A DNA stretch of 64,000 nt from Octopus sinensis. Taxonomy: Eukaryota. Where the stretch lies: NCBI RefSeq assembly GCF_006345805.1, contig NC_043015.1:24738001-24802000 (forward strand), in the 5' to 3' direction. A model generated the notes under the pieces. That model was not told the origin of the DNA. It saw nothing but the letters and a program-made list of their open reading frames with translations, and searched no databases. Within the stretch, counting starts at the first letter, position 1. Every line of letters begins with the position of its first letter. Of this stretch, positions 1 through 64,000 are shown piece after piece. Made by a program: the position numbers and the translations under genes.

Positions 1-340
1 CATCACCATCATACAAGCAGCGTTTTTCATTTCTAATGTGCCATGTAAAATTTTCTGACACAGGAAAAATTTACCTTGTATGGAAATAGGCATATGATGT
101 TGAGAGGAGGGGCAGGAGCAAATCTGCATCAACTAATTCCATCTGACCCACGAAAGCATGGAAAGGTGGTCATTAAAAGGAAGATGACGATGATGATGAT
201 GATGACAATGACGATAATGGTGATGATGGTGGTGGTGATAATAATGATGATGATGACGACAACGACGGTGATAATTATGATAATGATGAGGGTGATGGTC
301 GGTGAGGGATGTTGATGAAGATATCAAAAACAACAACAGC
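1..340 (+). repeat. Degenerate SINE/RTE 3' tail ending in a (GAT)n microsatellite
   Basis: 'ccatctgacccacgaaagcatggaaaggtggtcattaaa' followed by (gat/ggt)n at 183-316. The same tail motif recurs at about 38760 and 60530. Confidence 0.6.
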
Positions 341-887
341 AAAATTAGACATTGTAAACGAAGAACAGGGACAGAATATACATCAATTCATCGTCTTTTT
401 ACAGCAAAATAATCTAATCAAGATATTGGAATAATTTAGTTATCTCATTGCTTTGCTTTACTTATTTCCATAAATTAGCTTAACAAATTAGCTAGCATTA
501 ATCCGATACCATTACTTAACATATCTGATTGAATTCTGGACTATCTTCACATATATGTATATATACATATATATATAAATGAACACATCTGTGTGTGCGT
601 GTGCGTGTTGGGGGTATCCTTATGTTCACTTTGAAAACTATAAAAATTATTTTGAAATATATCGTATTGTTTTTATTTACTTTATTATTATATTTGGTTT
701 CTTTAAATGTGATGTAAAATAATAATCAAAACATTCAAAATTATACATATATATATATATATATACACACATACACATATATATACACACACACGTATGG
801 ATGTATATATATATCACTCTTAGAAAAACATCAATCTAGAGAAGTACACTCTAAGAAGTAGACCAGTTTATATTTTTTCCTGGTAAA

Positions 888-1096
888 TTAGTGAGCTGGT
901 AGATATGTTAGCATGCTGAGTGAAATGCTTAGCAGTATTTCATCTGTCTTTATGCCCAGAGTTCAAATTACCCCGGTGTTGATTTGCCTTTCATCCTTTC
1001 GGGGTCGAGAAATTAAGTGCCAGATACATACAGGGGTCGAGCTAATCGTCTGGCCCCTCCCCCAAAATTCCAGGCCTTGTGATTAGAGTAAAAGAG
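888..1096 (+). mobile_element. tRNA-derived SINE, family A, with probable 19-bp target-site duplication
   Basis: A-box-like 'gagctggtaga', B-box-like 'gagttcaaatt', core 'gcctttcatcctttcggggtcga'. Flanked by tatattttttcctggtaaa (869-887) and tatattttttcttggtgaa (1097-1115). Confidence 0.8.
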
Positions 1097-1338
1097 TATA
1101 TTTTTTCTTGGTGAAGGCTGGTTTATGGGGTTACTCTGAGTGTCCTGTCATAAAGGGATAATTTTATGGCGTATCATCAGACCCCAATACCTTTTGGCCT
1201 AAGACCTCTTTAAAATATCTTAAAGAGCTCTTAGGCCAACAGGTCTTGGGATCTGATGATATGCCATAAAATTAAACCCTTTATGGACAGGACACCCAGG
1301 GTAACCTCATAAACTGGGTTTTATCAGGAAAAAGATAT
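1097..1338. repeat. ~240-bp fold-back (palindromic) element with hammerhead-like CTGATGA in each arm
   Basis: Arm 1101-1213 aligns to the reverse complement of 1220-1334 around a ~6-nt loop. CTGATGA at 1253-1259 (+) and 1174-1180 (-). Confidence 0.85.
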
Positions 1339-1344
1339 ATACAT

Positions 1345-2752
1345 ATTGTATTGTAAATCAGGTAATTCACAAAGGAATCATACCCAGTGATTGGTGTAGC
1401 AGAAACATAGTCAACTGTTATAAAGGTAAAGGTGATGCTTTAGATAGAAATAAATACAGGTTATCAAATTGCTGGATCAGATGATGACAGTCACGTAGAC
1501 AGTCATAGCCCAACTTATTAGGGAGTGAGTTAGCCTAGATGAGATGCAGTTTGGTTTTGTGCCAGGTAGAAGAACCACAGATGGTATATTTCTGGTAAGG
1601 AAACTGCAGGAGAAATACCTAGCCAAAGATAAACCTCTGTACTTGGCCTTTGTTGACTTGGAGAAAGCCTTTGACAGAGTCCTCCGATCCCTTATCTGGT
1701 GGTTAATGTGGAAACTGGGGATAGACAAGTGGCTGGTAAGATTTGTACAAGCCCTGAACAGGGATGCTGTCAGTAAAGTGAGGGTTAGCAATGAGTATAG
1801 TGAGGAATTTCGGGTAGAAGTAGGGGTTCGCCAAGGATCAGTCCTCAGTCCCCTCTTATTCATCATAGTACTCAAGGTAATAACAGAAGAATTCAAGACA
1901 GCTTGCCCTTGGCAGCTCCACTATGCTGATTACCTTGCTCTAATAGCTGAATCACTACAAGAACTAGACACAAAGTTTTAGGTGTGGAAGCAAAGTCTAG
2001 AATCAAGGGCCTTAGAGTCAATCTAGCAAAAACCTAGTAAGTAGGAAGGCAGACAAATCATAAACCCTTCAGGTAGATGGCCCTACTCGATCTGTAGAAA
2101 AGGCATAGGTAGAAACTCCATAATATGTAACTGGTGTAAGCTTTGGACACATAAGAGGTGCAGCAATATCAAAGGAAGGTTAATTGGAAAGATAGTTTTT
2201 GTGTGTGGCAGATACACAGGATGCAATAAGCACCGAAAATGTACAGAAAACAGCTGTATGAAGTGTCACACCCTAACAGTAGAAGGAACCTGTGGCAGAG
2301 GTAAAATTAGGAAGACATGGGATGAGGTAGTGAAGTACGACCTTCAAAGGTTGGGCCTTACAGAGGTAATGACAAGAGACCAAGACCTTTGGAGATATGC
2401 TGTGATTGAGAAGACTCAGCAAGTAAAGTGAGATTGCAGTTGTGACTAATACCTGTGTTGCAAAACCAGCCTATTTAAAAGTACCCTGAAATCACCGAGC
2501 AACACGCTGTGCTTCAGAACATCTGTTGAGTAGAGGGAAATCAGAACTGAAATCGTAGTCATGGCCAATGCCAGTGCCGCCTGACTGGCAACCATACTGG
2601 TGACATGTAATAAGCACCATTCAAGCATGGGTCGATGTCAGTGCCATGTGACTGGCTCCCAGTGCCAGTGACATGTAAAAAGTACCTTCTGAACATGGTC
2701 AAAGCCAGTGCCACCCGACTGGGTCCTGTGCCACTGGCATGTAAAAATCACC

Positions 2753-2755
<3 letters not shown>
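1345..2755 (+). mobile_element. RTE-clade LINE fragment (RT, PHD remnant, C-terminus, 3' UTR), internally deleted
   Basis: ORF 1544-1981 has QFGF, AFVDLEKAFDRV, GVRQGSVLSPLLF and YADY. Colinear with the 22423-24264 copy but skips ~440 bp near 2253. Contains stops and frameshifts. Confidence 0.92.
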
Positions 2756-2830
<75 letters not shown>

Positions 2831-3404
2831 CACATACACACACATACCCACATATTCATGAATATTTGTTTGTGTGTCTGTGTCTCTGTGTGTACATGTG
2901 GGATTTTATTTTCTATTTCTTCTCAAAGTCTTTCTTTCTCTTACGTCATAATCATAGCTTTTCACAGCTCAAACCTAATCATATCCCTTTCACACTAATT
3001 CTAATCTCTTGATAAAAACATTAAATATGAAATCTAGGATTAATATTGCTACAGGAGATTAAAGGTAAACAACATTAGTTTCTTATAATTATATGAATGC
3101 TGCATCGTTTTTTTTCTTCCTACAGCCCCTACACTTTTAATTGCTATGAACTGTTACCTATATCATTTCCCTTTAATTTACAATCACCATTTTTATCAAA
3201 GCAACCTCAAAGTTAGGCTATAACATATATTAGTTTTATATTATATTATATCACATAATAATACGTTCATTGCGATACCTGGGGTCAGTAGCCAGAGTTT
3301 CCCACGTGCTCATTATATAATATACTGCATAAATTAATCTTTTTTTTTATTATTATTTTTAGAAGCATCTATAAGGAAATTCTTGAGATTATTTTTATAA
3401 TATA

Positions 3405-3625
3405 ATGGTTTCAAATTTAGGCACAACGCCACAAATCTTTGGTGGTTTGGGGGCTAAGTTCATTACATCAACCCAGTATCCAACTGGTACTTATTTTATC
3501 AACTCCAAATGGATGAAAAGTAAGGGTGACCTCGGTGGAATTTGAACTCAGAATGTGAAGCAGGTGAAATGCCACTAAGCATTTTGGCTAGTGTGCTAAG
3601 TATCCCGCCAGCTTGACACCTTACT
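3405..3625 (-). mobile_element. SINE family A copy
   Basis: Reverse complement of the 888 family: 'ctggtacttattttatc...ggatgaaaag...tttgaactc'. Confidence 0.75.
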
Positions 3626-4254
3626 TTTATCACATATTGATAGATGCTACAAATATTCCTTAGCTGACTTCAAATCCCAAATTTATTTCTGTTCAGTGGA
3701 TTATTTGGCATTCAATCTGGATCTCCATGCCAAAACTATTGAAGAATTTTCAGCCACTTTGGGTTTACCTTCCTTTATATATTATCTATTCAGTATCCAG
3801 ATTCATCTGTCTCCTGTGTTTTCACATTTTTGTAACATGCGTGATTTGTGCAAAGATTTTGCTGCTACTTCTAACAAGTCTGCTGATCACAGTGAGGATC
3901 CCTCATTGGCTTGAGATATATCTGACAACTATTGGCGTTGCTTCACAACAATATCACAAATTTTTCTATATATTATATCTCTTATCATCTTTTTGATAAT
4001 ATATTAAATGATATGCCAACTATTGTATCTGTTCACATCTTATTTTACTTCACTTTAAACCTGCATGCTATGTTATATTTTATAGTATAATATTATTGTC
4101 TATTATATTATATTTTCATATATCGTATTATCTATAGATATCTATAGGACTACAATATCCATTAAAATTATTGGTTATCATATGAGACAGATTTGACTGC
4201 TATTTCAGGCAAAGGCAATGACACTGTCGAGATTCTCAACTGACAGAATATTTT

Positions 4255-4455
4255 TATCATCATCATCATCATCAATTTTCCATGCTGGAATGGGTTTGAC
4301 GGTTTGACTGAGGACTGGGAAAGCCAGGAGGCCTTACCAGACTCAATCTGATCTGGCAAGGGTTCTATAGCTGGATGCCCTTCCTAATGCCAACCAAGAG
4401 TGTAGTGGGTGCTTTTTACATGCCACCAGCATGGGAGTCAGTCAGGTAGCACTGG
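4255..4455 (-). mobile_element. RTE 3' terminal fragment with (GAT)n tail
   Basis: Matches 21681-21900 ('ttccatgctgg..tgggt..gacggtt...agctggatgcccttcctaatgccaacca'). Confidence 0.8.
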
Positions 4456-5257
4456 CTTCTGGATAAAATGAATTGGAGAAGATAAGATTTATATTTTAGA
4501 ATAGTTAGTTTGAATTTCAATGTCTTGTGCATTACTAAACCAGTTGATGCTGTTTCATTTCCTACATATTTGTCTCTTGCACTCCAGAGCCAGTGAAGGA
4601 GCCTCGATGTAACCATTAGACATGTTAGAAGTAGCAGTAAAATCTTTCCCCAAATCATACCCATTTAAAAGAAATGGGCAAACACTAGGGACAAATGAAT
4701 GTGAATATTGGTTAGATAATGTACTAAAGAAGACAGGGAAATGACTGGGAATTCTTCAATGATTGTTCTACTCGGTTGATGTTCAACATCTCTACTTTCA
4801 TTATAAATCCTACAGTTTGTGTTTAACACATTTCAAGTTGTGAAATATGTTAAATATTTCACTAAAGACTAGCCATAAATTGTGTTGAAGCAGACTGAAA
4901 GAGATTGTTATCTTGTTCAATATCAAAGTTTTTGAAGAAACAACAAAACCAGCCATCATTGTTCACTTGTCAACCAAACACTTTGTTGCTGCTGTTGTTG
5001 TTACTGTTCATCTCATTCTATCAGACTGTTTTGTCTCTGACTTGCTTTCCTTACCCCTCATCCTACCTTCTCTCCCCCTCTCATTCTCTCTCTCTCTCTC
5101 TCTTTCTCTCTCACACACACACACAATCACACTCCTTATATCTTTCATTTTCTTTTTAAGTGTTTTCATTTCTTCTTATACATATGTGACTGAAAATATA
5201 TAGTTTATTTCACTATGGTTTCTGCCAACTCACAAACTGTATACAACTACTATCACC

Positions 5258-5397
<140 letters not shown>

Positions 5398-5400
<3 letters not shown>

Positions 5401-5751
5401 CAGTGCCCAGCTGACAACAAGGTTTGTGAAAAGGAAGAAAGAAAAGTTGATAGATATGACATGTTAGCTTGGGAGGTTAAGCAGCTGTGGTTGCCGAAAA
5501 AGGTGGTAGTAGTACCAATAATTGTCAGAGCCCTGGGAACAGTGAGTAAAAGTCTTGAGAAGTTCATGGAGCAAATAGGGGCTGCAATAAGGGTAGAGCA
5601 CTTGCAGAAAACAGCACAGCTTGGAACTGCTCGAATACTCCGGAAGGTGCTTAAAAAATAATGGGTGTTACATTAGTTCGCTGGTAGTGAACAGCTGACA
5701 CCGTAGTACATCTCCAATGTTAGAAGCTGTTCAAAGACAATAAAGTAATAA
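5398..5751 (+). mobile_element. R4/Dong-type non-LTR retrotransposon 3' fragment (restriction-like endonuclease C-terminus)
   Basis: Translates as ...EKEERKVDRYDMLAWEVKQLW..VVVVPIIVRALGTV...LQKTAQLGTARILRKVL*, homologous to the C-terminus of ORF 26443-27477. Abuts (AAT)n/(AGT)n. Confidence 0.85.
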
Positions 5752-5759
5752 CTTGGCGC

Positions 5760-6530
5760 AAAGCAAGCAGTTTCAGAGAGTGAGGTAAGTTGATTTCATT
5801 GATCCCCAATATGTAACTGGTACTTATTTTATTGACCCCTGAGAGGATGAAAGGCAAAGTTGACCTCGGTGGAATATAAACTTGGAATGTGAAAACAAAC
5901 AAAATGCTGCTATTCATTTTACTCTGGGGGTGCTCAGGTGAACTGGCAGAATTGTTAGCATGCCAGACAAAATGCTTATTGGCATTTCATGTCTCTACAT
6001 TATGGGTTCAAATTCTGCTACGGTTACCTTTGCCTTTCATCCCTTCAGAGTTGAGAACATAAGTACCTGTAAAGTACTGAGTTTGATGCCATCAAATAGC
6101 TCCCTCCCACTAAATTCAAAATATCATTATTATTATTAATGATAGAATCAAATTTTGGCACAAGGCCAAGAATCAACCTCAATTCTTGACAAGTATTTCA
6201 TTTTTTCAAACTCCCAGAAAGAATGAAAGACAAAGTGAACCCTGACAGAATTTGAATTCAGACCTAGAAGTAATGATGTTTGATTCACTAACAATTCTAC
6301 CTTCTCCATAATAATCATAATAATAATCCTTTCTATTAAAGGCACAAGGCCTGAAATTTTGTAGGGAGGGGACTAGTCAATTACACCAACCCCAGTGTTT
6401 CACTGGTACCTAATTTATCGAACTCCGAAAGCCGACCTCAGTGGAATTTGAACTCAACACAAAGACACACGAAATTCTGCTAAGTACTTTGTCCAGCATG
6501 TTAACAATTCTGCCAGCTTGCTGCCTTACT
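5760..6530. mobile_element. Cluster of four SINE family A copies (about 5760-5920 -, 5935-6115 +, 6150-6300 -, 6325-6530 -)
   Basis: Repeated 'gcctttcatcc' / 'ggatgaaaggcaaagttgacctcgg' cores and gttcaaatt B-box-like motifs. Confidence 0.75.
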
Positions 6531-6541
6531 ACTACAACTAT

Positions 6542-6573
<32 letters not shown>

Positions 6574-6576
6574 ATA

Positions 6577-6616
<40 letters not shown>

Positions 6617-6617
6617 T

Positions 6618-8097
6618 CTTGGATTGTTGAATGCCTGCAGGTGTTTTGTTTTACTGACAACATCACAGATTTTCTAATGCATAGCATGAAAGAATGGAAA
6701 ACCAAATTGTACTCAAGTAATGTGTTCCTTGGAGAAGTTAATATTAAAAGGGGAATCTTGTAAGGTGACTCGTTTTCACCGTTATGATTTGTAATTGCAC
6801 TAATACCCATAACAATGACACTCAGGAAAGTTAAGATGGGCTACCGATGTGGGAAGAAAGGCCCATCATTGAACCATTTTCTGTTTATGGATGACATGAA
6901 ATTGTTTGGGAAATCTGAAAAACAGATAGATTCCTTAATCAAAATAGTCTAGAAGTGTGGTAGGAACATCAGTATGGAATTTGAGATTACCAAATGCTCA
7001 GTACTTAATATGAAAACAGAGAAGAAAGCAGCCTGCAGAGCATTGCGGTTACCATCAGGAGAGACCATGGGCGAACTCAACGGGAGTGGGTATAGATATT
7101 TAGGGATTTTGGAACTAGATGACATTCTACACAGAGAAATGAAAATCAAGGTTAGTGAGGAGTATCAAAGAAGGTGAAGATGGTGTTGAAATCCAACCTG
7201 AATGCCATAAATTTGATTACCACAATGAATATCTGGGCAGTTGTGGTGGTCAGAAATAGAACGTCCATCCTCAAATGGACTAAGGAGGAAATATTAACAT
7301 AAACAGACTGTATATGAAAAGAAAGAATGGTGGCAGAGGACTAATTCGTATAGATCATTGTATAAGGAGTGAAAGGAAAACGCTTGCTGAGTATTTGATA
7401 AATAGTGATGAAGACCTGCTGCAATATGCCACAAAAGACATGGGTGTAAATGCAGATGAAATGATGAGCAAGGAAGTGTTTAACGAAAGAGCTGAGGAAA
7501 AGAGGAAAGAAGACCTTCTTGAAATGAGAAAGCATGGACAGTTTGAAAGGAATACACAAGACGTTAAGGATAATACAGCATCGTGGATATGGCTTGAGTT
7601 AGGTGATTTGAAGCATACCACCAAAAGCCTGATCATTGCTGCTACCATTTTAGTGAAGTATAACATCTATAAAACACACACATTATTGTAGTGATGAAAA
7701 GGAAGAAGGAAACCAAGATCTTAGATGTTGCCATTCCAGTGAATGGATGAGTGGATGAGAAAAAGCAGAAAACGTTTAATAAGTACAATCTACAAAAAGA
7801 TGAAATTGCAGAGATGTGGGCAATGAAGTGTGTAACTGTCATACCAGTAGTTGAAGGGGCAGTGAAGGCATTAACAAACAGGTTTGAGAAATTTTTTGCA
7901 GGAACTGGGATTGACATGAGGGTTGAACCTGTTCAAAGAACCGCACTATTGGGGACAGCGAAGAATTGGGGAATGGTACTTGGGTATTAAGTATCAGGGA
8001 AAGAGACTCTGTGAGCCCTTTAACAACAGGCTGCTGTCTACTCTTATAGAATTAACTGGAGAAGGTCAAATTGAGAGCTCTGTGAAGTGAAATGGAA
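6618..8097 (+). mobile_element. R4/Dong-type LINE, degenerate (RT to RLE C-terminus)
   Basis: Fragments IKRGIL*GDSFSPL, NHFLFMDDMKLF, YRYLGILE, LYMKRKNGGRGL, HGQFER and VQRTALLGTA. Bounded by (AAT)n at 6575-6616 and 8097-8125. Confidence 0.9.
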
Positions 8098-8125
8098 ATA
8101 ATAATAATAATAATAATAATAATAA

Positions 8126-8850
8126 TCAAGAAAGGTCTGAAAAAGGAAACAGAAGGTTTTGTTATTGCAGTGCAAGATCAGAGTGTACCTACCAGAAACT
8201 ATTGTGCAAATGTCCTTAAATACAGATCTGACCCCTCATGCAGAATTTGCGGAAAATTCACAGAGACAATTGATCGAGTTATTTCTGGCTGCCAAGTCCT
8301 TCCTGAAAAGGAGTAACCTCATAAGACATGACAGACCAAGGCAGTACATCCACTGAAATGCTCGTAAATACTACAAAATTAAATCCCATGATAAATGGTA
8401 CAGACACCATCTAGAGGATGTAGTAAATGGCGAGGGCGTCACCATCCTTTGGAAGTTCCCCATACAAACAGAGGAACTTGTCTGTTTTATAGATATGTCT
8501 GTCCCACAAGATCAAAATGCTTCAAGAAAAGAATACGAGAAACTTTTTCACTATAAAGATCTGTAAATTGAAATCCCAAAAATGGGGAAGCTTAGTACTA
8601 CGATAATACTATTAGTGATTGGTTTGTTGGGAATGATAAAGAAGGGAGCTGAGAAGTATATTAAGCAACTCCCTAGTAACTCCAATCTCTGTGAACTACA
8701 AAAGATAACCTTGATGGGTACAGCCCATATACTAAGGAAAGCACTCTCCATCTAAAATGAAATAAGTGTGGTGATAATTTTAGCAAGACAGAAATGCCCC
8801 TGCTATTCTTGGCATTAGGAGGAGCTTGGTACTAAGGCAGCTGAAATAAA
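8126..8850 (+). mobile_element. R4/Dong-type LINE 3' fragment (second family)
   Basis: GLKKETEGFVIAVQDQ, CCHC-like CRICGKFTETIDRVISGC, RHD, IDMSVP, LQKITLMGTAHILRKALSI*. Flanked by (AAT)n. Confidence 0.9.
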
Positions 8851-8909
8851 ATTATAATGAAAAGAAACCATAAATAATAATAACAATAATAATAATAATA
8901 ATAATAATA

Positions 8910-8941
<32 letters not shown>

Positions 8942-8961
8942 CCCTATTATTATTATCATTA

Positions 8962-9095
8962 TTATTGTTGTTGTTGGATCCTTGGGAACAGTATCAGAGG
9001 GCATCCAGAGGAATATAAAGCAAATGGGAATAGAGTACCCAGGAGAACTATTACAAAAGGATTGCCTCTTTGGTTTAGCCAGAGATAAAAAGAGT
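8962..9095 (+). mobile_element. Short R4/Dong-type C-terminal fragment
   Basis: VVGSLGTVSEGIQRNIKQMGI..ELLQKDCLFGLAR parallels the VIGALG..QK..L.GTA.ILR C-terminus. Follows (AAT)/(ATT)n. Confidence 0.65.
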
Positions 9096-9316
9096 GGCAA
9101 CAATAAATTCAGTGAAAGAGCAAATACAGAATCTGTAGATAAGGGGTCAAGAGCATTAATAATTTCTTAAGTGAATATACTGCATGTTTGCACAAAAAAC
9201 ATTAACACAGATATCAGTGTCTGTTAGCAATAGATGGCATTGAGATGTTAACCCCTCAGTTAAGGTGATTATGTGTGTGTGTATGATGATGATTATGATA
9301 TATATATATATATATT

Positions 9317-11240
9317 GCCGGTGGCACACAAGAATCCATCCGATAGTGGCCGTAGTCAGTACCGCATCACTGGCCATCGTGCTGTGGGCACATAACAAAC
9401 ACCATCCGGTCGTGGCCGTTCTCCAGCCTCATCTAGCACCTGTGTCGGTGGCACATAAAAACACCTTCCGAAGACCCGGCAAGACTAGTCACGCCATAAA
9501 CCATGGCCCCTACCTGGGACGTAGTCAGTCCACCTGTGCATACCTTCCTCCTTGTGATACTTGTGAAGGCCTGTTGAGGCAAGTGAAAATCAAAGGCCTG
9601 TTGAGGCAAGTGAAAATCAAAATCAAAATCAAATCAAAACAAATCAAAATAGATGAACATCAATGGAATTTGTATCTTTGTGGTACCAGTGCCGGTGGCA
9701 CACAAGAGAAAACCATCCGAAAGTGGCCGTAGCCAGTACCGCATCGACTGGCCTCCGTTCTGTGGGCACATGACAAACACCATCCGATCGTGGCCGTTCG
9801 CCAGCCTCATCTAGCACCTGTGTCGGTGGCACATAAAAACACCATCCGAAGACCCGCAAGACTAGTCAGGCCATAACCCATGGCCCCTACCTGGGACGTA
9901 GTCAGTCCACCTGTGCATACCTTCCTTCTTGTGACACTTGTGAAGACCTGTTGAGGCAAGTGAAAATCAAATCAAAACAAATCAAAATAGATGAACATCA
10001 ATGGAATCTGTATCTTTGTGGTACCAGTGCCGGTGGCACACACTTTGTGGTACCAGTGCCGGTGGCACACATGAGAACCATCCGAACGTGGCCGTAGCCA
10101 GTTCCGCATCGACCGGCCTCCGTGCTGTGGGCACGTAACAAACACCATCCGATCATGGCCGTTCGCCAGCCTCATCTGGCACCTGTGTCGGTGGCACATA
10201 AAAACACCTTCCGAAGACCCGGCAAGACTAGTCAGTCCACCTGTGCATACCTTCCTTCCTTCTTGTGACACTTGTGAAGACCGTTGAGGCAAGTGAAAAT
10301 CAAATCAAAATAGACAAAATAGATGAACATCAATGGAATTTGTATCTTGTGGTACCAGTGCCTGTGGCACACAAGAAATCCATCAGTGCCGTAGTCAGTG
10401 CGGTGGGCACATGACAAACACCATCCGATCGTGGCCGTTCGCCAGCCTCATCTAGCACCTGGGTCGGTGGCACATAAAAACACCATCCGAAGACCCGGCA
10501 AGACTAGTCAGGCCATAACCCATGGCCCCTACCTGGGACGTAGTCAGTCCACCTGTGCATACCTTCCTTCTTGTGACACTTGTGAAGACCTGTTGAGGCA
10601 AGTGAAAATCAAATCAAAACAAATCAAAATATAGAACATCAATGGAATTTGTATCTTTGTGGTACCAGTGCCGGTGGCACGTGGGACATAAGAAAACCAT
10701 CCGAACGTGGCCGTAGCCAGTACCCCGCATCGACTGGCCTCCGTGCTGTGGGCACGTAACAAGCACCATCCGATCGTGGCCGTTTGCCAGCCTCATCTGG
10801 CACCTGTGTCGGTGGCACATAAAAAACACCATCCGAGCGTGGCCGTCTGCCAGCCTCGTCTGGCACCTGTGTCGGTGGCACATAAAAACACCATCCGAGC
10901 GTGGCCGTCTGCCAGCCTCGTCTGGCACCTGTGTCGATGGCACATAAAAAACACCATCCGAGCGTGGCCGTCTGCCAGCCTCGTCTGGCACCTGTGTCGG
11001 TGGCACATAAAAAACACCCTCCGAGCGTGGCCGTTTGTCAGCCTCGTCTGGCACCTGTGTCGGTGGCACATAAAATCACCCACTACACTCTCGGAGTGGT
11101 TGGCGTTAGGAAGGGCATCCAGCTGTAGAAACACTGCCAGATCTGACTGGACTGGTGCAGCTTTCGGGCTCCCCAGACCCCAGTTGAACCGTCCAACCCA
11201 TGCTAGCATGGAAAGCGGACGTTAAATGATGATGATGATG
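9317..11240 (+). repeat. Tandem array of RTE 3'-UTR-derived units ending in an RTE 3' terminus
   Basis: Units start at about 9317, 9691, 10029, 10360 and 10670 (310-375 bp). Five ~62-bp repeats follow (10766-11075), then the RTE tail and (GAT)n at 11227-11241. Confidence 0.88.
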
Positions 11241-11274
11241 ATATATATATATATAAATATATACATATATATAT

Positions 11275-11309
<35 letters not shown>

Positions 11310-11407
11310 ACGGGAAGCTTTATGAAAATAAACAAAAGACAAAGGCAGGTGGAAAACAAACGAACAATTGTATTAGTATGGCGCTCAGGAAATATAAATA
11401 AAACAAG

Positions 11408-11445
11408 TCTTTAACGTTTCGAGCCTACGCTCTTCAACAGAAAGA
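11408..11445 (-). ncRNA. Minimal type I hammerhead-like motif in 3' pLTR (CUGUUGA variant core)
   Basis: Minus strand reads ucuuu-CUGUUGA-a-gagc-guag-gcuc-GAAA-cg-UU-aaaga. Stem I ucuuu/aaaga, stem II gagc/gcuc, palindromic AACGUU stem III. Confidence 0.7.
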
Positions 11446-12289
11446 TACAGAGAGAGAGAAAAACACAGAAAGAAGGAGAGAAAAAAATGCGTGCAGTAGC
11501 TAACGAATCAACATGGCGATCTGATTTCGGCCAGAGGTCAAAGATCAAACATGAGACGCGAGAGCGAAATAAGGGGAGATAATAGGTTGATAAAGGGTTG
11601 AGGGACCAGCTAAAAGTGCGTGGGAGGGGTCTGGATGTGTGTATGTATAGGGTTGGTGTATGTATTAGTATGTATAAGGGTGGTGTGTGTGTGTGTGTGT
11701 GTGTATGAGAGAGTATTAGTGCGTAAGATTGGTCTGGACGTGCGTATGTATGGGGTTGGTGTATGTATTAGTATGTATTAGTATGTATTAGTACGTATTG
11801 GTATGTATAGGTATGTGTGTGTGTGTAGAGAGAGTATAAGTGCGTATGCGGGGTCTGGACGTGTGTATGTATAGGGTTGGTGTAAGTATTAGTATGTACT
11901 AGTATGTATTAGTACGTATTAGTATGTATTAGTTGGTGTGCGTATTAGTATGGCACATCATATGTGATGTGATGTGTAAAGTCATGTGGTGTAGTGAGGA
12001 GAAGAGGGGAAGGGGGAGAAGAGGGGGGAGAGAAGGGGGGAAAGAAAGGGGGGAGAGAAGGGGAGGGGAAGAAGAGGGAAGGAGAAGGGGAAAGGAGAGG
12101 GATGGGGGAGAAGGAAGGGGAGGAGGGGGATAAAGGAGGAAAGAGGGAGTGAGGGAGCAGAGGGAAGGGGAAGAGGGAGGGAGAAAGAGGGAAGAAGGGA
12201 AGGGGAGTAGGGGTGAAAGGATGAAGGACTGAAGAAGTAGGCGTCGGGGGGAGAAAGGATAGGTGAGGAGGGGGGAGAGGGGGTTAGAT

Positions 12290-15141
12290 GAGGAGGGGGG
12301 AGAGTTGAGACCAAATGGCGTATAAGAGCGAAGAGAGAATTAATTCCTGTTCACGGCGCAAACGGGAATCCGGATGGCCTCTGTGTAAGGACAAACCGAA
12401 CACAGATAGGTGTTGCAAGGAGTGACCGGTGGAGCGGAAATGGCGTGAGACCGGTGTGTCGTTCGCAAGGTGGATGTCACGAAGGTGTTCCGCGAACCGG
12501 TCAGCCAAGCGGCGTCCCGTTTGTCCGATGTACAAGGAATTGCAGAGAGAGCAAGAGATGCAATAGATAATATTGCTGGAGGTGCAGGTGAAGGAGTGGA
12601 TGATGGGATAGGGTCGATGGTGGGTGCTAGTGAGGCGGGTGGTGTTGGAGAGGTAAGGGCAAGTGCGGCAACGTGGGCGGGAGCAGGGGAACGAGCCGGG
12701 TTGGGAGGTAGGGTCAGGGAAGGAGCTATGGACCAAAAGGTCTCGAAGGTTGTGGGCTCGTTTGAAAGAGGGGAGGGGTCGGTTAGGGAAGAGGTGTGAA
12801 GTGGACGGTTGGACTGGAGATGACGGAAAGCTCGAAGAATGGTGCGTTGGAGACGTAGGGTCGTGGGGTGGTAAGTGAGGGAAAAGGGAGGCGGGAGACT
12901 ACAGGGCGGGTTCGGGGAGAGAGAGCAGATACACGGTCCACGGACCGTGCTCTGGCAAGGGCGGTGTGGATATGGTGAGGGGGTATCCACGTAGGGTGAA
13001 GTGGTGAGCCATACGTTGAGACTGAGTCTCAAAGTCATGGTCGTCACTACAGAGCCTACGTAGACGGAGGAATTGGGAATAGGGGATGGAAAGCTTGGTG
13101 TGTTCTGGGTGGGAGGAAGAGAAGTTGAGGTATGAGTGTGAGTCTGTGTGTTTGTAGTGAATGGAGGTGGTAAGAGTGGAGTGAAGAATGCTAACCGAAA
13201 TGTCGAGGAAGGAGACAGAGGTGTTGGAGATAGTGGAAGTGAAGTGGAGGGCTGGATGGAAAGATTGGACGAAGAGAGGAAGGAATCTAGATGTTCGCGG
13301 GAGAGTGAGGTGGCACCGATAATGTCGTCAATATAACGACCATATAGTTCAGGAGTGGGACCAGTGAAATTAGAGAATATTTGGGCCTCAACATAGCCAC
13401 GAACAGGTTCGCATAGTTGGGGCCCATTCGCGTTCCCATGGCCACTCCCGAGATCTGATGGTAGAACTCGCCCGCGAACGAGAAGCAGTTCAGAGTAAGG
13501 ACAAGTTCGGCCAGACGAATGAGTGTGGAGGTGTCAGGTACAGGGTTAGAGCGGAGGTCAAGAAAGTGTCGAAGGGCCTGCAGTCCTTCGTGGTGAGGGA
13601 TAACAGTATAGAGGCTTTGGATGTCCATAGTAAAAAGGGTTTTGGAGGAGCCGGGAGGAAAGGAGAAAGAGTTGAAAAGCCGGAGAGCATGGTTGGTATC
13701 GTGGATGTGAGGGAAAGATGCCACTAGGGGGGCAAGGACACGGTCGAGGTATTTAGAGATGAGCTCCGTGGGGCAGTTACAGGCGAGACGATGGGGCGGC
13801 CAGGGTTGTTGGGTTTGTGGATTTTGGGGAGGAAGTAAATGGTGGGGGTACGTGGGGTTCGCACAATTAGGTTGGATGCGGTGCGGGGGAGACGGGAGGA
13901 CAGATGAGGTCTTGGACGGTAGAGGATACCGTCTGTTGGTAGCTACGTGTGGGGTTAGAGGGCAGAGGGGAATAGAAGGAGGTGTCATTGAGTTGGCGGA
14001 AAGCCTCGGCCCTATAGAGGTCCGCGCGCCACACCACTACAGCTCCACCTTGTCAGCCGGTTTGATGATAATGTCAGCGCGCCGTTGGAGGGAACGAAGA
14101 GCCAAGAGCTCAGCCGGGGAGATGTTGAGGCGGCGTTGGCGCCTGGAGAAGTTGAACCACTCCAATGCACGCTGACAAGCGCCCGCGAAAAGATCCACTG
14201 CTAGGATCTGGCCAGGGGCAGGCGTCCACGGGGATGGTCGGCGGCCCAGGCCAGTGAAGCAGTCGTCCTCTTCGTGGGGTGTGGGTGGCGAGTCGTGGTA
14301 ATGCGCACCCAACCGGACACGGCGCACAAAGCTGTGGACATCAACTCGCGTCTGGAATTCCTTACAGGACGGAGCGTTCAGCCGCAGAGAGGGGAAGATC
14401 GGGGGGAATGGTAACAACAGACGGAAGTGGAGAAGGGGTGGGTGGAATAGAAGTAGGAGGGGTGGTAGGTCTCGTGGAGGTCTGAGGGGGAAGGATTGGG
14501 GAGGTGTGTGGGGGGTGGTTGGGCGGGGCAGTAGGGTTAGGTGTAGGTGGATGGAGCCTAACGGGAGGGGAGAAGGGGTTGTAGGGAGGGGCAGTGGGGT
14601 TAGGTGTGGGTGGATGGAGCCTATCGGGAGGGGAGAAGGGTGGTGGAGGAGTTGGGGTAGTGGCGTCGGGTAGGGTGGAATGGAAGAGTGATTGGAGTTT
14701 ACGAAGTTTGGTATCAGAAAGAAATTGATGGAAGAGTTGATTCAAATGGATAATGAAGCGTAGCGTGTTTGGAGCATAGAGAGGCGGCAGAGAGGAGAAG
14801 AAGGTGGAGAAAGCAGGAGGAAGAAGGCGTTTGATGGCATGTAGTTTGGAGAGATTGGAGCGAATGGTGGCCCGCATAAGGCGGTAAGATGTGGTGCGGA
14901 GTATGGGTAAGATGGAAGAATCCGAGTGGAGAACAGGGTGGAAGTGGAGGCGGAAACCTTTAGGGATGAGTCGGTGATGTAGGCAGCGGCTTAGGAAAGA
15001 GACATGGCTAGAGAAGCGGGTTTTTTTAAAAAGAAGTAGAGAGAGATTAACGGACGGCTGAAGGCAATATACAGGAAGCGAACGTAGATGATCCTTCAAA
15101 CGGTGATGGAGGGTGAGGAGGTAGGACCTAGGATCCGGCAT
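12290..15141 (-). pseudogene. PLE polyprotein (N-terminal domain, RT, Cys linker, GIY-YIG endonuclease), frameshifted as assembled
   Basis: ATG at 15141 (MPDPRSY). Motifs HVSFLSRCLHHRLIPKGF, IIKPADK, LFTMDIQSLYTVIP, GVAMGTRMGPNYANLF, RYIDDI (13321-13338), PCSRPRCRTCP, NIIYCISC..C..LYIGQTGRRLADRFAEH and PFGLN. Split over several frames. Confidence 0.92.
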
Positions 15142-15859
15142 GATGGGATAGCGGAAAAAAAACGTTCGAAAAAACAAAAAAAAACAAAAAACAAAAATTA
15201 TCGTATGAAAAAAATAGAAAAAAAGGATAGCGAAAAAAGGGGAAAAAACAAAAAAATAATAATCGTATGAAAAAACTAGATAAGTAAGCGATAGGGGCAG
15301 AAAAGACGGGGCAAACGGAAAAGGGAAAGAAAGAAGGGAAGCAGAGAGAGGGGGAGGCAAAAAAAGGGGGGTGCAGGCAGAGGAAACGGAGTATGGACAT
15401 CCAGAGAGGGAAGAAAGACGGAAAGGAGAACAAAAATTCAGGAAAATGTGGGAAGCATGAAATGAATGTAAAAAAAGTGGTAATATAAGAGAAAATAAAA
15501 ATACAACAAACGGGACAGTTTATGCGAACAAGTTCAAGGTTGAAAGTTCAAGGTTGAAAGTTCAAGGTGAGAAATGTGTAGACGTCGTGGTATATTTTTT
15601 AAGGATTTCACATCAATGCAAAGTCACTTTGATCCGCGAAAGAGAGGTGCAGCCAATGGTAAGTATCCAAGAGGTAAAGAAAATCCAAGGTAGAGGTAAG
15701 TGTTGATAGTGGTATTGGTAGAATATAGGATGAAAGTGAGACCACGTGAGCGCATAATATATAACGGGAAGCTTTATGAAAATAAACAAAAGACGAAGGC
15801 AGGTGGAAAACAAACGAACAATTGTATTAGTATGGCGCTCAGGAAATATAATAAAAAAG

Positions 15860-15897
15860 TCTTTAACGTTTCGAGCCTACGCTCTTCAACAGAAAGA
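15860..15897 (-). ncRNA. Minimal type I hammerhead-like motif in 5' pLTR
   Basis: Identical in sequence to 11408-11445. Confidence 0.7.
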
Positions 15898-15920
15898 TAC
15901 ACAGAGAGAGAAAAACACAG

Positions 15921-16001
<81 letters not shown>

Positions 16002-17217
16002 ACCACATGAGTGAGTGAAGAAAATTAAAGGAACTCCACATGTCAGACAGGAGTTATATTTATTTTTAATTACAGCTGAGATGAGCTCCATACACAGACA
16101 TACATTACAGACAAACAGATAGACAGATGAGAGGAAGTGAGAGAGAGGGAGAGATAGAGGCAATGAGAGAGGAGAGGGAGAGAAGGAAAGAGAGACAGAC
16201 TGACAGAGAATAGACAAGCACCTGCTTGACAAAACATTAATACAACCCTAAATTCCATTGTTTTCTTTCTTTCCTCTAATATTTCTCTTTCTTCCAATCT
16301 TGTTAGCTTTTATTGCCAAACTAAAAGAGATCTATCAGATGACCTTCTTAAAGCAGATAACATTTGTAACAACTGTATCAAACATAACCTTTTTTTCTCT
16401 CATTTACTCTTTGCACCAATTTCTTTCTTTCTTTCTTTTTTACATTATTATATGAAATCTATTAAAATATACATATTGGAAAAAAATGTTAGAAATTTAA
16501 AGAAGTAGCGAAAAAAAAGGTCAATTTAAAAAAGTAATAAAAATTTAAATGGATTACTAGGTTTTATGGCTTTTTGACAGCATTTGTAGAAAGTATGTTT
16601 GTAGCAATTTAACATTGTGACATCCTAATCATAAAATGTTCAGAGAGTGTCAGATGTGTTCCACTGAAAAATAGGAGATTCTTTTTTTCTCTAAATGCTG
16701 TAATTTTCACTGCAGTCAAAAATCAGAAAACAATTTAAAGCTGTTTTGACAAGAAAAAAAAAAAAAGGAAATAAAGTTATTTTGTAAGTAGGAGTAATAC
16801 ATTGTCTCTAGTGTATGAGAGTGTTCACCAACCAACAGAAAGCAACTCAATAAATACCCAGGGACACATTCATCAAGAAAAAGTAATAGTAAAGTGTGTG
16901 TTGAATGAATAATTTTAATTAAATGAAGTTTGTTGGCTTACCATATAAACTATGCTTATGTCATTGAGTTATATAAATTTTAATATTTCACTGGTGTTTA
17001 CTCAAATCTGGCAGAATGAATGGTAAAGATGAGCTACTCAGCAACACTTGAACTCATCTGATTTGAAATTTAAGTGTTGTAACAACACTGGAAGTCATTG
17101 TGGCCCATGATCTCCAGGATTTCAACCAATTCCCCCAATGTTTTAAATCAATACAATTATAAAATAATAATTAATCAACTAACCAACTCTGTTCTTCTTG
17201 GAGGTTTTATGACAATC

Positions 17218-17391
17218 ATTAGCACACTGGACGAAATGATTAGCAGTATTTCGCCCATCGCTAAGTTCTGAGTTCAAATACTGCTGAGGTTGACTCTGCC
17301 TTTCATCCTTTCAGGGTCGATAAATTAAATACCAGTTATGCACTGGGGTCAATGTAATTGCCTAGTCCCCTACTCCCAAATTTCAGGCCTT
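17218..17391 (+). mobile_element. SINE family A copy
   Basis: 'ctgagttcaaat..gttgactctgcctttcatcctttcagggtcgataaattaaataccag...aaatttcaggccttg'. Confidence 0.8.
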
Positions 17392-18617
17392 GCAGAAACT
17401 CCATAAGACGTACCCAGTGTAAGCTATGGACACATAAGAGGTGCAGCAATATCAAAGGAAGGCTAACTGGGAAGATATCTTTTGTATGTGGCAGATGCTC
17501 AGGAGCAATAAACACTGAAAATGTGCAGAGAACAACTTTCGCCACATTCCAGGGAGAAAAACTAGAAGTAGTTGATAGCTTCTGTTACCTAGGTGAACCA
17601 GTCAGTAGCGGAAGAGGGTGTGCTGAAAGTGTAGTTGCTAGAATAAGAATAGCCTGGGCAAAGTTCAGAGAACTCTTACCTCTGCTGGTGACAAAAGGCC
17701 TCTTGCTCAGAGTAAAAGGCAGACTGTATGATGCATGTGTATGAACAGCCATGCTACACGGCAGTGAAACATGGGCTGTGACTGCTGAGGACATGCGTAA
17801 GCTTGCAAGGAATGAAGCCAGTATGCTCCACTGGATGTATGATGTCAGTGTGCATACACAACAGAGTGTAAATGCCCTGAGAGAAAAGTTGGATTTAAGA
17901 AGCATCAGGTGTGGTGTGCAAGAGAGATGACTGCACTGGTATGGTCCTGTGTTGTGAATGGAGGAGAACAGCAGTGTGAAAAAGTGTCACACCCTGGCAG
18001 TTGTGGGAACCTGTGTAAGAGGTAGACCTAGGAAGATTGGGATGAGGTGCTGAAGCACAACCTTCAAACATTGGGCTTCACTGAGACAATGACTAGTGAC
18101 TGAGACCTTTGGAGAAATGCTGTGCTTGAGAAGACCCGACAAGCCAAGTGAGACCATAATCCATAGCCTATGCCAGTGAGATATAATCAACCCACTTATA
18201 AGTACCCCTCATTCATTTGACAATAAACTTTGCTTGTGAAGACCTGTTGGGGCAAGTGAAATCAAAATCACTGACAGTACCGCCTGATTGGCATTCATGC
18301 TAGTGGAACATTAAAAGCACCACCTGAGTGTGATTGTTACCAGGGCCGCTGAGTGGCTCCCATGCAGGTGGCATGTAAAAAACACCTTTTGAGTATGGTC
18401 ATTGCTAGTACCACCAGACTGGCCCTCGTGCTGGTGGCATGTAAAAGCACCCACTACACTCTCGGATTGGATGTCGTTAGGAAGGGCATCCAGCTGTAGA
18501 AACTTTGCCAGATTTGATTGGAGACTGGTGCAACCTTTTGGCTCGCCAGCCCAGTCAAACCGTCCAACCCATGCCAGCATGTAAAGTAGACATTAAACAA
18601 CAACGATGATGATGATC
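17392..18617 (+). mobile_element. 5'-truncated RTE LINE (from PHD finger through 3' UTR and (GAT)n tail)
   Basis: RNSIRRTQCKLWTHKRC..FVCGRC, FCYLG, AWAKFRELLPLL. Premature stops present. Same family as 21681-25060. Confidence 0.92.
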
Positions 18618-20073
18618 ATTTATGATGTATCTAGGACTACAAGATGTAAATGTCACCACTTTTTCAAGCATGTGATTTGAATGAGATATCACAAGATAGA
18701 GAGATCATTATTTGCCCCATGGAAATCATTAAAGTTGATCCATTCAAAGCTCATCCAAGTTCAAATCTCATTGAAGCTGATATAATATTTATTCAAGCAA
18801 GAATGAATATAAATAATTACCAGTAATATGTGATGGTGGAATAAGGTTAAAGGCCTTGAATAGATTCACTATAATTACCCCTTCTTTTTTAATGAGGAAC
18901 TGGTCTTGCATTGAGTTAAACCAAATACAAAAATTCCTGGCATTCAAAATCTTTTCTTTGGAATTAAAGCTGCATCAGTTATTTGGAACTCTTTATATAA
19001 ATAGTTGTGATGGGGTTGACCAGAGGGAGAATAAGAAGGAGCAGGGGTAGGAAGAATTCAAAGGAGGAGAAAGAAAATGAGAGAAAAAAGAAAACTTGTA
19101 ACTCTTGCAAACACATAACACTCACTACTCCCCACCCCCACTCAAATGGGCATTGGTGGAAGAATCTGAGAATGTAAGAGAGTGACAACAACTGTTTTTC
19201 AGGGAACATTTCTATGGTATTTCTGGTAAATGTTCAAAGGAATGGCTGTTTCTAACTCATTTATCTAAACCTGTGATAACCTTACCTTCAATACAGCCTT
19301 TTGTACCTCCATATAACATGTATGCACACATTATATACATACATATGTGTATATATAAAGATATATATATGCATATTTATATATACATGCATATATATAT
19401 ATATATATATACACACACATACATACATATATATATGAATATATATACACAAATATATATATACATATGTATATATATGTATATATATATACACACACAC
19501 ACACATAAAAATATATATCTACTAGCTGCATAATGGCTTTCTTTCTTCTTTCTCTTTATGGTTTCTTTCCCTTTATTTATTTTTTGTTTATTTATTATTT
19601 GTTTTCTTTTTATGTGTGTTTGCCTTTTTTCTTTTTTTTTCTTTTCTTTTTTTCTTTTTGTTTTATTTCTAAAGGACATTCTAATGAATATTTATTTTGT
19701 AATTCCTTTCAGATGACATAACACTGTGGAGTGATTAATATGAATACACTCTTCGTTTGATAGATTCTGAAAGTAAAGGCAACCAGGAGGGAGGCGTAGG
19801 GTGCATTGATGATAGTGGCAGTGGTGAAGGGGTGAATATTAAAAACAAACAAACAGAAAACAAAAAAGAGAGTGGAAGAAAGAACTGGACAGACATACAG
19901 CCAGACAGACATAGTCACTGATTGTTGTCTGTAAATTTTCTGACAACAAAATTCAATGTATTGAACAAATTTGAGCTCTTCATTGATTTCTGATACGATT
20001 TGGGGATTAAAAGAAGGGCATGCACATGATCTAACTGTAAATACTGTGTATTAATATACCTATCTATTTATCC

Positions 20074-20104
<31 letters not shown>

Positions 20105-20159
20105 CATACACACACATATAAATATATATAGATATGTATGTGTGCGTATATATATATAA

Positions 20160-20469
20160 AGATGCTTGTTGTTATGTCCTGTCGTTATTATTGTTTTTTT
20201 TTTGTATTATTTTTGTATTTATATTCGTGTAACATCGTCTATTTTTCCATCCTTGTTTCGTATACATTCAATCCTTTTTCCAAGGAATATAATGCTCTTA
20301 GCTTAGTTTTTCCTTGGAGCTGGCCAAATTGGAGCAATCTCAAGATTAATCAGCTGAAATTGCGAGGATGATCCGGTTCTTGACTGAAGATTAAAGGCTT
20401 CGAATGACCCGTCCGTGTTTTTTGTATCATATATTTGGATGTTTTGCGTTCTTGTCCCATTTTGTATTT

Positions 20470-20472
<3 letters not shown>
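20160..20472 (+). repeat. (TA)n-embedded repeat resembling a solo PLE-type terminal fragment
   Basis: CpG-containing island between TA runs, with a ccaaggaa/ttccttgg stem, CTGAAGA near 20384 and a T-rich tail running into (TA)n. No full ribozyme fold found. Confidence 0.35.
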
Positions 20473-20522
<50 letters not shown>

Positions 20523-20551
20523 GTGTATATATATATGTAAATATATATATA

Positions 20552-20585
<34 letters not shown>

Positions 20586-20589
20586 CACA

Positions 20590-20961
20590 AGCGCAGGAGT
20601 GCCTGTGTGGTAAGTAGCTTATTTACCAACCACATGGTTCCGGGTTCAGTCCCATCTACAATAGCCTCGGGCCGACCAAAGCCTTGTGAGTGGATTTGGT
20701 AGACGGAAACTGAAAGAAGCCTGTCGTATATATGTATATATATATATGTGTGCGTGTATGTTTGTGTGTCTGTGTTTGTCCCATCCAACATCGCTTGACA
20801 ACCGATGCTGGTGTGTTTATGTCCCCGTCACTTAGCAGTTCGACAAAAGAGACTGATAGAATAAGTACTAGGCTTACAAAGAATAAGTCCCGGGTCGAGT
20901 TGCTCGATTAAAGGCGGTGCTCCAGCATGGCCACAGTCAAATGACTGAAACAAGTAAAAAA
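20590..20961 (+). mobile_element. tRNA-derived SINE, family B (internal TA/TG microsatellite)
   Basis: 'ctgtgtggtaag..ccgggttcagtccca', 'gaccaaagccttgtgagtggatttggtagacggaaactgaaagaagcc', tail 'ccagcatggccacagtcaaatgactgaaacaagtaaaa'. Confidence 0.85.
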
Positions 20962-20983
20962 ATATATATATATACATACATAC

Positions 20984-21017
<34 letters not shown>

Positions 21018-21060
21018 GTATGTATATAAATATGTATATATATATATATGTGTGTGTGTG

Positions 21061-21098
<38 letters not shown>

Positions 21099-21100
21099 TA

Positions 21101-21295
21101 GTAAATAATAAAAAAATGGCAAAAAACACAAGAAAAACCCACAACATGAGGATGTGGTACAAGCAAAGTATTAATAAGATGATCAGGGAAGAAGAGAAAG
21201 GGTGTTTTACGTTCCAAGTAAAGCTCTTCTTCAGAAATAGGAGACAGAGGAAAGTCCAAGAGAAAAGGCAGACAGAGGAAAAAAGTCGCCAACAT
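21101..21295 (-). mobile_element. Solo PLE pLTR-like fragment with damaged hammerhead (21205-21237)
   Basis: Minus strand reads uuu-CUGAAGA-agagc-uuu-acuug-GAA-cg-UA-aaa. Same layout as the 11307 pLTR (pyrimidine tract, ribozyme, T-rich tail, (TA)n). Confidence 0.6.
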
Positions 21296-21680
21296 TCCAC
21301 ATGTAGTTACATTTTGGAATGACCATCCACATCCGGTCATTCAAAAATATAAGCACATGTGAATCATTGGCGATTAAGTATAGGTTAGCATGGTTTCTAC
21401 AACTAGATGCCCTTCTGAAATCCAACCATTTTACAAAATGTGCTGGGTGCCTTTTTCATGGCACCGGCACCAGCAATGCCACTGAGTATCTGAAAGATAA
21501 AGAATCGTCAACTGAGCTGGGTACAGAGAGGAGGAAAAAACTAAGAGAGAGAGAGATAGAGAGGTGCAATTGTCTTTTTGCAGAGATGAAAACATTGGCT
21601 TGCTTAGCCAAAAAGTGAGAGAGAGCAAAAAGAGATGAGAGGCCCAGGTACAATGTGAAGATGAGACAGAAAAGAAAGTG

Positions 21681-24600
21681 CATCATCATCATCTTCATCA
21701 TCATCATCGTTTAACATGCATTCTCCATGCTAGCATGGGTTGGACGGTTCAACCGGGGATCTGGGAAGCCAGAAGGCTGCACCAGGCTCCAGTCTGATTT
21801 GGCAGTGTTTCTACAGTTGGATGCCCTTCTTAATGCCAACCACTCTGTGAGTGTAGTGGGTGCTTTTTACGTACCACTGGCACAGGTACCAGGCGAGGCT
21901 GGCAACGGCCACGATCGGATTGGTGCTTTTTACGTGCCACTGGCACAGGTGTCAGGCGAGGCTGGCAATGGCCATGATCGGATTGGTGTTTTTTACGTGC
22001 CACTGGCATGGAAGCCAGTCAAGGCGGTGCTGGCATCAGCCACATTCGGATGGTGCTTTTTACGTGCCACCAGCACAGGGATCACAACTGCAGTTTCCAT
22101 TGATTTTTGATGTTGGTGTACTTGACTCATTGGATCTCCTCAAGCACAGGGTCGAAATGGTGTTTCTTTACTTGCCACCTGCACAGGAGTCAGTCCAGTG
22201 GCCCTGGCAACTGCCGGGTGCCAGTCATAGGATTGGTTCCATTTCGATTCTGATTTCACTTGCCCCAACAGGTCTTCGCAAGCAGAGTTTAGTGTCCAGT
22301 GAAGGGAGGTTGGCATGGTGCCTGTCGTCGGATGAGGTTCGATTTCGACTTCGCTTGCCTCAACAGGTCTTCGTGTGTCCAAGGGAGGAAAGGCATGCCT
22401 AAGTGGGCTGGCTGGGATGGACTCACTTGTCCTGCTGGGTCTTCTCACGGACAGCATATTTCCAAAGGTCTCGGTCGCTGGTCATTGCCTCAGTGAGGCC
22501 TAATGTTCGAAGGTCATACTTCACCACCTCGTCCCAGGTTTTCCTGGGTTTACCTCTTCCATGGGTTCCCTCAACTGCTAGGGATTGGCACTTTTTCACA
22601 CACCTATTTTCATCCATTCTCACCACATGACCATACCAGTGCAATCGTCTCTCTTGCACACCACAGCTGATGCTTCTTAGGTCCAACTTTTCTCTCAAGG
22701 TACTTACACTCTGTCGAGTATGTACACTGACATTACACATCCATCGGAGCATACTGGCTTCATTCCTTGCAAGCTTACGCATGTCCTCAGCAGTCACGGC
22801 CCAAGTTTCACTGCCATGTAGCATGGCTGTTCGTACACATGCATCATACAGTCTGCCTTTTACTCTGAGCAAGAGGCCTTTTGTCACCAGCAGAGGTAAG
22901 AGCTCCCTGAACTTTGCCCAAGCTATTCTTACTCTAGCAGTTACACTTTCAGCACACCCACCCCCACTACTGACTTGGTCACCTAGGTAACGGAAGCTAT
23001 CAACTACTTCTAGTTTTTCTCCCTGGAAAGTGACAGAAGTTGGTCTCTGCACATTTTCAGTGTTTATTGCTCCCGAGCATCTGCCACATACAAAAACTAT
23101 CTTCCCAGTTAGCCTTCCTTTGACATTGCTACACCTCTTATGTGTCCATAACTTACACTGTGTACATCTTATAGAGTTTCTACCTACGCCTTTTCTACAG
23201 ATCGAGCAGGGCCATCTACCTGAAGGCGTTTGTGGTTTGTCTGCCTTCCTACTTAGTAGGACTTTGGTTTTAGCTAGGTTGACTCTAAGGCCCTTCGATT
23301 CTAATCCTTCCTTCCACACCTGAAACTTCTCCTCCAGTTCTGGTAGTGACTCAGCAATTAGAGCAAGGTCGTCAGCATATAGGAGCTCCCAGGGGCAACC
23401 TGTCTTGAATTCCTCCGTTATTGCCTGCAGGACTATGATAAATAGGAAGGGGCTGAGGACTGAACCCCGGTAGACCCCAAACTCTACCTTGAATTTTTCA
23501 GTGTACACATTGCCAACCCTTACCTTACTTACAGCGTCCCTGTACATGGCTTGCACAGCTCTCACCAGCCATTCATCTATCCCTAGTTTCCTCATTGACC
23601 ACCAGATAGGGGATCGGGAGACCCTGTCAAAGGCTTTCTCCATGTCAATGAAAGCCACGTATAGGGGCTTATCTTTGGCCAGGTATTTCTCCTGCAGCTG
23701 TCTCACCAGAAATATGGCATCAGTGGTGCTTTTCATTGGCATGAAACCAAACTGCATCTCATCCAAATTGACTGTCTCCCTAATCAGTTGGGCTATGACC
23801 CTCTCCGTAGCCTTCATTACCTGATCCAACAGCTTGATACCTCTGTAATTATTTGTATCTAGGGTGTCACCTTTAACTTTGTAGCAGTTGACTATTATGC
23901 TGCTACACCAGTCATTGGGTATGATTCCTTCATGTATCACCTGGTTAACTATACGGGTGACTAGGCTATAGCCGACACTACCAGATATTTTGAGCATCTC
24001 TGCAGTAATTCCTGATGGGCCTGGGGCTTTCCCTGAATTCATGCTTCTAATTGCCTTAACTACCATAGAACTGTCAACTCGGATAGCTGGTCCCTCTGTT
24101 GGGTTGACATTAGGCAGACTCTCTTTATCACATTTATTTTCTTTATTCAGCAACCTTTCATAGTGGTGTCTCCAAAACTCTCTCTTTGCATCCTCATTTA
24201 GCGCAAGCGAACCATCATCCATGCGAACATATTTCTCTCCTACCACATCACGATTCTCTCTCACACACTGTCTTGCAACACAAAATACCTCAAGTCTTTG
24301 GTCCTCATGGTGCAGAACATTGGCAAATTTTTTCTTATCTGCTTCCCCTCTGGCTAAATAAACCTGTCTCCTAGCTTCCCTTCTGGCAGTCTGATACAGT
24401 TCCCTGCTACCTCCGTTCTTCCAGTCCTTCTAAGCCTGTTTCTTTTGTCTAATAGCCTTGTCAACCACATTGTTCCACCACCACGTTACCTTGGGTCGAG
24501 TGGGGACTTTGCACCAGCCTGAGATCTGGTCAGTGGCTCTTAGCAGGTTGTCCCGTAGAAACCTCCAGTTGTCTTCCACATTATGTGATGCTATACACCC

Positions 24601-25060
24601 TTCTATTTCATCAAAGGCTTCGAGTAATACGTTTCTAAATCTCTGTCCATTTGCAGGATCTTTAAGTTTCCAGACCCTTCTCCTCCAGGCTGGACTTCTT
24701 CTGGGCATCCATTCAGCCCTGATCCTGAAGTCGCTAACTACTAATCTATGTTGAGGGTTACATTCTTCACCTGGGAAGGTTTTGGCATTTATAAGCAGCC
24801 CTCTTTCCCTTTTTCTGGTGAGGATATAGTCAATTTGGCTAGTGTGTCTGCCAGAATGATAGGTGACTAGGTGGCGGGTGGGTTTCCTGAAGTTGGTATT
24901 GCAAACCATAAGATCATTTGCATCGCAGAACTCCAGCAGTCTGGTTCCCTCCTCATTGCGGGAACCAAAACCATAGCCTCCATGTATGCCATGGAAGCGC
25001 CCTGCACATTGTCCAACATGTCCATTGAAATCACCAACCACAAAAAGAAGGTCTCTGTCA
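21681..25060 (-). mobile_element. RTE-clade LINE, 5'-truncated within the AP endonuclease, with 3' UTR and (GAT)n tail
   Basis: APE motifs VGDFNGHVG, RNEEG..LLEFC, SQIDYIL, HRLVV. One in-frame TAG at 24430-24432. RT ORF follows. Tail (cat)n at 21681-21707. Confidence 0.96.
22423..24429 (-). CDS. RTE reverse transcriptase with embedded PHD finger (open after the premature stop)
   Basis: KAPGPSG, NYRGIKLL, QFGF, FIDMEKAFD, GSVLSP, LLYADDL. C4HC3 motif at 23077-23208. FRYLG, LHGSETW, WYGHVVRM, RGKPRKTW. Confidence 0.93.
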   Translation of the reverse strand, partial: KDWKNGGSRELYQTARREARRQVYLARGEADKKKFANVLHHEDQRLEVFCVARQCVRENRDVVGEKYVRMDDGSLALNEDAKREFWRHHYERLLNKENKCDKESLPNVNPTEGPAIRVDSSMVVKAIRSMNSGKAPGPSGITAEMLKISGSVGYSLVTRIVNQVIHEGIIPNDWCSSIIVNCYKVKGDTLDTNNYRGIKLLDQVMKATERVIAQLIRETVNLDEMQFGFMPMKSTTDAIFLVRQLQEKYLAKDKPLYVAFIDMEKAFDRVSRSPIWWSMRKLGIDEWLVRAVQAMYRDAVSKVRVGNVYTEKFKVEFGVYRGSVLSPFLFIIVLQAITEEFKTGCPWELLYADDLALIAESLPELEEKFQVWKEGLESKGLRVNLAKTKVLLSRKADKPQTPSGRWPCSICRKGVGRNSIRCTQCKLWTHKRCSNVKGRLTGKIVFVCGRCSGAINTENVQRPTSVTFQGEKLEVVDSFRYLGDQVSSGGGCAESVTARVRIAWAKFRELLPLLVTKGLLLRVKGRLYDACVRTAMLHGSETWAVTAEDMRKLARNEASMLRWMCNVSVHTRQSVSTLREKLDLRSISCGVQERRLHWYGHVVRMDENRCVKKCQSLAVEGTHGRGKPRKTWDEVVKYDLRTLGLTEAMTSDRDLWKYAVREKTQQDK

Positions 25061-25592
25061 GATAATTCTCTCCTTAGAATGTGAGCTGTACCCAATAATG
25101 CTGTCTTCTGTACCACCTCGAGCCTGACAGCAGCTCCAATATTCTTAATGTTTTTTAAAGCCCTTGGAAACTGCTCCTAATGCTCCAATTACCACCGGTA
25201 TCACTATTACTTTCTTCATGTCCCATAACTTTCCCATCTTGTCCTGCAGTGGCTGGTATTTCTCATCCTTTTCTGTTTCCTCACATTTCACCCATCAAGC
25301 GTCTGGTATTGCAAAATCTATTATCTTTACTTCTTTTTCATCTTTATGGTTGAGCACGATATCTGGTCGTCTCACCTCTATGACTTTGTGGCACTGCATG
25401 TTAAAATCCCAGAGTATATTGTAATGTTTGTTTTCCATTACTCCCTCTGACTTCTGTTCATACCATTGTTCGGCTCCCTCTTGAGGTTTGCTTTACTGCA
25501 CAACAACCAGTGGACATATCTGGCTACATTGTCGTGTCTCCTTTAATATTTGCATTGTGCAAGCTTACAGCACTCACTAACAATATGACATA
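25061..25592 (-). mobile_element. R4/Dong-type RLE fragment
   Basis: HIVSECCKLAQCKY*RRHDNVARYVHW, ILWDFN, RRPDIV, IIDFAIP, VIPVVIGALG, VQKTALLGTAHILRR. 5' end beside (AAT)n. Confidence 0.88.
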
Positions 25593-25620
25593 TTAGTATT
25601 CTCGTTATTATTATTACTGT

Positions 25621-26168
25621 GCAGTACCAGGCAGTGGCTCTCATGGCTTCTGATCTTAACTGATTAGAAGTGTTATCATGTACATTGTTTTGTCTTGGTA
25701 TAAAAGATGGGCTACAGCAAATATTCTGCTCAATACCACAGATTTGCTTGTCAGTTGTTTCACCTTAACCAGTTGAGCATGTCCCTTAGTGGCTGACGAT
25801 ATGTGCATCTCTGATCACGAGCAGAAGTAGTAGGGGAGCATCATAGCCATGTGTTGAGAGGGATTCTTTGGGGTTTGAATAATTCACCTCTGGAAACATG
25901 GGTGGTTCTTTCAACATCCTTAAACAACCCTTATTCAGGGACCTTTTGAGTGGGATGGGCTACTCAACCTGAAGAAAATTCTAACTGGGCCCCACCTGCA
26001 AGGTCATGTGCTGTTTATCTTGATATGAGATCACCATGTCGCGCACATATGGTTGTGATGCATGTGCCTGGTGTACCTTTATCAGACGGGTAGTCATGAT
26101 GGGTATATTGGGCTTCGTATATTTTACCCCAGTGTCACTTTGATGGCATGCACTGCTCTCTCACTCAA
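25621..26168 (+). mobile_element. ~550-bp non-coding repeat with (AAT)n tail (candidate Dong-dependent element), copy 1
   Basis: Near-identical reverse complement of 27950-28494. Ends '...ctctctcactc' + (aat)n. No ORF. Confidence 0.8.
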
Positions 26169-26218
<50 letters not shown>

Positions 26219-26221
26219 TTC

Positions 26222-27792
26222 TATGTTTGACTTTTGCTTTATATTTGTACAAGTTGGCTCCAAGTCTCACCCAGAGACCTCAAGAGACAACAGGGTTGGA
26301 AGTTCATGTTGTTGTTATGCCTAGTGTGCCATATATTTGGGGGGTGGGGATGTTGTACTAATGAATGTCTAAAAAAAAAAAAGTTTTTTTTTTTTTTCTT
26401 TTTTTTTTAAACCGAAAATTATGGTTGTTTTAAACCTTGAGGTTACATAGAGAGTATTTTGCGTAGGATATGAGCAGTTCCCATGAGCACTATCTTTTGA
26501 ACTTCTGCCATTTTTGGGTTTCCTGGTATCTGAGTTAGGTAGCTATCAGCCCCTTTTGCTATCATTCCCAGGGCACCTATGACAACAGGTATTGTTTTAG
26601 TCTTCAGCTTCCACATTTTGCTGATTTCTATTTCAAGATCTTTATATTTGCTCAGTTTTTGGTAGGTCCTGACAGATACGTTTATATCGATTGGGACAGT
26701 CATATCAATGAGGAGGCATGTTCTTTGTTTGAAGTCTTTCAATATGATGTCTGGACTATTTGCATCTATCTTCCTGTCAGTTTCAATGGTGAAGTTCCAG
26801 AGGAGTGAGATGTGGTCATTTTCAAGCACTGGGGGTGGTTTGTGTTCCCACCAGTTTTTTTCATGGGGCAAATCCAGGTTTTTACAGATTACCCAGTGAA
26901 TATATTGTGCAGCTCTATCGTGCCTGTTGAGATACTCTGTAGGCGCTAGAAGACTGCACTTGGAGACCACATGGTCAATGGTTTCATTTTGTTGCTTGCA
27001 TACATGACACGTTGGACTGCTTCTGATCTTTAATATGTTGGCCTGGTAGTTTCTTGTTGGTAGGCATTGATCTTGAGCTGCTATGATAAACTCCTCTGTT
27101 TCAGATTTTAAGCCAGAGGCCATTAGCCATTGATGGGTCAGGGCTTTGTCGATATCTGCATTATTCGCTCTCTTTGGGTATTTGCCATAGAGAGGTTTTT
27201 CTTGCCATTTATTATTCAGAATATCTAAGGCCGCAGTTTTGGCACGGGTTTTCATGTGCCTAGCTTTTTCTGTGCTTGTTTCTTGTATGTCTATCTCTAA
27301 TTCCGAAATTGGTTGTATTCGGAATTCACTTAGATATTCCTTTGCCTGTTTTGTGACTGAGTATGATGCTTTCTTGTTTTCATGTTTTGAGACAAGTTTT
27401 AACATCCAGTCCTCAGAGTTTTTCAGGTAGGTGTCTAGGCCAATTGTAGCAATCTTCATTGTTATTGCCAGTTGCAAAAGACCACGGCCTCCCTCTTTTC
27501 TTGGCAGATAGAGTCATTCTGTATCTGCCTTAGGGTGGTGCATTCTATGCATTGTCAACAGTTTCCTTATTTTTCTGTCGAGCTGACATATTTCAGTAAT
27601 TGACCAGTTAACAATATTGAAACTGTAAGTCACGACTGGTATAGCTAATGCATTGATTGCTTCGATCCTGTTTCTTGCATTCAGCTCTGTCTTGAGTATT
27701 GCTCTCACTCTTCGATAGCATTCTCTCCTGATCCTTTCCTTCATCTCTGAATGCCTTATTCCGTTCCCTTCAATTACCCCTAGGTACTTGTA
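26222..27792 (-). mobile_element. R4/Dong-type non-LTR retrotransposon, 5'-truncated
   Basis: YKYLG, NARNRIEAINALAIPV, ORF 26443-27477 with CHVCKQQNETIDHVVSKC (CCHC), RHD, PDIILKD..LLIDMTVP..KLSKYKDL (PD-(D/E)xK). Both ends lie in (AAT)n. Confidence 0.94.
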
Positions 27793-27819
27793 TTATTATT
27801 ATTATTATTATTATTGTTA

Positions 27820-27856
<37 letters not shown>

Positions 27857-27873
27857 CATCATTATTATTATTA

Positions 27874-27911
<38 letters not shown>

Positions 27912-27949
27912 GTTATTATTATTATTATTATTGTTATTATTATTATCAT

Positions 27950-28494
27950 TGAGTGAGAGAGCAGTTCATGCCATCAAAGTGACACTGGGGTAAAATATAC
28001 GAAGCCCAATATACCCATGATGACTACCTGTCTGATAAAGGTACACCAGGCACATGCATCACAACCATATGTGCGTGACATGGTGATCTCATATCAAGAT
28101 AAACAGCACATGACCTTGCAGGTGGGGCCCAGTTAGAATTTTCTTCAGGTTGAGTAGCCCATCCCGCTCAAACGGTCCCTGAATAAGGGTTGTTTAAGGA
28201 TGTTGAAAGAACCACCCATGTTTCCAGAGGTGAATTATTCAAACCCCAAAGAATCCCTCTCAACACATGGCTATGATGCTCCCCCACTACTTCTGCTCGT
28301 GATCAGAGATGCACATAACGTCAGCCACTAAGGGACATGCTCAACTGGTTAAGGTCAAACAACTGACAAGCAAATCTGTGGTATTGAGCAGAATATTTGC
28401 TGTAGCCCATCTTTTATACCAAGACAAAACAATGTACATGATAACACTTCCAATCAGTTAAGATCAGAAGCCATGAGAGCCACTGCCTGGTACT
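27950..28494 (-). mobile_element. ~550-bp (AAT)n-tailed repeat, copy 2 (inverted relative to copy 1)
   Basis: Reverse complement of 25621-26168. Tail merges into (ATT)n 27791-27950. Confidence 0.8.
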
Positions 28495-28583
28495 CCATGA
28501 GAGCCACTGCCTGGTACTCCATGAGAGCCACTGCCTGGTACTCCATGAGAGCCACTGCCTGGTACTTTATGAGAGCCACTGCC

Positions 28584-28584
<1 letters not shown>
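28471..28584. repeat. 24-bp tandem repeat, 4 full copies plus 1 partial
   Basis: ccatgagagccactgcctggtact at 28471, 28495, 28519 and 28543; partial copy at 28567. Confidence 0.95.
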
Positions 28585-28643
<59 letters not shown>

Positions 28644-30424
28644 CATCATCATTATTATTATTATTATCATTATTATTATTATTATTTCCAATTGAAGAAA
28701 AACATACTTATTACACATCGTAGAGTTTGTAGAAGAAAAGCTCATAATTCACTCTTTTGCAACTCAGACTTCGCAATGCAGAGCAATCTTTCAGCTAAAT
28801 TGTGGGATTTCATGGAAATTGTAAATAAACATCAGCATTATACAAACAGTGTCCTTCATTTCCAATATTCTGTGAAAAATCCTGTTTCACCATGGATTAG
28901 CATGACCTATGTGGTGACATGAAGGACACCCAGCTGTAGAAGATTTTTCTCAAAGAATAACTTTTGACTTATGCAAGCAAGGTAAATTGGACATTAAAAC
29001 TATGACAATGATGATGATGATGATGATGATATTGATTATCTACTAACAACAGATATTTATAAATATACATATATCATCTGGACTACACTCAGCAAACTCA
29101 TACCTCAGTATAACCAAAATATACATGCGCATTGTATACCACAATAATGTACATTATACCCTCCCTCCCCCCTCTCTCTCATACACACACATTTGTGTAC
29201 ACAAATATACATGATGTAAATTTGTCGTCTCTGTGTGTTTGTTTATATGTAAGCTTCAGCTGCAACAATGTCTGCTGTATTCGCAAAAGTTTGCTATTGT
29301 TACACACGATGATTATGGTGGTGTTGATTGTGAATAGAGGAGATCAACCTCTGATAAACATATAACTTGCAGCAATTATTTCTGGTTATAACCGTTATTC
29401 TGGTGTTATCTCCTAGAGTCCACCTGCTGCCATCACAGAAAAACCTGTTAATTACAGAGGATTCAGTTTCCCCACACCTTCAGTGTCACAGTTAACGAGG
29501 AATGAAGGATATGGCTAACTCAAACATAAATCTGTCAGATGAGGAAACTGCAGCACAATTGATTGATCTGATAAATATAGTAACTAAATACTCCTCAAAT
29601 GACATCCTGGTGTCTTAAAACCAAGACAACAGCAGATTAAGTAATTTAATTCTTATGTGGTAGCTTTCTGTGATGTTTGGAAATTTAGATATCCTTAAAG
29701 ACAAATAAAAGAGCATGCTTCAGTAAGAATGCCTTTGATGTTAGGCTGCCAGTCCAATACTGGTTGTCAGTCTAATGATGTTAGGTTGTCAGTCTAACTA
29801 GGACTCAGCTAAATTTAACCACTGCCACCATTGCCATACATTCACCAACATCACTGCTGCCAGCATGCTATAATCACCACCGCCACCACCACCACCACTG
29901 TCACACTACCACAATAATCAGCATGCTACCACTACCACCACCATAACCAACAACATCAACAGCAACAAGAATTCATGAGGCTCTTTTGTGTATATTTCTG
30001 GATTGTTTCTATTTCTTGGTGGTACTGTTCTTGTTTAACCCCAGGTCATCTCCAACTGAGTAGATTCTATGATCAAAGGCAGACCATTTGGCAATAGCCT
30101 GATACCTTTTATCAACCACAGTGTACTTTTGGAAACAATATTCAAAGTATCTTAAAAACTGGCAGACAGTGATTAGAGGGAGATTTGTCTATTTTGTCTT
30201 GCAGGTCATGTAACAGATGCTTCTTCGATGGCTTGTTATTGTTTAATTCAAATCATTTCTCAATGACCAGACATATGGTCCAAGCTGTTCCATCCATGAC
30301 CATCCTGTATTCTTTTTCTAATGGAATATAAGTATATCTAGCACTATATCAGCTATTGTCCTTTCCTCCTTTTTGTGTTTTTAATTGGTCAAATGGGTTA
30401 CAGTTATGACCACCTAAAACTTAG

Positions 30425-31150
30425 TCATCATCGTTGTTTACGGTCCAGTTTCCATGCTGGCATGGGTTGGATGGTTTCACATGGTACTGGCTAGCAGGGA
30501 GCTGTCCAGACTCCAACTGTTTCTTGTGGCATGGTTTCTATGGCTGGATGCCCTTCCTAGTGCCAATCACTTACAATGGTGTACTGGGTGCTTTTTATGT
30601 GCCACCAGCACAGGTGCGTTTATGTAGCACCAGGATGGATAGATCTAAATAGCACTGGCACAAGTGCTTTTTATGTGGCACTGGCACCTGAAAGGAGAAG
30701 CCTATATGTGTGGAAGACAGCAATTTTACTTAGCTTTTCCTGTTTTATCAAGTGCAGCAAAATGCCACATCTCCCAACCCCTTGTTCTTTCCTCAGTGAG
30801 GCCCAGTATCCACTCATGTCTCACCACTCATGTCTTCCTGGGTCTTCCCATTCCACAAGTTCCCTCCACAATTAGAGGTCAGCACTTCTTTACACTGCTG
30901 TCTTCATCCATACACACCACATAGCCAGACCAGTGCAGTCGTCTCTCTTTCACACAACATCTGATACCTCTTATACCCAGTTTTCCTCTTAAATCATTTA
31001 CACTTTGTCATATGTGCATACTGACATTACCCATCCAGTAAAGTGTGCTAGCTTTGTTTCTTTCAAGCCTTCACAAGTCCTCTGTAGTCATAGCCTATGT
31101 TTCTCTGCCATGTAACATAACTGTATGTACACAGGCATTATACAATCTGT
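30425..31150 (-). mobile_element. Older RTE LINE 3' fragment
   Basis: Diverged match to 21700-22860 (RLHWSGYV, KKC, TCGMGRPRKT*, 3' tail). Confidence 0.8.
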
Positions 31151-32659
31151 TTTTCATTCAGCAAAAAGAACATAAGATGAATAAGAGAAAATTTAGAAGA
31201 CATATTTATTGGTGTCAGTTCGTTTGACTGAACCATTTTAGGCAAAACTCCAATATGGCCACAGTCCCATGATGGAAACTGGTGGAAAAAGTAGGGAATC
31301 TAGAATGAGATTGTCCAATATGTTTCCATTGATTTTACAAGATGGTTTGCTCTTTATTAAAGGGAAATTTGGCTGCCATTTCTAGCAGAGCCTAGTCCTT
31401 TGACTTGCCAGGTCCTGTTGAACCATCCAACCCATGGCAGCATGGAAAATGGATGGTAAACCATGATGATGATGACTCTAGAGATCATTCCATACCCATC
31501 AACCTTGTTTCCATCTAAAATGAGGATCCATAACACAGGAACAAGCCTACAAATGTGCAGACAGGCTTTATAGATAATCATTTGACCAGAACTCATATTT
31601 ATATTATCCCACGAAGGGAGAAAGGTAGCGTCAGTTTTGGAGAATTAGAACTAAGAGCACAAAGAGATGCCATGAAATGGTAAAATACATTTTATTTCTA
31701 TCCAATCCATCTTTTTTTATTATCCATTCTGCTTCTCATATCTTTAATGGCATCCTCTAAAAAAAAGAATAATAAGCTATATCAACCTCAGCAAACCCTT
31801 AACAGTCTTAGAGTTTCCATCAGTGTTCAATGGCAGGATGTTTCAATGAATTATTGAATAATCGCTGCGAGAGAATGACAAATTGGTTAACATCGCAGCA
31901 GGAAATATGGAGTTAGAAAAGAAGTTACTGAACTGCCCTCTTGACACATCAAAGCAAAAAAAAAAACAAAAAAAACAATAAAACAATAAAAAGCCAAAAA
32001 AAGAAAACAGAAAAAAGAAAAAGCATTTAAATGACTTCTATCCAGTAACTGGTCCTCCTAAGATTAGCAGTTAAATGTCCCTCAAATCGTACATAAATGT
32101 CTTGAATAAGAAATAATGCATTGGGTGTTATTATTATGCAGGATGTTCAAACAACATAAAAGCTTATTTTAAATTAAGAAACAAGACTGGATGTTCATGT
32201 CTAAAACATCTTTAATCACAGGTCTGCTCAGTCTCAATCAGGGATGATTAATGACTAAATAACAAGGATAATTATTTCAAAATTAAACACAATATTTATT
32301 ATTGTTGCAGATGAATTTGAGATAATAACATTAATTCATCTTAATTGAATCAATGAAGTTAATGATTTTTGTTTTTCTTTTTTTTTTAGTAACCACATCG
32401 GCTCTGATTGTGTAAAGCAATCATCAAAAACACTGCAGTCATTATTGTCTCACTGTTTTAATGTGAACCTATGATTACATTATCTAATGTGTGTCCTTCT
32501 CATCTTCAGACAATGGATTATGATTCAAGAGAGATTTGGCTGCTATTTTCTAGCAACTTGGGTGACCATTTAAAGGGGTCATTCCTGGTTTGAGATCAAT
32601 GAAGTACATCTAATGGAATGGTAAATATTTTTTTTGAATAGTTAAAACAGGTTATCATT

Positions 32660-32975
32660 GTCACTGTTTAATGTCCACTTTCCATGCTGGCATGGGTTGG
32701 ATGGTTTGACTGAGGGCTGGCAAGCCAGAAGGCTGCACCAGGCTCCAATCTGATCTGACTAAGTTTCTACAGCTGGATGCCTTTCCTGATGCCAACCACT
32801 CCGAGAGTGTAGTAGGTGAATTTTACATGCCACTGGCATGAGGGCCAGTCAGGCAGTACTGTCATCAACCATGATCAAAGGGTGTTTTTTACGTGCCACC
32901 AGCATGGAGCCAGGCAGGCAGTACTGGCAATGATCACGCTGAAATGGTGCATTTTACATGTCACTGGCACAGGAT
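32660..32975 (-). mobile_element. RTE 3' UTR/tail fragment
   Basis: 'tttaatgtccactttccatgctggcatgggttgg...ctacagctggatgcc...gagagtgtagt' matches 21709-22080. Confidence 0.8.
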
Positions 32976-33229
32976 CGATCAGGTGATAGTTGTATCTTTC
33001 TATAAAAATAAGTATTTGAGCTTGACCTGCCAGTAGTAACAGCTGAATATCCTTCAAATCACAGAGTAGAACTTTAGATAAATGAAGGGCACACAAACTA
33101 ACTGGGCAGCATCGGTGTGGCTGATTTCCTGATGTGCAACTAAAAGCAGCTTTATGACCACAAAATCATGTTTTAAAACCTTAAAAAATGGATGGACGGA
33201 GACATTGGATTATATATCATCATTATTAT

Positions 33230-33650
33230 CATTTTAATGTCCACTTTTCTATGCTTGCATGGGTTGGACAGCATTTATTGAAACACAGTTTCTATGACCA
33301 GATGGTCCTCCTGTTGCCAACCATCACCTCTTTCCAAGCAAGGTAATGATATCTCCTCGTGGCTAAACATGTTTCCACAGAATCATCATCATTTTTTATT
33401 GTCTGCACAATGCTTGTATGGCAGTGATATTCATTTACAACAATCACACTTAAGACAAAATTAGGACACATGTACACACATATATGCATATAAGATGGGA
33501 TTCCTTCAGTTTCTGTCTATCAAAATCCACTAACAAGGCCTTGGTTGGCCCAAGGCTACAGCAGAAAACATCTGCCCAAGTTGCTATATGGTCAAACTGA
33601 ACTGAAAACTATGGGGGTGGGAAAAAAACCTCTTAACCACACTGACGCCC
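33230..33650 (-). mobile_element. Degenerate RTE-tailed SINE / family B related copy
   Basis: 'ccttcagtttctgtctatcaaaatccactaacaaggccttggttggccc' is the family B core reversed; RTE-like tail at 33230-33330. Confidence 0.6.
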
Positions 33651-33679
33651 TTGCATCCTTTTATTGGAAAATGTTTATG

Positions 33680-33692
33680 CACACACACACAC

Positions 33693-33728
<36 letters not shown>

Positions 33729-33763
33729 AACACACACACACAACACACACACACACACACACA

Positions 33764-33810
<47 letters not shown>

Positions 33811-33818
33811 ACACACAC
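33680..33818. repeat. (CA)n microsatellite
   Basis: Long, nearly pure ca run. Confidence 0.97.
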
Positions 33819-35939
33819 TCCTACAAAGATGTGATGGTAATAGCTAGAAGTTGTTTGATTATAGGCCTCTGCTCAATCAGAACAAGAAAGTTATTAAATA
33901 ATGTAGCCTTTGGAATATCAAAAACAGAAATCACTTGGATGGTTGCAATTGGAAAAACTTAAATTGTAAAAACACTCAGCCAAGTTCACAAGCTAAAAGG
34001 GAACTTGTCTTGGACCATTCCATCTCCTAGAAAGACAAACCTAACAGAAACCCAAACGTTGTGTTGTTCTAAATAATGAATGTTCTTGTCAGGAACAATT
34101 CAGGATTTAGTGTATTCTGTTATAGATTTTCTCCGTTTGGGACTAGTACTGAATCCTAATTGAATAACAGTTAACACAGAACCAACAGGGGAATCTCTAT
34201 GTGTTATTTTAATCACATAAAAATACAAGTCATATCTCTTTAGAATTAATCATTCCAAATTGGCCCCAATCATCTTCTCAGGAGAGCAAAGTTAGCACTG
34301 TGTGTGTCCTTTAGCAATGTTCAAATGTTTAAAAGCCTGCTCAAGAAAATGCATAATTACTCTGTTACATTTAATTATTGAGTTATATACAAGGTTCTAT
34401 CAAGTTTTATATTAATTTTTAAATAGAGATCCATCGTTTGTTGTTTACTTACTTATATTTAAATACATATATCTTTCAAGTGAGTAATGAAATTGAGTAA
34501 GCAAATTTGTTGTTTATAAAACCAATTTATAGAGTAGAAAGAATCTCTAAAAACTGTGGAGATCATGTGTTTATTTGTCTAACTCTTTTGTTATCATATT
34601 TCTACTGAAACACACTGCCTTTGAAAATAATGAAGAATTTAGTGAGAGAACTTTGTCATTATTAAGCAAGAATTTAACAAATTTTAATGAAGTCTTGATG
34701 AAAGTTTGAATTTAAATCATTTTAAAGTATAAAATGTGCTTCATAAAATCCAGGACAATCTCAGGATGGAAAGACTTGGATAAAAGAATTGATATTGAAA
34801 AAGTTGAGAATTAATACATCTAACCATTTTTTCTAAGACTGAAATAACATGATCGCAGTTGAAATGTCTTGGACCAGAAACTAGATAGATTAGAACTAAA
34901 CTGGTCCTAAACAAACACCAAGAGCAGCAAATATCAGTAAAATTATCATCATCATCATCCTCATCGTCATTGCTGTTTTGCACTCTACTTTTTCTTGCTT
35001 AGACATGCCAGATGCAAGTATTTTTCTGTTGTCCACTGCACTTCAAGATGCCAATCCCCACAACAAATTATCTGAACACGTTTATATTGAAAACCAGAAG
35101 AGAAACAAATGGCCCTAAGATAAGCATTTTTCTTTACAAAGATCATCCAATGTGTCAAGATATACATTTCTAATGAACTGCAAGCAAAACCACACAATTA
35201 GCAAAGCCAGTGTTTACAACTGGCAAATGAACATATGAGCAGATGCCCTCTTACAAACACATATACCTTTCAGTTTCCATTAACCAAATCTACTCACAAC
35301 CCAAGTCAAAACACATGTGCCAAAGGTATTATGCAGTGAGACTGAACCTGAAATCAATACAGCTGGGAAGCAAACTTCCAAGACACAAAGCCATGTTCAA
35401 GCTTCTGTGATTGGATATTTTATTCTTTTTACTTTCTTTCTCTCAATTCACCAAGGAAGGATAATAAAAGACCTTAGTTTCAAGGAGGTCATTCTTCACC
35501 ATTCTGAGCAAAGAACTAACAAACGGTCTCGTAAGAGCTGCTGCAGCAGAATGCAGCACATGAGTGGGTGAACTATCCCCAGAAGAGAGATGCTGATCAA
35601 ATGTTTCGGACACAGGGTATACTACAAAAGGCTTACATCTACACACCAAAAAATGATCCCATTCAACACCAACGTCCACTATTTGTTGCATGTAGTCATT
35701 GTTATGTTCAGTGGCAATACAGATTGATCAACTGTATCACCAAAGATCAGGTAAAGTGTAGTTTAAATGATGGGCCTCAACAAACATTCGAAAAAAATTT
35801 ACAATTTCACATATAAAGCTTGCACCACATTTAGATTATGGTAATAAAATATCCACTAATTGTGAAATGAAATAATTAAACATACTTCTAATGATTTCAC
35901 TATAATGTCCACCATTTTCATTTATATAAACAAACTTAC

Positions 35940-36046
35940 TTCCAAATCTTCATTGAGTTCTTTACATCGGCGCTTTTTCAGGCGAAGCTCATCTTGGACA
36001 ACATGCAATTTCTCATCCAGAGTTTTCTTTTCTTCCATTTCCTGAG
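35940..36046 (-). CDS. CCDC39: Internal coding exon of coiled-coil domain-containing protein 39 (axonemal ruler)
   Basis: Acceptor 'ttttcttgtttccag', donor 'gtaagt'. 107 nt, phase 1 to 0, encoding xQEMEEKKTLDEKLHVVQDELRLKKRRCKELNEDLE. Aligns without gaps to vertebrate CCDC39 [36 protein letters not shown] as recalled from memory (not searched). Confidence 0.8.
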
Positions 36047-36272
36047 CTGGAAACAAGAAAACAAAAAAAGGTAGGGTTATAATGCAACCAAAAAATGACC
36101 AAATTTTCTATGGACAACAGATAAAACTTGCATGGCAAGACACAGGAGCAAAGTGACCAAAGACCTTCATTTCAGTAAATTAATAGACAAAATTAAATAT
36201 CTCAGTGCACCCCAATTTTTATTTGGTATCAAAACAGACCAAGAATACAAAATGAAATGAAAACTAATATAA

Positions 36273-36636
36273 AACAAGAGCACTCAGAGAGAGCAAACCT
36301 CCACCAAAGCAACATCATCCTCTCAACGATTAGTCAAAGATAATTCCTAAAATTAGAATATCTGAAATAAATTCGACTGCTCTCACAAACAAAGATACTA
36401 AAAATGAGCCTGACCATTCTCAGAAATTAAGTAAATGAAAACAGAAAAAATAGTTCATAATCCTTGTCCAGTATCAGATCAATCCCTAAATCTAATCAGT
36501 TTGTATCAGTCACAAGGCCAAACATCCCTGAAAGTTCCATCTGAATTCATCCAGTGGTTCTTGAGATATCTTGTCCATGGACAAACAGACAAACACAACT
36601 GAAAATAATACCTGTGCCTTCACTAAGGCAGAGGTT
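36273..36636 (-). mobile_element. Helentron-associated (HINE/DINE-like) non-autonomous element
   Basis: Terminal hairpin acctgtgcctt-cact-aaggcagaggt (36610-36635). Related subterminal motif 'aacctccaccaaagc' near 36296. A-run flanks (TT target on the minus strand). Confidence 0.6.
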
Positions 36637-36727
36637 AAAATTAAACAAAAAAATTAGCTCTTATATATTGATATATATGCGTGTGTATGTGTGTGTTTAT
36701 ATATGTATCTATATGTATTTATCAGTA

Positions 36728-37030
36728 AGAGTGTATGGCCCAGTGATTAAGGTGTCACACTTATGACAGGTAGATTGTAATTTCAATAACTGGACCAGGT
36801 ACTACACTGTGTTCTTGAGCAAAACACTTCATCTCAGGCAGCTCTACATTCACTTCAACACCCTACGTGTGGTACACTGTGCATCTGTTCAAGCAATGTC
36901 AATTTGATTGAGAGAATGCACCAATGCGCAGCACATGCAGTCGATTGCTATAAGCAAATTATTTGTGCAAATCATTTAACCGAACCTGAATACTCATACC
37001 TCGTCTTTGAAAGCAGATTCCATCATCTAT
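36728..37030 (+). mobile_element. Old tRNA-derived SINE related to the 43301 family
   Basis: 'tggcccagtgattaagg' A-box-like; 'tgtgttcttgagcaaaacactt' shared with 43378-43400. Confidence 0.6.
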
Positions 37031-37605
37031 TTATCTAAGTAGGAATGTATATATGTGTATGTATGTATATATGTATGTATGTAGACTCCAATTAGGTGTG
37101 TTTTATATACTTCTTTTATGGTTTTCATATATTCATCTTTTGTCCTATTTTCAGTCTTTATTCAATATTGAATATCTGTGCATCTATAGCTTGGCAAATT
37201 GATGTTGATCTCATCACAACTGGACTGGATGATATTGTAGACATTTTTATGGAAATCAGTGGAGAACTGATCAAGAGATTGAACACATTTAGGTTGACAG
37301 AGGTTTTGTGCTTTCCTCTCATATTTGCCTGTCTAATTCTCTTTCAATTCTTTGTGCTAACTTTGTACTTCCATTGTTCTTTCTCACCCTATACACATGT
37401 GTGTGTGTGTGTGTACGTGTCTATTTCTCAAGTTATGAATAATTTGCAAGCTATATATATATATATTATATAATATATATATATGTACATATGTATGTAT
37501 GCATGTATATATATCTCTCTCACTTTATATATTTATATATATATACACACACATATATACATATATCCAGAAATATAAACATATATGTGTGAGTGTGTGT
37601 GTGTG

Positions 37606-37639
<34 letters not shown>

Positions 37640-37798
37640 TATGTATGTATGTATGTATATATTTACATAGAGCATAAAAAATACAGAATACTAAGAAGAA
37701 AATACATGTCTTCAATTTTTATAAATGCACTCACACGCACACACACACACACACACACACAGAGGCATGTATCCATCTTTACGTATATATTTGTGTGT

Positions 37799-37841
<43 letters not shown>

Positions 37842-37850
37842 ATACACATA

Positions 37851-37938
<88 letters not shown>

Positions 37939-38215
37939 TTGATAATCATTAGGTTTAGTTGTCTCAGAATTTCCCATCATTCTCAAAGGGAAAAACAAAA
38001 ATACTTGAGGAACATATATCTTTGATTCCACTGATATTTAACAGATTTGGCAAAATAGAAAAGAAGTTTACAGTATAGAAAACCCATAATTAGCTAAACT
38101 TTCTATTATTTTAATAAATCCCCCTTTAATCCAATTAATGGATTATCTGAAGAGTCTATGGCTTCCAGCCTTCTGATATGGTGATATATTTAAAGACACA
38201 CAAACACATTCTTCC

Positions 38216-38250
<35 letters not shown>

Positions 38251-38869
38251 AATCAATGTTTCTCATTATTGTTTAGATTTCTCTGTTCTTCTGCTTCAAT
38301 TTTCGATAATAAGGTCATTTCTTGCCTTATAATTGAACTGGAATTAGACACATTGTCTTGTAGATGGTATTGATATTTGGTTTTAGAGATATACTGAAGA
38401 TTGATTTTCCTGAACATTTTTTGAATATATAATCAAATTCTCTATAATTCTTAAGTTATTTCACTTTTACTTGAAATAATGCTGAACACACATAAGTTAT
38501 GATAAGTTGAAACTTAAAGAAGTTTATCCTATATGTATATGTAAACATGTGTGCATGTGTGTGTTTGTGCATTTGTGAGTATGTGTTTGACATCACACAA
38601 TAAATGAAAACAAGCAACACCGTTATATGAGCAGTTTCTCTGTTTCACAAAGTTTTGTGAAAACACGCCCCGCAAAGTAGAGTTATTACCATGTTTGGAA
38701 ACAGGTGAGGCTCAGTGACAGGAAGTGTATCCAGCTGTAGAAACATTTGCCTGAACAAATTCCATCTGACCCAAACAAAGAAAAGTGGACATTAGAACAG
38801 TGATGATGATGGCAGTGGCTGTGATGAAGATGATGGTGATGATGATGATGATGATCCATATAGATAGAT

Positions 38870-38984
<115 letters not shown>

Positions 38985-39480
38985 TGAGACAAACTCTATT
39001 AGTTTTATTTGTTTAATAAATTATTAAATCATACCTCCCTATAATAAAATCTTATAATGAATGAAACATTATAATAAAACCCTTATAATTCATTTGTGTG
39101 TTTTTATAATTATTATTATTTTTTTTATTATCATATCTATGTTTATATGTTGGTCTGTCTATTTATCTATCATCATCATCATTTAACATCCGTTTTTCCA
39201 TGTTGACATGGGTTGAACAATTTGACAAGAACTGGCAAGGCCAGAGGCAGCACCAGGCTCCTTAATTTGTTTTGGCTTGGGTTCTACAGCTGGGTGCCCT
39301 TCATAATGCCAACCACTCCAGAGAGTCTCCTAGGTGTATTTTACATGGAACCAGCTCCCACACAATTCAAATAATGCATCTCAAGTTAGAGCTTATACAG
39401 TCTGTTAATTCTATTGCTGCTATCCTTCCTAATTTGATGCTTTTCACAGTGGAATTATTTATTTATTTATTACTTAAATC

Positions 39481-39525
<45 letters not shown>

Positions 39526-39579
39526 CATCATATTTAAACAAACATAAGTTTCTTTTTGAAGTACTTAAAAGCATTGTAG

Positions 39580-39928
39580 CACAATTAGAAAGATATATTT
39601 TTCAATGCGTAAGCACCAATAGAACAGCATACATAGCATAAAATCCTTACAGAGCAGAAAAATGTGTCAGCAACCAACCATAAGAATCGAACTCACATCC
39701 CTTTGATTTTTAGTCAAGTGCTCTACCATTCTGCTAAACTTTTGCAGAAGAATGTGTCAGTAAAGCAGTTTATTGTAATGGTAGAGCACTTGACTGGAAA
39801 TCAAAGGGATGTGAGTTTGATTCTCATGGTTGGTCACCGGCAGGTCTTTCTTGCTTTGTAAGGATTTTATCCTATGTATGCTGTTCTATCAGTATTTACA
39901 CGCTGAAAAATATATCTTTCTAATTGTG
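39580..39928. repeat. ~350-bp fold-back element made of two divergent tRNA-like cassettes
   Basis: Arms 39580-39740 and 39767-39928 are reverse complements. Each inner end is tRNA-like (taatggtagagc, ttga-7-nt loop-tcaa, gagttcgattc). Confidence 0.85.
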
Positions 39929-40145
39929 ATATATTATTATATATCATATATTGTTATTTATAATAATTCAAGTGATCTTAATAGATTTATTTTTTACTCT
40001 AATTATTATCCATAAGTGGTGCAATTTTGTTTTGTTCAGGTGGTTTTGTGTTGAGAGTTAAATTCATTTGTTTCTCTGGTATGATTGGTTCTGCTTCCCT
40101 TTTCTGTTAATATTGGAAACTTTACTTCATAACTTGTAAATAATA

Positions 40146-40498
40146 GGTGCAGAATTGGCTGTGTGGAAAGTAGCTTGTTTACCAACCACATGGTTCTGGG
40201 TTCAGCCCCACTGCATAGCACCTTGGGCAAGTGCCTTCTACTATAGCCTCGGGCTAACCAAAGCCTTGTGAGTGGATTTGGTGTGTGTGTGTGTGTGTGT
40301 ATCTGTGTTTGTCCCCCCCCCACCATCACTTGACAACCAGTGTTCGTGTATTTACGTCCCCGTCACTTAGCAATTCGGCAAAAGGACTGATAGAATAGGT
40401 ACTAAGCTTAAAAACAATAAGTCCTGGGAGTCAACTTGTTCAACTAAAAAGGTGGTGCTCCAGCATGGCTGCAGTCAGATGACTGAAACAAAAAAAAA
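40146..40498 (+). mobile_element. SINE family B, near full length
   Basis: Colinear with 20590-20961 and includes the 'ccttgggcaagtg' CORE-like segment. A-rich tail. Confidence 0.85.
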
Positions 40499-41557
40499 CA
40501 ACTTTTTAACAGGTTTATTCCTATTTTGCTGCACTTAAGCTTATGCTGGTTTATGTATTCAGGAATTAGATTGTAATTTCAAAATTTATTACTTTCTATA
40601 GAGGCTTCGTTTGTACACTTGATTGCTTAAGCCTCTGCATGTCACATCTTGCCAATCATATCTTTTCTATTCTTCAATTAATTCTTTGTTTTCTATTTTT
40701 CTGTTTCCGTTTTGATATTATTGTCATTGTAATTACAGCTTCACAGTAGTCTGACTTATCCTTTATTTTCCTCAATCTCTATCAGTGCTAAATTGGGTTG
40801 AAGGGCTGGAGCACTTAAACCTCTTTTCAGTAATCCTTGATATAGTTTGTCTATACACTAATTATCTAAATTTATCTTAATTAACTCTAGTGTATTCATT
40901 CAATTTATTTTACAGTAATTAAACAATAGATACTCATATGTACACAAAATCTAGAAAGACAGATAGATGGTGCTAATAATCATTGTACACAAGAAAATGT
41001 AATTTAGTTCATTGTCACTCCATGACTGAGTCTGTTGTTTATTAAAAGGAATTGACAGAGTCAGGTTTAAATTTGGCACTGGTCTCTGAGGTGAGGAATT
41101 CTTGCTGCTAGTCTCCAATTCTGAGTGGAGTTGGTAGATTCAAAGGCAGTTGAAGATAAGATATGCCATTCAACTTCCTTCTATTTCTTTTATTACTTGT
41201 TTTATTCAAATATATAATTTCTTTCCTATAAATCTTCCCACTTGAAGGTTTCGGTTTGGACATCAATTTTTCTCTGACAACCTAGTTGCACTACCTATAA
41301 TTTCAGATTGGCCAATTATACTCCTATTCATTTCTATTTTGAACAGATGGTACTTTTGCATTTCGGTTCATATAATGTTGAACCCCACCAGTCTAACAAA
41401 ATATCAAATATTGACCTGCACGTGGTCCTTATATAATGGTGTATTGCATAATATTATGCATATTCCATGCCTTACATAACTGAATGTACAATGTTACATC
41501 ATAATAAAATCTCCTAATGAGACATTGTAGCTAAACCATACAATTCATTCACCTGTC

Positions 41558-41595
<38 letters not shown>

Positions 41596-41691
41596 GTTAT
41601 CCTTATCATATTACGTCACCTTGTTGATTCGAGTTATACTGTTTAGCTGACAAATGTGGTGGGATTCACTTAGTCATGCATCAACATTTAA

Positions 41692-41895
41692 TCCTTCAAC
41701 ATTTAGATTAATGTTTGTTTATTCACATTTTGAATTAATCCTGTATTATCTTGTAACTTCAAGATTTCAATGATGTGACAATATACTTTTGGAATGACAT
41801 TGTAGGATAGGTGTGAGAGGCCAGTTGTAGCCAGTTTGAACATAAAACAGGTAGAATATTTGGGCTGGATTTGGACCTGTTTAAATGCTAAAGGG
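41692..41895. mobile_element. piggyBac-like MITE
   Basis: TTAA at 41688-41691 and 41896-41899. Imperfect TIRs tccttcaacattta / taaatgctaaaggg. Related partial copy at about 62796-62950. Confidence 0.6.
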
Positions 41896-41968
41896 TTAAA
41901 CTGATCCTCTTCTATATGTGTGTGTGTGTATATATAGATATATATATGTGTGTGCATGTGTGAGCGTG

Positions 41969-41999
<31 letters not shown>

Positions 42000-42032
42000 T
42001 ACACACATGTGAGTGAGAACACTTTGAGATAT

Positions 42033-42827
42033 TTTTGGTATCTAACATATGTCAGATACTGCGAGCGCTGCTTCTGATTGGTCAATCCACGGTGATGACC
42101 CGAGGTCACGGTGACGGCACTACTTTTGTCATTCATAAGTTCCAACTAAACTTCATTCATTACTTTCACGAGCAGGTAGAATGTAGCCATGTAATTAAAC
42201 AAACATACTATCTTTTTTATACCAGATATCACTTAAAGTTATATACACATAAAATATAAACATTTCTGGTGTAATTCAATTTTTTGTTGCCAAAAAAATC
42301 ACAATATATTTCGTGTGCTTGTCGATACTCTTGCAGTGCAGGTAGATCTATCAACAAGATGGCTACTGTTGTGGATATCAAGGTGAATGATTTTGTTAAG
42401 ATTGATGGTAAAGATGGGGGAAGAGTGTTATCCGTTGTTCAACCTCTTGGAACATACAGAATGTTCAAAGTGAAGATCAATACTGGCCAAGTTCGACTGA
42501 AAACTTAGCGCTATAAAGTTGGACTATCTTCCTGTGGCATGACATCTTTTACAGTTACACATTGTGACGTCACTGATGTGAAATCAAGCTGTATTCATGC
42601 GCGCTTCAACACAATGTGAAGAATTTAGTTATTGGGTTAATAAAATATGGTCGTTTATTCGTGTGTAATAAATAAAATACCAAACTCATTCCCTATGGAT
42701 ACCGTATTTATTACAACTCATGGCTTGTAAATGTATCTAACTCACTTTCACTCGTTAGATACGTTTACAAGCCACTCGTTGTAATAAATACGGTATCCAT
42801 AGGGAACTCATTTGGTATTCTCTCTAT
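42033..42827 (+). mobile_element. Crypton-like non-autonomous DNA element with long terminal hairpin
   Basis: CpG-rich. 'ctgattggtcaa' motif. ORF stub MATVVDIKVNDFVKIDGKDGGRVL from about 42359. 144-bp hairpin at 42676-42819 with ACTCR bulges, resembling CryptonV-type ends as recalled from memory. Confidence 0.5.
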
Positions 42828-42864
42828 AAATGTATTGATACATTCATCGCCATACCTATTCTTT

Positions 42865-43062
42865 TATTCTGTTATTTGTTTCAGTCATTTGACTGCAGCC
42901 ATGCTGGAGCATCACCTTTAGTCAAACAAATCGACCTCAGGACTTATTCTTTGTAAGCCCAGTACTTATTCTGTCAGCCACTTTTTCCCAACCGCTAAGT
43001 TATGGGGACGTGAACACACCAACATCAGTTGTCAAGCAATGGTGGGGGAGACAAATACAGAC
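42865..43062 (-). mobile_element. SINE family B 3' half
   Basis: Reverse complement of 20765-20960. Confidence 0.8.
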
Positions 43063-43300
43063 ATCTGTCAGTAGATGTTTAGCTTTACACATGGATTGAA
43101 TAATAGTAGCAGGTTTTTGTTTTATGGAATAAGTTTTGCTGTAAACAACTGTCAGTGCCATGCACGTGACCAGCATCATTAAAGTCGAAGCCTGTTTAGC
43201 TGTTGGTTGCTTCCTATTGATAACTTCCTTGGTTACCTTTCTGCTTCCTGTATACTTCTGCATTAACCAATGGAAAGCCATAACAAGTCAATTATGACAG

Positions 43301-43640
43301 AGTTTGGCTCAGTGGTTAGAGCGTCGAGCTTACGATCGTGAGGTTGTGAGCTCGAATCCCGGACCGGGCTGCGTGTTGTGTTCTTGAGCAAGACACTTTA
43401 TTCAACGTTGCTGCAGTTCACTCAGCTGTAGAAATGAGTTGCGACGTCACAGGTGCCAAGTTGTATCGGCCCTTGCCTTTCCCTTGGACAACATCGGTGA
43501 CGTGGAGAGGGGAGGCCAGTATGCATGGGCGACTGCTGGTCTTCCATAAAACAATCTTGCCCAGACTTGTGCCTCAGAGGGTAACTCTCTAGGTGCAAAC
43601 CCATGGTCAGTGTCTGACCGAAGGGGGTCTTTTTTTTTTT
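43301..43640 (+). mobile_element. Young tRNA-derived SINE (third family)
   Basis: A box tggctcagtggttagagc, B box gctcgaatccc, 'gtgttcttgagcaagacactt' core. CpGs retained. Ends in a T-run. Confidence 0.85.
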
Positions 43641-43838
43641 ATTGGAAAAAACTATATTCAAGTACTTTCTTGAAAATCTATAAACTGTTTACTGATATTT
43701 TAATTCTTTGCGACAGTTATCAGTGAACAGATCGCAGATGTGCAGCAAGAACAGATAACAATCTCTCTCTTTCTCTCCATGCTAAACCATCCAATCGATG
43801 CCAGCATGGAAAAAGGTAAGTCGAATGATGATGAGATA

Positions 43839-44709
43839 TGTGAAGGGGTTCACAAAAGTAACCAGAAACTTTCTCTGTGGAACAAGCCCAAAGCAGTTCA
43901 GATTTTCACCACTAGAAGCCACTTGATGTAACCCTCAGGCATCAGTATGCTATGGGGCATTGTCAAGTGTAGTTCTACTGCCACATGTCTTTGCTTTGTT
44001 GTGCTTCTCTTTTGTTCATCAATTTTTGCAATGACTGGAACAAAGGAACAGCGTGCTTCCATGAAATTCTGTTTTCTGTTGGGGAAAACTGCAGCTGAAA
44101 ATGATGACATGCTTCAAACAGCTTACAAGGACACTGCCATGAGGAAAACACAAGTTTATGAGTGGTTTTTACACTTTAGGAATGGTCACTTGTTGCTTGA
44201 AGCTTGACCTTGTTCAGGGCATCTGTTACCCTCCCAAACAAATGAAAACATGAAAATTCCGGAACTGATCTTGGAGAATGATTACCAAATTATTGACAAA
44301 CTTGCTGACATGAATAGTGTGTCCTGAGTGAGGAATTGTGAATGAAAAGAGTTGCAGCAAAATCTGTGCCTCACTTGCTCATGAAAGATCAAAAGTAGTC
44401 ATGACTGAATGTGAGTCATGAACTGAAAGAACAGCTGGAAATTGATCCAAACCTTTTTTTAAGGTCATTACTGGTGATAAGAGCTGGTGCTACGGAATTT
44501 GTAGATGTGGAAGAGATGTGGAAGGAAAAAACAATGGAGGCATTAAAAGGCATCATTTTGCAAGGGTTCCAGCACTGCTTTGAACAGTGGAAAACACATC
44601 TGGACTGATGCCTTGGAAAATTCTTTAAAGGTGGTAAAAGTATAAACATTTAAAACTAAGTGAATAAAATGATATTGCAAAATTCTGGTTTCTTTTGGGT
44701 ATCCCCTCA
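43839..44709 (+). mobile_element. Mariner (Tc1/mariner) element, internally deleted
   Basis: TIRs tgaaggggttcacaaaagtaaccagaa / ttctggtttcttttgggtatcccctca with TA flanks. HTH region EQRASMKFCFLLGKTAAE..QVYEWF. ITGDKSWCY joined directly to the C-terminal FQHCFEQWK. Confidence 0.9.
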
Positions 44710-44719
44710 TATTAAAGCA

Positions 44720-45470
44720 AAACTTGTGCAACCCTAAAGTCTCTGAGGCTGGTATTGCATTTAGAACAGCATAAAAGTGGATAGCGGTAGGTGCTGTTAA
44801 GTCTGCAGAGTTATGGCTAAGGCACAAAGTGCTTTTAGGCATTGTATCATAAGGATGGGCTGGGCTGGGTGATACCACAACACCTCACTATGACAGTTGC
44901 GAAGAAAGGACAGGAAGTTACTGATGCAGAATGATAAATGAGTTTCAGTTGAAGAAGAATGAACTAGCAAATATGTTGAGATGAGACATTAGGGAGCCTG
45001 GTAAAGATGGGACCGAGTGGTAGTATGCAAAGTTTCTTGATCTGACCATTGAAGATAACAACCCCACCAGATTAAAATTCCTAATTCAGGCAGATTACAA
45101 AGCCTTATTGAGCTCATCCAATATGTCCAATTTAGGAAAGTTGGAGTCACCAGCTTGCCCCATGTGCCTGATGGAGGACCTGTGGAGCTGTCCAAAATCT
45201 CAGATAGAGAGATATGACCACTGAAGGCATGGCCAGCTCTTGAAGGTCATAGTAGATACCATCTGGAGTCACAGCAGTCATTGTATGTACCTCTGACCAA
45301 CAAAAAGTTTATCATCGACGTCAAGGCAAGCATGAAAATAATTGCAAACTGCCAGGTCCACCTCCTTGAGCTTACTTGCAACACTAGAGGACCCATTTAG
45401 GATTTTATCAAGCTTATGTATAAATTTTCTTTTTATATGTTTGTTTTGTTTTACACAACATTGAAACAAT
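44720..45470 (-). mobile_element. Highly degenerate LINE RT fragment
   Basis: Minus strand TPDGIYYDLQRAG..LSEILDSSTGPPSGTWGKLVTPTF resembles the non-LTR RT start (PGPDGI.Y..L...IF..S...G..P..WK.A.V.P). Confidence 0.45.
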
Positions 45471-45548
45471 AGCTAAAAATTTTGTGAAACAGCATCTCAA
45501 CTAATTCTAGTCACAAGTTGCTATTAATAGTAAGAAATATATAGTACA

Positions 45549-46061
45549 TCTATATATATAAAACTGTAGTTGTGTGAGTGTCTGTCCCCTTCGATTTAGA
45601 TTCCTAACTACTCCCACATTTTGCGGTGCAGCTTAACCAAATTCGGGTATCTTATAGTCGTGATTCATATCAAGCCCGTCTGAGTATTAGCGCGTGTCTA
45701 CGATGAGTCTACGATTTTAAAAATAATTTAACATCATTTTTTATTCCATTTTAATGCATAATTTTTCGTGTGTCGATGGCGGCGGAGTTGGCATCCATGG
45801 TCACACCTGCACCTGTTTGCTTCTCCCCCTTCTTCCCTCCCTCGTGAAGCTGTGGGGAAGGGAGTGTAAGGAAATCAACGTCGTAAAGCGTTGTCAAGGA
45901 GACCAGCGTTCTTTTAGAACAACGACTTCATGGCTTGAAGACACCAAAACAGAAATGGCTAAGAAAGCCCGAATTGGCATCTATAAGGGAAGTAACTCTC
46001 TAAAAATGCTTATATAGTTATTTCCCTTACAAACCCGAGCAACGCCGGGCGATACTGCTAG
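45549..46061 (+). mobile_element. Non-autonomous Helitron
   Basis: A|TC 5' end at 45549, CTAG|T 3' end at 46061, GC hairpin cccgagc-aac-gccggg at 46034-46049. No TSD. CpG-rich. Confidence 0.88.
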
Positions 46062-49000
46062 TAATACATAAAACTAAATACGATATATTTTATGCATCAT
46101 GTATTAATATCCCTTATATTGTATGCAATACATATAAATACTTTATTATATATCATAAACTTTAAATTCTCAATATGAATGAATCTGCAACTATGGTTGA
46201 TTTTATCTATTCTATTATGCCTCAAATCATGGCTTGGAAATTTATACTGCTTTCTTATTTCAATATTTTTTGTATATTCTCACTCATCTCATAATGTTAT
46301 ACATATTTATTGAATTTTAGTAATTATATATTCTATCATTGAATTATTATTATTGTTATTATTACTATTATTATTATTATTATTATTAATATTCTTCTTC
46401 TTCTTCTTATTATTATTATTATTATTATTATTCCAATTTACCTTTTACTTTATGTATTACATTAATTTATTTTATTCTATTTTGCTTTTATTTTATCCCA
46501 TTATATTTTTTCTAACCACTTCTTAATTATCTTTTAATTCCTATGATATTATTTGCATGTTCTCTATCTATTAATTCTATTTTTTATTATTATCCAAAAT
46601 TTTATTATTTTATTTTTATACCATTATCCATTTGCTTTTGTATATTTTTTTTATTGTATGCTTTTATTGTTTACTTCTTTATTTAAATAATTATTGATAT
46701 GACGGTCACTCTTCCAATTTCATACACTCCTTCACTCTATTCATAGACTCTCAGACTTATTGTCTTGCCTTTATGGTCATTTGGCTTTAAAAAAAGACAT
46801 ATAGAAGGCTGTCAAATAACTGGGTCGCTTGTTGAATAGAATTAAAAGATAAAAGAAACAAACTCTTAGTTGTAGAGGAGAGATGCTTTGCTATACAACT
46901 CCCCCTACCCCTTCCTGTAACTTCCTTCATCGCTATAAATCTTTGTTACCCCAACCCTCACATGATATTATTTTCTCTTATAAAGCTAAGAAATGGAACA
47001 GAACTGATAAATTTATTCTATGACAAGCAAGGGTAATAGAATCATGAAGATGTACATCCCACTGGGTTTTGAATGTTTTTGAAGGTTATGGTTCATGTAT
47101 CCACGGAATGAAAATTGTTTTCTATAATGATGTAATGTCTCCATTAATCACTTATAAATTCGTTGGAAACAGCTGTAATGAATTGACACATTATCTATCT
47201 GTTATGATTTATTTGTTTATTATTCACCTTTCTTGGAACCTGCTCCTTGCATAAAACCAAAGCCTATTATGGACCATACCTTTAGAACATTGCGTGTGTT
47301 TCTCAATTAGCCTCAGGGCCATTGATATGCTCAGTCTGGTAGAGTTAATCCCATACATAACTTCAAAATATCTTTCTGCTCATACTTCCATACCTGCACA
47401 TGTATTCCTCTATTTTTGTTGTGTACACAATTTACTTTTCAACCCAACCTGGTGCCTCTCCATTCAAGTGCCTAATTTCTTTGAATCCTGGTCTATTATA
47501 TATATGTATGTATGGATGGATGGATGTAAGTATGTATGTATGTATGTATATATACATATATATATATATTTTAAAGTTAAATTTTCTTAGAAAGTATGTT
47601 TTTAAATATACTTCACAATATATGGACTGTATTAAGCTCATTGTGATTTAAATCATTGCAAGCTAAATCGAAATATAAGGGAAATTATAGAAGGAACACA
47701 TCTAGGCAATCAATACAAATTCCAAAGCATAATTTTCAACACACACCAAAATAAATGTACATATAAATTTATAAATCATTGAACAAAATTACGTGTAGAA
47801 GTCATATGCGAAACCTATGTACGTTGGGTTCAGGTACTGAATGGAGGAGTAACAAATAAAGAGATAAAAATTCAAGGTAAGGGCTTCCAAAAGGAACTGT
47901 TCAAATGTATTTAGAATTTGATGTTTATACGAAATGTCAGATGAGAGTCCAACCTTTAAAAATTCAGGGATAAATAGGTAGATAAAATAAATATATACAG
48001 ATTCGGGTGAATTTGGGTAAAGGAATTCACCTGATTTATAAATTTAAATGTATATTTACTTCATCGTGCGTTTTAAATTATGCTTTAGAGTGTCTGAGGC
48101 ACATGGAGAAAGAGTGACTATCTCTCCCCAATTGTGAGGCACTATGAAATAATTTGATATCCAGTAGTGTCTATTACTTTCCAAGATTAAACCAAAGTTA
48201 ATCAAATAATATATGTCTATGAATATTACATTGTAAAGCAATCATGACTCGAAAGCATGATATTCAAGATTTTCTTTAAAAAATGCATATCATAGCAAAT
48301 AAAAATAAAAGTAATTTCAGGAAATTAAAAAAATTCTTCATTTCATTTGCACTTTACTGCTTTTTTTAATTCTTGAATTAAATAAAGCAAAAAGACAAAG
48401 AAAGAAAGAAAGAAAACATGCACTGCTACATGTTTTGATTTTGTAATTCTAGAATGATCGGGAATAAAATATGCAAACAATTTGTTAAAAGTTTTGTTTC
48501 AAAGCTTTCCTTTGCTTTTATATGAAGAAGAAAAAAACTACATTATTTTGTTTTTAGAGATAAAAGACATTTAACATTATAAATTCGTTTATAAAGAATT
48601 TACAATTTCTATTGTTGTTCATCAGATGCTGGCACCAGCATCAAATGTCTTAGTATTTCTCTTTTATAATATTCGTCGATGTTTTGCTCGCCTAAATCTG
48701 CATTGTTCTTCGCAAGATTAAACATCAACAAGCTTCTAAGTTTTATCACCGATATAACAGTCATCAACAACCATGTGAGCCGTTTCTTAATTTGAAAGAT
48801 CATAATCATTAATATTTAACAATACTTGAATTGCATTCAAGCATTTCATTAAATATTGTAGCTGACATTAATAAATTTATGTTCGAATAAAACAGTAAAA
48901 ACAAGATTCAATAAAGGAAATAAAAAAACAACAAATAAAGAACATGAAATAGCATGGAAAACCTTTGCATTTCAAGACTATTTACGCTTCAACATATGAC

Positions 49001-49111
49001 TTTGTCTTTCTCTTTTTTGTTTCTGAATTATTTTTACAATGAAAAGCCATATAAATATCAATATTTTACTCAATAATCAATACTTCGATTTATTGTTTTT
49101 TTTTTGTTTTT

Positions 49112-49830
49112 TTAGCAGATCAGAAATATCAAATATTTAGTGAGAAGTAAAGGAATATGGTAAACTGAGACAATTCATGGTAAGAAGAGTATATATTCTT
49201 CTCAATCAATTTGGTAAAGGAATGAGTATCTTCACGAGATTTATCCTAGTAGGGAGTATATTCCACTGAGCCATCTGTTGAGCATATTCAACTCAATAAT
49301 TAATACATTTATTACTTTCCATCATGACCCTGGAGAGCTAACACTCAAAATTGTCCGTTAAGGCATTTGAACTCTGATGTGCAGCATAGTAATATGTACA
49401 GACCAAAGATATCCGGCTGCTGCCTCACTGAATCAATAATCAATACATTGATTTTTTGGGGTTTCTTTTAGCAAAACATAAATATTAAATATTTATAGAA
49501 AAGAGAAGTAATATGGTAAACTGAGAGAATCTGGGATAAGAAGAGTTTATAATCCACTCAATCAATTTGCTAAGGGAATGCACATCTTCAACAAAATTAT
49601 TTTGGTAAAGGAGGGAAGGGGTGAATCCCGCTGAAACAAAATGGAGGCAAGGCTGGGGGTAATAAAATGAAACAACTCAATACATAATCTCTGTGTTTAT
49701 TTCTTTACTTTCTGACTTCATTGTTCCTGGAGGGCTAATAGTCAAAATTGATCCTTAAGTTGTTTGAACTCTGAACTGCAACAATCTGATCGATCTGGAC
49801 CAAAGAATCCAGCTTCTGATTGGTTGTTTT
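49112..49830. repeat. Ancient tandem pair of ~360-420-bp units
   Basis: Shared blocks 'aatatggtaaactgaga', 'taagaagagt', 'ctcaatcaatttg', 'cctggag.gctaa', 'tttgaactctga' and 'gaccaaaga' in 49112-49440 and 49468-49830. Confidence 0.7.
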
Positions 49831-50234
49831 GATGATAAAGTTTCTGTCAAAAATGTAGTTGTGGAAATTTATTGCCTAAAATGAATACTTGCCTGGATGT
49901 GTCACACTATACACTCACAAACACATTTACACAGACAGGTACCCACATATATAGAATGAGAAATGTAAAGAGGAAGAGAATGAGAAAGAAGGGAGAGAGA
50001 ATGGCATGTGTTTGTATGTTTATTTACCTATATGTGTTTATAAGTTTATGTATGTGAACACACATTCATATAGTGTGTTATTCTACAATATATAGACAGA
50101 CATATATGCATTTGTGTGTGTGCTTGTGTGTATGTGTGTGTATATACATTTATAAATATATATATATATACATATATACGTGAGTATATATATATACATA
50201 TGTATATATATATATATATTTATTTTATAGAAGG

Positions 50235-50285
50235 AGCTTCTACAGGACTAGTACTGTTTAATTCAAATGAAATCATCAGGAAGCT
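50235..50285 (-). ncRNA. Type I hammerhead ribozyme, core-mutated (UAAA for GAAA)
   Basis: agcuuc-CUGAUGA-uuucauuugaau-UAAA-cag-uacuaguc-cug-UA-gaagcu. Confidence 0.6.
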
Positions 50286-51160
50286 GGCTGTCAAAATAAA
50301 GGTTTCGTATTCATACATTTAGGCAGATTTAATGGGGTGATGGTGGGGGACGTTTTTTTGGGTAAGCAGGGCACATACTGTCGTCTATGGGAGTGGTCAA
50401 CATAATCAGAATAAATAAATAAATAAATGAGTAAATAAATAGAATAATTGAATAGAGTTTTAGGTAAATTAGAAGACTATTGCTTTTAGTCAGTTGTGGT
50501 TGTTGTTATTAAGTTGAGGGAAGAAATAGATAAATGAAAAAACATATAAATTAAATATACACACAAACCCTCATACATACACATGCGAATATCCATATAT
50601 ATACATATGCCCATGTATATACATACAGGCACACACTTACTTACATACACATAAATACACAAGCACATATATATACATATATAAATATATATATATCTAC
50701 ACAAATACATATATACATACATACATATATATATATTTATTTGTATGTAGGTGTACATGTATGTGTGTGTATTTATATTTATTGGTGTATATGTATAGAC
50801 TAGCCTTCTAAGAGTGTAGACATGAATCTGTAGGTACGCGTACGTATGGGTATATACGTGAATGTATGTAGATGTATGTATGTATGAATATAACGCGTGC
50901 GTGCGTGTATGCGTATGAGTGTACGAATGAGTGAGTGTACGTGCTAAGAGTTGTGCGTGAGTGAATGAGAAGGTTTTCCAGTAGCCGGATAAAATGGTCT
51001 GGCTGTCATAGCCAAGATGTTTGTGACCAAGTGGCCAAAGATAACAAAGATAAACGAAGATAATAAAATTAAAATTAGGGAATGGGTCTGTATTTGTATA
51101 TGTATATATATATGTGTGTATGTGTAGGTATGCATGGGTACACATATGTATATATATGTG

Positions 51161-51193
<33 letters not shown>

Positions 51194-51838
51194 TATATAT
51201 GTATATGTATGTGTATGTATGTATATATATGTGTATGTATGTGTATGTGTGGTGTATATATATGTGTGTATGTGTATATATGTGTATATCGGGACTAGTG
51301 TGCTGTGTGTGCATGTGTGTGTATGGATTTGGGTGTGTATGCGTGTATGTGAGTATGGTGTGTGTATGTGTATATATATATTTTTCTGTGTGTATATGTA
51401 TGTGTGGTCGGGGTGTATATATACTGTGTGTATACGTGTATGCAAGTGAGTGTGTGTATGTATACAATATATGTGTATGTGTAGATATGTATATGTATGT
51501 GTGAGTGTATATATGGGGATGTGTAGAGGTATAAGTGAGAATCTCCTTATTTACCTAAAACTCTATTCCCCCTTTATATATATATATTATATATATATAT
51601 ATATTTTTATTTTTATTTTTATTTTTATTTTTTTATATTTTTATTTTTAATTTTTTATTTTTATTTTTTATTTTTTATTTTTTATTTTTTATTTTTTATT
51701 TATTCTCCTATCTAATTTAACACTGACTCTTGACCACTCCCCCAAGTATGATTTTTTGCACTATGCCTACCCCCAAGTCCCCCACCAACACCCCTTTAAA
51801 TGCCTAAATGTATAAATGCCAATACAATCTTGTTAACT

Positions 51839-51889
51839 AGCTTCCTGAAGATTTCTCTTGAATGAAACAGTTCTAGTCCTGTAGAAGCT
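51839..51889 (+). ncRNA. Type I hammerhead ribozyme
   Basis: agcuuc-CUGAAGA-uuuc-ucuu-gaau-GAAA-cag-uucuaguc-cug-UA-gaagcu. Differences from the 56650 copy fall only at N7 and in the stem II/III loop regions. Confidence 0.72.
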
Positions 51890-51905
51890 CCTTCTAATAA
51901 TAAAA

Positions 51906-51940
<35 letters not shown>

Positions 51941-52610
51941 TATATATATAGATATACACATATATATATACACATATATACACATACATCCAAATACTCA
52001 TCACTTAAACACGCAAAACGCACGCACTATATATATATACACATATATATACCCATGTATGCATATACACATATAATAGTTTATCTCCTAATCTTCCACC
52101 CTTATTTATTTTTTATTTTTATTTCCTTTCTCTATTTGTCTAATCCCCCTACTCCAAACACATGAGACACACACACACACACACACACCTACACACACAC
52201 ACACCTACACACACACACACAAGAAACCCACACGTACACACAGAGACGCACAAACAGACCTCCACAGTACAATCATACAAGTAGCTGAAGTTTTAGCTGA
52301 CATCTTCAAATATAAGATGTATAATTTATGACCTGCCTACCAATGACCCACATTCAGTGACGCTAGATTAGACAAAATCCAAAAAGTTCCTAGAATTCCC
52401 CTTGGGGTTCCAGGGCCTGGCCAGAAGGGATTCTTCTTACTATCCCTCTACCCTTCCTTTCTATTCAGTACCCACGTATGGATACAAACGCATACACTCA
52501 CAACACACACACACTCCCGCGCACCTCATACAAACACATACACACAGGTTCTCGTCACTCATTTCCTCCTCATCTGCTTATAATATGCATATATCTCTCT
52601 CTACATGCAC

Positions 52611-52641
<31 letters not shown>

Positions 52642-53128
52642 AATACACACATGCATACATACATAAATGTACCCACGTTCACATAAACATATACATAACC
52701 ATGCATATATAAACATACATATATAAACGTACTTCTGTACACATAAACACATAGTATCTGCCCGCTTATATAAATGCATAGCACATATAAAACCATAGTG
52801 CATATAAATATACATACGCATATATACGCATCCATATGCATATAAATAACCATATGCACACATGCATGCATACCCTAGACGTAAAATGCATACATGCAGT
52901 TATACATACACACACACATATCATACTGACTACATACACATACACACGTACATACTGTACATATTGACACATATACACATACATATATACCCATACAAAT
53001 CTACGAGTCCAAATATATATACATATTATATCTACACACATAATATATACTTATATCCATATATGCCCATACAAAAATCTACAAGTCCATATATATAAAT
53101 ATACACATTATATACATATATAAAATAC

Positions 53129-53174
<46 letters not shown>

Positions 53175-53831
53175 TACATACACATATGTACTTACACACA
53201 TACACAAACATATACTCATACATTATAATATATTATATATACATATCACATATACATATATATATATATATATATATAATATTATATATATATATATATA
53301 TACACACATGTACATGTACATAATAAGCATAAACACACATAAATAAATATCTGCCTGCTTATAAAACGCATATGCACATATAAAACCATATGTGCATATA
53401 AACATACATACGCATATATACGCATCCATATGCATATAAACACATGTATGCACACATGCATGCATACTTGCATACATAAATGCATACATGCATATACATA
53501 CATACATATACATATATATATATACATATATATATATACATAAATACACATACGCATACATATAAATACATACAAGCATACACACACATACACAAACACA
53601 TATACATATATACATACATAAACTTATACATGTATATACTCATACTTACACATACACATACACACACACACATATATATATATATGCATAAATACACACA
53701 TGCGTACATATATATACATATACACCTACACATACATACATACACACACATATATACAAACATATGCACATATACACACATACATATACACACACATATA
53801 CATACACATATACATACATATACATATATAC

Positions 53832-53868
<37 letters not shown>

Positions 53869-54108
53869 CATACATATATATATACACATACAAAAACAAA
53901 AACATGCACACATGTACACATACACACGTATACACGCCTACACATACACATGTACATACACAAATGCACACACATACAACTACATATATACACTCTTATA
54001 CATACATGTGCACACATACACATGCCAACATCCATATAATATGTATATATATGTATATGCTTGTATACTTGTGTATGTGTATGGGTGTATGTATATATAT
54101 GCTATATA

Positions 54109-54152
<44 letters not shown>

Positions 54153-54434
54153 TGTATGTATATATGCGTATATATGTATGTGTGTGAATGTATGGACTTG
54201 TAGACCTTTATATGTATATATAGGTGTGTGTGTTTGCGTGTGTGTTTGCGTGTGTGTGTGAGTGTGTGTGTTTGTATGTGTGCAGATATGTGTATGTGTA
54301 TTTATATATGCATATGCTTATGTATGTATATGTATATGTATATATATATGTGTATATATATACATATATATTTGTGTATGGGTGTAAGTACATATGTGTA
54401 TGTATGTATGTGTGTATATATATGTGTATGTATA

Positions 54435-54506
<72 letters not shown>

Positions 54507-55057
54507 GTATATATATATATATGGACTTGTAGATTTTTGTATGGGTGCATGTGTATATGTGTATATATATGTGTGTATGTATATGTATATATATATGGAC
54601 TTGTAGATTTTTGTATGGGTTTGTGTATGTGTATGTGTGTAGATATGTATATGTATGTATGTGTACGTATATGTATGTAGGTGCATGTATGTATATGTGT
54701 GTATGTATGTATATGCATGTATGCATTTATGTATGCAAGTATGCATGCATGTGTGCATACATGTATTTATATGCATATGGATGCGTATATATGCGTATGT
54801 ATGTTTATATGCACATATGGTTTTATACGTGCATATGCGTTTATATAAGCAGGCAGATATTTATTTATGTGGTTTATGCTTATGTATGTACATGTATGTG
54901 TGTTGTATATATATATATATTATATATATATATATATTATATAATATATAGTATATGTATATGTATATATATGTATATGTATGAGTATATGTTTGTGTAT
55001 GTGTGTAAGTACATATGTGTATGTATATATGTGTATATGTATTATATATATATATAT

Positions 55058-55096
<39 letters not shown>

Positions 55097-56165
55097 ATAT
55101 ATATATATATAGATATATATGTGGACTCGTAGATTGTTTTTTGTATGGGTATATATGTATGTGTATATGTATAGATATGTACATGTATGTACGTGGACGT
55201 ATGTGTATGTATGTGCATGTATGAATATGTGTGTGTGTATGTATAGGCATGTATGCATTTACGTATATGGGTATGCATGCATGTGTGCATATGTGTATTT
55301 ATATGCATATGGATGCGTATATATGCATATGTATATTTATATGCACATATATTTTTATATGTGCATAATCGTTTATATAAGCGGGCAGATACTTATGTGT
55401 TTATGTGTACAGAAGTACGTTTATATATGTGTGTTTATATATGCATGGTTATGTATATGCTTATGTGAATATGGGTACATTTATGTATGTATGCATGTGT
55501 GTATTTGTGTATGTATATATATATATATATATAATATATATATATGTGCATGTAGAGAGAGATATATGCATATGTATAAGCAGATGAGGAGGAAATGTGT
55601 GAGAGAACATGTGTGTATGTGTATGTGTATGAGTGTGCGCGTGAGTGTGTGTGTGTGAGGTGTGTGCGTTTGTATCAGTGGGTACTGAGATAGAAAGGAA
55701 GGGAGAGGGGAGTAGTAGAAGAATCCCTTTTGGCCTGGCTGGAACCCCAAGGGGAATTCTAGGAACTTTTGGTGTTCCTGTAATGTGTGTCAGTGTGTAG
55801 GCAGGTCATAAATTATACCTCTTATGATTTTGAAGCTGGTCAGCTAAGAACTTCAGCTACTTGTATGACTGTACTGTGGAGGTATGTGTGTGCGTCTCTG
55901 TGTGTATGTGTGCGTTTCTTGTGTGTGTGTGTGTAGGTGTGTGTGTGTGTGTGTGTGGCTCTATGTGTTTGGAGTAGGGGGAGAGACAAATAGAGAAAAG
56001 GAAATAAAAATAAAAAATAAAATAAGGGTGGAAGATGAGGAGATAAAATATATATATATGTGTGTGTGCATATGTGGGTATATATATGTGTATATATATA
56101 TGTTCGTGTGTTTGCGTGTTTATGTGTATGAGTATTTGTATGTATGTGTATATATGTGTATATAG

Positions 56166-56219
<54 letters not shown>

Positions 56220-56649
56220 GTATGTATGTATATATGTATTTGTGTAGATATATATATATTTATATATATGTGCTTGTGTATTTATGTGTATGTAAGTAAG
56301 TATGTGCCTGTATGTATATACATGGGCATATGTATATATATGGATATTCGCATGTGTATGTATGAGGGTTTGTATGTATATTTATTTTATATGTTTTTTC
56401 ATTTATCTATTTCTTCCCTCAACTTAATAACAACAACCACAAACTGACTAAAAGCAATAGTCTTCTAATTTACCTAAAACTCTATTCAATTATTCTATTT
56501 ATTTACTCATTTATTTACTTTATCACTGATTATGTTGACCACTCCCATAAGAACGACAGTATGTACCCTGCTTACCCAAAAAACGTCCCCCACCACCACC
56601 CCATTAAATCTGCCTAAATGTATAAATACGAAACCTTATTTTGACAGCC

Positions 56650-56700
56650 AGCTTCCTGATGATTTCATTTGAATGAAACAGTACTAGTCCTGTAGAAGCT
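56650..56700 (+). ncRNA. Type I hammerhead ribozyme
   Basis: Stem I agcuuc/gaagcu, CUGAUGA 56656-56662, stem II uuc/gaa (U.U closing pair, non-canonical), GAAA 56675-56678, stem III acag/cugu. Predicted GUA cleavage after 56694. Confidence 0.78.
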
Positions 56701-56797
56701 CCTTCTATAAAATAAATTAATTTACTCTGCAATGTATTGAGTACCTTATTTACTGTGGTTAACCCCGACTCAACCCGGTACCTATATATATAATATA

Positions 56798-56840
<43 letters not shown>

Positions 56841-56899
56841 CACACACACACTCACATATATATATACATATGCATATATATATATGTATATATATATAT

Positions 56900-56931
<32 letters not shown>

Positions 56932-57607
56932 ATATATAATATATATATACTAAGCAATAAAGGGTTTAGCAACGAATTGCCTTACCACATACCGAATTTA
57001 GAAATAGCAGTCAAAGAGTTATAGCTATTTCTTCTACTAAAAAGGGAGATCTCAGTAAAAACAGCAATATATATATATATATTTATATATGCATACATAT
57101 ATATATGTATATATGTATATATACACATACATTTGTGTGTATGCATATGTTTTTATGGGTGTTTGTATTTCATGTTGAATTTTTATGTCAATGACTCACA
57201 AAATCTCTGATAATCAATATTTTGCTAAATTTTGTAATATTGTCGAAATATTCCTGGTAACTGGCAACCTCATGAAAACCCTCCTCCTCCTTCTCTCTGA
57301 TTCACTCAGTTACTAAGGTATTCTTATTATAACCCTCTCCTTTCTAACATAGAATATTTTGCCTTATATGAATTGCCCCATTTTGCTTGTCATTTTTTTT
57401 TCCTCTCTGAAATAATTTACCAAGTGCTGAAAAGGCTCATGTCTTAGTGTTTAGGCAACCGGTCTCTTAGAATGTCATGGGTTCAATTCTCATCCCAGGC
57501 AGTGCATTACATTTTACTTCATGTTGCACCTGTCCTCCCACCATGCCTTACAAATACGGGTGTTTAATTTGTTAAAGCACCTAATTAAAGTCACTCTGTG
57601 GCAGTAA

Positions 57608-57822
57608 TAATCTTTTCTACTCTAAACACAAGGCCCGGAATTTTGGGGGAGGGGACCAGTTGATTAGATCGACCCCAGGACACAACTGGTACTTGATTTA
57701 TCGACCCCAAAAGGATGAAAGGCAAAGTTGACCTCGGCAGAATTTGAACTCTGAACATAAAGACAGACAAAATACTGCTAATCATTTCACTTGGCATGAT
57801 AACATTTCTGCCAGCTCGCCAC
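57608..57822 (-). mobile_element. SINE family A, full length
   Basis: Reverse complement of 888-1096. Confidence 0.85.
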
Positions 57823-59554
57823 TTTTGTGTAGCAGAAATAATGAGTTAATGGTATAAACATAAACAAAACCCTAACCCTAACTATAAACAAAAAGGGAAA
57901 TATATCTAACAGTGGACTGCAATATTCTGTCTCTGCCCTATTCTATATTTCCTTAGTATTTTAATTATAAGATCTGATTTGGTATGAAATTTGACTGGTA
58001 TTTCTGGCAGGTTGCACAACTATGTTGAGGCTTTATTAGTGTTGTAAGTTATGAAATTCTGTGAAAATATTGATAGAGCACCAGTTATATTTGATACCAT
58101 TTTGATTGGTTCCTTTTTATATTCATTTTGTTTTTATTTCATGACAGTACTAATTTTTTTCATTCCAAAAAACTACTTTATAAAAATCTTAATTTCTGAA
58201 TCATTTTAATAAATTTTTCAAATAGATGTATACAGATAGAGATTTAATTAATTAAATTTATATATTAAATGAAAATAAAAATAAAAAATGAAAACTATAG
58301 AAAGTAATATGATAATGGACCTACAAGAGAAATAAAATAGAATAAAACATGAAACCCAAAAAAAATCATACGTAAACACAATGGCCAAAACTAACAACAA
58401 AAAAAGAAAGAACCCCAAAAAATTATTGTTACAAGATCAATGAAATAAGATAAACTTTATTTCACTTTGAAATTTTCTGGTTTAAATTGAAAAAGAATAA
58501 CAAAAATAATAATTAGAATGTAAGTGAAGGGAAAAAAATTAATAATAATAATATGAATGTGAACATTGTATTTATCTGTTATTGATTATTGTATTATTAT
58601 TCTTTCATCTCCTCCCCTCGAGAATATGAAGTGGAACCGATGGCTGTCTGTAGCAGCAAATTGAACATCTATTGGAATAATTAATATTCTAATGATTAAA
58701 CATTTTTATTATATATTTTTGCCACTTTTACCATTAGTAGCAGCAAGAATGACAATAAGTGGGTGGGATGGAGGGGAACAGAAGAATATGAAAACAAAGG
58801 TGGAACTGGAAGCAATCATTAGCTACAACTATGGTCATTTTTCAAAGCAATAATTAGCTCCAGTTTCTGTAGAATGATGCAAACATTTTCTGATAATGTT
58901 GAAGAATTGCTTGTGACTATCAAACAGATTTGTTTTGAAATTCAGTTTAATGATGCCTTCAAAATAAACCAGCCATCATATTGATACTTAACACAAATCT
59001 TCTATCTTACATGGAATAGTTCTCTTCTCTTGTTTCATCATTAGAAATTCTCTGCTTTTTTTTCACTTTCCTTACAACTCTTCTGGTATGTGTGATTGTC
59101 TATTGTAAAACAGCAGATGTTTTTGTTTGTGTTTTTGTTTAGCTAAGATTATTAGCCGTGCTTTAATTCAGTGTCATTGTTTTGTCGACATTGAGATAAC
59201 TCGCCAAGGCAAACACATGAACACACAAAAGAAACAAAACAAGCAAAACTAAATCATAACCCATTTTAAATCTATCTCAACATGTTTTCTGTTGTTTTAG
59301 TCTTTTGGCCATTTCATTAAAGGACCTCTTGCCAAGATATCACTGTCTCAGCACCTAACAGATCATCCAATAATTTTTTAATCCATTAATTCCTCAAAGT
59401 ATGTTCCACGAACAAAGACAAAAATAAAAAAAAACAATAATGGAAAAACTGGAATTCCATAATATAAAATGTTTTTTCATAAAATCAGAGATTTATTTCA
59501 AATACTAAATGCTTTTTCAGCATTTTTAAAACAATGGATTTGTTTTATATGGGC

Positions 59555-59770
59555 AGAAGGATTGGTTGTATGGTAAAGAATTTTGCTTTGCAACCATATG
59601 GTTTTGAGTCCAGTTCCACTGAGTGGAAAATTAGGCAAGGATCTTCTATTATAGACCAAAGATAACCAAAGCCTTGTGAGTGAATCTGGTAGGCAGAAGC
59701 TTAAAGAAGCCCATCATGTACACACGTACGTACATACATACATACATACATCCATACATACATACATACA

Positions 59771-59800
<30 letters not shown>
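59555..59800 (+). mobile_element. SINE family B 5' half running into (TACA)n
   Basis: 'aaccaaagccttgtgagtgaatctggtaggcagaagcttaaagaagccc'; taca run at 59731-59800. Confidence 0.7.
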
Positions 59801-59806
<6 letters not shown>

Positions 59807-59841
59807 TATATATACCTATATGTATATATAATTCAAAATAA

Positions 59842-60232
59842 CATGTAGTAAATAAACATACAAATATATACTAAATACAGAGGTGAGCAGAAAGCAACTT
59901 CTCGTCAGTTATTTGCCAGAGGGTCAAACACAATTTTGACCATTATCGATAATACTGCTTCCACCCTGGAGGCACCAGCAAGGAACTTGCCAGGAATGGG
60001 TCTAAAACATAACAAAATAAAGCAACAAGGGACAGACTCAAGATGAGACCGTTAGTTGGTCCCATTCCTGGCAAGTTTCTTGCCGCTGCCACCAGAGTGA
60101 AAACATCAGTATCGATAATGGCTGAAATTGTGTTTGACCCTCTGGCCAATAACTAATGATGCGTTGATGACCTTCTGTGATTTCTGCTCACCTGTGTATT
60201 TAGTATTTGTTAATTTGTTTATTCACTATATG
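59842..60232. repeat. ~390-bp fold-back element (arms ~160-170 bp, ~60-bp spacer)
   Basis: 59842-60000 is the reverse complement of 60061-60232 (e.g. ccagagggtcaaacacaattt / aaattgtgtttgaccctctgg; cttgccaggaatggg / cccattcctggcaag). TA-rich flanks. Confidence 0.85.
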
Positions 60233-60290
60233 CTGTCTTTTTATTTCATCCTCAAAATATTTATGTAACACACGCTCTCCTTAATTTATT

Positions 60291-60330
<40 letters not shown>

Positions 60331-60894
60331 TATGTATGTGTGGGAATGTTTGAGTCTCCTAGTCTTCACATGGTATGAATATTGTAAATCAATGCTATTC
60401 ATTTAAAATATTCTACAAAAACATCATCTCTAGCCATGGGGGTGGGGCGATATTCCTTTCCTAGGAAATGAGTCACAGTTTGTGATGGGGAGGGTATCGA
60501 GTAGTAGAAAATTTGCCTCAGTAAACTCCATCTGACCCATACAAGTATAGAAAATGGAGCATTAAATCGATGATGATGATGATGATTAAACTACCTTAAA
60601 TAGTAGCAGTGATGTAGGATATGACTAAACATGAATTTTTTCATCATCATTGTCCAAATTTCAGATGTGTACAGGTATATAATTCTTTCCACTACAAGTA
60701 GATAATGCGCAAGTCTAGGTCTTATTTCATGTTCATAATCATGTGTATGTGTATCTAACCAAAGCATAGAGATAAGTAGAACCTTTGAAGTTAAACGTCA
60801 TTAAAGGTACACAGTAGAGAAACTCTTTGGATTGACTTTAGAGGTGTTGGAGTGGGATTACTTATTCCATCAGCTGTTTTGACTCAATTTAGCT

Positions 60895-61330
60895 CATGAA
60901 CGCCTTGGAAGAGGACCAATATGCAGTAAGCATTCTTTGAGGCAGATCGCCCTGCCAACAGCTTCAAATACTGTGCAAGATATCGGGGAGGCTTCTCTTT
61001 CTTCTCTGAGTATACCATAATAAATTGTTTGCCATGTTACCTTTGCCCTTTTGCCTTGATCTTTCCTGAATTCTATAGAATGAGTTTCAGTTATATAATA
61101 AAATTTCCAGAACAATCTATGAACCTGTCCCAATAACAATTGGCTTTGTAGCATTTGTAATGAGTGAGTGCTGAATGCTAGAGAAGTGAAACAATGTCTT
61201 ATGGTATGCATTTTCATTTCACATTACGCTGCATTCTCATATCATTCACATTGATTCCCAGATTCAACTTTGCATATGTCAATGCCCTATGTATCAGTCA
61301 CACACAGAAATCAATTCAATCCTTTATCAA
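60895..61330 (-). mobile_element. Possible very old RTE-like C-terminal remnant
   Basis: LLGQVHRL ... TIYYGIL loosely parallels the RTE W.GHV.RM ... I.YG.L motifs. Confidence 0.3.
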
Positions 61331-61741
61331 GGATTATTCAGTCAAATTCCTATTCATAAAACGAATCAAAAACTGACTGTTTCTAGGTTTTGAAATAAAA
61401 ATATTTTTTATCCATATAACCATTTATGCTGCCCATTATTCTGGGGAGCGTTGTCTAGGTAAGAGTCTTGAGACACCTCCCCTCCATAAGGTCCTCTCAG
61501 AAACAACTATCATTACACTTTCCTGCTAGATTCCCAAGTAGTACCACCTGGGACTATGGATGTTATGCATCCATCTTGTTCTCTGTCTCCTGCTCTACGT
61601 GTCCTGCTGGTCAGCTCAGCTTGAAACATCTCAGCTGTTATTGTTTCTTGGGACATTCTCATCACTTTCTACCATACAACTGGTGCTGTAACTTCTCAAT
61701 GTGAAGTAGTGACCCTGACTCAGAGATATTTTCATTCATAG

Positions 61742-62190
61742 TATTGGTTCCAAATTTTGGCCCAAGGACAATAATTTGAGGAGTGGAGCAAATAAATTAC
61801 AGTGACCCCAGTCATCATCATTATCATCATCAGGTAGCGTTCGTTTTCCATGCTGGCATGAGTTGGACAGTTTGACAGAATTTAAACTCAGACCGTAAAG
61901 ACAGACGAAATACTGCCATGAATTTTGCCCGACATGCAAACAATTCTGCAAGCTCACCACCTTATTTTCATTGTTAATATTGAGTACAAAGTTTTGCACA
62001 AGGCCAGCAACTTTGGGGGAGGGGATAAATTGATTACATCAGTGTTCAATTGATTCTTATCTTATTGACCCAAAAGAATAAAATGCAAAGTCAACCTCGG
62101 TGGAATTAGAACTCACAACATACGGACTGATTGAATGCTGCTAAGCATTTCACCTGGTGTGCTAATGATTCTGCCAGCTTGCTACCTTTT
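61742..62190 (-). mobile_element. Degenerate SINE family A copies (further copy at about 63085-63280)
   Basis: 'gcaaagtcaacctcggtggaattagaactc', 'gctaagcattt', 'gattctgccagc'. Confidence 0.65.
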
Positions 62191-64000
62191 TTATTCCTAA
62201 TATTGAACCTCAATTGAAATCAATACTTAAATTAAACATAGTGATCAATATATCCCATATCTGGTGATCTGTTGGTTCCGTTGCCAAGATTTCTAATTTT
62301 CATTGTGAATCTAGCAGAGTATCGGTATCATAGTTTCCATATTTCCACATTGTCTCTGCTAGTTTGAACATCCATTTCCAAATATTACAAATGATAACCC
62401 TTATTTCACATCTGTATTATTTTAATCGTATGGAGGAGTCACTATGTGAATATTTGACCAATAAAGAATATCTGCCAAATTTTCTTCAGTTTTTACTCAT
62501 AACCGTCTCAACACCTTTGCTACCATATTTCTGTTGAAATTCATTGTTTTTATTTTAATAAATTTTTAAGATAATGAAGAATTGTTTTGAAAAAACTTTG
62601 TCATTAATTAATTTGGTGTTTGGAACATGAATTAACAAGATGGGAAGTTTTAATTTAGATCACTTTCAAACAGGAAGTTGGTTTCATTCTACCAGGATTA
62701 GTCTTAAACAGTTTGGCATCAAAACATTTAGGCAAGTAAGTATGCGTTCATAATGGAGTCCTAGAAAACCCTAGCTGTAGTGGCCAGCATGATATGAACC
62801 CTCTATCAATTACATCACTGCCAAATGTAATCTCTGTTTATTCACTTTCTTGTGGCTTTGAGATTTCAATGTGATCATTTATTCTTAGTATGACATTGTA
62901 GGGTAAGTGTGAGAGGCTAGAAATGGCCAGTTTCAAGGCTAAAGGATTAGTTACAAGTTTATTCAACCATGATTGACTTTGGTTAAAGCACAATGACACT
63001 GTAAACATCCCCCACCCCAACACACCCAACCCCACTGCACGGGGCTTTATCCAGTCCAGTCTGCAATAAAAATGTGTTTCAAAGTTTGGCACAAACCACC
63101 AATTTGGCCGGGGGGGGGGGGAGAGGGATTGTCAGAGACATTTACCTGATCGGTACTTAATTATATCAAAAGTTTGAGATCACCTTGGCAGAATTTGAAT
63201 TCAGAATTTACTGAATTGGAAGAAATACCACTAAGCATTTCCTTTGATGCTCTACTGATTCTGCCAGTTGACTGCCTTAAACAAAAAGGATGACATAACA
63301 TCTGGATAGCAATAGCTATGACTTTCTGTCTGGACATTCTAGCATCCACCTACAAGCCATTGGTCTGATTCTACCACAGGCTCACCACACACTGCATGAC
63401 AACCACAACAGCCGATGAATGTCCAATTCCATTTGCACATTTACATTTGCACATGACCCCAGGGGATTACTGGGTCACAGTAAGAAATCCTAATAACTGC
63501 AATTAATTTTGTTCTCTTACACTCCTCAGTATGATCTCAAAACTGATGAGAGTTAGAGACTTTGGATAGGTCATGGTTGGAATATACTCGATTCTACTGG
63601 TAACCTCAATTAGAGCTGACCTGGAATTAAAAATAAGCAAACAAAAACAATGGGAACAGCTAGAAAGTGACCAAAGCTGTCTACATACTATTTGGTTCTA
63701 CTATAGTGTTAAATAGATATTAACAGATAGCAAGCAATTTACAGAGAAACATATCATTTCTATGACAATCGCTACAGCATATGAACTTTTCACCACCTTC
63801 TCCTCCTCCCTATTTCTATATCTATCTCCCCTCTTTCTCTCTCTTTCTCTCTCTTTTATTCTACTTTGTCATTTGACAGTTCAACATGTTACATTATTCA
63901 CACACAGGTATCCCTTTCTGGAATGACATCTCCCAAATTGACCACATTCTCAGCAATTTTCACCAATTTCTTCTAACACTGACATTAATAGGAATAGATT

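Follow-up and report, generated by a model that had tools for sequence, protein, structure and literature searches.

PLEs of the Hydra clade (Craig et al. 2021, PMC8557442), such as Hydra-1_Obim, Penelope-1_SK and Penelope-13_HM, are characterized by a single ORF of about 725 aa, which combines an RT with a C-terminal GIY-YIG domain and contains the motifs DKT, CxCX5C, CxxC and CxH, by a sense type I hammerhead near the 3' end (ctgatgat...tgaa-acag...ctgt-a) and by (TA)n targets. The octopus family described here shares these features, and a 5'-truncated inverted copy like those of the octopus is known from Penelope-13_HM. It differs from the clade in its unit length of 5.5-6.2 kb, as opposed to 3,045 bp or less in the 27 listed families (a length below 3 kb is a general tendency of the clade, not a diagnostic character), in a hammerhead loop III of 8 nt instead of 1-3 nt, and in RWR instead of RWK. 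Hydra-1_Obim has a different hammerhead and protein, and the motifs of the octopus family are absent from the supplement of PMC8557442.

PAc, the Poseidon of Anolis (Frangieh et al. 2024, PMC11167929), and Penelope of D. virilis belong to another clade, but have in common with the octopus family AT-rich targets, a hammerhead that is read through and 3' ends at two discrete points past the hammerhead cut, which define the tail. Their tail measures 30-40 nt and lies inside the start of the ORF, whereas that of the octopus measures 67 nt and lies in the 5'UTR. PMC11167929 and PMC8557442 describe the tail, the inverted copy and a pair of start sites for the RT; the latter states as open questions how inverted arms with a one-sided tail originate and what purpose the hammerhead has, and the octopus family bears on both.

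Non-LTR retrozymes (Li et al. 2026, bioRxiv 10.64898/2026.07.22.740005) carry a type I hammerhead related to that of PLE pLTRs and occur as ORF-less copies, but they form tandem arrays of 51-972 bp units, whereas the octopus copies derive from a coding element by 5' truncation to variable lengths and mostly lie in inverted pairs. In Adineta vaga Pen1 (PMC3846280) a non-coding stretch of kilobase scale also lies between ORF and 3' pLTR, and palindromes occur at inverted junctions; there the spacer of 0.9-1.5 kb is captured host DNA, unrelated between copies, while that of the octopus is an inherited degenerate microsatellite. The available part of the shrimp study PMC3124438 contains nothing on PLE-borne microsatellites. 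Unusual in the octopus family are the microsatellite-like 3'UTR, the unit of double length and the frequency of arm junctions inside the hammerhead.

Structure of the fold-back locus

The window is a stretch of 64,000 nucleotides of Octopus sinensis DNA, in which a preliminary description had delimited a fold-back element between 50217 and 56716. The features recognized here are listed in Table 1.

Table 1. Features of the fold-back locus and its flanking tracts (positions within the window).
Positions	Strand	Feature	Remarks
50141..50217		Left (TA)n target tract	
50218..50736	-	Outer left arm (subfamily A): tail-less ("short") 3' end and last ~0.5 kb of 3'UTR	93% to right arm; short-end class
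50235..50285	-	Type I hammerhead	G12U at 50260; predicted to be inactive
50737..51904	+	Nested 5'-truncated subfamily B copy: last ~1.15 kb of B 3'UTR, short end	40 dispersed B termini match at 96%
51839..51889	+	Subfamily B hammerhead, type I	
51906..54048	-	Inner left arm (subfamily A): degenerate TA/TG 3'UTR	Inner edge 72-79 nt after stop codon in 5/5 ORF-linked copies; 138 colinear anchors to copy L070
54049..56784	+	Right arm (subfamily A): 3'UTR (2.7 kb), hammerhead, tailed ("long") 3' end	
56650..56700	+	Type I hammerhead, Hydra-clade layout, right arm	
56718..56784	+	PLE tail, 67 nt	
56785..56949		Right (TA)n target tract	

The inverted termini of about 500 bp noted earlier were recovered (50218-50782 versus 56162-56717, 93% identity over 568 columns); they face outward into (TA)n. 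The right boundary has to be moved from 56716 to about 56784, beyond the 67-nt tail, which the left end lacks. Neither end is formed by the hammerhead, as had been assumed: the element ends about 23 and about 90 nt 3' of the predicted cut.

A type I hammerhead layout is present at both ends, as described. The right-arm copy consists of stem I (AGCUUC/GAAGCU), CUGAUGA, a short stem II, GAAA and stem III (CAG/CUG) with an 8-nt loop, and its predicted cut is GUA^ after 56694; the Hydra HHRs in File S2 of PMC8557442 have the same layout. The core CUGANGA/GAAA/NUH and the three stems are intact in the right-arm and B copies, whereas the change of G12 to U in the left copy would break the core. Among 182 full-length sites, only N7, three positions of loop II and one of loop III have alleles above 8%, and no compensatory pairs were found. 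An Rfam scan delivered no hammerhead at the gathering score, and the fold is not more stable than shuffles (z 0.11). No pile-up of truncations was seen at the cut site; 2,665 of 2,844 exact long ends (94%) read through it.

The inner palindrome of about 4.3 kb stood in part. Homology between the arms is restricted to about 51906-53510 versus 54400-56223, and the centre aligns only via its common TA/CA composition: in the bins 53600-53999, 1 of 73 complex 13-mers was matched in the right arm, from which those of 53600-54048 are missing, and 54049-54399 is almost without match in the opposite arm (8 of 75). The strand switches at about 54048, where the G-C skew flips. The arms differ by a block of about 650 bp and a 15-bp indel. 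About 540 bp and a 15-bp segment of the left arm are absent from the right arm and present in other copies, while the tail and about 650 bp of the right arm are absent from the left. Judged from these differences, neither arm can have been copied from its partner. The flanks of the fold-back are unique.

The match of the left arm to the right arm stops at about 50736; the left arm breaks and resumes at one TA tract, which corresponds to 56149-56223 of the right arm. The sequence in between shares up to 240 colinear anchors with the UTRs of ORF-linked B copies; it is a subfamily B copy nested in an internal (TA)n tract of this arm, into which it was likely inserted later. Solo short-end copies resembling it were found in 5 of 24 singles examined. 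The third hammerhead, reported earlier at 51839, thus has the layout ascribed to it, but belongs to this separate copy and not to the same element.

All of 50218-56784 is 3'UTR, hammerhead or tail. No Pfam family was found among its ORFs, in agreement with the earlier statement that the copy has no credible ORF. Its sequence indicates, with a probability of about 0.93, two 5'-truncated copies of an RT/GIY-YIG-coding Hydra-clade PLE, inserted back to back in (TA)n.

The coding family and its 3'UTR

Longer copies link the same termini and body to an RT/GIY-YIG ORF, of which they are the 3'UTR; termini and internal anchors are also linked in dispersed copies, and the PLE biology proposed at the outset holds. 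The full-length unit of 5.5-6.2 kb has the order pLTR/hammerhead (with tail), RT and GIY-YIG ORF of about 2.2 kb, 3'UTR of about 3 kb, pLTR. In three of four candidates hammerhead and tail occur both upstream of the ATG and downstream of the ORF (a partial tandem of the pLTR), and hammerhead-to-hammerhead units of 5,505, 5,837 and 6,208 bp were measured, likewise in three of four. In full-length copies the tail belongs to the 5'UTR, and about 45 nt separate its end from the ATG. The inner edge of the left arm lies 72-79 nt after the stop codon in all five ORF-linked copies compared, so that the window copy is protein-free by truncation only. A-type termini were found downstream of the RT/GIY-YIG ORF in 6 of 20 stretches and downstream of the same ORF also at C15:11.24M, C15:1.72M, C15:0.84M and C6:117.5M; the subfamily B arm of longer copies reads on into RT and GIY-YIG.

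An unbroken ORF from ATG to stop was found in no single copy, the longest open frames being 652-688 aa in an assembly with indel errors. The Pfam scan of the ORF pieces was weak (RVT_1 at E 0.045, no match for the EN piece), homologues of the ORF carry PF01541, and a search of solved structures with the protein alignment gave 0 matches. By eye, against section 11 and the alignment of PMC8557442, the Hydra motifs are SDKT, CNCPDKTTC (CxCX5C), CDLC (CxxC) and CMH (CxH), without CCHH; RWR stands at the aligned position of the N-terminal RWK motif, and homologues have RWK or RWR. From its RT/GIY-YIG ORF, pLTR and inverted copies with the tail at one end only, the family is assigned to the EN+ PLEs, and from the motifs DKT, CxCX5C, CxxC and CxH, the sense hammerhead and the (TA)n targets to the Hydra clade. 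A Neptune-type PLE at 11.3-15.9 kb was rejected as partner on account of its different pLTR, as were four unrelated PLE fragments near the loci compared, because their 3' ends are unrelated.

The 3'UTR has a median length of 3.2 kb, with 25-65% of alternating pyrimidine-purine runs, and about half of it is degenerate TA/TG repeat; this long 3'UTR accounts for a unit twice the length of the listed Hydra families. The window body shares 303 colinear unique anchors with an ORF-linked copy and 0 on the opposite strand, which supports the earlier view of the microsatellite-like body as element cargo. The degenerate repeats are inherited between copies and diverge by sub-lineage, and simple-repeat-like 3'UTR DNA is likely spread as the element moves.

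Pairs of termini and the origin of the two arms

The genome contains at least 6,487 termini of the family. Outward pairs consist of one tailed and one tail-less end (long+short) in 50 of 51 cases, the exception being A-short/B-short in the window. Among the first 100 genome matches, 35 of 36 pairs were long+short and the remaining one long+long. No A/B mixed pair occurred among 43 classified long+short pairs. Spans between paired cores are continuous from 12 to 5,965 bp, and either arm can be the longer one. The junction lies inside the hammerhead in 21 of 36 sampled pairs, and an overlap of 1-7 nt was found at the junction in 12 of 21 tiny pairs. Only 10 of the 16 A arms and 4 of the 26 B arms have their partner arm as nearest relative, although subfamily B is mostly too uniform to tell.

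It seems reasonably likely that a two-armed insertion arises in one event by two primings on RNA of the element, be it one template molecule or two. The GIY-YIG domain would cut both strands of (TA)n, and the two 3' ends may prime reverse transcription internally on RNA that is not cleaved, at two sites about +23 and +90 nt relative to the predicted cut, as shown in vitro for the anole PLE PAc. The two cDNAs would stop independently and be joined at short self-complementary words, here presumably the TA run at 54048. The full explanation, a truncated PLE pair, likely from one such event, with a likely later nested sister copy, appears very probable from the sequences compared.

The second arm might instead derive from the first cDNA folding back and priming itself at a palindrome, as proposed earlier in PMC3846280. 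Junctions are indeed often located in palindromes such as AAGCTT, private variants are often common to both arms, and the 43 long+short pairs are never mixed. However, of 41 resolvable pairs the tailed arm is the longer in 24 and the tail-less arm in 17 (14 without three duplicate loci); in the latter, fold-back copying therefore could not supply the 67 nt of the tailed arm. Each window arm also has sequence missing from the other, and self-priming is considered unlikely.

Competing readings and extent of the family

In the preliminary description, the fold-back was a candidate retrozyme-like or non-autonomous, non-coding element moved in trans; read in this way, it would be a palindromic element with a fixed structure of 6.5 kb. 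The window copy lacks an ORF and carries type I hammerheads, most genomic copies are ORF-less, some ORF-less source copies could be moved in trans, and a derivation of animal retrozymes from PLE pLTRs has been reported (bioRxiv 10.64898/2026.07.22.740005). Against this, the paired-core spans vary continuously instead of forming a fixed unit, the body runs colinear with 3'UTRs of copies that bear the ORF and ends just short of the stop codon, and the head-to-tail monomer array that defines non-LTR retrozymes is missing. This reading is very improbable.

A caveat concerned inverted arms created by long-read fold-back or misassembly. An excess of small indels does exist: gap events relative to three outside copies number 28-31 in the left interior and 9-17 in the right arm, and the B terminus at the window has 4 gaps in 195 nt, while 7 other B copies equal copy L087 exactly. 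The excess at 50780-52600 is probably consensus error, and private variants are common to left and right arm. The segments confined to one arm, those of the left arm being found in other copies, the unique flanks and the genome-wide recurrence of the long+short asymmetry nevertheless speak against an artefactual structure, which is very improbable. Among 24 listed sequencing runs none had half of the query words, and no RNA run was among the matches.

Two adjacent insertions (A-short with B-short, and an inverted A body with A-long) would fit the outward orientation of the first two termini as a pair, but are most unlikely, since the former would be the sole short+short and the sole A/B pair among 51, and the break and restart of the left arm share one internal TA tract.

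A more tentative idea, which we consider rather doubtful, is self-seeding: a PLE with (TA)n targets and about 3 kb of TA-rich repeat in its own 3'UTR might plant targets and arm-joining words with each insertion, and two cDNAs primed at the same time would mainly stop and be joined at the hammerhead fold. If true, the PLE hammerhead would have a role without need for cleavage. The family provides thousands of natural products that follow the long+short rule strictly, have arm lengths independent of each other and show a pile-up of junctions within the hammerhead; all this is countable and can be tested in a PAc-type assay.

For annotation, kilobase stretches resembling simple repeats and MITE-like palindromes of about 200 bp are parts of a single coding PLE family. 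Extrapolated roughly from 36 pairs averaging about 1.2 kb, this family totals about 4-7 Mb, near 0.2% of the assembly, and is thus a genuine, though minor, contributor of simple repeats.

Structure and family of the insertion

The repeat at 50218-56784 is an ordinary kind of Penelope-like element (PLE) insertion, from an unusual Hydra-clade family with a long 3'UTR. It consists of two 5'-truncated arms of subfamily A, with a copy of a sister subfamily, B, nested in the left one.

Features of the insertion and other repeats in the window
Feature	Position	Strand	Characters
A, left arm	50218-50736, 51906-54048		
B, nested copy	~50737-51904		
A, right arm	54049-56784		
Neptune-type PLE, frameshifted	11300-15920	-	RT motifs, CxxC linker, GIY-YIG (E 8.4e-4)
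LINE remnant	22423-25176	-	endonuclease, RVT_1 (E 7e-30), PHD-like finger
LINE remnant	26443-27513	-	zf-RVT fragment
tRNA-like match	39680-39736		
SINE-like repeat	57605-57826		at least 7 other copies in window

Self-comparison of the window confirmed the inverted termini of a preliminary description (50218-50782 versus 56162-56717, 93% identity). Its inner palindrome of about 4.3 kb holds as a loose self-inverse (51906-56223, 81%, 484 gap columns) but is interrupted, 53600-54048 and 54049-54399 being nearly free of complex 13-mers of the opposite arm. A third terminus lies at 51695-51904 (78% identical), and the internal hammerhead noted earlier at 51839 is present; judged from its sequence it is part of a separate nested B copy, 51695-51905 matching 40 dispersed copies at 96%. 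The left A arm tracks the right arm as far as the B copy and restarts beyond it in the same TA tract. B has its hammerhead and tail in common with A and a body of its own. Comparable nesting occurs at C15:11.23M, C2299 and C2:153.97M (contig and Mb, same assembly). In six fetched loci (L086, L087, L093, L096, L098, L109) the B UTR carries a tandem duplication of about 190 bp, equivalent to window 50705-50892, at the boundary of which the window's B copy is truncated. Beyond a long B arm, short inverted fragments of the element repeat with a ~440-bp period in locus L277:4800-7980 (G000:C1:11.61M). Immediately left of the insertion (49070-49806) are diverged direct repeats at a spacing of 356-397 bp.

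The earlier proposal of a non-autonomous, retrozyme-like element was not upheld, as body and termini belong to an RT/GIY-YIG-coding PLE family; linkage of the termini to such an ORF was found in longer A and B copies. The left arm starts 72-79 nt past the stop codon of all five ORF-linked copies compared, and an upstream walk from B along shared anchors reaches RT and GIY-YIG frames. The EN piece of B gave 150 scored genome matches at 75-100%, several within A-type pairs. Upstream of the ATG lie the same hammerhead and tail as at the 3' end, and the hammerhead-to-hammerhead unit measures 5,505, 5,837 and 6,208 bp in three of four candidates. By these sequences the family codes for protein. Scoring of 8,000 candidates gave at least 1,422 homologues of the protein (E 1e-20 or better); the 120 best of these share 37-54% identity, and nearly all of them are unnamed. 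The protein shows the Hydra-clade characters given in PMC8557442. None of the family copies examined has an unbroken ATG-to-stop frame, the longest open frames being 652-688 aa.

In the 2.72-Gb animal assembly, where the window occupies G000:C19:24,738,001-24,802,000, the right terminus gave 1,659 candidates, of which 40 were scored, with 43 matches at 90-100%, and the internal anchor 128 candidates (41 matches); the two co-occur, in order, at many dispersed loci. Exact occurrences of a 26-nt core number 6,487 (control, 0). The left-interior indel excess, cited earlier as a sign of a fold-back assembly artefact, is real and probably consensus error. Sequence logic speaks against the artefact: of the two arms, only the left contains a 15-bp stretch and ~540 bp from the start of the UTR, and only the right the tail and ~650 bp, and other copies have these parts.

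Hammerhead and microsatellite-like 3'UTR

The hammerhead consists of stem I AGCUUC/GAAGCU, CUGAUGA, stem II, GAAA and stem III CAG/CUG, with a predicted cut at GUA^ after 56694 in the right copy. The minimum-energy fold of this copy is a three-way junction (stability z = 0.11), an Rfam scan of the window did not call the hammerhead, and the left copy carries G12U. Fetched loci contain 227 sites, 182 of them full-length and without gaps; in these 182, alleles above 8% are confined to N7, three positions of loop II and one of loop III, and no compensatory pairs were seen; some of these loci are duplicates, and those fetched by exact pattern bias the 3' half.

From stop codon to hammerhead, 17 of 19 rows measure 551-4,767 bp (median 3,228), some including nested insertions; the two rows left out were one spanning two elements and one upstream partial copy. 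Alternating pyrimidine-purine runs of at least 12 make up 25-65% of 3'UTR bases, versus 4% elsewhere in the window. Of 345 unique anchors between the right arm and the UTR of locus L070, 303 are colinear and none is on the opposite strand, which upholds the earlier idea that the element carries its simple-repeat-like body as cargo. The ORFs of A and B are ~85-92% identical at the protein level, yet their UTRs have few anchors in common; the repeat body thus changes fast and is still inherited within a sub-lineage. Microsatellites are also carried by other transposons. A second Hydra family of the same genome has a UTR of 984-1,068 bp with 10-11% alternating runs (9 of 12 stretches). This young family (L211-L220, L222; e.g. 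G000:C2:88,212,001+) has open ORFs of 721-728 aa, a 3.35-kb unit, a 3'UTR of 1 kb and a smaller hammerhead of its own, and likewise makes inverted pairs. Hydra families listed in PMC8557442 are 1,080-3,045 bp long. Searches of the open-access literature, and of one supplement for the motifs, yielded no description of the family, nor of any Hydra PLE whose UTR is both microsatellite-like and several kilobases long; for Octopus vulgaris, 31 recently active Penelope-like families are counted, without description, in PMC13282606.

Pairing and joining of arms

Copies stop at two sites, a tail-less short end (~56717) and a long end with tail (~56784), each abutting (TA)n. The window insertion has its short end on the left and its long end on the right; its true right boundary thus lies 67 nt beyond that first described. 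Of 51 adjacent outward pairs among 116 merged segments, 50 combine a long with a short end, the sole exception being the window's first two termini. In a second sample, not selected by similarity (the first 100 core matches), 72 matches fall into 36 outward pairs, of which 35 are long+short and one is long+long; of the 28 singles, 24 were fetched, 12 with a diverged partner and 12 solo (5 short). Three near-identical inverted pairs with a common junction, at G000:C17:59.00M, 59.22M and 59.31M, are probably a segmental duplication.

According to PMC11167929, both strands of the target are cut and extended by a PLE protein, extension starting internally at two tail-bounding sites on uncleaved RNA. 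Here the ends lie ~+23 and ~+90 nt from the hammerhead cut site, and 2,665 of the 2,844 long ends continue through that site. Simple fold-back of one cDNA cannot yield pairs with the longer arm tail-less, as in 17 of 41 (tailed in 24). Mixed A/B pairs were absent among 43 classified, and the partner arm is the nearest relative for 10 of 16 A arms and 4 of 26 B arms; these counts are compatible with one source locus for both arms, without being decisive. Cores lie at most 55 nt apart in 21 of 36 sampled pairs, and none 56-238 nt apart. In these close pairs no arm passes the 5' edge of stem I, which lies 26 nt upstream of GAAAC (crude extension, two arms scoring 0 through indels), and 12 of the 21 overlap by 1-7 nt at the junction. 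This suggests that RT may often stop within the hammerhead fold, or that palindromic words of the fold favour joining. The 36 sampled pairs are L231-L266, in the first 38 Mb of C1; the 21 close ones among them are palindromes of ~200 bp with their junction within the hammerhead, and would be annotated as MITEs.

The window's Neptune-type PLE bears a direct terminal repeat at each end, and pieces of its family lie within the A-family UTR in two other places, C15:11.25M and L177.
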